Positions 1 through 64,000 of a stretch of 64,000 nucleotides of DNA are shown piece after piece. The position numbers and the translations under genes are program-made. Every line of letters starts with the position of its first letter. Position 1 is the stretch's first letter. Below the pieces are notes generated by a model. It did not search any database and was not told the DNA's origin. It worked only from the letters and a program-made list of their open reading frames with translations. This stretch comes from Octopus vulgaris (Eukaryota): positions 95,728,001 through 95,792,000 of the forward strand of contig OX597818.1 in NCBI GenBank assembly GCA_951406725.2, given 5' to 3'.

Positions 1-9
1 ACAAAACAC
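1..9 (-). CDS. Saposin-B-like protein, start of exon 4 (runs off the window)
   Basis: Acceptor TTCTTTGTACTGCTTCACATAG| then GTG TTT TGT (VFC) in phase 0. This puts a Cys 25 residues after CxxC, consistent with SapB spacing. Confidence 0.55.
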
Positions 10-840
10 CTATGTGAAGCAGTACAAAGAATACAGTCTGTGATTCTTTGACAAAGTCACCAACCACAGTCAGCTAAGATTTTAATGGACACCACAACAC
101 AGATAAAACAACCCCCATAAAATCAAAAGAAGCTGTTAAGCATTACAGTTTGAAAACTTTCTTCCCACCTAAATTACAGCCAGAATTTGTGGTCTGGTGT
201 TAAGCTGGCTTGTAATAGCCATACAGAATATTCTGCTCCTATCCTCCATAGCTCACTTAACCCTTTTGTTAACATATTGTAGTGTGATTGAAGAAAAGGA
301 CAACAGAAAAAGAAGCAAACGGGAGAAAGAAATACAAAAGGCCTTACCTGTTGACCTCGGCAGAATGAGTGGTCACTCACGAAATAGACGTCTTTTCTCC
401 CTGCTCGAACTGCCCACACGTGCTTCCTGCCCATGCATGCCCCTTTCACTCTTCCGCCGGCCCCTGCAGTCTTCACTTCCTTTTTGCCTCATCTACCATC
501 CTCTCCACCAACACCACATAGCTCATCACAGCCCATAACACCGCTAACATCACACATATTTAGGTTGAAATATAGTGTTTGTTTCAGTTAACGAGCATTT
601 TATTAAAATAACTTTGTCATTACTAAAATGGTAGTTTGGAATATAAATTAGCATGGGATTTTGATGGACAGTTTTAAAAGTGGATCACTTTAAAAAGGCA
701 TTTGTATCATAAAAACAAAAGCAGTTCTAGGTAGGTCAGTGTCAAAAGTGCTTGACTAATGACATTCCTCTTAAAATAGCATCCACATTAGTTGCTGGTT
801 TTTGCTTATATATCCACTTTACATACATACAATGTTTGTA

Positions 841-1195
841 ACCCAGTGGTTAGGGCAGCGGACTCGCGGTTTCGATTCCCAGACCGGGCGTTGTGAGTGT
901 TTATTGAGCGAAGACACCTAAAGCTCCACGAGGCTCCGGCAGGGGATGGTGGTGATCTCTGCTGTACTCTTTCACCACAACTCTCTCTCTTTCTTACTTC
1001 CTGTTTCTGTTGTACCTGTATTTCAAAGGGCCGGCCTTGTCACTCTCTGTGTCATGCTGAATATCCCCGAGAACTACGTTAAGGGTACACGTGTCTGTGG
1101 AGTGCTCAGCCACTTACACGTTAATTTCATGAGCAGGCTGTTCCGTTGTTCGGATCAACCGGAACCCTCGTCGTCGTAACCGATGGAGTGCTTCC
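841..1195 (+). mobile_element. tRNA-headed SINE
   Basis: A/B-box-like head (CCCAGTGGTTAGGGCAGCGGAC...GGTTTCGATTCCC) followed by a GC-richer body; lies in intron 3 of the saposin-like gene. Confidence 0.7.
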
Positions 1196-1251
1196 CTCAT
1201 ACAAACAACTTATTCAAAGTTACTTCTTCATTCCACCTTATCACTACCATG

Positions 1252-1677
1252 GGCAATCTTTCGTCTCTAGTAGACCTTTCCGTCGATTTCCGTAAAAAAA
1301 TTTATTTTTTTTACATATGGGCTTGCGGGAACTTTTGAAGTAATGAGAGTGAAAGAGACTAAGAGAAAGCGATTGTATGACGAGGGAAGTTCTTTTGAAG
1401 TTACCGTGCATGGGAAGCATTGATGTACATATGTGTGTGTGTGTGTGTTTGATGGGGTGTGGGAGACAGACAGTATGTTGTGTAAGTGAAGTGCTTCTGT
1501 TAGTGTGTGTGAAGAGACAGAGTAATGTGTGAAAGAAAGAGATAACTGAAATTTTTTACTCGGTGTATGTGTATATGTATGTATATTACTTCAAAAGTTC
1601 CCGCAAGCCCATATGTAAAAAAAAAAAAAATTTTTACGGAAATCGACGGAAAGGTCTACTAGAGACGAAAGATCGCC
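1252..1677. mobile_element. Merlin-type MITE
   Basis: About 93-bp TIRs (GGCAATCTTTCGTCTCTAGTAGACC... / ...GGTCTACTAGAGACGAAAGATCGCC) with a perfect 8-bp TSD CTACCATG at 1244-1251 and 1678-1685. GG-N-R-M termini. Confidence 0.85.
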
Positions 1678-1770
1678 CTACCATGTACACAGTTTGCAAA
1701 ATGTGAAAATTCCTATAATTACTCTATTCCAACAAATCAAATAGTTTTTGAAAGTGTCTTTTCCACCAAC

Positions 1771-1823
1771 CTCAGATAATGCACTCCAGAAATAGTTCTT
1801 ATTTTCACAAAGCACTTCAATGT
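1771..1823 (-). CDS. Saposin-B-like protein, exon 3 (53 nt)
   Basis: Acceptor AAAAG| (weak), donor GAG|GTTGGT, phase 1-0. Encodes DIEVLCENKNYFWSALSE in frame with exon 2. Confidence 0.6.
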
Positions 1824-1898
1824 CTTTTAAATGTCATTTATGTCAACATACACACATATTTATAAACACACACAGCTCCAATCAAAGTTTCAGCTCAC

Positions 1899-1934
1899 CT
1901 TTAATTGTGAATTGGCAAATTTCACAGAATGTAC
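1899..1934 (-). CDS. Saposin-B-like protein, exon 2 (36 nt)
   Basis: Acceptor TTCCAG|, donor AAG|GTGAGC, phase 1-1. Encodes (S)TFCEICQFTIK, the CxxC start of a SapB domain. Confidence 0.75.
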
Positions 1935-2039
1935 CTGGAAAAATATTTTAAAATGCAATGAGAAATAAAACAGTTATAAATTAATTTTGGAATTCAATAA
2001 AATTATCAAAGTTTCTAATAAATAGTGATTGACTAGTCG

Positions 2040-2077
<38 letters not shown>

Positions 2078-3001
2078 ACAGTAGTCTTTGACTGCTGGAC
2101 AAAATGTTGCTTCAACTGTGTAGATAGTAGGAGTGGTCATATGCGGATATTCAGCGGAATAACACGGTATGGCTGTAAAGGGAGTAAACCTTGATAAACT
2201 TAAAGGAAATTGATGTTACTGCATAACAAAAAACAAAAAAAAAAGGTGGGGTTGTTGAAGTTAGAGTATGAAGTGTCGTTTTAATAAATTTCTGTTCGAA
2301 AGAATTTGCATTGTTCATCAAGTTTACATATACTCCAATTATGATCCGAAAATCTGCGACCGAGAAGGAATAGATCCTCAGAAATAATCATTGATAGAGA
2401 AAAAATGTCTTATTTGAGTTCCTCCCTGTGGTTTCTCTCCCTGTGTCTTTGCCTCGAAGGGTTTTGTTGAATAAATCAACCCCAGGGCTTAATTTTTTAA
2501 GTTGCTCTGATTACATCTCCCATCATTTAATGGCTCAGTAGTAGGAAAAGAAACACACACGCATGATGGGCTTACAAGTTTTCATCAACCAAATTCATTC
2601 ACAAAGGCATTGGTCAGCCTAGGGCTACAGCAAAAGATACCTGTCCAAGGTATCACATAGCAGGATTGAACCCGAAACCATGTGGTTGTGAAGCAAACTT
2701 CTGAACCACACAGCCATGCCAGCACCTATGTATGCATAAAAACTCTACAAAATGCACTAACTATATATACAACACACAATTAAGTAAACTAGGTAAACGA
2801 CATACTCTTAACTGTATATGAATTAACTGCTAATTTTTCAATTTAAAATGTACATTAGACATTATAAGAACTGGTTAGTTTACTCTTTCCTGATTCAAGC
2901 TGGTGCTTATAATGTCTATAATATCACACAATTACTTGTTTTAACTATATAAAATACACAACACTCAGAGCCGATCACTAATTAAAATCAATAAAACTTA
3001 C

Positions 3002-3098
3002 TTGACTTGTTGACAGACTTCACATCGTCAGTATCAGCTAAGGCCTGGACACAACACATAACAGTTAAAATGGTGAAACATGTTTTAATATCCATCAT
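3002..3098 (-). CDS. Secreted saposin-B-like protein, coding exon 1 (signal peptide)
   Basis: Minus strand reads MMDIKTCFTILTVMCCVQALADTDDVKSVNKS: hydrophobic core plus VQA/LA cleavage-like site, ending at a strong donor A|GTAAGT (phase 1). Confidence 0.75.
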
Positions 3099-4263
3099 AC
3101 TAACACTGTATTCCTATTTACCTTACACTGTACACACCCTCGTGTAGAGTGATGTCGTGCCTTTGCAGTATAGTGTGCTATAACTGTGGTCTGTTATGGT
3201 AGAGATCAATGTTACTTTGTTTTGAAATGTGTAGTGTTGTAATATGAAACAGTTCACTACATTACCTATCTAACTGATATCTTCTTCGCCAGATAACCAT
3301 CAGGAAATGACCACCTAGCTTAACTGTTATGCATTCTACTGTGTAACTACATACGAGTATACACGTCTGTAACTGTGTGTGTGAGTCTAATTAGGAATAT
3401 ATGTACGAAAGTATGTTTGTACACGTCTGGATGTGTGTACATATTGCTAAAGTGTAGCGTTTGAGGGATTTTTGTGTGTGTATATGTGTGGTTTAAAAAG
3501 TACAGTTTAACTCACACTTGTGTGTCTGAATCTGTAATAGTTTCGGCCCGGGGGTGAGGGGTGGGAAAAAAACCTAAGATTGTTGTTGCTGTCAGTGTTG
3601 TGTGTTATAGTTGCATAAGTTGCCATTGCTTATTGTTGTCAATAAACAATGTATGCATTGTACAAAAAAAAGACACCTTGATTATATAATTAACTAATTA
3701 GTGCAACAATATCAGGTAGATCCTCCACCACAACCACACTACTTTCAACAGCCCTACACAGTGCCATGTCATCTCGAGTCTGGACCAGTTCCACATATAC
3801 AATAGAACATCTTTTTAGACTTAGTTAATCTGATAGACTTACTCGCTACTTCATATATCACTGCTTCGTTTCCTTTTGTCCTTTCTTTTGATCTCATTTA
3901 ACCTGCCTTTAAGAGTTTGGTTATTTCATTTGTTACTCATAGAGTAACCATTTCCCCTTTTGTCATTATCACCATGACGACCATTCACTTCATGTGGTTA
4001 AACAATTTTTCGTTTGTAAGGAGTAACTTAAAGTAAGGCGGTGGGAATATGATAATATATATCTGTTCGGTAATCCTTCACTTTTATCACAGTGATAATT
4101 TCCCTACTCATTTCCTCAACGAAAGAAAAAAAAGAAAAAAGAAAAAAAGTTCAAAATGGGAATCTTTTCTGTTTGGCTGCCAAGATTTCAAAAATCAAAG
4201 TTTATTGAAAATTTTAAAATTTAGTACATTAATGTAATTTTCCAAACCAAATTGCTGGAGATA

Positions 4264-5192
4264 CCGTGTTTCCCCGAAAATAAGCCCAACCATAATTTTT
4301 CAAGATGTTTTTAATATAAGCCCTACCCCGAAAAAATGCATCAGCTTGTTAGCATGACCATGAGATGTTTGCAAAATAAACCAAATACCCAGCTTGGCTA
4401 AAGTCTGCGCTAAGTGCGCATGCGCGGAATGGACTCCCTTGTCCCCTAGGCAAGATGAGAGCAAAAAGAAAGAGTTATTCCGTGGAGTACAAGAAAGGAA
4501 TTGTGAAAGAGTCACATAACAAGAATCTTACGGTTGTCTTTAAGAAGATGTTGGATCTCCGAATGGTTCGAAAATGGCTACAAGAGTACGATAACCTCAG
4601 CAGACAGGTGGATGAGGGAAGTATGGATCAGGTCGACAACCGTTATTTTCGGAGCTGGAAAGTATCACGTCGGGATGGATTTTTGACAGAAGAACAAAGG
4701 CTTTGGTTGTACGCAGGGCTGATATTCAAGAATTTGCTCTTACAATGACACCACAGAGATATTCAAAGCATCACCTCATTGGTTGGATAACTTCCTTCGG
4801 CGATACGAGCTCTCTCTAAGAAGATCGACATCACTGTTCAAGCTGGAGGATGCTGAAATGATTCAACGTGCACTCAAGGACTTGCATTCAAGTCTTTCGT
4901 TGATGCCATCGACTTTTCTATTTACAGTCTCCCCAATATAATTGCTATGGTTGAGACTGCAGTATTTAAGGACCAAGGATCTAAAACGACAATTGAACAG
5001 ACAGGTGTCTCGCCAATCTACGTTGCCTCAACGGGTTACGAAAGTGCAAGAGTTACCTGTATTTTAGCAATTCGTCTTGGAACAAAAGTCCTACCACTTA
5101 TCATTACAAAGGACAAAAAAGAGAAAATAGAACGAGTTTTGGGCATTTATGTCCTTGAAACGGAAAAGGCTTGGTGCACACAAGTGTTATAA
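4264..5192 (+). mobile_element. Degenerate pogo/Tigger-like DNA transposon (left TIR plus broken transposase)
   Basis: TA|CCGTGTTTCCCCGAAAATAAG left end. ORF MRAKRKSYSVEYKKGIV...VRKW resembles a Brinker/CENP-B-type HTH; ETAVF...STGYESARVTCILAI...LPLII is a DDE_1 fragment. Frameshifted and truncated. Confidence 0.8.
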
Positions 5193-5464
5193 GACCTTTT
5201 ACACAAGGACATGAGACTTTTTTTGTCAATGATAAAAAACAAACAAACAAAACAAAACAATAAAACGAGTAAGCAACACGTATTTTGTAGTTTAAGCATT
5301 CAATATTCATTTAATGCAACAAACAGTACATTACTAATTAAATATTTCTCAAAATAAGAAAGTTGTAGCACAAATTTAATAGATTTATCCAAAAACAAAA
5401 TATCATGTTACAAATTAAATATTTTTGAAAAACAAACATTTCGCTGACCAGTTCATTGAAAACG

Positions 5465-5888
5465 AAAGTTAGAAATGTATTCGAACAATTTCTCGAACAA
5501 ATCGCAATTTTCATATCCCCTGCGTCACATAAATTCACACATATATGAATCTACCATAGAGCGGTGTGTGCCACAGTGTCATTTATTACTTCGCTTTACA
5601 GAGGCCCACGTACACTCCACTTGTTGAATATGAGTACCATCTTTCGAGTTTAGAAACCCAACGCTGTGTTTCGCCGCCCTATGCTCAAGATTGTAACCAT
5701 CAGTTTCAGGAATGTGAGAGTACGCACCCCACAAATCGCTGAAAATTGTGGTTCCTGGAAGAATCGAGTGACGTATGTATTCCTCCCGTATGACACCGTA
5801 TAAAGGAAAACCTGTCTGGTCTCAACCACTACTCAGGTAGGGCCCTTCCTTGGTTGTACTTACGTCTTGAGAAGACTGTTTCGTCGAA
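5465..5888 (-). pseudogene. Merlin (IS1595/ISXO2-like) DDE transposase relic
   Basis: Manual translation: FDETVFSRRKYNQGRALPE*W...ETRQVFLYTV...IRHSILPGTTIFSDLWGAYSH...HSVGFLNSKDGTHIQQVECTWASVKR...DSYMCEFM*RR. Matches Merlin motifs IDE..F.RRKYN.GR, PGTTI.SD.W.AY, HTQ.IE..W, YL.EF.WR. Absent from the ORF track. Confidence 0.88.
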
Positions 5889-7074
5889 ACAAAATAAAAA
5901 GTTGATTGATTATTCTAACACGTCCCCCAGACAAGTGCTTCTCAAACTATCTGATATGGCGTACTGGCAGTTTTTTCCCCCAATGTGCCAGAGACCGGTA
6001 ATATTCCTTAGTAATATTAATTTATACTGGAAACAATATATATAGTAAATATAATAAAAGTTGACAATTTTTTTTAATCTTATATTTATTTTGTAAACAA
6101 ATAATACAATATTACATAAGCATTTTATAATGTTTCTTTCTTTTCTGGAAACTCACCGCGTACCGGCAGCTGATAGCTGAATAGTGTTAATATTTCCACT
6201 GTCAATTTGTGGTCATAAAACAAATGAATGCCATTAATTCAATATTTTTGTTTCATTTTTTAATATATCGAACATACCATAATTTTTTTCATTATACAAG
6301 TGTTGCAATTGTATAACAAACAAGTCAGTTAATAAGCGACTTAAAATATCATTTGTCCAACTATTATTTATAGTATTTGAATAAAAGATGTCCTTTTTTT
6401 CATGTGATAGTTTTCCTGTGAGTTTTTTTTTCTTGTAAATTTTTTGTAACCAAAATTTATGACTTCTTTTCTCGTGACTTTATTATTTCCATTCCCAGTT
6501 TAAGGTAATGTTTTTAATGGTGGATAATGTAGCACTAATTAGAAGGCATTACAGTTAATTTAGTTGTGAGGGTTGATAGACCCGTGACAGCTCTCATCGA
6601 ACAGATGTATAAGAGGCCTTCTCGACGTGACCATTTCGTTTTTATATTTGACAACATTGTTCAACGTGTCATTTTTTCTTTGTAAAGAAGGTAGGGTGTG
6701 GTTTGAGGGGGATTTGGATGCCATTTCTAGCAGACCAAGCGACTATGCAGAGGCTCCTTTTGTTGAGAACAAAATTAATCGGTTATAGAGCAACAATGAA
6801 TGTGGAGGGAAGCACAACCTAGACGCAGCGAGGAATAGCATGAGTTTTGGCCGCCTATGCTGTTGCCAGATTGGTTGCCCTCATCTTTAAACGTGACATG
6901 TATTCATATTGCCGTCCTATATAGTCAGCACAACATATTGCATAACTTCGAGACAGCAGAGTTTTTAACTTAGGAACAGACAGAAGGGGATTTTATATTA
7001 CAACGATTGATAGTTGGGGAAGGGTACAAAAGAGACATAATCCTAGTTTTATTATCATTATTTTTAGTTCAATG

Positions 7075-8135
7075 GTAGTGAGCTGGTAGAATCATTAGAG
7101 CAATCGAAAAAATGCATTGCGACATTTGCTCCCGTTCAGAATTCAAATCACGCCGAGATCAACTTTTCCTTTCATCTCTCTGGGATCAATAAAATAAAGT
7201 ACCAAGTTATGTTCTTGCAGTAGATGGTATCGACTACTCTTCTTTCTCCTCAAATTTTCTCCGTATGTCAAAAATCAGGAACTATTACTATTTATAGTTC
7301 AACCCAGATCTTAGAGGTGGCTAAAGTGTGATATAATGGTCGGTTACAACAATTGGGAAGACAACAAAAAGTACACCAGTAACATGTCACTAGATCATAA
7401 TAGTAGAGCTAGGCGTAAAATGATAGCCGGTCACGCACAATAACGGCGATGACAAAAGAAGTTGTAGTTCTTAACTACAATCAATCTTTCACAGTAGAGC
7501 AGATTTGATATGATAACCGGGAACAATAACCGTGAACACAAAGTTTGCTATTGCAGAGAGAATATATAAACTTCAGTCTTTAACAAAAACGACATTGTGG
7601 AGTCATACAATCTGTATGGGAATGTCCGCTCGTTTCAAAAGCTTTTTTCAAATATTTTTGAAATAATTCGTATTTTGGCGATCTTTCAAATTTTGTATAT
7701 ATAAGATGACTGACAAAGTGACACAAACTGTACTGGATAAAAGGGAAAGATAAGCAACAAAAGATCATTAATAATCGACATTATGTAAAATGCATTTGGT
7801 TTATTTTATTTTCATCGTTTTTTTAATTGTTAGTAGTAAATTATCAAATGCCCTTGTACTCAACTTTGCCTAATGGGATCGATTTAATCAACCAACCCAC
7901 TTACCATAAAATTACTGGCCTTGTACCAAAACTTGAAACAATCATCAGATGGCGATAACAGAACAAAATACTTCTGGCACTTCATGTTCTGAGTTCAAAT
8001 TTAATCCAGGTCAACCTTGCCCTTCATCCTTTTAGCGTCAATAAAATAAAGTACTAGTCAAGAACTGGGACTGATGTAATCGACTAATCTTCTCCCCTCA
8101 AAACTGTTGGCCTTGTACCAAATTTAAAATCATTA
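7075..8135 (+). mobile_element. Cluster of decayed SINEs (TTCTGAGTTCAAAT...TTTCATCC family)
   Basis: Copies near 7075-7290 and 7950-8135 resemble the well-preserved copy at 60630-60865. Confidence 0.6.
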
Positions 8136-9249
8136 TTAGTAAATTTAAATACGATTTTACAGGATGATATGCCTAATGCATTTGATTGCATACATACATA
8201 TGGATGCCAACTCATGTCCGTGTACGACATTTGGAATGCTGTTAATTTCTTGGTTGTTAGTATGGAAGCTCAGGAAAAAAGAGGATAAACATGGCGTGGG
8301 GTTGCTGATGAGTTCCAGAATTACGTAAGCATTTTTTTAAGGTTCTTCATGATTAATAGGTTGAGTAGTGCTTTCCCTGGAAAGGGCTGTCTAGTTATTC
8401 ATGATGTTGAATCTCTCCATCGCTATAGTTTGGAAAACAAAGCACTTATATTCTAAGCCGCCTACCTATAGATTTGCTACATGCTTCCAGCTATTAGCAA
8501 CCTCAGTTATAATCGGGTTCAAAGCCTACATGTTCGACTGCTCTAATTACCTCAGGACTTTTGGTTTGTAGTGTTTACCGAGTTCATGTACATGATATTG
8601 ATTATAGTGAGTGATGTGTACAAAAAAAAATCACTCACTTTTTAGTTACAACAGCAATTCCTCTTGGTGGCCCGGCATTGGCGACCAGAAGCTGAACGAT
8701 CATCAAGTTTTACCCGAAAGAATACTTTTAGACTGCTGTCGTAATTATAGAAGCCAAATATTCTCAGGTAGTCTTGTAGCCTGCTCGCTCATTATCACAA
8801 GTATTTCTATTTTCCTCCGTTTCGTGGAGTTTATCTGTTTTTTTGCTAGATGTTGCTTTTGTTCTGCTAGGTTTCTAGCAACCCTCTTCACTAGGAAAAT
8901 CTGGCGAGGAAAGTTATTTTGCAGCTAACGATTTAAGCAAGCATCAGTCTGTACAGGACTACATGTTACCAGTAGCTTATATGAACCGCCTGACGCATAC
9001 GCCCACATATGCATATATTCATACATCAGTAGTATTAGAGATTACTAAAGGGGGTGAGGCACAATGGGTAATATTTACTGCATTTTTTACTTTGAGAAAA
9101 AAAATTACGAGTATTCACTATCTTACGAAAACTATATCAGCTAAGCAAACGACCTTCTCTTTAATGCATTAAAAACTCTAAAACATATTCAGAACTCTAT
9201 TTCAGAAAATTATCTCCGTTCTCATTGAGCATACAAGAGACAAATTCAT

Positions 9250-9928
9250 GTGGGGTAAAATGAGTAAGGCAAAGTAAGGTAAATTTGCTTCTTCAATTCT
9301 TTAGAATTACATTTAAAAAAAGTATCGATCCTTAGACATCAGAATAATCAGAAATGCAACGAAAAATTGTAAATATTTGGGTCAAATGAAAGAGGACATT
9401 GTAAAAATGACACATGATATGAAATTAACGAAACTCAACTAAATCTAAAAACTCAGCATAAAATATTATGTATAGCATATTCACGATCTTCTGGGGTGAC
9501 TCTCTTCCCGTCATATTTACGCACCATACCGTTAAAGAAAACATTACTGAAATTAGTCGTTACTCACTTTTCTCCAATTTAAACATTTGTTTTGAAAATG
9601 GAAAATTATCAGATTAGACATTAGTATGGAAAAAATTTGACTTGGAATCCGACAAAGAAGGGAATTTTGATTGTTAAGCACCAAACATTATCGAGATATT
9701 TTATTAGCAACCTCAATTATAATCGGGTTCAAAGTTAAAAATTTTCTTCAATAAAAAAGTACTTGTCACCTGACTATGTTTCAAACTCTCTCATCTTCGT
9801 CGACAACAACAACAACAACGATGCTGGCCAATTTTTGCTCCAAAAGATGACGCAATATTTGCACTGTAATGATTTTTAACAAGTAGGAAGAAGATAACAA
9901 AAATCAGCAATTACTTATTTTGCCCCAC
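9250..9928. mobile_element. Old MITE, pogo/Tc1-like ends
   Basis: Inverted ends GTGGGGTAAAATGAGTAA and TTACTTATTTTGCCCCAC; non-coding interior. Confidence 0.45.
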
Positions 9929-12334
9929 TATCTACGATTATCATATACCAGTTTATTAATTTTGCATAAAATAAACCAAACACATTTTACATGGTGCTAA
10001 TTATTAACAATTCATTTACTTTCACTTTCCTTCAGTGTTAGTTGTTTCATTTTGTTCGCCATATTATATTCGAAAAATTGAAGGGGGGCTAACGATAATT
10101 TAAAATAAGTAATTGTTAATTAAACAGAGATTGATTACCTAATACATTTTTATATCTTAAAACAAAAGTTTAAATACTGAGAGGACAGGACGTAAGAGAA
10201 AGAAAACAAGTTTTAGGAACAAAATGAAATCATTCTTTAAATTCTTCGAAATTATTTTCTTCTCATCAACAATACAGAAAAAAGAAGAATAGTTTTACTT
10301 GGGTCAGATTCTTTCCTGTTATCGTAGACTTAATCAGATGAGAGATACACTTCCCCCTGGATATGACGTTGATCTAATACATGTAACTTTTCTCCATAGA
10401 AGAATTGAATTTTGCTCTGAAAGTCAATTGTTCACCTATGAGTTTCAGGTGAGAGAGGTAAGCGTCTACAACTTAGTACGATGCAGTGCAAGTGATGTAA
10501 CACGAATTAACGAGCTCCCGGCTGTATATGTCCAGTAACTCTGAACAACTTGAACCATCGCTTTTCACTGCCTTCGAGTAACTTTTAAAGTAATAGGTGA
10601 TTTATATTACCAAGATGGTACTTTGTTATTTATAAACAAATAATATCGGTTTGCTTTCCTGTCGTTTCCTTTCTGCAAAAAGTTACAGGAATTTTGAAAA
10701 AAAATAGATGAAAATTTCAAATTTAAACAACGAAAACAAAAGGCTATGACGTCATCGCGCCGTGTTAAATGTCAACGCCGAGTGAAAAACCATCGAAAAA
10801 TTGGCCGTTATAATCTTTCCTGTAACGAATGACTTTAAGCAGCGACTAAACAATTGATGTTTAGAAATGTTTTCTTCTAAAATTGAAACTTAACCTATTT
10901 TGGAGGGTTTTTTTGAGATTTATTTTTCATTTTTTTTATTACCTATCAAGTGATTTAAAGACAATGGTTACCGTTTTCATACTTTATTTTATAATTTGCT
11001 TGTCCTTTAACAAAGGTTAGTATTGTAAAGCAATTTTAAAACTCTTCTTAATTGTCCCTATTGGCAATAGACTACAAACACCTTATCACCACAAAATATC
11101 AAACATATTTTACTGAATTGGGTTTTTTTCATACACATTGTTATTGAATTTTTTTTTTTTCGTACACAACCGTTTGGGTAGATCCATGTGTGTATACATG
11201 TTTGTGTAAATAAATGTTTATGTGTAAATATGGATATATATGCATCCAATAACCCATATTAATTCACTTGCCAAAGAGTACAACAGGTTAAGTCAAGTCA
11301 TTCCCGTAGCATATCTGCAGTTGGGGCACCTGAATTTTTTCGTCAATCTTCACTACCCTTTCCGTACTTGAGCCCGGTTCATCGACCATTCTGCTGTATT
11401 TGGGCGAAAGACGCGGCCGTTATTAACCCAGACCCCGACTACGTCAGTATAGAATTAAATATTGGTGTAACTTTTGTTGAAGTGTTTCATTAGGTTTGGT
11501 AATCCTGGTGACGCCCATCTCCACTAGATATGGGTTCCTTTGGTTATCAAGGAACACCTTTGACAAATTTTTTAAAACTGATGTTAATATATTTATATAA
11601 CATATATGTTGTTGCTCGATCTTGTAGAGAGCATACAAGAATATGAAATATAAACTATTAAAGTTTCATACTTTGACATTTCTTTGGCTACCTTAAGATT
11701 AGTAAATGGCGCCCACAGGGAAAGAAAAAGGGCTAGAAATTGGGTGGGTGGGGGTTTCCATTCATTTTTATTAATTTCTTTTTTAAGTACTTATGTCTTT
11801 CTTTTCATACAAGAGAGATTACGAGTCTGAAAGTTTTTTTTTCCTCCCCAAATTTCAGTCTTTTACATCTTTATTCTCAATTCTGTTCCCATTTCCTTCC
11901 GTCTAGTAACTCTTCCAAATATAGATTTAATGAGTTCGAGTTCTGAAATTATAGTTTAATGTATTCTGGCCATGTTTGGCGTAAATTATCCAGCAGTCCT
12001 CATTGCTAGGTTTTTGAAGCTTCTTATGTTAAGTGTTGTTCAACATTAATCACAAGTGCTCTATAGGATTCATGTAGGTGGACTGGCTTGACAAAAGAAT
12101 GTCTTTTAATTCTTTTTTTTTTTCCTGCAGTATGACATTTATTTATTTATTTTAAAAACATTGGTTTAAGTTTGTCTTCAAGGATAGAAACATATTTTCT
12201 GAAATAATGTTGGCAACATCTTCAAACATGCCTCATCGCTCACAATTCCAAGTAGCTTCCAAAACCGGCATATTTACACAAGTGCGCCCTCCCTTGCTTT
12301 GTTTCCTCACAACTTTCAGAAAATGGCCACTTTC

Positions 12335-12770
12335 TAATGAAATTTTCTACAGATACCTTTTAAATGGTGCAGATTACCATAATTTTGAAATTTGATGTGG
12401 AAAAAAAATTTGCAGGCGCAAACGTATACATGCTGACACATCACTTATTTACAAAATGAAACTTGAAATTTCGAAAGAAGTTATATGATTTGTGTCAACA
12501 TGTATATGTGCGCGCTCACCGTTCTTTTTTTTTAAATGTAGGATTCCGATATAATCGTAATCTACACCATCTGAGAGGTATTTATAGAAATTTTCATTAA
12601 AAAATATCGTATCAATTATCCGAAACTCCTCCCCGCTCCCGAAAATATTTTCACAATGAATTCCGATATAGCTGTGATGTACACCATGTGAAAGGTACTT
12701 GCAGAAATTTTCATTGAAAAATATTCATTTGCTGAATTTTTATTGAAGAATATTCATTTTTCTGAACAAA
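12335..12770. mobile_element. Decayed palindromic DNA-transposon remnant with subterminal repeats
   Basis: Motif CACCAT.TGA.AGGTA.TT..AGAAATTTTCATT occurs twice direct (about 12565, 12680) and once inverted (about 12337-12370); internal inverted pair TGCTGACACA / TGTGTCAACA. Confidence 0.5.
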
Positions 12771-13791
12771 ATCGGTAGGGATAATTGTGTGGACACACCC
12801 TTAATACGTCACTGTTTAACTTTTGACGAGGATTCAGTGTCTGAAAATTAAGCAAACCTTCAATCGTATACTGTGCTAAACGCCAGAAACTGGCTATTTT
12901 CAGTAATCCACGCATTCATTCATCTTCTTAACATTAATTGCTAACAAAATAACCTTCTTCTTAGCTTCACGTCCTTAACAAATCTAATGAAGCTAATTTG
13001 CTACTGTTCTTGGGCGAATTTCTAGTTTATCTGCTGGTGCTGAAGTCTTTAAATGAGATTTGCTTCCAACAGATATTTGAAAACTTAGATCGACCCGTTC
13101 ACAATTGAATAGATGTTGCGCTAAACTGGACTATTCTGTTGACAGCAGAGAAAGGTATTTGTATCAGTTCACTTTCAGATTAACTAACAATCCGTTCACT
13201 TTGAAACTCAGAAACTTTTGTAATGTTGTATCCTAGGTATCTTGCTGAATAGGTAAATATCAACCTAAACAATAGGAAACGTATATTACTCATAATATCA
13301 ATAAATAATAATAGATGGAGGCATACATTTTATCATAAAACTATGGGTGTCTGTTTCTTACATATTTCTGTAGTCATACATAGATAAATTTCTCTTCTTT
13401 TGTGGAATGGGAACTTCAGTTTTTAGTGTCTTTACACTTTCACTTGTGATTAAGATCGGAGATTAACCATTAAACAAAATAAACTCGTGCTTAGGGTATT
13501 TTTTCCAGTATAAATCGTAAATTATAAATAATAATAATAAGGTTGAAAATGCTCTTTCCCCCCCTAGCTATGTAAATTAATTTATATTGTTTACTGTTAT
13601 TTAGAGTAAAAGAAATACAATAAAAACACAAAAGAAAACCAGATATATTTTTAATAAGGTTGTGGAGTTTGACTTAATTGTAAATCTGAAAGCAAAAGAA
13701 TTTTTAACCAATTATTCCATTTTCATCATTCATTGTACTTTGCTGTACTACAGAAAAGTAGAAGGGGTACCATTGTTGAGCTGTGTTAGAG

Positions 13792-14069
13792 TAGTGGTTC
13801 CAAACTTTTTCAGGCTTGGTTCTGAGGCCACATTGCTAGTGCCCCTCCCTCCACTCACCATCACAGACATAGACCATTTTCTCTAGCAAATTCAAAACAG
13901 CAGTCCTTCACAAATAAAACTTAACCTAATCAACCCTTTATTTTGTTTGGGGTTTTTTTTTGCATCCACTGTCCCGTTTTGGTCACCCCATTATCGCCCC
14001 TTTTTTCTTTCGATCTTTCCACCCCACCCCCAGGGGCGGGAGCAGTACCGCCCACTTTGGGAACCATTG
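13792..14069. mobile_element. hAT-like MITE, decayed
   Basis: Ends TAGTGGTTCCAAAC / CTTTGGGAACCATTG resemble CAGTGGTTCCCAAAC TIRs; no recognisable TSD. Confidence 0.6.
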
Positions 14070-14839
14070 GCATTCATCTGGCCCTTCTTATGACTTCAAG
14101 TCTATGAAAGAAATAATCTCTTACAAATGTTGAATTGAAACGCTGTGTCCTCTTTATTTGCACGTTAAGGCTACAGGCATTGTTTTCACTTTGGTTCTAT
14201 TGTAAAATTTTTTGTTTTTCCTCAGTGGGCGCCCCTTTGGGAACAGATTTCACTACTGTTTTTGTTTTTAGCTAAGATTTCTTTATCGGCTATGTTGTTA
14301 TGAAGATTTTCTCTAGAACGTTTCTTAAGACTTTGATGTATGTCACGTGTTCTTGTTTCGCTTTAATATTTATGTTGTGATTTTAGTTTTGATCACGTCA
14401 TTTTGATTGTCTCGATTGCTGTTTTATATGCCTGCAGTGCGACTGCGCAGAGTTCTGTTCTGTTTGCAGACGACATGTTCAGCGTTGATTTTAGTTAGTC
14501 TAGAATGTCGCAACTCGCTGCATAAAATGTTATTGCGTTTTGCTTACAATTTAGCAATCTTTCTGTTTAGCAACACTCACTACTACACTAGCTCACTCTT
14601 CGACGAAAAGTTCTGAAACGTTTTTTACACTGCTGTTCGTCGACGCAGGCGATCGGTATCTTCCGCGTATTCTGCTTTTCATTGTAAAGAAGTTCTTTTG
14701 TATACGATCGTCTTTCATTTTTAACAGTCTCCAGCAAATCTAAAATAATATATTGGTTCTTTTTAAACCAATTTCATTTGCTACTTGTTCTTATCAATTT
14801 ATTATCATAATTTTTCTGAAATCATATAAAAGAATTCAA

Positions 14840-15150
14840 GGTACTACTTAAGAAGAGTGGTCTCGGTGCGCGCACTCGCGTACTCGTGCTTCCGCGCTAG
14901 CCAGTCGTGACTAATCGATCCTACAACGACTACCTAACAAAGTAAATAAAACACAAAATAAATAATTTTTTTTACACAAAGTAAATAATATTTTTTAAAA
15001 CAAAGTAAATAAAACACAAAAACACAAAGTAAATAATTTTTTTAAACAAAGTAAATAAAACACGAAAACACAGTAGGGATCGACTTGTCACGACTAGCTA
15101 GCGCGGATGCACGAGTGCGCGCACCGGGACCACTCTTCTTAAATAGTACC
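14840..15150. mobile_element. Merlin-type (or MULE) MITE with 9-bp TSD
   Basis: CpG-rich TIRs of about 80 bp (GGTACTACTTAAGAAGAGTGGTC... / ...GACCACTCTTCTTAAATAGTACC), perfect TSD AGAATTCAA at 14831-14839 and 15151-15159, internal CAAAGTAAATAA minisatellite. Confidence 0.85.
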
Positions 15151-15199
15151 AGAATTCAACTCATAGTACTTGCTGAATATTGTCCTTATTGTCCAAAAT

Positions 15200-16250
15200 T
15201 CTGATCTACATAATAATGTCAGCCGGCAAATCCTAAGCTTTGTCAAGGTAGATATTACCAGGCTCCCATACGTTTGTTCACAATCTCTCAAACGCTGAGC
15301 TAGATTTTGATAAACGGCTGTTAGATTTTCTGTTAATTTAGAATTATGGTATCGTAGTAAGCTAATTCATCTACAACGAGTAGATATGTAAACGAATATA
15401 TGTAAATCCACTAGGGTGTAGGTTTACATATATTTACGTAGCTGAAAACGTCCGTTCTCAATGTATTGACGAGATGGGTGTTGATATGTGTTATGTATGT
15501 TAAATTTCAAAATCCTGACACGCCGCAAAAATGTAAAAGAGACCCTGTTCAAAGCGAATATCATATGTTTCAGAGCTAGCTACTAAAGCACAGACGTCGG
15601 CGACAGTGGCGTTACATGGGTTTTGACCGTATATAAGGTGACCACTCCGTGCAGTCCGTACAACCTGTACTCCCCACGCTACTCCACTGATTGCCGAAAA
15701 GATCTCGAATTTAAGGATCTCTAAAGTTTCTGTTTAGTTCTATATTTGATATGTATTCCACAATCGAGAATGTATCAACAAATACTGAGCTGAGTAGAAT
15801 ATTAGACAGATTAGGGGCTTACAAGGCGATCCTTCAGTATTGGTCTCCATAGTGTCGGTATAAGGAGACGATGTCATTCACCAGCTTTTTCAGCCTAGCC
15901 TCTTTATGTCACGGGGAAAGATTGTGTGGGTGAATGACGTCTACTAACCCTGAACGATTGCTCTTTAAAATAGAGCCTTGTTTAACACCATTAAAGGTTG
16001 CTGATAGCTCTTCATTATCTGTATAGGTCGTTTTGCCATTCTATCATTTTTATCCAGAGACCTCAGTTGTCAAGATAAATACTCTTTTTGTCAGATCTAT
16101 AAAAATGATGTACAAATTAATTTTGCTCACAACATCTTGGCGGGGAAAGCAAACATCTATTCTGCAGCCGTTTCTTTAGGAAAATGGTATGAGTAGTGTT
16201 TTTTTTCTGACTCAAAACCAAACTGCATTTAATCTAGATTAATTCTGTTC
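15200..16250 (-). mobile_element. RTE-clade LINE reverse transcriptase relic
   Basis: Minus-strand remnants YIIFIDLTK (about 16090) and NSRLSKSSSAFERL (about 15300), with many stops. A small CAGTGGCG...CCACTG MITE is inserted at 15604-15689. Confidence 0.65.
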
Positions 16251-16285
16251 CTAATCAGTTGTGCTATAACATTTTTTGTAACTTT

Positions 16286-16505
16286 TATGATCTGACCTGG
16301 CTGTTTAATAACTTTGTAGTTTCCTCTTGCTAGTACATCTCTTTTGCTTTTGTAGCAGTTGATGATAATACTGTTATATTAGCCATTAGATATGATATGA
16401 TCTGACCTGGCTGTTTAATAACTTTGTAGTTTCCTCTTGCTAGTACATCTCTTTTGCTTTTGTAGCAGTTGATGATAATACTGTTATATTAGCCATTAGA
16501 TATGA
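16286..16505. repeat. Perfect 110-bp tandem duplication
   Basis: 16286-16395 is identical to 16396-16505; each unit starts and ends with TATGA. Confidence 0.95.
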
Positions 16506-17350
16506 TGCCTGATTTACCATGTGGATGATTAGTTCATGTCCCATCCTACAGATATTTTAGGAATCTCAGTGGTAATTTCTGATTCACTGAGTGAATTTCA
16601 TGTCTTCATAATTTTCAGTCATCTCGACTAGCTGGTCCTTTTGTTGGGTCTACTTTGGGAGCAAATCTTACTTCCATGCATTCTCCTCATTTACAGCTTC
16701 TAATTATAGCACTTCCATGCCTCTTTCTTTTTAATGTCTGTAAGACTATGAACGTTATCCTGTTGTACACACTTCTCCCCAACAATGTCTTGATTTTCTC
16801 CCAAATATACATTGCAATCAGTAAAACTTCACACTTTTTGCCCATGGCTTCTCTCCATGCTTAATGTACCTGATAATTGGCTTCTTTTCTTCTCAACTTG
16901 ATAATGCTCTTTGCTACTCCATTTTCTTTCATTGTCTTTCTAGAGTTGTCTCTATCTATGGAAGTATTTCACTTCCATGTTACAATCATTTTGGTTGGGA
17001 TATTGCACCAGCCACAGATTTAGTCTGTTGTCCTCAGTAGATTGTCCCATAGATTCTCCTAGTTGTCCTTTATAATTTTCTATCCCCTCCTCTATCTTGT
17101 CATATGTACCAATATACCCCTAAACTTATTGCTGGTTGTTATCTCATTTAGCCCATGTATCCTCTGTCTCTAGATTGTCTTCTGCTTCTGGGCCTGGCTA
17201 ACTCTTACTCTCAAGTTGCAAAACATGAGTCTATGTTGGGATATACCTTTTTCACCAGAGAAAGACTTAGTGTTCATAACCAACTATCTTTCCTGGGGAA
17301 TATAAAGTCTGTCAGGTATCTATGTTCACTTGATTGGCTAATGAACACCT
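16290..17350 (-). mobile_element. Second RTE-type LINE relic
   Basis: Minus-strand SIIINCYKSKRDVLARGNYKVIK resembles RT domain 1 (YK.KGD....NYRGI). Confidence 0.55.
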
Positions 17351-17487
17351 GATGACCACATCAAGTAACCAACCAAATTGGCAGGCTGGTTTTTGTATAT
17401 GGTAGGTCATTTGCATCAAACTGTCCAATCCATTCCAGTATGGTAAATGGATCTAACATTATATATATATATATATATATATATATA

Positions 17488-17905
17488 GGTGCAGGCATGG
17501 CAGTGTAGTAAGAAGCTTGCTTCCTAACCACATGGTTCCAGGTTCAGTTCCATTGCATGGCACCTTGGGCAAGCCATGGTCTTCTGACTTATTGGATCCT
17601 GTCAAACTGTCCAATCCATTCCAGTATGGTAAATGGATCTAACATTATATATATATATATATATATATACATAGGTATGTATGCATGTATGTATGTACGT
17701 ATCTTTGTGTTTGCCCCCACCTCACTGCTTGACAACTGATGTTGGTGCATTTACATCCCCGTAACTTAGCAGTTCAGCAAAAGGCTGATAGAATAAGTAC
17801 TAGGCTTTAAAAAAAGTCCTGGGGTTGATTTGTTCAACTAAAACCCTTCCAGGCGGTGCTCCAGCGTGGTCACAGTTAAATGACTGAAACAAGTAAAAGA
17901 ATAAA
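17488..17905 (+). mobile_element. tRNA-headed SINE, abundant family (GGTGCAGGCATGGC.GTGTGGTAAGAAG head)
   Basis: Related copies at about 2560-2730(-), 22400-22780(-), 40890-41060(+), 48168-48575(+), 51395-51620(+), 52870-53268(-), 58149-58290(-). Confidence 0.75.
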
Positions 17906-18080
17906 AGAATATATAAATATATATAATTATAAATAAGGGCAAAAGAAAAAAATTGTCTTTGCCAATATACTGAAAAATAGATGCTAAAGCGTCTAACCAC
18001 ATAAAATATTTTCACTATATTATTACACCAGTATGGTAAATGGATTTAAAATTATATAAATATATATATGTATGTATATT

Positions 18081-18381
18081 TATGGGTAGAGAACATCACA
18101 AACAGTAAACAACATGAAATACGAAAACAAATCAGTTGAATACGCAAACAACGAGAGAAACAAATGGAAAACAGAACAAGTAACATAAAGAACAACCCTA
18201 CATCAGTTGTTGGCTGCCTAATGCTCGAAATGAGGAGTGGATAAACAGCCTACAACTGATGAAGGATCATTCTTTATGTTACTTGTCCCGTTTTCCATTT
18301 GTTTCTCTCGTTGTGTGCATATTCGACTCATTTGTTTTCATATTTCATATTGTTTACTGTTTGTGATGTACTCTACCCATA
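18081..18381. repeat. Fold-back element (arms about 136 bp, loop about 30 nt) in a (TA)n context
   Basis: 18081-18216 is the reverse complement of 18246-18381 with scattered substitutions. Confidence 0.9.
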
Positions 18382-18449
18382 TATGCATATATATATATAT
18401 TATTTATATTATTATTTAATTAAACGCCACGCATCCATTTCCAAGTATG

Positions 18450-18501
<52 letters not shown>

Positions 18502-18562
18502 ATCCAAACAAGAAAATACAGAAAAAAACACAGCAACGCGAGGACGTGGAACAATTAAAGTA

Positions 18563-18631
18563 TTATTTGACGCTCAGGAAAGAAGGGAAGGAGGGTTTAA
18601 CGTTTCGAGTGGAGCTCTTCGTCGGAAACAA
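18563..18631 (-). ncRNA. Type I hammerhead ribozyme motif (Penelope pLTR type)
   Basis: Minus strand UUGUUU-CCGACGA-A-GAG-CUCCA-CUC-GAA-ACGUU-[pyrimidine-rich loop]-AGCGU-C-AAAUAA. Stem I 6 bp, stem II 3 bp, stem III 5 bp, GUC triplet. Core has U4C and one extra A. Confidence 0.7.
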
Positions 18632-19094
18632 GGAGAAGGAAAGATCCCAAGAAGGGAAGACAGAGGAAAAAAAATATTTTTGCTGGTGGTGCTCAAGAGA
18701 TCACATATATATAATTTCTTTACTGCCCACAATGGGCTAAACATAGAGGGGACAAACAAGGACAGACAAAGGGATTAAGGCTAAATCTAAGTCTAGAGGG
18801 TTCATAAATCTCAGTTATGTCATCGATTCCTATTCTTTCATTATTTACTTAGCTTCAGGATTAATAGATTTGAGAACATCTTTGTTTATTATTTTGTGTT
18901 TTTTGGTATTTAGAAAAGTATGAAGAATCAACATTAGAAATCTTTTTGGAAACCACTCCAATTAAAGGACAAATCCACATTCAACCTGTTACACACGGAT
19001 ATGTGTGCATATGTATGTATGCGTATATATATATGTGCATATGTATATATAAGTGTTATAATATCCTAACATATATTATTATTACTATTATTAA

Positions 19095-19735
19095 AAACCG
19101 TGTGAACAGCCATGCTACATGGCAATGAAACATGGGCCGTGACTGTTAAGGACATCTGCTGGATGTGTAATGTCAGTGTGCATACACGACAGAGTGTAAG
19201 CGCCCTGAGAGAAAAGTTGGATTTAAGAAGCATCAGATGTGGTGTGCAAGAGAGACGACTGCGCTGGTATGGTTATGTGTTGCAAATGAATGAGGACAGC
19301 TCATGCCAGCGGAACATTAAAAGCATATTTGAGCATGATCATTGCCAGGGCCATGGATTGGCTCCCATGCCGGTGACATGGGAAAAGCACCATTAGAGTG
19401 TGATCATTACCAGCATTGTCTTACTGGCACATGAAAAATAACATTCGAGTGAGGTTGTTGCCAGCGCCGCCAGACTGGCTCCCATGCAGGTAGCTCGTAA
19501 AAACACCTTTTGAGCGTGGTCGTTGCCAGAACTGCCTGACTGGCCCTCATGATGGTGGCACGTAAAAAGCATCCACTACACTCTCGGAGTGGTTAGCGTT
19601 AGGGAGGGCATCCAGCTGTAGAAACTTTGCCAGATCAGATTGAGCCTGGTGCAGCCTCTGGCTCACCAGTCCTCAGTCAAACCGTCCAACCCATACCAGC
19701 ATGGAAAGTGGACGTTAAATGATGATGATGATGAT
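19095..19735 (+). mobile_element. RTE LINE C-terminal fragment joined to a (GAT)n-tailed SINE-like repeat
   Basis: MLHGNETWAV...LREKLDLRSIRCGVQERRLRWYGYV is an RTE ORF C-terminus. The tail AACCCAT.CCAGCATGGAAAG.GGACGTTAAA.(GAT)n recurs at about 25762-26022(+), 28378-28540(-), 37168-37550(-), 42407-42600(-), 44350-44640(+), 50370-50640(+). Confidence 0.8.
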
Positions 19736-19762
19736 TAATAGGAACCAGATTTCTAACAGAAA

Positions 19763-20165
19763 ATGGAGAAGATTGGAATTGATACATCTCTAAAAGATAT
19801 ACCATTACATACTCGTAAGGAGTACATTAAGGATATCATTGTTAAATTCCATGAATTAACAAGAAGAATGAGATGGAAGGCTCTACTCCACGATAAAGAA
19901 CAGAGTAAGGAAGAGAATTTATGCAATGATACCAATGAAGAACTAAGCAAAATCAGAAGAAATTTTAAATACAAAAAAGTCCCAATGGAAACTACTTAAA
20001 AATATCGAGTTTAAGAAAAACATTCTCAAGAATAAACCCTTATTTAAATTAAAGTACAAAGTTAAGGAGCTTAGAAAATTGAATGGAATCCTTGTACAGG
20101 ATGATAAAACTGGAAATTTATGCAATGTAGGTATAATTTATACCACAAACTGTTACATAAAGAAA
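19763..20165 (+). mobile_element. Penelope-like element (Naiad-like) N-terminal ORF relic
   Basis: SLKDIPLHTRKEY...RRMRWKA, then after a frame break KNIEFKK...ILVQDDKTGNL (DKG/DKT motif upstream of PLE RT). Confidence 0.75.
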
Positions 20166-20169
20166 TACT

Positions 20170-20201
<32 letters not shown>

Positions 20202-20582
20202 TAAGCGTAGCAGTGTGATAAGAAGTTTGCTTCCCAAACACATGGTTCCAGTTCAGTTTTGTATCATGCCAACACATAAGGTCCAGTTTATGGTTTCCAT
20301 GGTGTATGAATTCCCTACCTGGATGGGATGCTGATCTTGTCGCAAGGTTACTCACTTTTGCCAGCTGGAACAATGTGAAATGAAGTGTTTTGCTCAAGAA
20401 CACAATGTGTCTCTCAGCCTAGGAATCAAAGCCTCAACCTTACTATCCTAAGTCCAACACCCTAACCACTAAGCTATGTGCCTCCACAGGGGTTGCCTTG
20501 TAACTTGTAAGACTGATAGGGAAAATGGAAGGGAGGATGATGACATAAGCTAAGCTTAAATCAGGATGTTAAGATGAGTCAA

Positions 20583-20784
20583 CCTTTTAGCACTCAGATT
20601 ATTCTGTCAAATGTAATGCTTATTAACTCATATTGTTTTGAATTAAACATGCATTATCATGTAGCTTCAAGATTCCAATGAAGTGATTGTTTATTTTAAA
20701 GAATGACATGGTAGGTTTGTTGTGAGAGGCTGGATCTGGCCAATTTGAACATGGCCAGATATAGCAGGTTTAAATACTAAAGGG
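20583..20784. mobile_element. piggyBac-type MITE
   Basis: CCTTTTAGCA...CTAAAGGG|TTAA ends; same family at 27704-27919 and about 42174-42364. Confidence 0.7.
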
Positions 20785-21376
20785 TTAAAGTATGACGGGA
20801 AGAAAAGATTTATTGTCATCAGAGGGTGGTAAAAGAGGGGTAATAGAAGAGACAGTACTTGGTGGGGCGTAATGGAAGAGAAAGAATAGTGTGTGTGTGA
20901 GAGAGATGGACAGACTGATAGGCGGACAGTGAATGATAAAGGTGAGCGTGATGAGATGAGTAGGGAACAATCTATTGTTATTCCACATTATATGGGTGAA
21001 ATCGAGCAAGTGTTGGAGGAAGCAGTGTGCAATAGAGAGAGAAAAGTAAGAGGATGTTGAGGATGCAGCGAGGCTGTAGGGGAGGGGATCAGTGAAAGAG
21101 AAAGAACAAGATTATAGAGGCAGGAGGAGAGATAGATGAGCGTCAAGATGGCAAAGAAGCCATGGGAACGGAAGGCCACAGAGTGTCATAGAGGCAACAA
21201 GGACAGAGGGTGAATGTAATGAAAACACCCAGTCACCATCATTACTTTTGTTTCCATGTTCTTTTTGTCATGCTTATGTATGCACACACACGCGTATATG
21301 TTTAGACATACACATATGTATGTATATTTAGATGTAAATAATCTTTCTGCCTTTCTTCTCTGACAACTCACTGTAG

Positions 21377-21577
21377 TTTATATGAGCAACACTAGTAATG
21401 GAATTGTGAAGCGAGGCAAGTTTACTCGGGATACTTGTGCCAAAGCCTGTGATTCAGAAACGACAATCAAATGCAAATTTTTCAACTTTGACAAGCAAAC
21501 AGGGAAGTGTTATCTGTCCTCCACCATTCACCTTAATATGCAAGTTTCAACCAGATCAAGAGAAAAAAGTGCAGGAG
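21377..21577 (+). CDS. PAN/Apple plus coiled-coil protein, PAN-domain exon
   Basis: Acceptor CTGTAG|, donor GAG|GTAAAT, phase 1-1. TCAKACDSETTIKCKFFNFDKQTGKCYLS fits the PAN pattern C-x3-C-x7-C-x2-F-x-F-x6-C-x-L. Confidence 0.8.
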
Positions 21578-24184
21578 GTAAATATGACCTAATATTTTTC
21601 TGTATTTTCAATTGATGCTAGGATGATGGCTTACTTTGAAAGAATTCATGCATGCACACACACATGCATGAATGCACATGCATGCATGTCTGTGTGGTTA
21701 AAAAGTTTGCATCCAAGCCATGTGATTTTAGGTTAAGTCTCACATCATGGAACCTTGGGCAAGTATTTTCTACTATAGCTCCAGGCTGACCTCACTTCTA
21801 AATAATGCATACATAAACACACATACATTTAAATACATAAACGCACTAATGTTTTTGTTGTTGATATTGTAGCTGTTTAATCCAATTTGGCTCTGATAGG
21901 AAAGACCTATAATGAAGGGCATTCTAACCCTGGGAGTCTATCTGTTTTGTTTTATTTCTGGCATATTGTATCCTGAACTATATTATCTGATGTGTCCTAT
22001 TTTTCTAAGACAGTAAAGTGTGATTTGAGAGAAATGTGGCTACTATTTCTAGAAGGTCCTGTAAGTAGATGGAAGCTCTCTCTTGTTAGCTTGTTGATTT
22101 TGTAATCATTATTATTGGTGTTGGTTTAATGGCGTTGCCTTAATGTTTGAAGTCCTGTTTAACTATTATATATCCACTTCATCGGAAATCTGCAATGGTT
22201 CCATAACTACCGTCTTAGCTATAACCTTGCAACTCCAGTAATCCATTACAGCACTTACCTAGTGTACCTAATCATTTAGATCATCTGCATACTAAACCCC
22301 CATACTTTGTATATATATGTATTGTACATTTGACATATGAAGTGTTGTCAGGTTACCTCAGCAAGGTGGAAAATGTAATTGGTGGACTGTTACTCTTTAC
22401 TCTTTTACTCTTTTACTTGTTTCAGTCATTTGACTGTGGTCATACTGGAGTACCGCCTTTAGTCGAACAAATCAGCCCCAAAACTTATTCTTTGTAAGCC
22501 TAGTACTATTGGTCTCTTTTGCCAAACTGTTAAGTTACAGGGATGTAAACACACCAACACTGGTTGTCAAGCAATGGTGTGGGGACAAACACACACACAC
22601 ACACACACATACATATATATGACAGGCTTCTTTCAGTTTCCTTCTACCAAATCCACACACAAGGCTTTGGTTGGCCCGAGGCTATAGTAGAAGACACTTT
22701 CCCAAGGTGCCACACAGTGGGACTGAACCCGGAACCATGTGGCTGGTATGTGAGCTACTTACCACACAGCTACTCCTGTACAGAACCTGAGTTCTGTACA
22801 GGATTAATGTAATGTATGAGAAATTCTATGAGTATTGATGAGATATTCACCACTTTGTCCAATGTATTTCAAGGCCTTTCTCCACTTCATACACTCAACA
22901 CTTTATACACTGACAGCCTCTATACATATTACATGCCTGTGCCAGCACAGTATTCTTTCTTTTATGTTACACCTGGCTGTATATATAATGCATGTATATG
23001 AATGCCATTTTCATCATTGCCGTTTCTTTTGGACCGAGACATGGAAGAACTGTGTTGACATATGTTGACAACCACAGAAGTGATGTCCAGCAATGTGACA
23101 TTGTCTACATGTGCCAACACACTGTCCAGAAGTGGGGATAGATGGCATCATTCTGAAAGAATTTGAGGCTGTAGTAATAGCAGGGGTTAACCTGGACATA
23201 TTGGTGGGCTTTCGGCTCAGCACCCAGAGAAGCAAATCCATGCTGTTACACAATGTCATGCAATAGAGGACCAACAAATCACTTAAACAGTTTAGTCTCA
23301 CCTAGAAATGGGCTGAGAGGAAGCTATTCTTGAAAAGTCAGGCAGTGGTGGTGAACACTTATATTGTTTTCATAATATTCTGCCTGGCTGTCATGTCTCG
23401 TCTTGATTTTTTTATGACTGGATGCTTTCCACTAGTCAAGCAGTTTGGAAGTTCTATGTTAACAATGTATAGAGAACTAGTAGTGAAGAAGAGCAACAGT
23501 ATTCTTGAGGAAGTTCTGAGCAAGAACATGGTAGAAAACAAAAAGAAATCTTTATTGTTCATATTAGTATTGTAATATCAGACTTGTGTTATTCAATTAC
23601 CTCTTACTTTTGTTAAATTTTAAGGTCTGCCTCTACGAATTTCTTCTTTCCAATTGAATACATTGCAAGTAAAAAATATCTGCAGTTTTAATAAATTTTT
23701 TCTCAACATGTAAATTAACAAAAAACAAAGTAACAAAAATATTTGCTAACAAAATGATGATTGAACTGTAAGTTTTATTGTTGGGTCTGTTTATGATGAT
23801 GATGATGTTTAGCACCAGGTAAACTTTAGACTGTAATCAAAAGTATTCTTCTAGTGACCACCCTGTCTTTTTAGAGGAATACAGGACTACATTATTTAGT
23901 GTGTCTTTTCCTATTTAAGATGGTAGAAGAGAGTTGGTTGTCATTTCTAGCAGATTCAGCGACCGCATAAAGGCCTTTCTTGTTGACTTGTTTCTAATGA
24001 TAATAATTATGATGAATATGGTGCTTATTATAACAATGAGGTTGAAGGTGATAATGGAAACAATGTTGATGATGGCAATAATGTTGAATATGAAAATAAT
24101 GTTGATAATGATGATAATAACGTTTGGGGGTAATGTTTTATGTTGCATTGCATTTAATCCATGTTTTTGTTTGGCCTTTATTAG

Positions 24185-24318
24185 CTGCCATAGATGTTAC
24201 TAGCGAAACTAAAGACTACAATAAGTTGTACAAAGGAATGAGTGAGAGCACCCAGCGTAAACTTGAAGCTCTGCAGAGTAAAGTCAATCAGCTGAGAGAA
24301 GACATTGAAGATTTTGAT
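24185..24318 (+). CDS. PAN/coiled-coil protein, exon
   Basis: Acceptor TTATTAG| (alternative in-frame CATAG| 9 nt downstream), donor GAT|GTAAGA, phase 1-0. AIDVTSETKDYNKLYKGMSESTQRKLEALQSKVNQLREDIEDFD. Confidence 0.8.
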
Positions 24319-24839
24319 GTAAGAGTATTTTTTTGTTGTTGTTTTGACCCAGACTTTCTTTGATCCAGCAGAACTATGATTAAAAGGAGTCTAGCATCTT
24401 TTATATAGATATAGTGTTGTAGGTGCAGGTTTGACTGTTAGATGCAAGTGTGGCTATATAGCCAAGGAGTTTGCATCCTGACCATGTGGTTTAGGGTTCA
24501 GTCCTACTGTGCAACACATTAGGCTAGTGTCTTTTACTATAGCCTTGTTAGTGGATTAGGTAGATGATTAAGTGTGGGTTGGAGAAAGTCTTACGATTGC
24601 ATGCTGTTGATTTAAGAAACAAGAGGTGGATGTAAAGTTAAAACAAGCAACATGAAATTCTTATGCCCAACTCAAGACAGAAGCTTTGCTGATTTCAAAT
24701 TGCTTTTGCTGAAGTTCTTAAGAGAAAGGGACTGTTGCTGATTGTATGTGTATGTGTGTGTGTAAATGTATGTATATGTGTGTGTATGTGTGTGTGTGTG
24801 TAAATTATATATATATATATATAAATGTCTCTCCTAGAA

Positions 24840-25510
24840 CCTCATCAACACTTTGTACATGGAACAAATAGTACTCCAACCAATCAGGTCAGGTAATATA
24901 CTGGATCTCTGCTTCACAAATAATATGGATCTCATCCATAATGTGAAAGTGACATCGACGCTACTCTTGGATCACAACATGGTAGAGCTGACCATGTACA
25001 AACCAAAGGAAACCATGGGCATGCAACCTACAAGAAACTCTTAACATCTTTCCAGTTTGAACTTCCATAAAGCAAACTGGAAACAAACTGAGAATGAGAT
25101 CCTCAAGCAAAACTGGCCTAAATGTCTCTCTTCACCAGACATCGACATAAAACTTCAACAATTCATGTCTGTAATGCAAGCCATATGCTACAAATGTGTC
25201 CCAGAGAGAGAGGCCACTGTACACAAGAAAAAAATCCCCAGGGAAAGAAAAATTCTTATGAAATGGCATGCAAAAATTTCAAATTGCCTAAACAAACAAA
25301 TTGAAAGCAGTGAAAAATCCCACCTGAAAATACAGTCACTGGAGATCGAAAAAATCAGCAACTCTCCCATGAAAAAGAAAGAGCAGACAAAGAAGACTGG
25401 GCTATAGACAATATAAAATCTAACCTCAGAGCCTTCAACAAGTTTGCCAAAGAATCAGGCTCAGTGCACTGCAGAGTAGGGCCACACCTTGGAAAAGATG
25501 GTTCACTCAC
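24840..25510 (+). mobile_element. CR1-type LINE fragment (end of APE domain and tether)
   Basis: QPIRSGNILDLCFTNN...DHNMVEL...NFHKANWK, with stops. Confidence 0.75.
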
Positions 25511-25665
25511 AGTGTAGTGTGTGCTTTTATGTGCCACCAGCACGAGGGCCAGTCAGGCGGTACTGGCAACAGCCATGCTCAAATGGTGGGTTTTTTATGT
25601 GCCACCTGCACAGGAGCCAGTCCAGCAGCGCAGCACTGGCAACAACCTCGCTCGAATGTTTTTTC

Positions 25666-25763
<98 letters not shown>

Positions 25764-26772
25764 TGGCGTCCGTGTTGGTGACACGTAAAAGCACCAACCG
25801 ATCGTAGCCGTTTGCCAGCCACCTCTGGCCCCTGTGCCGGTGGCATGTAAAAAGCACCCACTACACTCACATTGTGGTTAGCGTTAGGAAGGGCATCCAG
25901 CTGTAGAAACACTGCCAGATCAGACTGGAGCCTGGTGCAGCCTCCTGGCTCCCAGACCCTGGTCGAACTGTCCAACCCATGCTAGCATGGAAAACAGACG
26001 TTAAACGATGATGATGATGATGAGAGAGAGAGAGAGAAAGGAGAGAAAAACTAAAGGCATTAGTAAGGATTGTTGTTAGCTCTCTGAAATGTAGTTTTAA
26101 GTTGGTGGAAAGAATGCTATCAGTACTTGCCACCTTGTTGAGTTGGATTGATCAGAGAAGTTTTTGCTCTTGGCAGCTGCTGTGTGTATGTGGTGAGGAG
26201 ACTGGTGAAGAAGAAGAGTTTGGGAGGAGTTTTCTTTATACAATTTTAAGTAAGATAGCTGGAAAGTGCGATGGCTTTTTCAGTAGGAGAGTACTGCTTG
26301 GGGCAGCCATGGGCAGCCTGCAACCCATGGGACTTTCAGAATGGCATACCTAATAAAAAATTACCTTGAATTTTTTTAGCAGTGTGGCCTGCCTGATTAT
26401 GAGCCATGCCTCATGTTGCCTGCTTCTTGATAAAAGTTGCCCACACCTGGCTTAGAGAGTGGTATTTGTTGAAAAATGGTGAATTGGAAGATTCTGTAAA
26501 GATGCTGTGTTAAGTACGTTGTTTTGATGATGACGACGACGTTATCCTTTCCTTTATCTATGTTAAAAGACAAAGACACTGATCTATCACAAGTAGATGT
26601 TTGCATGGGATAAATTGAACTTAGCATAGTAAGCTGGTTAATTTCACAATATTACCACTGGATGTTATATCACCTTGAACAACCTGATACAAGTAAGGTA
26701 GACTTGGCTATGGATACTACACAATACTGGTGAGAGGCTTTGATCCATTGACTTCCTAGCTGGTTGTTCTAT

Positions 26773-26924
26773 AATGTAAAAATATTCTTGTATCAGTCAT
26801 AATCATGATATGAGTGGTTTATCATCATCATCATCATCATTTAAAGCGGACGTTAAATGATGATGATGATGATGATAAACCACTCATATCATGATTATGA
26901 TTGATACAAGAATACTTTTACATT
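26773..26924. repeat. Near-perfect palindrome (72-bp arms, 8-nt loop)
   Basis: 26773-26844 versus 26853-26924 with two visible mismatches; centre is (ATC)n-TTAA-AGCGGACG-TTAA-(ATG)n. Confidence 0.95.
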
Positions 26925-26976
26925 CTCCTCCTCTTTCTCTTTTAATAATTTTCTTCCATTTTATTCTCTTTGAAAG

Positions 26977-27402
26977 GAAATTCGACAAAAAGTCAGTGAG
27001 ATGCGATTGGAGGCTGAGAAGGCATCAAAGACAAAATCTCAAATAATCGATGAGCTGCAAAACAGTAAAGTGCAGCAAGAAATGGAGATGAATAAATTGA
27101 ACCGAAAAGTAGAGAGCCTCATTTTGAACATGGAAAAAACAATGGCTGATGTTGCAGCCTTCAAGAAGACCCAGTTCAATTTTGAAAAGAAACAATCACA
27201 GATTAAACATATGTTAAGTGATCTGACTGCACAAATTGAAAACATCCAAGATAAGACATCTGTAATTCCAGTTGAATTGAAAAATGTAAAAATAGAATCC
27301 GATAATTTGAGCAAGGGCTTGGCTGAAATTAACATGCGAGACAAAACGCTGCAACATAACTTGGAAACTATTAAACAAGAAGTTTTGTATGCACGTCAGA
27401 AG
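26977..27402 (+). CDS. PAN/coiled-coil protein, 426-nt coiled-coil exon
   Basis: Long polypyrimidine tract and GAAAG| acceptor, donor AAG|GTATGA, phase 0-0. EIRQKVSEMRLEAEK...KQEVLYARQK with heptad pattern. Confidence 0.88.
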
Positions 27403-27640
27403 GTATGAAGTATTTTCCTTATCTTTAGGTACAACTTAGTAGTAATGATATAATAGCTGTTATTTTTGGCTAACTTTGACCAGTCTACTTGAGCTAACTT
27501 ATAACTCAAATTTAACTGATCGAGGTATCCATTTCACTGGTATTTCTACAAAAGGTTAGTCTTCTTTTTACTTTATTTGATTTGTGGAGCATGATGTTTT
27601 GAAGTTTAGAAGCTAAAAACATGTGGCTTGACATTTGTAA

Positions 27641-28078
27641 CTCTTTTGACACTAACCTGCCTGAGACCGTTCTTGGTTTTAGGATACAAACTTCCTACAT
27701 TAACCCTTTAGCACTTAAACCAGTCATATCCAGCTAAAATAACTTACCTGTATTATTTTCAAACTGGCCAGATCTGGCCTCTCTCACTTACCTACAATAT
27801 TCTAAAGGTAAGCAATCATATATCCGATATCTCAAAGATACAAGATAATACCTGATTAATTCAAACTAATGTGAATAAATAAGTATTTCATTAGACAGAG
27901 AAATCTGAATGATAAAGGGTTAAAGTGATCTAAATTAAAATCTTCCATCAAATTTTAGTTTGATCCATGTTCCAAACACCAGCTTGATAAAGGTAAATCT
28001 ATTTTACAAAATTCATTACTTTCAGAATTGATTGAAACAAAAGCAGTGTATTTCAACATAAATATTGTAACTAACGGG
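27641..28078. mobile_element. Nested piggyBac MITEs
   Basis: Inner element 27704-27919 (CCCTTTA...TAAAGGG) with TTAA on both sides interrupts an outer element (CTCTTTTGACAC...GTAACTAACGGG|TTAA) related to 33354-33575. Confidence 0.8.
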
Positions 28079-30675
28079 TTAATATATAGAGAAGAGTTTA
28101 CTGAAAGAGTTTTATCACATTTTTGAGTAGCTTCTAAAAAACAGTCGTGTTTGTCTTTTTCTATTCTATTTCTTCCATATTCTCTTCCTTCCTTCCTTAA
28201 TTTTGGGATATGGTCAGTAATTTTGCTCTATGGAAACTTAGAAACTCGTATTGCTTAGTTTTTTTGAATTGTTAATGTAAAACTACATTTTCTTAGCTCA
28301 ATGGCCACTTGCGTTTTAGTTAAGATCAACGTATATAGTTAACGATTTGAAAAACTCTCGTTACACACATACACACATCATCATCATCATCATCATCGTT
28401 TAACGTCCGCTTTCCATGCTGGCATGGGTTGGGCGGTTTGACTGAGGACTGGCAAGCCAGATGGCTGCACCAGGCTCCAGTCTGATCTGGCAGAATTTCC
28501 TAATGACAACCACTCCGAGAGTGTAGTGGGTGCTTTTACGTGGATACTGTGGATAAGATTGCTGAGTAATGGGAAGAACTGGAACCATCAACTGTATCTT
28601 CATTAACCTTGTTAATGAAGACACTAGCAAACAGTATCTAATATACAGCATGACAACAAATGGTGTCTAATGCTACATAATAATAAATAATATCAAATGC
28701 AACATCATAATAAATGATATGTAATCCTAAATGAAAACAAACATGTAATGGTTGTTTTTATATTTTTCTTATATTGCTTAGTCCAAGGAGGAGGAGGAGG
28801 AGGAGGAGGAAGGGAAGAAACCATGATCTTTTTCGGGCTTCTGAGACTGGTGGGAGGAAAGCAAGAAAGAAAGAATTTATTCTCAGACCAGAGATCTGGC
28901 TGAAATGCTTACAACAGAATGAACTGTGTTAAAGGCATCCAAGGATCAGATTTTGTAGTGGTGTTAAACTGGGTAACACTGTATATAATGCTACTTGGTA
29001 GCTCATAATGTTATTATTACATGGTTACAGACTGAGAAAAGACTTCCGTGTTTTTAATTACATATGTCTGTGTGCGTGTGTATTAGTTTTCATTATTGTA
29101 CAAAATTATAGGTGTACTGTTGATTGCATTGACATCCACAGCACATGGCTGATACCTATTTTCTTAAATAGAACTTGTATATCCTTGCTCTTAAAATATG
29201 AAAGGCAAAGTTAAACCAATAACATATGATAGGACAACTACATATGCACACAACCTCTATTTATCCATCCACACATATGTGTATATGTATGTGTGTGTAT
29301 AGGAAGGGCATCCAGCCATAAAAACCATGCCAAAACTGATGCTGAAGCCTAGTGCAGTCTTCTGCCTAGCTAGCTTCTGTCAAATTGTCCAACTCATGCC
29401 AGCATGGAAAGTGGATGTTAAATGATGATGATGATGATATATATCATCATAATTTTAATATTTACTTTTCCATGCTTACAAAAGTCAGAAAAACTTTGTC
29501 AAGGCCAGATTTTCTATGGCCAGATGCTCCCTCCCTGTTTCCAAGTGTACCACCAAGTCTACATCATCGATCTCTTTGATAGCCTCTCATTCCTCTAACA
29601 CCCTTATCGCTCATCTATCATTCATTCCCCACCACTAGTTGCCTATCACTCAACCCATTCTTTACCTTTCATGACAGCCACAATTATTCCCTTTTGCTCA
29701 TCTCTCAATCTCACTGTACCAAGTTGTTGGTGAGACTATGGATGACTGTGGATCTCTTTTGTTCTCCATACAGAGCATTCCATTACAACCAAAGATGTCA
29801 CTGCTCTTATCTGACCCTTTCACAAGTATTCCACCCACTCTTTGATCCTTAATACCTTTTCTTTCTCCTTGTCTATTGCGAGGCATATGCTTAAGAGACC
29901 TCATCATAAAAAAACACAGAATCTTCAATAGCCTCTCTAAGAGTTAGTATAATGTAATGCTATCCCACTGTAAATATAGTCTCCAAGAATAAAGAGCACG
30001 GTAGTGAATTAGAGATAAATAGGGTAGCACTAAATGGGATATTATTCTGTGTGTGTATATGATATATATATATATATATATATATTGATAGAAATTGTAA
30101 GACAATAAAAGAATGAAAGAGACCTCAATATTATGTAAATAGAGGAATTTATCTGTAAATGTAATATGTGACAATTATTTGGTAGCCATGATAAAACTCC
30201 GAGTTTTGGATGTCGGGATGGAAATCCATGCCGCCATCTCTTCAGTTATCCGGCCATTGGAAAAATGCTATGAAAATGACTGTTAAACAAAGGGAAATTA
30301 CTGTATGATAGACCATTATTAAGACAAAAGAGCTATTTGAATGACCGCTAAGTAAGGGGAGGGAGTAAAAATATTCATGGTATTCGCATAAGCGCGCATG
30401 TCCATACCTACACATGCACGCCCGCACACCTACATACATGTGCCTATAAGTATACATTCATCTACCCTCACTTGAAACACACACATCCTCACCCACACCA
30501 TTTGCCAAAAAATATATATATATACAAAAAGGTTCATACGCACATCTATATATGCACATGCACAAGAAAAAACAGGGCTAAGGGCAACAATACTGAAAAA
30601 AGTGTAAAGAAGTATAAAAAAATAAGCAATAAGAGTAAAACACGTCTATATATGCACATTTTATATATATATATA

Positions 30676-32478
30676 TCTATATTATAAATCTGAAATGCGA
30701 AAAGTTTGTTTGTTTGTCTGGTTTTGGCATTGAGAATGGGTTAAAGGCCACTAGATCCCGTCGGATCGACTCCAAAATTTACAGTGACATGTAAAATGAG
30801 GTGAGGATGCGAGTGGGCTAGGTTAGAAATCCCCATCTTAAAAGGTGTCGTTGCTAGGGCCAAAAACGCACTTTGACAAGTCTACTTTCATTCTTGTATG
30901 TATCTGTCTTCCTCCATCACTCATTCTCTTTCCTCCCTTCCCATCAATTTCTATATATAATGTTTCACAGCGTCTAACTCCCTTACCTTCACATTCTCTT
31001 TATAACGTTGTTTCACAGCGTTCTATATCTCCCCCTCCCCACCTTCGACAGCGCTTTCACACTCTCTCTCTCTACGTCTGTTTGCATTCACAGAGAGAAT
31101 TATCATCGCCACCACCACCACACTATCATGAGAACAAATATTATGAATCAGATATTTATTGGGTTAATTTATATATATGTGTGTGTGTGTATTCTATATA
31201 TAAATATGTATATATAATGTATATATACAAAGTGTATATATCTGTATTTATGTATATTAAACTTTTTAATACTTTTTGATGGTTATATATATTTTTAAAA
31301 AAATTATAAATATGAATTAATAATTTAAATTTTTCAATTTTATATTTTATATATTTTGTATATTATATTTTTATTTTTATATTTTGGTTTATGTTTTTCA
31401 CTGTTTGATTTGCCTAATAGTGGTTTTATCTCTAATTTAATTTATATATAATTTGTATACATTTGTATATATAATGCGTACACACACATATATATATAAT
31501 GCATATATATGTATATATACATATGTATATATATATATATATGCACGCATTATATATATATGTGTGTGTATATATATATATATATATATAATGTGTGCAT
31601 TATGTGGTCGGTTGTGCTGAAAATATGCACACCTATGTTAAAAGTGGCTGGCGAGTTTGCATGGCAACTATTTTTTTCCTCAAATGAAAGGCCTGACCTC
31701 TAGGACAAAATTCCTCATCTTATAAAATGTGGCCCGAGTAGACCCGAATGAAATCGGATTATATTAACCAAAATGTGAAAAGGGGTCTAAATGGGGCTGG
31801 AAGGGGATTAAAATTTACAGGAGCGGGTGTTTAGGAATTCTCTGTTACATCAAGCTAAAAAATCTGCGCAAGCCATTAAATCTTCAATGTGTTGCCGTCC
31901 ATGATGAAATAGTTTTGAATGCTTGCCATGGTGAGTTTACTGTTGTGAGAAAGAGTCACTACAAAACTTGGTGTTTAGGAATTTTCTTTTACATTAAGTT
32001 CAAAATTTTACGCCCGCCGTTAAACTGCCACTATGTTGCTGTCCGTCGTTAAGAAATGCCAGCCATGGTGACTCTACTATCCTCAGATTCTATCCCTTCA
32101 AACTTTGGTTTCCAATATTTTTTTTATTTTTATTCAGCTCGCAAGTTTGTCTGTCCCCTTTAAATGTTAGTGTTTTGCTGTCTGCATCGAAGCAGACCTT
32201 TCCGTTGTCACTGCCTGATATTTATGATTGATCTTTCAAAATATTTTATTTCTCAACTTACTCAAGATCTTTTGTTGTTTATAAATGGGAGAGAGATAGA
32301 TAGAGAAAGATAGAGAGTAAGAGAAAGCAAGGGAGAGTCCGAGAGAAAGGAAGAGTAAGAGAGTGGGAAAGTGAGAGAGAAACAAAGAGGGAGAATGTGG
32401 TGATAAAAAACAGAAAGGAAACAACAGAAAGTAAGAACCACACTCTTACCCGCGCGTAGAGCGGGTCACCTTAAGCTA

Positions 32479-32479
<1 letters not shown>
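30676..32479 (+). mobile_element. Non-autonomous Helitron
   Basis: 5' A|TCTATATTATAAA followed by (TTTG)n; 3' hairpin ACCCGC-GCGTAGA-GCGGGT (32448-32466) then CTAG|T. Inserted between A and T in an (AT)n tract; no coding capacity seen. Confidence 0.85.
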
Positions 32480-32560
<81 letters not shown>

Positions 32561-33059
32561 ATATGTATGTATGTATATATGTATGTATCTATATATTTAT
32601 ATATATATATAAAATTTTCTTAAACAAGAATAAATTTGTATTCTACAAAAGTATAGAGTAATTCCTCGGATTAATGTAAAATTGTTTATGTTATAATTGA
32701 ACAAAAAAACAAATATTAATATATATATATGTGTGTGTGTGTATATATATATCTATATACACACATACACTCACAACATTTACTGTCTTTTACATTATAT
32801 ATAATGATTTATAATACTATACCTTGAATACTGTGTAGACTTGGATCTCTGTTGACAGGTCACTAATATATCATGGTTGCTACATAACTGAAGTCTACAA
32901 ATCTCATCAAAAGTTGTGTTGTCTCATTAGTGTAGTGGATGGCACAGCTTTATGGTTTACAGCAGATGTGGTACCAAAATATTCCAGATAATGTTACAAC
33001 TTTTTGCCATCTTCTTCTAAAGTGTGTGCGCATACATATGTACATATGCACACACACAC

Positions 33060-34400
33060 GTTTGATATTAGGTCAAGGATTTGCCTATTTGAATATTATG
33101 TAGTTACATTTTCAGAATATACTATGTTTTGGTGGAGATATTTGTAGTTGAGTGGTCAGTTGAGTTTCTGTAGTTTTATGTTTGAGTGTTGAAAATTTCT
33201 TGGAATGAGTTGCATTTTTTGCAGTTGATATTGGATAGGACTGGGCAAGATTTGGGATTGTTGAATTAAAGACTGACTGAGTGGTGTTGAAAATTGGGTG
33301 ATATTTATGTAATCTGGAGAAATGCTTTCTGATTAGGTTGAGGAAATATTTAACCCTTTTGTTACCAACCTGGCCGAAACCAGCTCTGGCTCTGTAGTAC
33401 AAATATCTTATTTTCATAAGTTTTGAATTAAAATCTTCCACCAAACCTTAGTCGCAATTTATGTTCCTAACACTAGCTTAATGATAACTAAGTTATTTCA
33501 CTAAATTCTTTGTTATATTTAAAATTGATTGAAAGAAACACAGAGCATCTCAAAATAAATACAGTAACAAAAGGGTTAATGTTGGTTGTGGTTACTTGTA
33601 AATTGCATGGTGAGTTGTACTAGGTGATTTTCATTTTTCTATTCTTAGTTTTAAGCTTTGTGATGGGATGTAGTTGACGTTTTCTTTGGAATCACTTAGT
33701 ATAAGGATATTGTATGAGTATTCATTTTTTATTAAGGCAAGCTTTGAGGAAAATATTTCTCGGGTTTATTGCTTATGGAGGGTTATATAATTGAAAGATG
33801 TATATTTGTTGGGTTATTTTGTTAGATTTTCAAAATAAAATTTTTGCAAGGTGTGTCTAGAGTAAATTAATTATACACTTTTTCTATGTTGGTATTCACT
33901 GAGATTTTCACATTGGAGCCTTTCAGCAGAGAAGCCCTCATGAATATGTTTGTGGCTCAGGGATTCATGTTTTTGACAATGGGAAGCTTTCGTTCATGTA
34001 AAGGCCTCCTTCAACAAATTGTGATTTAGTGTTAAGAGTGTATAATTAAAATAGGCCAACCAGTTCACTTACCTCAGTGGATTTGTATGACTCCAACTTA
34101 TGGGAGAGTGTTTAACAGGATTTCTCTTTATCCTTACATTTCCATTGTTTGAAGAGGTAGATTTCTGACATGTATAATGTTCATGTCTTGTGCTGAGATA
34201 GTGGTGAATTGGTTGGCATGTGAAATTGTGAAATTACAAGGAATTCCTTTGAAATCAGTGTTTCGGCTTTTATGTTTCATGGATCTACCTCAAGAGAGAG
34301 ATCAACCACTGAAGTTGACAACAGTATGGTTGCTATGTGCAATTAAGGATTATGAGGACAAAAAAGGCAGGCTAGTTTATAAGAAATAGCTATAGAGATG
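33060..34400 (-). mobile_element. Penelope-like (Naiad-like) RT/thumb relic
   Basis: ANQFTTISAQDMNII, LESYKSTEVSELVGLF (compare MGSYDGAEVCELVGLF) and YFLNLIRKHFSRLHKYHPIFN; interrupted by a piggyBac MITE. Confidence 0.75.
33354..33575. mobile_element. piggyBac-type MITE, well preserved
   Basis: TTAA|CCCTTTTGTTAC...GTAACAAAAGGG|TTAA. Confidence 0.9.
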
Positions 34401-34572
34401 CTTAAAATATCTGAAGCAGAGTATGTGCTAGTTACTGATATAATCAGATAGTATAAGAGCTTTTTGTATGCAATATGTAGCACATTATCATCAACTGTTT
34501 CTAAGGCAAAAGAAATACACAAGAAAGACCAATTACAGATTAATTAAATTGTTGGATCAGTTTACGAAAGTC

Positions 34573-35100
34573 TTCAACAATCCCAAATCTTGTCCAGTCT
34601 TATCCAATATAAATTGTAAAGAAACGTAACTCATTCCAAGAAATCCTCAACATTTGATTCTACCAGTATAGTAACTCAACTACAAATACCTTCACCATAA
34701 CATAGTATAATATGCTGTTAGCATAACCATATGCTCTTCAAATAGGCAAATCCTTGACCTAACTCCAAACAAATTCAAAGTTTGCTTTAAGCAACATCTG
34801 AGCACACATTTAGAAATATTTACAGAAAAATCTAACATGAAGCCAAGTAAGCACATTTGGAAAACTTGAAACACTCCAACACTTCACATTCCATTACTTA
34901 GACATTAAACTTCAGGCTCTAAATTCTGTTCCCTCTCCATTACAGAAAGGAAAGCAGTTCTCTTCAACAAATAAAACTTCAAAACAGAGTTAATCTCATT
35001 CTGTAGACAGAAAATCCTCCCTCTTTTGAAATGTCTTTAACCCACACAGATAATAGCACACCACTACTAACCCTCATACAACTTCCTACAACCTCCATAT
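34573..35100 (+). mobile_element. Inverted partial copy of the adjacent Penelope-like relic
   Basis: TTCAACAATCCCAAATCTTG.CCAGTC.TATCCAATAT and TTCAAATAGGCAAATCCTTGACCTAA are reverse complements of sequence in 33068-33266. Confidence 0.75.
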
Positions 35101-38021
35101 TATCCCTACTGCACACATATTTTATCTTGCCCAAATAGCTATATATGAATATGCAGATGTGTGTATGTATACACTGTTATATTTGTATGACTTTAAACTG
35201 CATCCAGTGGTAGGGCTCTGGTTCAGGAGACCTCAGGATTTTCACAGTGTAGAAGCATCTCTTAGCCACTATTGCTCTTAGGTCTACTCTGACTCGGAGA
35301 AGCAGCACGTGTCAGGGTCCCAGATAATGGTTAGTATTATGGTTTGCCTACCTATACATGTGAAGACTGGATTCGGTGGACTTTGCAGAGGAAACCTTTA
35401 TGGTTCAATGGAGGGGAAGACAGCTGTAGCAATACACTGTGGAGTGCAGAGAGCAAAATGATACAAGACATCTTGGTTATTGTTTAACACCAGATTAATC
35501 CTGATCCATTAGCCTTATTATCAAAAATTTTCCATTCATCACCATTGTAGCTTTTATTTAGACATAGACTATCTAAGGCTATATAATCAAATGTATCCTT
35601 TCTTTTTTAAGACAGTAGAATGTGATTTCTAACAGATGCAGAAACCAGCTACAGACTCTTACATTGACTTTTGTTTGTCAATGTTATAGTTTCTCTGTTA
35701 ACATTAACTCTTGATGGTTAAAAACAACAGAAATAGTCATACATGTAAAGAAAAAGGCAAACACATTACCTGAATGCACTGGTGTATCAAGATAAGATGT
35801 TGGTGGTGGTAGATGGAAATGAGAAAATCTTTATTTGGCTCATAAAAACACGAGCAGGCACATAAAACACACAATTGCTCCTGATTTAGAAACATAAAAA
35901 TTGTCTACACTCTCCTAGTATATCTGGAACTTCAAAGAGTATGGAATGAGCAAAACCAAAATAATTGATTAATAGCCTTTATATAGTCAACCTAAGAGTA
36001 ATGCAAATGTATCAGAGGACAGACAGATGGACACACGCATGCATGCACACACACACAAATTGAAAGAGAATGAAAAGCCAGTAATCAATAGAACTTTTGA
36101 TTGTTTTACCATATCATCCTAAACTGCTTTCACAATTAATATTTGTTGCTAGGAGTAGGGTGTGTGTGTGAATGTGCTCTGACCAATCCTAATTTGGTTC
36201 ATATCAGTTAACTTAGTTTTATTTGTCCTTTTTTATTTTGTATGTGTAGTTATCTGAAAGTGGTACCCTCTTCCACACATCCCGTTCTTCTAACAACAAC
36301 AAATAATAATTGTTTGTAACATAAGCACAATGCTATAAATTTGGTGAGAGTGGGGTTAGTTGATTAAAATGGTGTCAGTACTTGATTGATATTTTATTTT
36401 ATTGACCCAATGAAAGGCAAGGATTTGAACTCAAAACCTAAAGAACCAGACTAAATACTGCCAATCTATTGCCCTTCGAACAACAAATAATCTTTATTGA
36501 TATGATTTATTGAGACTTTTCTTTAGACTATATATTCATGATGTTTATTTCAAAATCATTGCTGCTGGCATGAAAACATACATAGTATATGCTGTAAAGT
36601 GGTTGGCATTAAGAAGAGCATCCAACCATAGCAACCATTTCAAATCATACTGGAATACAGTGCTGTTCTTGGGACCAATGGATCCTATCAAACCATCCAA
36701 CCCATGCCAATATGGAACATGAACATTAAATGATGATGATATCTCTGATTTCTGTTGTCTTTTTCATGGATGTGTATATGTACATGATTCCAGACCAGAT
36801 TCAAACTAATGGTAGTAAGTCCTTAAACATACGTTTAGTGGATAAGGACATTATTGGCTGGATATGTACAAGCACATATCCAGAAATAAAAGAGCTGATG
36901 ATATCCAGAAAATGAATGGAATGAGATGTGTTGTAGATATAAATATTGTAAATATACACATTAGACCTGAAGTTTATAGCCTGGGTAAATTATAATCATA
37001 TTAACATCTCATCTAGTCCTTATCCACTAAATCCCTAGTACATACACATGTACAGGAACGAAATTCCTGATGATGTTCAGAAGTTGCATGAAATGAAATG
37101 TGATGTTGTTATAAATATTGTAAATATGCACTTTAAAGCTGAAGTTTATAGACTGGATAAATTATAATCATCATCATCATCATCGTTTAACGTCCGTTCT
37201 CCATGCTAGCATGGGTTGGACGGTTCGACCGGGGATCTGGGAAGCCAGAAGGCTGCACCAGGCTCCAGTCTTATCTGGCAGTGTTTCTACAGCTGGATGC
37301 CCTTCCTAACGCCAACCACTCCGTGAGTGTAGTGGGTGCTTTTTACGTGCCACCTGCACAGGTGCCAGGCGAGGCTGGCAATGGCCACGGTCGGATTGGT
37401 GTATTTTATGTGCCACTGGCACGGAAGCCAGACGAGGCGGTGCTGGCATCGGCCACGAGTCGGATGGTGCTTTTTACGTACCACCAGACCAGGGATCCTG
37501 GCTGGTTCAATTCGATTTCGATTTCGCTTGCCCCAACATGTCTTCGCAATAATCTTATTAAGAATTCATCTAAGACATTTAGATATTTAGTAATAATTGA
37601 TTTATCAAAATAATATAAGAATGGTTATTCTCCTTACATATTTAGGTGGGATGGTGATGGGAAATATATGAAATTTGTACTCAAATCTTTCACAAATTAA
37701 ACTGGAAATTTGAAATAATGATTTCTAAGATTGATATAAAACAGCACATTTTGAGGGAAAGGTTTGATTTGGTTGACTCCAGTATTTTACTGGTGTATAT
37801 TTAATTGACTCTGGAGAGATGAAAGACAGTTTTACAGTGAAATTTGGACTTAAAAAAGGCGCTATAATGCTGAAAGTAATTCATTCTGATACCTTTTACA
37901 ATACTGGAGATTTTTAGATATTGTAAGGTAAACTTTCAAATGACTCAGATAATTTTTATAGATACTGTGAGATTATGCATGCACAGCTGTTGTTAATATT
38001 ATTGTTCTTTTCCATTTCCAG

Positions 38022-38267
38022 CTGGAACCAGAAATAAAGGCAGTACGAAAGACACAAGAGAGTCTAATAGAGGACTTGACGCATATCCGTAGCAACAGTG
38101 ATGTGCACAACAAGCAGTATTCAGAACTGCAGATGAATGTCAGACAAATTGCAGAAGATGCAACAGAGGCCATTAGCAGCATGAAGACCTTGAAATCACA
38201 GACAGTAAATAATCTGCAGCTTATCAAGAATATTAAGCTGGAATTGAACAAACTAAAGGATCCAGAA
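38022..38267 (+). CDS. PAN/coiled-coil protein, 246-nt exon
   Basis: TTTCCAG| acceptor, GAA|GTAAGC donor, phase 0-0; LEPEIKAVRK...ELNKLKDPE. Confidence 0.88.
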
Positions 38268-38837
38268 GTAAGCTAATCTACTTTTAGTTTGTAATGTTTG
38301 TCTGGTGTTAGCTAGATAGGTATGCAAATTTATCATTTCATCATTTGCCATCTAACTTACTTTTGACTGATTACTAAGTTAGCCTTTCTAATTTATTTAG
38401 ATTGGTTATTGTCATCTTGTTACATATGCTTATACCAAAACCTATCTTTTGTCTGGCTACCATCCCATGTTCATTCCATTCACTTTTAGCTGAAAGCCAT
38501 TACAAAGATCCACTATACCTCATGTCACCTAATACATGGACCACTACAAAGGTTCACTATCTGTGCATCAATACAATAAAGTACAGATTGATCTGTACTT
38601 TATTACAGATGAACCACCATTTAATGCAACCAGTCAAAGTATATTGATTGGAGTATAATGAGAGAGACCTGGGCTTTCATTGTTAGCTTAATCAAACTGA
38701 TTAAGTGTATTTATGCCTATATGTCTTCTGCAAGAATTTTTCTTTGTGACAAATTACAGTAAGTAGCCTTCTTACAGGTCCAAATATACTCAAGCATATT
38801 TGAACTGGTAACAAGTTTATATCAATACAATAATGAA

Positions 38838-39114
38838 TGTATCATACAGATAAGAAAGTAATATTTTGAATGTAGTATAGTTGTGAAAACAGCAGAAAGG
38901 TTGGGTATTTTACATTTATATGACAGAAAAAGTTGTCAGCAGACAGCCGCAGGATTCAAACCCACACCTCTTAGATACCAGCTGAGTGCTCTACCATTAA
39001 GCTAAACTGCCTGTTGACAACTTTTTTAGTCATATAAGAGTAAAATATCCAATCTTTCTGCTGTTTCCACAGCTATACTGTATTTGAAATATTACTTTCT
39101 TGTCTTACGATACA
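38838..39114. repeat. Fold-back element with about 100-bp arms enclosing a tRNA-like core
   Basis: 38838-38940 is the reverse complement of about 39013-39114 with scattered mismatches; 15-bp direct repeat CAATAATGAATGTAT at 38828-38842 and 39168-39182. Confidence 0.9.
38941..39011 (-). pseudogene. tRNA-like cloverleaf, anticodon GGT (Thr), probably non-functional
   Basis: GGCAGTT-TA-GCTT-AATGGTA-GAGC-A-CTCAG-CTGGTAT-CTAAG-AGGT-GTGGG-TTTGAAT-CCTGC-GGCTGTC-T. All four stems form, with one C-A mismatch, several G-U pairs and TTC changed to TTT in the T-loop. Confidence 0.75.
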
Positions 39115-39289
39115 CATTTGACGCTTCCAAAAACAAACAAAAAGATGTTTGTTTACATATGTTGTTGCAATAATGAATGTATTGGTTTTTAAAGCTGGTT
39201 GTTCAGGTTTCTAGATGCCTTGTTTAAGAGTACAACACAATAGCTCTAAAAGTGTTGTAATTTGTTTGAAGCATTGCAGTATGTATAAA

Positions 39290-39745
39290 TAAGGTGTTTG
39301 AAAAAGAAAAAGACCTTTGATCTATGCAGGTGAGGAGTTAGGCAAAGTATATGTAAGGCTTTGTCAATCAATAACAACAAAGAAAATAGATATTATATTA
39401 TTTTACATAGGTTATTTAATGATTGTATGATATTTCAGAAAAAAGTTCCCCACTTCAAATATAAGAAAATATAATTAAAGAGTATGGAGAAATGTATTGT
39501 TACCAAGTCATTCTTGTATGTTGTTGAATGGCTTACTAGAAAGAGCACATGTCTCCATTCTCTGATTATTTATTTTCTTCTGTTTGAAAAAGGGATGTTT
39601 TTTCTAAACTATTTCATAAGATCAGTAGACAACCTGTGTAAGGTAATATAAAATCTCTTCTCTTTGTTTTCATTTATTGACATGACCTTATATATTTTGT
39701 CTAACTCCTCACCTGCATTGCTCAAAGGTTTTTTCCAACATTTAT
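39290..39745. repeat. Old, diverged palindromic element
   Basis: ATGCAGGTGAGGAGTTAG (about 39324) pairs with CTAACTCCTCACCTGCAT (about 39701); complementarity continues inward to a centre near 39515. Confidence 0.8.
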
Positions 39746-39922
39746 CTCATTTACAAAAGCTGGTGGTGGTAAAGTTTGAGCATGCAATCATATGGTCTGT
39801 AGTCCAGCACTTTTACCTCATAGCCATTCTCTGACAAAAGTTTACTTGGAATGCTTGTGATTTCCAATAAATTTCCACAACAAAGTTTTGATTTTATTTT
39901 AATTTCTAATTTTTTGAAATAG

Positions 39923-40165
39923 TCTCGAATAAACCTGAAGATTGAAGCTGAGCGAAAAGAAACCAGACAGGATATCGACATGTTGAAGACACAGTTGAAA
40001 GAAGAACATACTCGCTCCTTGAATACGGCCAATGAGATGGAGAAAATCATTAAATCTTTATCATCAGTCACCATGATGCAAAATGACATTAAAGCACAGT
40101 TAGAGGAGATGTCATTAAAAGTGAGCGATCTGCAGAATGACATCAGTACCTTGAAGATATCACAG
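39923..40165 (+). CDS. PAN/coiled-coil protein, 243-nt exon
   Basis: AATAG| acceptor, CAG|GTAAAA donor, phase 0-0; SRINLKIEAERKE...DISTLKISQ. Confidence 0.88.
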
Positions 40166-40397
40166 GTAAAATAATCATGGTAGTGTATCTGTGTGATGAT
40201 AACAGGGTGGATATTAACCAAATAAGGACTGTATGTAGATGGTGACAGGATAGGTGCAGTGAGTAGTTGTTGGGTATATTTCCTATTTCTAGCAAATTGA
40301 GTAACCCTGTAGATGGGGTGGCTTTATAGGTTCCCCTACAATGCAGTGTATTACCATTGAAACATGAGATGTTTTCCTTTTTTCTTTCTCTCCCCAG

Positions 40398-40637
40398 GGG
40401 CCGATTTCGAAAATCAAAGAAATAGAAAACAAACAAGAACTTCTGCAGACAATGTTAAACAGTGCTATGAAACAAATCGAAGAGAACAAGAACAACCAGT
40501 TATTGTTCAGTGCATCACAGACTCCAAACCTTCAGAGAGATGTTGTTGATAAACTGGCTATGCGTATCAACGAATTAGAGACAAGCTTTGGGGAAATGAA
40601 GAATAATCAGAAAAATATGAAACTGGGACTTCATTTG
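40398..40637 (+). CDS. PAN/coiled-coil protein, 240-nt exon
   Basis: Strong CTCTCCCCAG| acceptor, TTG|GTTAGT donor, phase 0-0; GPISKIKEIENKQE...NMKLGLHL. Confidence 0.88.
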
Positions 40638-42830
40638 GTTAGTGACATATTTACATCTCTTCCTACTGACTCTCTTTACTGTTTTTACAAATGAATACGT
40701 TTGCCTTTCTCTAAACAACCTTGTTTTATTGTCATCTGTTGATACTCTCTGTTTTTCAGTGTATGTATGTGTGTGTGTGTGTGTGGGTGTCTTGGTGACC
40801 TTGGGTAGAGACATAAGCAGACCACATTGACCGTCATGAGCAGGGTTCAATCTCACCCAGGACCTGCATTAAGGGGTCTTACTAAAATTTTAGGCTGTGT
40901 GGTAAGTAGCTTGCTTACCAACCACATGGTTTTGGGTTCAATCCCACTGCATGGCACCTTGAGTGTCTTCTACTATAGCCTCGGGCCGACCAAAGCCTTG
41001 CGAGTAGATTTGGTAGATGGAAACTGAAAGAAGTCTATTGTATATATGTATATGTGTGTATGTGCTACATATTTTGGTCTTCTGTCATCTTCATAAGGCT
41101 CAGCATTTTGAGATCAGCTTTCAATATTTCATCCTCCTCATCCATATGCATCACATGACTAAGCCAGCAGTCTCCTCTCTTGCACACTGCATATAATTCC
41201 TCTTATGCCCACAACACACCAGTGCTCTATCATACATGCATATCTCATGGAACATACCAGCTTCGTTCCTCTCCAGCTTTCACATGTCCTAAGCATTCAG
41301 ATATAAATTTTTTCTTATAATGTACCTGAAGAGGTATTCTTAGTTTGCTTCAGATACCAAGCACTGGAGGGGATCAACTGAACCCTGTAGATCCCTTCTT
41401 TATAAACATGTACTCTTGTGCAATTAGAAATAATTATTTTTGCTGTTGTATCTTACTTTAGTTGTTGCTTAATTGAATAAAAAAAACCCAATGTTAGTTT
41501 GCCTTCTATAGGTTTTTACCCCAGGTTCTATTTGAATTTAGTCAGAGAAACATCCATTTGGTATACATTATATCCAATGTTTGTCACAAAACTTTTCTTT
41601 TTTTTCAAGACTTTCTCATTGTTGACCTCCTGTGCATAATCTATGTACTTTTCATATAGTTATGGTGATTTTTTCTGATGAGTTGTAGTGTACCTGAGTC
41701 CTGCATACAATTAGTTCATTATTATTATTTTTTATCCTGATGATACTTATACACATGGATGAATTTAAGCTCAGTATCAGGATCCAATAAAACAATGTAT
41801 TTAGTGTCATATGAGGAGGAGGAGACCCTCCTCCGGTCATGAATGACCATGGGATTGCACCTAGAAAGTTACCCTCCGAAGCACAAGTCCGGGCAAGGTT
41901 GTTTGTGGAAGACCAGTTGTTGCCCATGCATACCAGCCTCTCCTCTCCACACCACTGATGTTATCCAAGGGAAAGGCAAAGGCCGATACAGCTTGGCACC
42001 AGTGATGTCGCAACTCATTTCTACAGCTGAGTTAACTGGAGTGACATATAAGATACTTTTTTTTTTCTGAAAAAAATCACCCTGGGTTCTGTAAACAAAG
42101 TTAGACTTCTATTACATACTTTAATGCACTAAAAACTTTTACTGAATATGTAGTTGAAATTGGAGTGTATTTAACCCTTTAGCATTTAAACCAAAATATT
42201 CCAGCTGTTTTATGTTCAAATTGGCCCTTCACATCAACTCTACAATATAATTCTAAAAAATAAGTTACCTCATCAAAATTTCAAAACTATAAGATAATGC
42301 ATGATTAATTGGAAGCAATGTGAATAAATATTACTTTTGACAAAATAACCTGAATTCTAAAGGGTTAATATGCCCCTGCCTCTTTTATGCTGTACCACCT
42401 CATTGTTCATCATCGTTTAACATCCGCTTTCCATGCTAGCATGGGTTGGATGATTTAACTGAGGACTGGCGAACCAGGCTCCAATCTTGATCTGGCAGAG
42501 TTTCTATAGCTGAATACCTTTCCTAACGCCAACCACTCCGAGAGAGCTTTTACATGCCACCGGCATGAGGGCCAGTCAGGCGGTACTGGCAACGGCCACA
42601 AAAAAAAATATCGTTTTTTTTTTTATACCTATGTAAGTAAAAACTTTGTGGTACCTATTTTGCATTAAGAACAAAGGATAGTTATTGAAAATGTTTGATC
42701 CCCTTTGCACTTAATGTCCAAATAGCTACCTTTTATTGTTGTCACATTTTTCTTTCTTGTTGTTACTGCTGTAATTGATATTGCTGTCCAGTGGACAGTT
42801 TACTCAGTCTACTTTTTCTATCTTTCACAG

Positions 42831-42892
42831 AAAACCAGAGTTATCCACAAACCACAAGCAAAGAAGGGAAAATATCAACACAAGAAAGTGGA
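42831..42892 (+). CDS. PAN/coiled-coil protein, penultimate exon (Lys-rich)
   Basis: TCTTTCACAG| acceptor, GA|GTAAGC donor, phase 0-2; KTRVIHKPQAKKGKYQHKKV. Confidence 0.78.
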
Positions 42893-43479
42893 GTAAGCAT
42901 TTTATTGGTTATCCAGTCCTGACAATAATTTTTCAGTGTGGATGATTGCACTTAATATAGCCAACATCAAAAACAGGTGGTAGAATTTCAAGCTAGTTTA
43001 CCTTAGTTCACAACCAAAAATTATATTTTGTGAGAAACTAGAGTAATCCCATATTTTAAGTCATTTAGAGATAAAAAAAGAAATACATCTAATTTGTCTA
43101 AATACTTCTTTGTCCCTAAGATTTATATTAAACAAATGTCAAAAGTTCTCTCCCTATACAATACTTTGGGCAAATGTCTTTAGCTATTGCCCTGAGCTGA
43201 CCAAAACCTTGAGAGGTTTGGTAGGTGTAAACTGAAAGAAGCCTGCCATGTTTGTGTACATATACATACATGAGTGTGTGCTTGTTTATTGTGTCTCTTT
43301 GTCTTAACATCATTCAATAGTTGTAAGCAAGTGTCACCTTCATTTCCAGTTGTGTATAATCATGTCCAACTATGAAGAGATATTACCTTGCTTGGAAACA
43401 AGTGAGGATTGGTAAACAGTAAGGGCATCCAGCTGCAGAAAATCTGTTAACTTTGGGTTTCATTGTTTGAAAACAATGG

Positions 43480-43900
43480 ACAAGACAGTGTGAAGATCTG
43501 GTTTGATTGTTTTGAAGTGACCTAATGTTCTTCCACATTTGGTGTGTATATAGAAACATGAAAAGCTTGGTGTAATTGGAGAGAGAGATAGTTTTGAAAA
43601 TTTGCCTATTGTGTAGAGTTGGATGCAAAGTGGGCTACAAAAATGAAATTGTATTAAGATATATGGCTTAGAAAGCCATGAAATTGAAAAATAAAGGGAA
43701 AGCAGATTCCACAGAATTAGTAAAGATTCTTTTAGCAAGGAATTAAAAGGACTGCTTGCAGTTTAGGAGGTAAGAGTCTGTGTAAGAATTGCAGCGGTGA
43801 GTAAAAGCTGTCTAATTAGTAGATTTGGTATTAAACAGGATAGTATTGTATGCTCACTAGCCAAATATGTATCTCACATCACGAGAAATTACTAGAAATA
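43480..43900 (-). mobile_element. Penelope-like endonuclease relic, highly decayed
   Basis: LHNRQIFKTISLSNYT resembles the H..SF...TSLS.Y segment also seen in 58383-58862. Confidence 0.4.
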
Positions 43901-45141
43901 CTGAATGATTACTTTGATCAGCTACAACTGTATCATAGCAAAGATGACCGGGGGGAACTATCCAATACAAAACTTAACACCAATCTGATTCTTGTTTTAT
44001 TTCATTCCAAACAATTTCACTGCTTTCAATTTATTTCCATACAGGATTAAACATACCTCTTGGCAAGCTCCTCAACCACGGTAAGTGAACAAACAATGAC
44101 TATTACATACAAATGCTTCTCTCTTTCACTCTGTTTACTAGCTTTATTCTAATAGTAGATAGTCAATGAGTCAACCGACTACTGTTAGATGATGGCTGAT
44201 AAACTGAGAGAGAGAAGTTTGTCTTAAGGAATATTATGTCAAACTCTGGCTGGGTAGCCATGTACCTCTTCTGCAGCAAGTCTGTCACACTCTAACCTTT
44301 CATCATTTGGCACAAGATTGCCTCCTCCAATGCCCCTTCCCCTCTCAAAGATTTCTTGTCTTGCAAGTTACTTGGTGACTCTGCCAGTGCTGGTACCATG
44401 TAAAAAGCATCCAGTCCACATAGTAAAGTGGTTAGCATCTGGAAGGGCATCTAGCTGTAAAAAACATGCTGAAACTGATCTCGCCTGTGCTGGTGCCACT
44501 CAGTGGTTGGTGTTAGAAAGGGCATCAGCCATAAAAACTATGTCAAAACAGACACAGAAGTCTGGTGCAGGCTCCTGCCTGGCCAGCCATCCAACCCATG
44601 CCAGTATGGAAGGAGGGCATTAAACGATGATGACAATAATGAAGCAATGGTTTTTCAAAAGTGACAGGAACAAAAGATTAAAGTAGGACATTAAAGAAAC
44701 TAAATAGAAGTAATCACACAAAAATCATCTACATTAGATTTTTGATGTTTCACACAAACATATACGAGATTTGTTTTACTGATGTTTTACATTTCCATGC
44801 CAGCCTGTTCTTCCTACTTCTGTTTGACTTATGATATTAAAAAGTGGTTGTGCCACCTAGGTGCAAACCAGATTATATTTTGTCCAAAGGTACAACAATG
44901 GTAGAATGGTTTGAACCAATGCCCATGTAATTGTTTAGCAACTAAATTTGACTGCTATCTTCAAATTTACCTGGGATTAATAAAATATACTAAATTCTTT
45001 GACTGATCCTATTTCCCCAGGACCAGGTAACTCTGAAGCCTTCTTCCTGCACAGGTTTACACACACAATTATGTAGTTATTCATTCATTTTACATTATTC
45101 AGTATTTAAAACATTTCACTTTTATCTATTTTTGTCAACAG

Positions 45142-45157
45142 GAATGAAGGTAATTAA
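45142..45157 (+). CDS. PAN/coiled-coil protein, putative last coding exon
   Basis: TTTTGTCAACAG| acceptor; phase 2 gives (E)NEGN then TAA. Confidence 0.6.
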
Positions 45158-46126
45158 AGAACATCACAGCCCTCAATGGATAAAAATGCTCAGATGAGGT
45201 TTGAAACAAGAATTTAAGACCATTTTCTGCCTCATTCTCACTTTAATTAATTGATTTGATTGATGATTTACCAATTAAAGATTAAAATATTTCTGTGCAA
45301 ATCATATTGAAATAACTTGGTTCAGTTTGTAGATGCCACCTCCTAACCTTGTTTCTTTAGCTTTTGCAAGAACATTTGTCTGCAGTAAGACCAGCTTGTC
45401 ATGTAAAATGAGTTGGTCACTAATCAACCAATGAGGCTTGACTTTTTTTCTGATGGACTGAAGATCAGACACTCCAGTCTGGGAGTAAACTCTTGCATCA
45501 AAAAATATCTTTGCAATTGGTTCCTGAAAAGAGTTCACAGTGGACAGTGATTGGTCAGGTCAATAACATATCAGACAAGCAGGTGAGACAGCTGTTTGTG
45601 TCCTCTTACTTACACCATACTGTGATCACATCTCTAACAGTAAGTAAAGCAGGGAATCATTCATTACTGTGTTAAACTACCTGTCTCCAGTATATCTATC
45701 TATTTAACTACTTGTCTGTCTACTTATCTCTTGCAAGATATCAGATACTTTGATGATGGGTTTATCTATATTAATAATCTTTCATACACAATTTATTATA
45801 TGTCAAAAAGTGAAGGTCCAAAGTAGTAATAACCCAATTCTCTTGTTACTCCATTTAAGATTGTCAAAATAAATACCAGTAATATACTGGAGTTTTTGCC
45901 ATATCTTTACCTGTGTCCCATTTCTATAAAACCTATAAAAAATAACAACAGAACAGCAGGGTTTAAAGAAATGGTAACAGATATTTTTACAACTAAATAG
46001 AGCTGAATGGAACAAACAACAGGAAAGTACATCTTAGGGAGTTGACTTCAAAAGACTGCACACTTTCTTAAAATTCATCTGATCTCCACTGCTGCCAGCA
46101 ATGGAACTAGTTCACAACAGTTCTTG

Positions 46127-46498
46127 CTAAACTTTCTCACCAGTTTCTGTTTCTGATTTTTCACTAGACTGATTACAATCATTCTGTATTTCAGTACAGT
46201 TAGATCTATTAATGTTTGACTTGTCCTTAGAATTAGCACTTAGTTCATTTTTAGAGTCAGATTTAGCAAGAGTGCTGGCATGAATGATATCAGTGTCAGG
46301 TGTGCTCTCTGTTAGAGCTGTAGCATTTGGTTGTTCTTCTGTGGTTTCACATTGATTTGCAGCCAGACGTTGCAGTGCTTTGGCTGTCTCCTGTAGATTG
46401 TACTTGCGGAACTTGTAGAAATCTTTCACAACACTTAGGCAGCAAAATCCTTTCAGGAACTCTACAATGACAATAAAGTCTGGTGCACTGTAGTTAAC
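46127..46498 (-). CDS. THUMPD1: THUMP domain-containing protein 1, coding exon 3
   Basis: TTTTTACAG| acceptor, phase 0; VNYSAPDFIVIVEFLKGFCCLSVVKDFYKFRKYNLQE is the conserved THUMPD1/Tan1 C-terminal motif; acidic tail and TAG. Confidence 0.93.
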   Translation of the reverse strand, partial: VNYSAPDFIVIVEFLKGFCCLSVVKDFYKFRKYNLQETAKALQRLAANQCETTEEQPNATALTESTPDTDIIHASTLAKSDSKNELSANSKDKSNINRSNCTEIQNDCNQSSEKSETETGEKV

Positions 46499-47419
46499 CT
46501 GTAAAAAACAAGTAAGACATTTCATAAGATCATCAACAGTAGGCTGTTATTTTTTTTTTTTATGTACAAGTGGTTGATCAATGATCTTTTGGTCTGAAAC
46601 TACAGTTATTCCCCAAAACACCTAATTGAGTTAGTCTGACTTGGTAAGAGGTTCTTGTGTTATGAAAGATTTACAAAACATAAAGTTTTGAGATGTGAAT
46701 ATAAACTTATTTAACCATATGACTTCTAGAGAATTATGGCTGCTTCACATTATTCTTCATGTAGTATTAATTTCAATATACAAGAAATTATACATGTGTT
46801 AGGCGCATGATTCTCAGAATCCATATTATCATCATCATTTAACATCCATTATCTATGCTACTGGCAAAGCGTCACACCAAGTTACATAGTCTGTTTTGGC
46901 ATGGTTTCTACAACTGGATGCCCTTCCTAATACCAGCCACTTTAGAGAGTGTACTGGGTGTTTTTTACATGGTACCATTACTATATATATATATTTGTGT
47001 TAGTGTTTCCTTATCTTAACACCTCGTGATAGTTGTAAATGAGAGTGAACATTATAAAATTGATGCCATTCATTTACAATCGTCCATGAAAAACAGGCCT
47101 TGCCATGAGGGAAATATTACCTTACTTAGAAATAATGAAGGGCATCTGACCATAGAAAACCTGCCTGACTCATGAAATAGTGGACATTAAGATGATGAGT
47201 GATGTGACCTACTTTAAAACTGAAGAAAGCAAAGGAATGTGGAAGATAACAATGGCTGCTGTAATGTTTAAATTTTAGTTCTGCAAATCTTAATCAGCAG
47301 CATGGCATCTGGTATAAATCAACAATTATCAAGACTATAATTATCATCCTATAATAATTTTTTTTTTTACTGGTTTGGTCTACTGGAAGGGATTGCGCTA
47401 ATGGCTCTCATAGGTCTTC

Positions 47420-47960
47420 CAATGATGTAGCTAATGCTCTTTTTGGATAATTGCAAGAAAAACATAAGCAGGGAGAGAATTCCACAGGGTTGATGTTCTG
47501 GAGAGAAAGGACCTTGAGAGTTATACACAGTATAGAGGAAAGACAAGTAAGTTCACGTGAGTGTGATTCATGAAAGTGGTGAAAGAGCCACTACAAGTGA
47601 GGAGCAGGTGTTTCAGTAATAGAAGGGCAAAGACAGAGTGAGATGCCAGCATGTCTGCAAGCCAAAGGTTGATATCTGCCAATGAGTGATATCATATCAA
47701 TCAGTTAGATGGCCTTTTTATTGGATGTTTGCAGCTGTTCCAAGAAAAATGATAGCAGTGGTGTTGGTGCATGAAAAGGTAGTAAGGGATTGAGCAACAT
47801 GAGAACATGAGCAAGAAGAGGTATTCAAAAATAATGTTTTTTGTAGTAAAGAAATGGGTATTTCATTTGATGTTAATAGTACAAAGAATACACTACAGAT
47901 TCTGGAGGGAGAGCTTGATAAGTCAACTCCAGTAAGGTGAGGAAATATACAAAAATGATA
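47420..47960 (-). mobile_element. CR1/Jockey-like LINE 3' relic in a THUMPD1 intron
   Basis: Minus strand FLSRTSTLWNSLP; a related fragment at about 53330-53620 reads AVSPFCFFYQYFYYNGLCSLEL. Confidence 0.6.
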
Positions 47961-48707
47961 TAAAGTTAACATATGGAAACATCATTTCTAAAGTGCATCA
48001 TTACTAGATTTTAAAGGCATCCACAACAAAATTAAACTTAAAAACATCATCAATAAACTCAGTTTAAGATTATCACAGATATATCAGATGTTTTTAACAC
48101 TTAAGAACATCTGATTCATCTGTGATAGTCTTGAACTATAAACCTGGTTTTAAAGGTATGACAAATAGGTGCAGGCTTGGCTGTGTGGTAAGAAGTTTGC
48201 TTCCCAACCACATGGTTCTAGGTTCAATCCCACTGCATGGCATCTTGGACAAGTATCTTCTACAATAGCCTCAGGGCATTGAAAGCCTTGTGGGGATTTG
48301 GTAGAGAGAAAGAAGCCTGTTGTATATACGTATCTGTGTGTGTATTTGGTTCTTGACATTTTGTGATAGTTGTAAACGAGTGTCACTGTTGTAGAAGGAG
48401 TGCCATTCATTTCTAAATCTGGAAAAACATATATGGCCTTAGGAAAATATTACCTTGCTTGGAAGGTGAGGGTTGATGATAGGAGAGGCATCCAGCTGAA
48501 GAAAATCTGCATCAATAAACTGTCAAACCCACACAAGTATAGCAAAGTGAATATTAAAATGGTGATGGTAATGAAGAACAAACTAACAAACCAAATTTTC
48601 AAGGTAATAAGCAAACCAAGTTTTGAAACATGATAAACAGAATTTTAAACGTGTGTTCAAACTAAATTGTAAAACATTAACGCAACAGATTTATATACAT
48701 CACCAAC

Positions 48708-49184
48708 CTTATTCAAGGGATTCATCTCTTCAATAATCTGACAGATATTCCGAATTACATCATCACGGGACACTCTAGCTGACATACGAGCCTTAAATGA
48801 AATGCCATATGTTGTTGTTGTTCCAAAAGGTGTGGAGAAATATGAATCCAGGAGATCCGTGGCCACCTTTGTGATCTCTGCCAAATCGATACGACAAATG
48901 GTACTCACTGGAAGGACACGAAGACTATAGCGTGTCTTTTGGACTTGACTTTGGTAAATATCACCGAGAATGTGATGAATTAATTCACATGGCTTCTCTA
49001 GGGTAGTCTTGATGAATAGACAGTTCTTTGTGCCACTGTCCACCTGCTGGAACCGCCGTTCAGCAGGTTTTTCCTCTTTCAAGGCTTTCACTTCTCGTTC
49101 AAGTTCATCTTCAATCTCACCAGCTGATTCTTCTGAATCTTCTTTGTCATCATTAGATTCCAAATTCTTTGATGTCACCTCTGT
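48708..49184 (-). CDS. THUMPD1: THUMP domain-containing protein 1, coding exon 2
   Basis: ATTTAG| acceptor, AAG|GTTGGT donor, 477 nt phase 0-0; IEDELEREV..LK...RRFQQVDSGTKNCLFIKT...KTRYSLRVLPV. Confidence 0.95.
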
Positions 49185-49278
49185 CTAAATCAGATAAAAT
49201 ATCAGAAAAACAAAATAAAGTCATTTTAATTTCTTAAATATGGTGGGAAGGGGAGGAATGTCAGTCAACTAAACAGAC

Positions 49279-49436
49279 CAGTAGTTTCCAACCTGGGGTC
49301 TGTGGACTCCTGGTGGTCCATGAACAAAATTAAAAATTTCATACACACACACACACACACACATATACATAAGGATAAGCATATTAAAAGGGGTCAGTGG
49401 GAAAACTCAATTAAATAAAAGGGTTGGAAACCACTG
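49279..49436. mobile_element. hAT MITE
   Basis: TIR CAGTAGTTTCCAACC / GGTTGGAAACCACTG; 8-bp TSD AAACAGAC / GAACAGAC (one mismatch). Confidence 0.85.
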
Positions 49437-50957
49437 GAACAGACCTGAGTACATAACTGGTGCCTTACTTAATCAACACCAGAGAGATGTTGAATTCAGT
49501 GGGATTTGAATTGAGAATGTAAAAAGCAGTCTGACAAATGATGTAATGATTCTGCCTTTTAAAAGATGTTTCTGATTTCAAGAGGTGGGGAAGGATAAGT
49601 TGATACCATCAACCTTAGTACATATTTATTTTAATGATCTCAGAAAGATGAAAAGCTAAGTTGATCTCAGCACAAGCAGACATGAGATCTTCATTCCACT
49701 CCATTCAGCAACAATCAGCTGGAATTACTTTAGCATTTAAACCGGCCATATCTGGTCAAAATATTCTACCTGTTTTATGTTCAACCAGGTCAAATCTGGC
49801 CCCTCACATCTATCCTACAATGTCATTCTAAAAATAAACTACCATGTCATCAGAATCTAGAAGCTACAAGATAATTCATGATTAATTTGAAACAATGTGA
49901 ATAAATAAATATTACATTTAGCAGAATAATCTCAACAGTGCCTTAAATGTTGAAAGCATTCAATGATATCCACAAAAAAGGTAAAAAAAAATCAAAATCA
50001 AAAAGAAAATGATTTCCACTTTAGTTTTACTGTGTAGCACCTTGGGTATGCATTCTGTTATGGCCCCAGACCAACCAAAGCCTTATGAGTGAATCTGATA
50101 GACAAAAACTAAGCAGAAACCCTGTATGTGTGTGTTTACATTTGTGCTCTATGAAAGTCACCAACTACAAGCAGAGTTCTTGGCGTTGCTTCATTTCTCC
50201 AACCAGCAAATAGTTTGCTCACTTTTGCAGGGGTATGAAATAAGGGATACTTGTGAAACAGGTAAGGGGTAGCATCAAGAAGAGTATCTAGCTGTAAAAC
50301 AATGCTTCAGTAACATATTCATCTACCCCATGCTAATATGGATAAACAAAAGTCCAAACATGGTCAAATACCCACTAACTGGCTCATGCTGGTGGCACAT
50401 AAAAAGCACTATCTGAACATGATTGATGCCAGGCCTGCTTGACTGGTTCCTGTGCCAGTGGCATGTAAAAGCACCCACTACACTCTTGGAGTGGTTGGCA
50501 TTAGGAAGGGCATCCAGCTGTAGAAACATTGCCAGATAAGATTGGAGGCTGGTGCAGCCGATGGCTCTCCAGACCTCAGTCAAACTGTCCAACCCATGCC
50601 AGCATGGAAAATGAACGTTAAACGGTGATGATAATGATGACCAAAAGGACCTCAAAATAATAGGAAGTGTTACTATGGACTATATTGAGTTCAGTATTTT
50701 ACTAGTATTTATTTTATTGACCCTGAAAGGATGAAAGTCATCAAACCTTGCACAAGGATTGAAATATGAAGAGAGGGCTAGATATTACATCGATCCCAAT
50801 GCTCAACTGATACTTATTTTATTGATACTCAAAAAGATGAAAGGCAAAGTTGACCTTGGTGACATTTGAATTCAGAATGCAAAGTATTTTCTCCAGCACA
50901 GTAATGATTCTACCAGTCTGTCGCCTTACAAAAGATACTATTAATAAACAAACTCAC

Positions 50958-51167
50958 ATGCTCAGGTCCATATAATATATCGGCGTATTCATTGAGAAGA
51001 TTATACATTTCCTTAACAGCTTGACTTTCATTGCGATTACATGTCACCAGAAAACCTCGCATCCCAACATCTATGGAGTTCCATTTCTTACGTTTCTTAT
51101 ACATACATTTCTTATAATAGGTACGTGATCTCTTGCAGCCACTCTTTGGTCCATCATTGCCTCCCAT
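50958..51167 (-). CDS. THUMPD1: THUMP domain-containing protein 1 (NAT10 adaptor for tRNA ac4C), coding exon 1
   Basis: GMRGFLVTCNRNESQAVKEMYNLLNEYADILYGPE motif; donor CAT|GTGAGT. An acceptor at 51185-51186 implies upstream 5'UTR exon(s), with a candidate donor GG|GTAAGT at 51833. Three exons give 352 aa. Confidence 0.95.
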
Positions 51168-54100
51168 TCTGATGTTTATGCAACCTGTAACATAATGAAA
51201 CTGAACAATTAAAGTGGTTCACTCACATAACTGTTGATTAATACTTTTGGAGTAAAGGTAGGTCTTTGAATAGAGATAGATTATTGGAAAAATGTAAAGT
51301 AGGGGTTGGGTTCTTAGTAGAGGTAAGTTTTTGGTGTACAGGTAACAATAGGTATTTCAAGCAGATGTAGGCTTTGGATATAAATACATTCTTTGGGATG
51401 GTTAAGAAGTTTGTTTCTCAGCAACATGGTTTTGGGTTCAGTTTTGGATAAGTGTTTTCTACTATAGTCCCAGGCCGACTAAAGCTTTGTGAGTGCATTT
51501 GGTAGACGGAAACTTATAGAAGTTTGTCGTATGTATATGTGAATGTGTGAGTGTGTATATTTGTGTCTCTTTGTCTTGTCATAACATGATATCTATACAT
51601 GAGTGGCATTGTCATACAGAGTTATTCGTTCCTATTCATATTTTAACTGAATGCCCGAGTAACGAATAACATCATCAAATGCTGACTGATAGCGACAGTA
51701 ACGTTACAACGAAACTCTATATTAAATGCAATAACCAAAATAACTGTGGACCTAAGACATAAAACTTGGCAACTTGAGAATGAAACTGAGTGGTGGAAGC
51801 ATTACAATCAAAAGGCTTCCTTCAGTAACTTACCCAGGATGCAACTGGAACCATGAACTAAGTCAGTAGAAGAGGGGCTAGTATCGCGCATATAACATTT
51901 TGCAGGACCTACCCCTCCCAAAAGGCAGTTTAAACGATTTAATATGCTTAACATGAAGGCCTAAAGAGAAAGTATATTTAAAATCGTCATTTTCAAAAGA
52001 CATTTACTACCCAACCAAACTTTCAGTGTAGTTTTTTTGTTGAGACCCATATCACCTTAGATCGAGCAAACCTACGATCAAATGAGTTCCAGTTGTGACC
52101 ATTTCGTCTTTCCGCATTTCAGAGATTAGATTGTCTAATATATCCTTCATTTATGACGGTAGGGTGTGATGAGGAGATATGTCTATCATTTTTAACAGGC
52201 TGAGCGACTGCGTAGACATTCCTTTGTTATTTTGCCGCCTTTATAATAGAGAGCAGGGTTTATATATATATATAGTGTTGTATTGATGTAGCGAATATAT
52301 ATTCTCGTTTATTAAAATTACGGGACACTTTTGTATTTGTGGGTGGAGGACTGTAAGTTAGGGAGTTGGAATACTATGGTATTAGCAACCTAACTGAAAG
52401 CACAATTGAGGAACCAAAACCAGCACGTGTAGGAAGTACTGAATACCTTGTAAACTGGCTAGAGCATAGTATATTACTGAGACAAACATTAACAATCCAC
52501 AATTGAGGGATGGAACCAAAGGATAAAGACTAGCGAAATTTCAAAAGCTCAATAATAATAGAATAAGCTAGTTACATAGTTACCGGTTAATATTTATACA
52601 TGTGTCAGCTATTAGTTAATAGATCAGTTAACATACTTGTGCCGGTTGTTATAAATATAGTTATACATACCTTCCGTTTTATATATATATGTATATATTC
52701 GAAACAACAGAAATTCAACGATATGCAGAAATAAACAAGAACAACACGAAAGAACACGTGGTGCGTTTGTTTGTAAATTGTCAGTAATCTCCCTTGATAT
52801 TTTAATTATCTCCCTTGTCAACTTACTGCTTCAAAGCTAAAACGACTTCCTAAACGTCAAATCTGTATACTCTTTACTCTTTTACTTGTTTCAGTCATTT
52901 GACTGCGGCCATGCTGAAGCACCGCCTTTAGTCAAGCAAATCGACCCCAGGTCTTATTCTTTGTAAGCCTAGTACTTATTCTATCGGTTTCTTTTGCCTA
53001 ACCGCTATGTTACGGGGACGTAAACACACCAGCATCGGTTGTCAAGCGATGTTGGGAGGACAAACACAGACACACAAACAGATACACACGTATACATATA
53101 TACGACGGGCTTCTTTCAGTTTCCCTCTACCAAATTCACTCACAAGGCTTTTGTTGGCCCTAGGCTATAGTAGAAGACACTTGTCCAAAGTATCACACTG
53201 TGGGAATGAACCCGGAACCATGTGGTTGGTAAGCAAGCTACTTACTACACAGCCATTCCTGCACCTATGTTTGAATTATTTTACTTATTGAGTCAGGGTG
53301 GTGGTTCCTATGCCTTCAACTTCTCCTAAATCAGTGAAACTGATGTTTTTGAAAGTCAACATTTGTTGGAAAGATGTGAAGTAACAGAGGTCCAACATTC
53401 TTCAGAGAAAGGACGGGATGAAGTCATTAGAGCAGGAGCTAAGGGAGGTGGCAGTGGTGCAGGACATTGCAGAGTAATGGGAAGAGAGATGAGTTGGAAT
53501 ACCAGCCTGGAGGTAGCTTGATTTTAACTAGCTCTAAGGAGCAAAGGCCATTATAGTAGAAGTATTGATAGAAAAAGCAGAAGGGGGAGACTGCACACTT
53601 GTGGACTAGAAGTAGGAGTTCGTTTATGTATGCATGCATATATGTGTATCAGTGCACATATGTATGCTGCTACTGCTCCTGCTACTAATGATGATGATGA
53701 TCACCTCCACCACCCACACATATTATTCTTTAGCCCTTAATCTTTGGTTTTGATGCAATAGAAAATGTATACCCCTACTTGGATGATATCTGGATTTTAT
53801 TACAGATACATTGTTGAATAGTTTTATCATGACCACCTTAGCCTCATAGTAGAAATAGGCATTATGAAGTTTCTTTTTATATAAAAGTGCCCCAATCTTA
53901 TGGATCAGATTGTTTCCTTTTTCTCTTACTGGGTCCTTAAATTCTTTTTTAAATTTTAATATTTTAATAGATAAATTTTGCTAAGTTAAGATGCCCCCCA
54001 CCCATATTCCTAATTCCCACACTTAGATCTCAATGTGATCTCCTTTGTTCTCCATTTTAAGCCCCTTTTAGTTGATAATCATAATATGTTAAGCCACCCC

Positions 54101-55140
54101 ACCCGTCCTCTTTCTAGTTATTACCCCGCCTTTATATCATTATCTTACTAGCATCTTCTGACTGATTTTATGGTCATAGTGAAATAGGGGTAGCGAAGAG
54201 TATCTAACATTAATTAATTTATCACCAACAAGAACTTAACTGTTAATTCCTAATGGTTTTGATTCTAAGGGGATATAGACTACTTGCTGCATTGGGTCTG
54301 TTGAATGTGATAAGGATAAAAATGAATGTGTCTATATCACCATTTCTCTTTACTGACCCCCATTATTTCCTTCTGCCACTCTAAATTATAGTAGACTTTA
54401 GGTATTTTTTCCCTATATTCATTCTGATACAATAGCAGAAAAAAGAAACAATATATTGTAGTCCTTAGTATTGATGAAAAACTTGCGAAAAAATTATGAT
54501 GGAGTATCCTGTATGTTGGAAATCTATATGGTCATATCCATCTGAGTAGAGTGGTTTATTTCAAATTGATGTAATATTTGCATTGATCGATGAAATGGAG
54601 CCACTTGAAACAGCTGTAATGCATCGATTACCTGGATATCCTTGTTACTTATTTGCTTTATATATATATATATATATATATAATCATCACCAAGACATAC
54701 AAGAAAACTCACACCTCTATGTACAATGACATAAATGCAGAAGTGAAGGAGCTATCCATGTGATACAGATATATATATAAAAAAAAACATAAATTCAAAA
54801 TGACAAAGAACATTTCAAATAACCACTCCTAAAACACCCTCTTTCCAAAACCCAAGGAAACAAATTCAACTCCAGATTTTTTTTCGGCTAGCTCATATAA
54901 AAAAAGGTATGAGTTTTATATATGAAATTATTCTTGATGAATCCCTGAAAGAGATGAAAGCACTAAATAAATACTTTTTATTCAAATCCTAACTACCTTC
55001 TTTTTCTTAATATGTATAATCTGTACACCACTTTAAACAATGTACACACACACATGGCACACGTGTACACTAACCTGTACATGAATGCTAACATACACAC
55101 ATATTCACACACACAGACGCACACATATATATGCATATAT

Positions 55141-58100
55141 GTTAGTTAGTTAGTTAGTTAATTTGGCTCAAAAGCAAATAGCAAGGCCATGTAGGGGGAC
55201 ATGGAGTTAAGTACAGGGTGGTGTTCATGTAAAGAGTTCAGGCCACTTGAGGTCAAGGGAGGCTTTGAACAAAGCGGTTGTCGGCATCTTCACCATCTCG
55301 TCTGGCAGCTTGTTCCACGGATCCGCAACCCGGACGGAGAAAGCTCCTCTCCTTCGATTGAGATGAAATCGTCGCAGGTAGAGCTTTTCGGAATGACCCC
55401 GCAGCCGACGCTCTGGAGCAGGAGTGAAGAACAGCTCTTTCGAGAGGTTACACTTTCCGCTTATGATGTTGTGGGCGAGAATGAGATCACCACGGCGGCG
55501 GCGTTTTCAAGAGAATAAAGGTCGAGCGTCCTCAGCCTTTCTTCGTAGGACAAATTTTTGAGACCATGAACCATGCGGGTAGCCAGCTTCTGGACTCTTT
55601 CGAGATGCTGTATGTCTTTGAGGAGATAAGGAGAAGAGGCTTGAATCCCATACTCCAATATGGGTCTCACCAGCGTGACATAGAGTGGTAGGAATATGGC
55701 TGCTGCGAGCATTCCGAATGACCGTCGAATCAAGAACAGAATTCCGCGTGCTTTGTTGGCAGCATGGATGCACTGGGCCGAAGGCGAAAAGGAGGAATCC
55801 ACCAAGATACCTAGGTCCTTTACCTGATCGGTCCTCTCCAGCAGCAGACGACCCGGCTCGAAATCAAGTTGAGTTGCAGGAGTAGAGCCGACAGGCAGAT
55901 GACAGCACTTTGACACGTTCAGACACAGGTCCCAATTGTTAGACCACTTCCAAATTTGGTGGAGGCATCGACGAAGATCCTCTATATTACCGCGAGGAGC
56001 GACCAGTTTGATATCGTCGGCAAATAGAAGGGTGTGTTGCGTGAGATCGTCGGGCAAGTCATTTATGAAGACTAAGAACAACAAGGGCCCAAGCACTGAA
56101 CCTTGAGGCACGCCACTGCTCGCACTGGAGACGTCGGACCGCGAACCATTAACTTGGACTTGGAAGAAGCGATCTGAGAGGAAGGCACCAACCCATCGTA
56201 CAATATCCGGATGGAAACTATATGCTTGAAGCTTGACAAGCAATAGGCGGTGGTTTACCGAGTCAAAAGCTTTGGCAAAGTCTAGTAAAACGATGTCAAC
56301 AGCATCACTATCATCGAGGATGCGCGTCACCAATTCTTCCATTACTAGTAGGTTGGTCAAGCATGATCTCTTCGGCACGAAGCCGTGTTGGGAATCAGAG
56401 ATAGAGGCTGTGTTTAGGAGGTGGAGCATCATACTTTTCTTAAGGATGGTTTCGAACATCTTGCTGATAATTGATGTAAGGGAAACCGGTCGGTAGTTAA
56501 GCGGGTCTTCGCGGCTCCCTTTCTTGAAAATTGGGCAGATTATCGCTGTTCTCCAGTCTGCAGGTATAACACCCGTCGCCAATGACATATTGAATAGTCG
56601 TGTTAAGGGCTCGCAGATGACCGGAGCCAACGCTTTGATAACCCGTGGGTGTATGCCGTCAGGGCCGTGACCTTTGTTGACATCGAGGCCTTGAATAACA
56701 CGTTTGACTTCGTCCCGCGTGATGACCAATCGAAGCATTGGAGGTACCGATCTATCAAATGGAGGGGGTTCACGACCATCATCTTGTTTGAAAATAGTTG
56801 AAAAAGCCTCGGCAAATAATTGACTCTGTTGATAAGGGTCCTCAATCGATACACCTGTTGAGTCTACCAACGTTGCAATCTGGTTGTTCAAGCGGGAATT
56901 CCGCTGGACATGGGCAAAGAAGGTTTTTGGATTGCTACTGGCATTTGCCACGATTTTGTATTCGTAACTGAAGCGTTCTTTCTTTTCAATTTTCATGGCT
57001 CGGTCTCGTTGAGTTTTGTACACCTCAAAAGCTGCAGTCGAATCCAGATTTTTGAATTCAGCCCAAGCAATATCTCTGAGTCAACGTTCTCGTTTAACCT
57101 TCTTCGTCACCCAGGGCTTGTGTTTCTTCCTCTTAGGAAGCCCAACGGGAACTGCCTGGTCAGTCAAACAGATTACATATGCTTTGAGGGATGACCATAG
57201 TTCGTCAACTGAGGACAACGTCATCAGGGATCGCCAGTCCAGAAGCGCGGAAGCCTCGGTTAGAATTTCAAGATTAATTGCAGAGAAGACTCTACGTGGC
57301 AGCAAAGTAGTTGTGGGCGTAGAAAAAGTTGTGTGCATGACGAACTTCAGGACCGCATGATCACTCTTGGCAAGAGGGGCGCACACAGATACGTCTGACA
57401 CTGATCTTGGATAGCGGGAGAATACCAGATCTAGCATAGATGGCTGCTGCCCAGACCGATGCCTTGTCGGATATTCAACATGTTGCGATAGAAAACAATC
57501 TTCAGCCACGTCAAGAAGGGCCTGGCCGAACCGGGAAGATGTTGTACAAATTGATGCGGGCCAATTGATCGTGGGAGCGTTGAAGTCTCCTAGTACCAAA
57601 CAGTCATGCGAAGCTGAAACGAATCTTATCGCTTCGAGTAGATGAGCATCGTCCTGGAGGTCGGCAAGAGGCGGCCTGTAGACAGCCAACACGGGCAGGC
57701 AAAATTCAGATAGGCTCAGCTTGCAATAGATGGCATCGAATTTTGTTGTAGGCTGAGCATTAGTGGGTAGAATACCGCTGGACGGTTTGTGCTCAGACTT
57801 AACATACACAGCAACACCTCCACCTCGCCTTTTTCCTCTGTCACATCTGAAAAGGACGTAGCCCTGCAGGTGGATTTCTGAGTCCTTTACTGCTGGAGTC
57901 AGCCAAGTCTCGGTGATAGCTATCACATCAGGGGAGTCACGTATGGCCAGTGTAAATAGTTTACTGAACTTTAGGAATAAGGAGCACGAGTTGGTGTAGA
58001 CGATGCTGAGCTCTGAAGTCTGAGGGGCGGGAGTTGGGGAGCAAGCAGAATAAGGGGTATCAGTGATAGCATCGTTGACGGGGGTATCAACTTCACTTCG

Positions 58101-58148
58101 ATTTGCCCTCACATCACTTTCCCTGTCAGCACTACAGCATGGGACCAT
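55141..58148 (-). mobile_element. CR1-clade LINE, 5'-truncated, near-intact ORF2 (APE endonuclease plus RT) with (TAAC)n tail
   Basis: APE motifs ITETWL, YRPP, GDFN, SDH; RT motifs NYRPVSLTS, QHGF, DFAKAFD, GVPQGSVLGP, FADD; CR1-like LSYEERL..L.L.SLE.RR.RGDLI. One in-frame TGA at 57081-57083, one frameshift at about 55504-55507, natural stop at 55225-55227. Confidence 0.95.
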
Positions 58149-58382
58149 GACAGGCTTCTTTCAGTTTCTGTGTGCCAAATCCACTTGCATGGCTTTGGTC
58201 AACCTGGACCTATCATAGGTACCATATAGTGAGACTGAACCTAAGAACATATGGTGAGGAAGCAAGCTTCTCAACCATGCTTGCACCTATAAAATAATTT
58301 ATATTTATACAGCATTTATATTTATTCATATCATTTATGTTTATATTTCGTAATTACACTATATATTTTAAATCGACAAACC

Positions 58383-59050
58383 ATGAAGGTATCCTATGCC
58401 AACTCTGCTAATTTAGAGCAGCTTATGCACTGCATAAACAATAGCAAAATGCGGCAAAGGTTCAATAACTCACCTACTGGATCTAGCGAACATTTGCATC
58501 TAAACACCAACCAAGGAGATGTAAACTGCATTGATAAACACCAACTACGACCAATTTGTAATAGTAGAAATACTTATGATACAGCTAGCACGGTAACAAC
58601 ACCGGTAAATGGAGTTGGGACTGCCTTATATACAAATAAATACAATAAATGCTCATGCAGAGAAAAATCAAAATGTCCTTTGATGAATCTTTGTATGAGT
58701 ACAAATCTTGTATATAAATGTACCATGCACACAAGAGGAGGGCCCTATGTTTACATTGGGCAGACGGCTGATTCATTTAAGAATTGCTATTGTAACAATG
58801 TTGCCAGCTTTAAGACAATCAATAAGAGATATTCAACATCTTTGGCAGATTTTGTATGGTGACTGAAGGAAGTTAAAACGAAGTACAACATTAAGGTATG
58901 CAAAACTATACAATATAATTTCCAGGAGATGCCGCCTTCTGCTCCGAGGAATCCCTGTCTATTCTGTGGACCAACGAGAAGATAATTAATAAAATTTCTG
59001 AATAACTCGACATGTCTACATGCATATAAATGTACTTTCGCACAATGCAT
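58383..59050 (+). mobile_element. Penelope-like (Naiad-like) GIY-YIG endonuclease relic
   Basis: KVSY..., Cys cluster CSCREKSKCPLMNLC, LVYKC...YVYIGQTADSFK...STSLADFVW*LK. Confidence 0.85.
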
Positions 59051-59587
59051 TGAGAATGAATTTTGAGTAACTGTTAACTTAATTTACATTAAAGTATGGA
59101 TGACTTAAGTTTACTTTCAACCCCTCCATTTTTATAAACACCAAGTAGATAACTCACTCACTTTGTGATCGTGAGAGCATCAAACCTCATGTGTGCATAT
59201 GCTCAAATATTTGCTGATGCTTGTATGAGCGAGTGGTATTTGAGCCATGAAGTTTATACATCTATATACATCCATATCTGTTAAGGGTTATTTTTAATAC
59301 TTTTCTCTCCAGCTTGCTTGTTCATTTCTCTTTTTGCCATCTGTGATTTTATTTTTGATCTTCTATGTAAATGAAGATATTTCCTCCATCGGGCTGTGCT
59401 TCTCTCTACAAAATGGAAAGTTACATTGTGGAACAGTCATTTTAACAAGTTGTATTTATTTATCATCCGACAAGATACATCTGCACCACCAGATGCTCTT
59501 GAACAAAAGATGCAGCCTAGTTCAGGAATCAAACTCACTACCTAAAGATTGTGAGCCTGATGCTCTAACCACTAAGCCATGTGCTTT

Positions 59588-59760
<173 letters not shown>

Positions 59761-60039
59761 TAATGTAGAGCAATGTAGATATAATAAGGAAGGAAACAAA
59801 TCAGAGTGTATAGCTGCAGAGTGAAGGTTGATAATATACTGGAGAGATATTAATTTTGCTAATTGACAAAATGTGAATGTGTGTGTGTGTTAATGTGAAG
59901 TTTCAAGTAGAAATTGGTTGCTGTAGTGGAATTAAGGTATCAGTAGTTCTGATAGCAGTTTGTTGATCTGATGTTGTTGTTGTTGTTGTTATTGTTATGT
60001 TGCTATGGGTGAGAGGTGTGTTGTAGTTATATGTTGTAT

Positions 60040-60600
60040 TGATAATGCTGTTGTCATGGTGGTGGTGGTGATGGTGGTGGTGATGGTGGTGGGGATGGGG
60101 GGTGATGGTGGAGGTGGTGGTGTGGTGCTGGTGATGATGGTGATGGTGCTGTCATAGAGGTGTTAGTGGTGTCAGTGGTGATGGTGATGGTGGTGGTGTT
60201 GGTGTTAGTGTTAATAGTAGGAGTGGTGTCGTTGGCGATGCTGTTGTCATGGTGGTGTTGCAGTTGGTGTTGACAATGGTGTTGTCATGGTGGTGGTGAT
60301 TTCGCTGTTGTGCTGCTGGTGGTGCTACTAATATTTGTTTTTATGATGATAGTGTTGGAGATACTATTGTCATTGTGGTGGTGGTGGTGACAGTGCTGTT
60401 TATGCTGTTGTCATGGTGGTGTGTGTCGTATTTGTGTTGTTGTTGTTGTTGGTGGTGGTGGTAGTGATGTGGGTAGTTTTGATTTGTTGCAGCAGAGATG
60501 AGTCCAACATCCACTACCACCATTGTCATCCTCATCATCATTGTTGTCATCGTCGTCATCATCACCATGATGTTAGTCACACATGTGACTAACATGGTGG
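60040..60600. repeat. Degenerate (GGT/GTT/GAT)n trinucleotide low-complexity region
   Basis: Direct. Confidence 0.9.
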
Positions 60601-60629
60601 CGATAATGGGGGATGAAAAAAAAAAATAA

Positions 60630-61048
60630 GGCGGCGAGCTGGCAGAATTGTTAGCACGCTGGGCGAATTGCTTAGCGATATTTCGTCTGCTGTTATGTTC
60701 TGAGTTCAAATTCCGACGAGGTTGACTTTGCCTTTCATCCTTTCGGGGTCGATAAATTGAGTACCAGTCGCGTACTGGGGTCAATCTAATCGACTTAATC
60801 CGTTTGTCTGTTCTTGTTTGTCCTCTCTGTGTTTAGCCCCTTGTGGGTAGTAAAGAAATAGGTATTTTGTCTGTCGCTACGTTCTGAGTTCAAATTCCAC
60901 CGAGGTCGACTTTGCCCTTCATCCTTCTGGGGTCGATTAAATAAGTACCAGTTACACACTGGGGTCCATACAATCGACTTAATCTGTTTGTCTGTCCTTG
61001 TTTGTCCTCTCTGTGTTTAGCCCCTTGTGGGTAGTAAAGAAATAGGTA
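60630..61048 (+). mobile_element. SINE with tandemly duplicated body (about 185-bp unit twice)
   Basis: GTTCTGAGTTCAAATTCC...GTTTAGCCCCTTGTGGGTAGTAAAGAAATAGGTA occurs twice head-to-tail; only the first has the GGCGGCGAGCTGGCAGAA head. Confidence 0.85.
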
Positions 61049-62179
61049 ATGGGGGATGATGCAGAGTTGTGTGAAGCTGCAGTTGAAACCCTTTTGTTAT
61101 CATCTTTCTCTTGAAATGCAATGCCTTTGTTTCAAATAACATTGAAAATAATGAAGGATCTAGTAAAATAACTGTCAATAGGGAGCTGGTGTAAGGCAGT
61201 GAATAGGCAGAATCCCTAGAGCACTGGATAAAATGGTTTACAGCAGAGGTTCCCAATTGCTGAGGCATGGACCAGTTCTGGGCCACAAAACATTTGGTAC
61301 CAGACAACATAGAAAGAATGAATTTCAAAATTTTTATTTCAGGTTTGGTGATGCAAACAGGAAAAATAGACTTCAAAACATGAGCATTAATATATATCTT
61401 TTTTAAAAATTTATATTTAGCAGAAGCGTCTGTATTTATGCTTTGAGCTTAAATTCTGCCGAGGTCGACATTGCTTTCCATTCCTTCAGGCTTGATAAAA
61501 TAATTACCGGTCAAGCAGTGGGGTCGATGTTGTTGATTTACCCCAACCCCAACCAAAATTACTGGTCTTGTGCCAAAATATGAAACCAATATTTAGCAGA
61601 AGTGTCAGTCATTACATTCTGATTTCAAATTCCACTGAGGCTGACTTTGCCTTTCATCCTTTCAGAATCGATAAAATAAATACCTATGGAACATAGGTTG
61701 ATTTAATTGACTAAGTCCCAACTTGGAACTTGCTGGCCTTGTGCCAAAATTTGAAATCAATATTTATCAGAAGCAACAGAGTGACTCAAGGGCCAAAAGT
61801 TTCCTGCATTAGCACTTATCAAATTCTTTTTGTTTTTACTTTATTAAATATTTCAGTCTGCTGAGTGTTTTTGCATCAGAAGCTCAGAAACATGGTGAGT
61901 GACCAAGACTAACATCCACAAGTTCCAGACATTTGGAGTGGATCTTGCATACATAAAGCGGATTCGATCCACCATAGCCAAATTTAAATTAACACTGCAG
62001 CAGAACTTTTCCCACGGCGGAACAATGGTTTTTCTCTGACAGCAGTTTTACATTTTCCAGATGCCTTTTGCTAGGCCGAAATAATGTCTTCACCACTTGA
62101 TCCTTTCTAACCTCTTCTACTTCACCAAAAGCTAGAATAGAGATAACAAGACCACCAACTAAATCTATTGTTCACAATA

Positions 62180-62716
62180 TTTCTATCCTTCTGGTTAATT
62201 ATAAAAGCAAGAACACCTCAAGACAAAATTCAGTTGGTGATGATTCAACAAGTCCAGTCACATGGTGACGATTCAATGAGAACGAAGTCTGGCTGACCAG
62301 CTAGAACCTTGGTCAGAGGGAGAATGAAGTTTATTGTCAGCAACTGTGAGACAACACCCTACAACTCTCTCTAGCTCTAATTCTGTTCTCTTATGGCATC
62401 ATTCTGTCACTATCTGTTGATTACTACTCATTATTTGTACATGCCATACTATGCAAAGAAAGATTCTACTGCATCTAACTTTCTTTCGCATGCTTTTGGA
62501 TTTATCATAACCTGCCTGTCAAGGCAAGGTATTGTAATGTATTGGTATGCTGCTATAATAACAAATTTTTATCGTTACAACTGCTGACTCCAACATTTCA
62601 TAATATTGTTTACCAATGAATTTCTCCCTCTACAATTGGTGACCCTCGGCTTCAACTAAAAACTTTATCGTTACAATTGGTGACCCTTGACTTCAACTAA
62701 AAGCTTTATCATTACA
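62180..62716 (+). mobile_element. LTR remnant with duplicated LTR end and PBS
   Basis: TACA-AT-TGGTGACCC occurs twice with a 41-bp period; TGGTGACCC matches the complement of the tRNA-Trp 3' end. Left boundary uncertain. Confidence 0.5.
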
Positions 62717-62729
62717 CATTCACTAACAG

Positions 62730-63092
62730 TTGTCTCAGAAACATCCTAAGCATCAGGTGGCCAGAGGGCATCTCAAATGAACAACTGTGGGGCAGGACAG
62801 GACAAGCCCCAATTGAGATATATATCAAGCAATGAAAATGGGGATAGATAGGCCACATGCTATGAAAGCCTGCACCAAATGTCACCAAGCAGGCCCTTGA
62901 CTGGAACCCATAGGGGAAGCGAAAAGTGAGCCAACTAAAACAGTCTTGGTGCAGGAATGTTAACCCAGAGGTGAGGGCAGCCGGAATGACGTGGGCCGAG
63001 CTGAAGAGGATCCTATGTTCCCTGAGGAATCAAGCTGAAGAGGATCCTATGTTCCCTGAGGAATCAAGAGGCCTAAGAAGAAGAAGAAGAAG
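62730..63092 (+). mobile_element. RTE-type LINE 3' fragment with (AAG)n tail
   Basis: CLRNILSIRWPEGISNEQLWGRTGQ...IGHML*KP...TKQALDWNP*GKRK; exact 34-bp tandem duplication at 62999-63066. Confidence 0.85.
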
Positions 63093-64000
63093 GTATTTCA
63101 TATGTAATAGATATGTATTATATATGTAATAATTAAATTATATACCATGAATTTTATTGTGTTTTGTTATGTGCATGCCCTCCCAGTTGATGGTAAAGTT
63201 GTCTTGCTTGAAACTGGTTGGTGATGCAAATAAAGGTTGGGTATTGCAGCTTTATATATTTACTCTGGCTGTAATATGTTCTAAGTTTAAATCCTGCTGA
63301 GGTTGACTTTGCCATTTTTGCCCCCTAAGTTGTTAAAATAAAGTACCAGCCTAGTACTGAGGTTGATGGTAGTGACACATGCACATACCTAAAAATGACT
63401 GGCCTTTAGAAACAACTATTAAGCTAGTTTTTGAGACAAAGCATGGAATTTCGGTGAAAGATTTTAATTTAGATCATTTTAAAACAACAGTTTGTACCAT
63501 AGAACCTGTCTCAAGTTGGGTTGGTTTCAAAAGAGTTTAAGAGCTACATCCCTCAGTTCAATCCCAATCCAACAGATCTATGATCAAAGAAAGACATTTT
63601 GTTTTCTATAATCATTATTATACATAATGTGTCTAGATGTGGGATTACATAATCTGATGTATTGTACAGACTATGGAATGTGGTCCAACCCCTAGCTTTG
63701 CTGGCTCCTGTCAGGCAATCCAACCCATGCCAGCATAATGGAAAACAGACATTAAAAGATAATGATGATACATACATACATATCTACATACATACATATA
63801 TGTCTATTGGTGTGTGACCTGTTAGTTAGGCTGTTGCACTCATGATCACTATATTGGGGGTTCGATTCCTGATTGGGCAGTGCATTGTGTTCTTGAGCAA
63901 AACACTTTATTTCACATTGTTCCAACCCCCCATTTTGATCAGAGGAAGAATATTGGCCTGCTCAACTAGCCAGTGGGGTGGTATCATTTTAAGGCTAACG

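Follow-up and report, generated by a model that had tools for sequence, protein, structure and literature searches.

What kind of element places a complete tRNA cloverleaf at the tip of a long hairpin? The question is raised by a locus in a 64,000-nt stretch of the Octopus vulgaris genome (contig OX597818.1, positions 95,728,001 to 95,792,000), which was analysed as a whole and is referred to here as the window. An earlier note on this DNA had proposed an unusual non-autonomous element that fits neither the SINEs nor the MITEs. We find that the hairpin is a single decayed copy of a dispersed, protein-less repeat. This repeat is a non-coding family, the circularly permuted monomer of which measures 280-285 nt and has a tRNA-like head, whereas a hammerhead could not be detected. 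The reverse transcriptase (RT) of Penelope-like elements (PLEs) probably copied it, from what is likely a ring or multimer RNA.

The window copy

The features of the window copy and its surroundings are listed in Table 1. The 71-nt minus-strand cloverleaf with anticodon GGT reported earlier was recovered by two programs, since it scores 48.6 bits against the Rfam tRNA model (gathering score 29) and is called Thr(GGT) by ARAGORN. Inverted arms of about 100 bp are likewise present (38848-38946 and 39007-39105; 99 nt, 85% complementary), but they are not a fixed part of the element and represent two partial monomers joined head to head, one with a short (S, 38838) and one with a long (L, 39169) outer end. 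The exact 15-bp bounding repeat, the left copy of which overlaps the arm end by 5 nt, was confirmed, and it has no third occurrence in the window. What had been described as a 53-nt asymmetric extension does lie on one side only, and is in fact the tail between the S and L ends. The whole unit folds with -139 kcal/mol (z -13), and 0 of 100 shuffles were equally stable.

The insertion is flanked by two plus-strand reading frames that resemble exons of a coiled-coil gene, and it is therefore probably intronic. A stretch of 34 nt immediately left of the insertion (38789-38822) matches, in public contigs, a different repeat that is abundant; an older repeat may thus have been the landing site of the element. 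In a search for the empty site in relatives, the contigs from three runs broke within the repeat and none spanned the insertion site.

Table 1. Features of the window copy, other features of the window, and sites of a related word in Hydra-like loci
Feature	Position	Strand	Remarks
Left 15-nt target-site duplication	38828..38842	+	last 5 nt are a microhomology overlap with the S end
Arm 1	38838..39021	-	10 last leader nt, tRNA-like head, trailer and body to fixed end S (monomer position 174); 90% identity to family majority
tRNA-like cloverleaf	38941..39011	-	monomer 1-71; not a decoding tRNA
A box of head	about 38994-39004	-	
B box of head	about 38951-38961	-	
Trailer strand of 21-pair acceptor-stem extension	38920..38940	-	
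T5 run in trailer	38927-38931	-	10 nt past cloverleaf
Fold-back junction	39007..39021		15 nt common to both arms, within the self-complementary acceptor-stem extension
Arm 2, inverted and 5'-truncated	39007..39169	+	monomer 66-233, to long fixed end L; 88% identity to family majority
Tail between S and L ends ('asymmetric extension')	39110..39169	+	monomer about 175-233; one arm only
Right 15-nt target-site duplication	39168..39182	+	2 nt shared with L end
Second core-like word	about 18256-18262	+	
(TA)n run	18456-18497		adjoins the hammerhead-bearing repeat end
End of a different PLE-type repeat	18498-18700	-	has a minimal hammerhead of type I, with its core at 18619-18625 (U4 changed to C) and a cut predicted near 18598
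Exons of a THUMP-domain gene	46127-51218	-	product likely a factor for tRNA modification; no relation to the insertion was found
LINE ORF2 remnant	55461-58160	-	endonuclease and RT domains
Hydra-like PLE fragment	58293-59550		GIY-YIG region
Hydra-like 19-mer sites	L214:2805-2823, L229:2577-2596, L234:165-183, L240:2541-2559		opposite polarity to the subfamily B head

A dispersed family with two subfamilies

The genome searched comprises 2.8 billion bases. A search with the window stretch gave 942 first-look candidates, 40 of which were scored. Altogether, three DNA searches yielded 89 loci that correspond to 59 distinct places, 30 being discarded as repeats of a place. A sister subfamily, B, was reached via a loose end in public contigs and contributed 28 places (1 duplicate and 2 matches to an unrelated repeat were left out), and two internal-motif searches that were blind to the ends added 40 places (4 duplicates dropped, 4 further matches left out). 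The mapped sample of subfamilies A and B thus comprises 127 places with 227 arms. The monomer measures 285 nt in A and 280 nt in B, and 218 of 297 columns are identical between them.

An exact motif with 34 matches in the genome was present in 2 of 139 sampled arms, which by scaling gives about 2,400 arms; this figure is rough and probably too low, because the sample favours well-kept copies. The copy number is therefore roughly in the thousands. Copies of the A set have a median identity of 85% to their majority sequence, which indicates that the family is old. A pattern built from the read loose end had 0 matches in the genome, and four runs guessed to be RNA gave only diverged family fragments, in contigs that are unable to show a ring.

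Arms of a circularly permuted monomer

The unit is a circularly permuted monomer, in which the tRNA-like head is followed by body, tail, linker and again the head. In many copies the tRNA is preceded not by an inverted arm but by the native linker, which runs upstream into the end of the body, and 56 arms pass from tail or linker into the tRNA head. Arms longer than one monomer are not rare (32 of 227, the longest of 466 nt); none of the 227 reaches two full monomers, and a single arm, at L051, has two complete heads.

In 71 of 76 adjacent pairs the arms lie head to head with their 3' ends outward, and the 3' ends of 168 of the 227 arms fall into two zones (monomer 155-183, short; 215-245, long) that together span 60 of 285 monomer positions. 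The same was seen for 46 of 65 3' ends at loci from the end-blind motif searches. Where both ends of a unit are fixed, a short end is paired with a long one in 36 of 38 cases (p-value of 2.7e-9 against 50:50), and in 8 of 9 cases in the end-blind motif set. A further 33 head-to-head pairs have at least one end outside the zones. The tail is the stretch of about 60 nt between the two fixed outer ends and is found on one arm only. The inner breakpoints vary among copies, and the two termini fall at distinct sites. The long hairpin is a scar of the insertion, made by two 5'-truncated arms. At one place (L006:1501-2052) two near-identical arms lie tail to tail across a TA run, representing a later duplication, and at another (L011:1501-1837) a fold-back within the cloverleaf leads to tRNA calls on both strands.

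Taken alone, the window copy resembles terminal inverted repeats around a well-scoring cloverleaf, and could be read as a MITE or fold-back DNA transposon with a captured tRNA, or as a functional gene for tRNA-Thr(GGT) that happens to lie in a hairpin. A MITE is contradicted by the variable inner breakpoints, the two different terminal sites and the variable length of the duplications, and a tRNA-Thr gene by the heads, of which only 7 of 16 in A and 1 of 24 in B have GGT, position 33 being a decayed CpG. Unless there is a transposase with matching ends, the architecture of the family refutes this explanation, and we give it almost no credence.

The 5' ends of the arms peak at monomer 60-69, at the acceptor helix, through which a polymerase would be passing there (26 of 109 at risk, and 9 of 30 in the motif set), although fold-back homology and one search query may contribute to this peak. 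No sharp 5'-end peak was found in the mapped arms at position 1 or 72, where RNase P and RNase Z would produce ends. An RT stop of the m1A58 type was considered and rejected, as only 6 of 168 5' ends lie at positions 56-58 and the main peak is at 60-69. Among the 63 arms that attain the start of the head, 52 extend more than 10 nt further upstream. Transcripts therefore appear not to begin at the head, which argues that the family is not a SINE.

One alternative is a tRNA-derived SINE, transcribed by RNA polymerase (Pol) III and copied by a LINE, with inversions due to twin priming. The A and B boxes are intact in both subfamilies, the duplications are of variable length (12-17 nt), and head-to-head inversions are a known product of twin priming. 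However, besides the upstream extension of the head-reaching arms, a SINE is difficult to reconcile with an internal T5 terminator 10 nt after the head, with two fixed 3' ends of which a short one is strictly paired with a long one, and with the absence of an encoded tail. We regard the SINE reading as largely refuted and accord it a very small residual probability. The view of the earlier note that this is a non-autonomous element, neither SINE nor MITE, is upheld, and the element is multi-copy. The same note had named Penelope or LINE machinery as the possible driver. Back-to-back copies with two fixed ends make it likely that the family was spread by a Penelope-type enzyme; a LINE fits poorly.

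Target sites, flanks and a possible PLE partner

Microsatellites adjoin 41 of 88 fixed ends in the subfamily A set, compared to 119 of 1180 random spots. Duplications of at least 10 nt flank 6 of 38 units, compared to 15 of 400 mismatched controls, and a stricter count gave 4 of 40 units compared to 2 of 150 controls; the other 32 of the 38 units have no duplication of this length. Where duplications are present, they measure 12-17 nt. Target duplications of the kind noted earlier, of about 15 bp, therefore exist and vary in length, but they belong to a minority of the copies.

It is also conceivable that a protein-coding PLE with a tRNA-derived promoter in its terminal repeat gave rise to the copies, as pseudo-LTR ends that broke off, since the insertion geometry is the same as that of PLEs. 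Beyond the long end, however, the arms either stop or run into the linker and the next head (the 56 arms mentioned above). The shared sequences inspected among 302 flanks are abundant interspersed repeats and microsatellites, joined at varied monomer positions, with no single continuation. Furthermore, seven PLE protein fragments match at only 2 of the 127 loci, each more than 650 nt from the nearest arm, and no PLE open reading frame (ORF) joined to an arm was found among the 127 loci. We therefore consider the pseudo-LTR explanation improbable.

The genome contains many remnants of GIY-YIG PLEs. The queries of our partner search were the Pfam GIY-YIG domain and the Hydra-like fragment of the window. 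No homology to the monomer was found in 30 GIY-YIG loci and 30 Hydra-like loci, which represent few families.

Several observations were made on these PLE loci in their own right. The Hydra-like fragment, which has 11,005 first-look candidates in the genome, is shared by the window and loci L211-L240. Two of these relatives, L217 and L232, conform to a hammerhead whose stem II measures 77 nt. A terminal 19-mer of Hydra-like loci (Table 1) is antisense to the D arm of the head in subfamily B, agreeing at 18 of 19 bases; a shared history may have left this trace, or it may reflect chance on a word that resembles an A box. Among the sequences in supplement part 52 of PMC8557442, a single 14-nt word like the second body hairpin, which is a weak match, lies at most 30 nt from the 3' end of a Hydra element. 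This element is from another animal, and its entry directly precedes that of Hydra-1_Obim (PMC8557442). Lastly, L096, L101 and others share a 781-aa open frame that includes the GIY-YIG match, with identical scores, which suggests a young PLE family; downstream of this frame are short tandem repeats with CCAAT/CRE-like words.

A tRNA-like head on an extended acceptor stem

The head is a tRNA mimic and not a decoding tRNA. The identity Thr-GGT that had been read from the window copy did not hold for the family, as the anticodon GGT, which is rarely used by eukaryotes, is found in 8 of 40 heads. In local alignments with the fetched host tRNAs the head scores best with Lys(TTT) (73), followed by Cys (69) and Thr(AGT) (61). 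An origin from tRNA-Lys is tentatively suggested by these scores, as the fetched tRNAs do not cover all isotypes. Positions 33-34 read CG, TG or CA in both subfamilies; the ancestral head therefore likely had C33, and U33 looks like a product of CpG decay. The anticodon arm drifts and has an insertion of 1-2 nt in subfamily B. By comparison, 14 of 16 positions of the D arm and 15 of 17 of the T arm are kept between A and B, and the acceptor likewise.

The 7 pairs of the acceptor stem extend into 21 leader-trailer pairs, and the resulting helix of 28 pairs, which is continuous at -1 with an A-U or G-U pair, is kept in both subfamilies. The leader-trailer duplex has a predicted stability of -30 kcal/mol, compared to -0.6 to -8.7 for 30 host tRNA-like loci. 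(One locus, L125, has a tRNA-Cys gene with at least 7 other tRNA-like matches inside 3 kb.) Among 37 pairs with 16 changed columns between A and B, 34 are paired in both, compared to 26.6 under random change (p-value of 0.00035), in a test that rests on two subfamily majorities which are themselves the source of the structure; one of the three double changes is CpG-type. In 40 natural copies, two-sided change was seen in 58 cells, the shuffled value being 40; counted by pairs, however, such change (17) did not exceed the level in shuffles (14.8). With just two lineages, the evidence that compensatory change maintains the extended helix is suggestive, not strong. Covariation, which had been named as a check on the structure, is thus seen to some extent in the stem (34 of 37 pairs kept), and the anticodon drifts.

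Both subfamily majorities have a T5 run 10 nt past the head, a feature also seen in the tRNA genes of the host, and 44 of 89 trailers have at least 5 T. Several body hairpins are predicted in both majorities; RNAalifold applied to the bodies of decayed copies gave 2 pairs and no consensus structure. As copies of the family are called tRNA-Thr(GGT) by ARAGORN and exceed the Rfam threshold, they can inflate tRNA annotations.

Search for a hammerhead

Hammerhead descriptors, which covered short forms, stem II of up to 220 nt and four core variants, fitted 0 of 227 arms and neither majority. As controls, the descriptors recovered the hammerhead at 18.6 kb in the window, for which the descriptor had been relaxed so as to recover it, as well as a U3-A8 variant and variants in which stem II measures 77 nt; a fit was also obtained for 3 of 30 Hydra-like loci. 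Moreover, 20 loci gave 153 Rfam matches, and the 150 of these that were listed include no ribozyme family.

These results bear on the alternative of a retrozyme with an undescribed ribozyme or a relic hammerhead in its body, to which the tRNA would be incidental. Size, tandem monomer and insertion shape are indeed like those of animal retrozymes, in so far as these are described in PMC7229834, and several body hairpins are predicted in both majorities. In addition, a core-like heptamer is found at monomer 73-75, and the only sense GAAA follows 72 nt later, recalling hammerheads with a long stem II; the two may be a hammerhead relic. However, neither stem I nor stem II is closed, and the heptamer is buried in the acceptor extension. 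Together with the negative descriptor and Rfam results, this makes a hidden ribozyme very unlikely.

The earlier note had also pointed to a 10-mer, AGCGTCAAAT, as being shared with the hammerhead repeat. It does occur twice (39116-39125 and 18565-18574; 0.09 expected by chance, for a word chosen post hoc out of many possible ones), but at 18.6 kb it is about 24 nt downstream of the predicted cut and not around it. Since the family majority has G in place of the first A of AAAT in the window copy, and since the word faces opposite ways in the two elements with respect to their 3' ends, a meaningful link to the hammerhead was rejected as a probable coincidence.

How copies may be made

PLE insertions are marked by partial tandems, by a 5'-truncated copy in inverted orientation and by a bias for (TA)n, and one end alone has a tail, which measures 30-40 bp, according to the parts of PMC8557442 consulted. 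A PLE protein cuts and extends both target strands in vitro, and the tail is delimited by two internal sites at which RT starts (PMC11167929, in the portions considered). If, by analogy, this mechanism is carried over to the tRNA-headed family, the PLE protein would bind the body hairpins, and its GIY-YIG nuclease would cut AT-rich DNA on both strands, at positions separated by a few bases. Each cut end would then prime cDNA synthesis at one of the two internal start sites, and both cDNAs would move back along the RNA, often stalling at the entry of the acceptor helix. Joining of the stalled cDNAs by short homology would give a hairpin with a one-sided tail. In the window copy, one arm would have traversed the head and the other not, which would explain why the tip is formed by the tRNA. 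The simplest template would be a ring or long multimer, although the lack of any arm of two full monomers counts against a ring. The tail of about 60 nt, compared to 30-40 nt in print, speaks against the PLE reading, as do the absence of a partner from the 60 PLE loci sampled and the 32 of 38 units that have no duplication of at least 10 nt.

What the head contributes is less clear, and three roles were considered. It is quite possible, though short of probable, that the head acts at the RNA level as a tRNA mimic, with host tRNA enzymes cutting, closing or stabilising the ring in place of a ribozyme. With a ring or multimer as the simplest template, this processing role is favoured by the finding that retrozyme rings are closed in vitro by the tRNA ligase RtcB, as far as this is covered in PMC7229834. 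Against it stand the continuity of the helix at -1 and the lack of a sharp 5'-end peak at 1 or 72. [quoted passage not shown] The cut would thus need to lie elsewhere, speculatively in the anticodon arm. A second role, which is possible but doubtful, is that of a passenger, with an unrecognised body motif or plain Pol II read-through doing the work. The third, which we deem rather unlikely, is that of a leaky Pol III promoter, which the helix may shield from RNase P and Z. The internal Pol III promoter that had been suggested cannot alone account for the intermediate, as the T5 run after the head and the arms that continue upstream imply that a plain Pol III transcript cannot explain the copies; nor do 5' ends pile up at the head.

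Comparison with known systems

Why PLEs carry hammerheads is still an open question, and non-coding passengers of PLEs in animals are known mainly as hammerhead retrozymes, judging from the consulted parts of PMC8557442 and PMC11167929. A passenger with thousands of copies, the full PLE signature, a conserved tRNA mimic and no hammerhead indicates that the ribozyme can be dispensable for a passenger, and it offers a 285-nt substrate for asking whether the ribozyme step serves to make ends, to make a ring, or nothing. A tentative and somewhat unlikely extension is that the family is a ribozyme-free counterpart of the retrozymes, namely an RNA ring parasitic on PLEs, in which host enzymes for tRNA processing and ligation are recruited by a tRNA mimic with a stem of 28 pairs and make the circle, which a PLE RT then copies round from two fixed starts.

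Helenus TRIMs (Kojima 2024) reportedly have two LTRs, a PBS and PPT, and duplications of 4-5 bp, none of which was seen in the octopus family. What both have in common is a tRNA-derived stretch in a non-autonomous retroelement that is not a SINE, in so far as Helenus is described in the text of PMC10886601 that we consulted. The schistosome elements Sm-alpha and Sj-alpha resemble the family as high-copy, tRNA-related retroposons with an unusual RNA module, but they have a hammerhead, and PLE-type ends are not mentioned in the consulted part of PMC2770079; in the octopus family, by contrast, the head is internal to the copied RNA. MALAT1 mascRNA is likewise a tRNA mimic inside a longer RNA, with an acceptor extended by conserved leader-trailer pairing. 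Its extension has 7 pairs and a bulged -1 base that is needed for RNase P, whereas that of the octopus family is continuous and has 21 pairs (PMC8457004, consulted in part).

Endonuclease-bearing PLEs, including Poseidon PAc of Anolis (PMC11167929) and Naiad, Hydra and Chlamys MRC1 (PMC8557442), share with the family the partial tandems, the inverted 5'-truncated copy, the two internal starts, the one-ended tail and the AT-rich or (TA)n targets, as far as the consulted portions of these papers describe them. Naiads and most Chlamys elements have no hammerheads there, some Chlamys elements are non-autonomous with head-to-tail copies, and old Naiad remnants are reported from cephalopods including the octopus (PMC8557442, in part). 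The family differs in having no ORF, a longer tail, and a contiguous circular permutation with a tRNA-like head, and no sequence link between the monomer and a named PLE was found in the loci and supplement words compared.

In the literature searched, which included few subscription journals, no tRNA-bearing PLE passenger without a hammerhead was found described in a title or the beginning of an abstract. Hundreds of unclassified families are part of the octopus repeat annotation in the consulted section of PMC13282606, and the family may already be among them; it may also be present in Dfam or Repbase as unclassified or as a SINE.

Among the closest known systems are the non-LTR retrozymes of animals. 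These, too, are dispersed, non-coding tandem monomers in the range of 170-400 nt, with a proposed dependence on PLEs and a proposed circle closed by a tRNA ligase (PMC7229834; 10.64898/2026.07.22.740005; both as consulted in part). In contrast to the octopus family, in which none was found, each retrozyme unit is defined by a type I hammerhead, and a tRNA cloverleaf on a long stem is not described in the consulted parts of either source. In its workings the family thus resembles PLE passengers of the retrozyme type, although by the tests applied it is not a hammerhead element, a SINE, a MITE or a tRNA gene.
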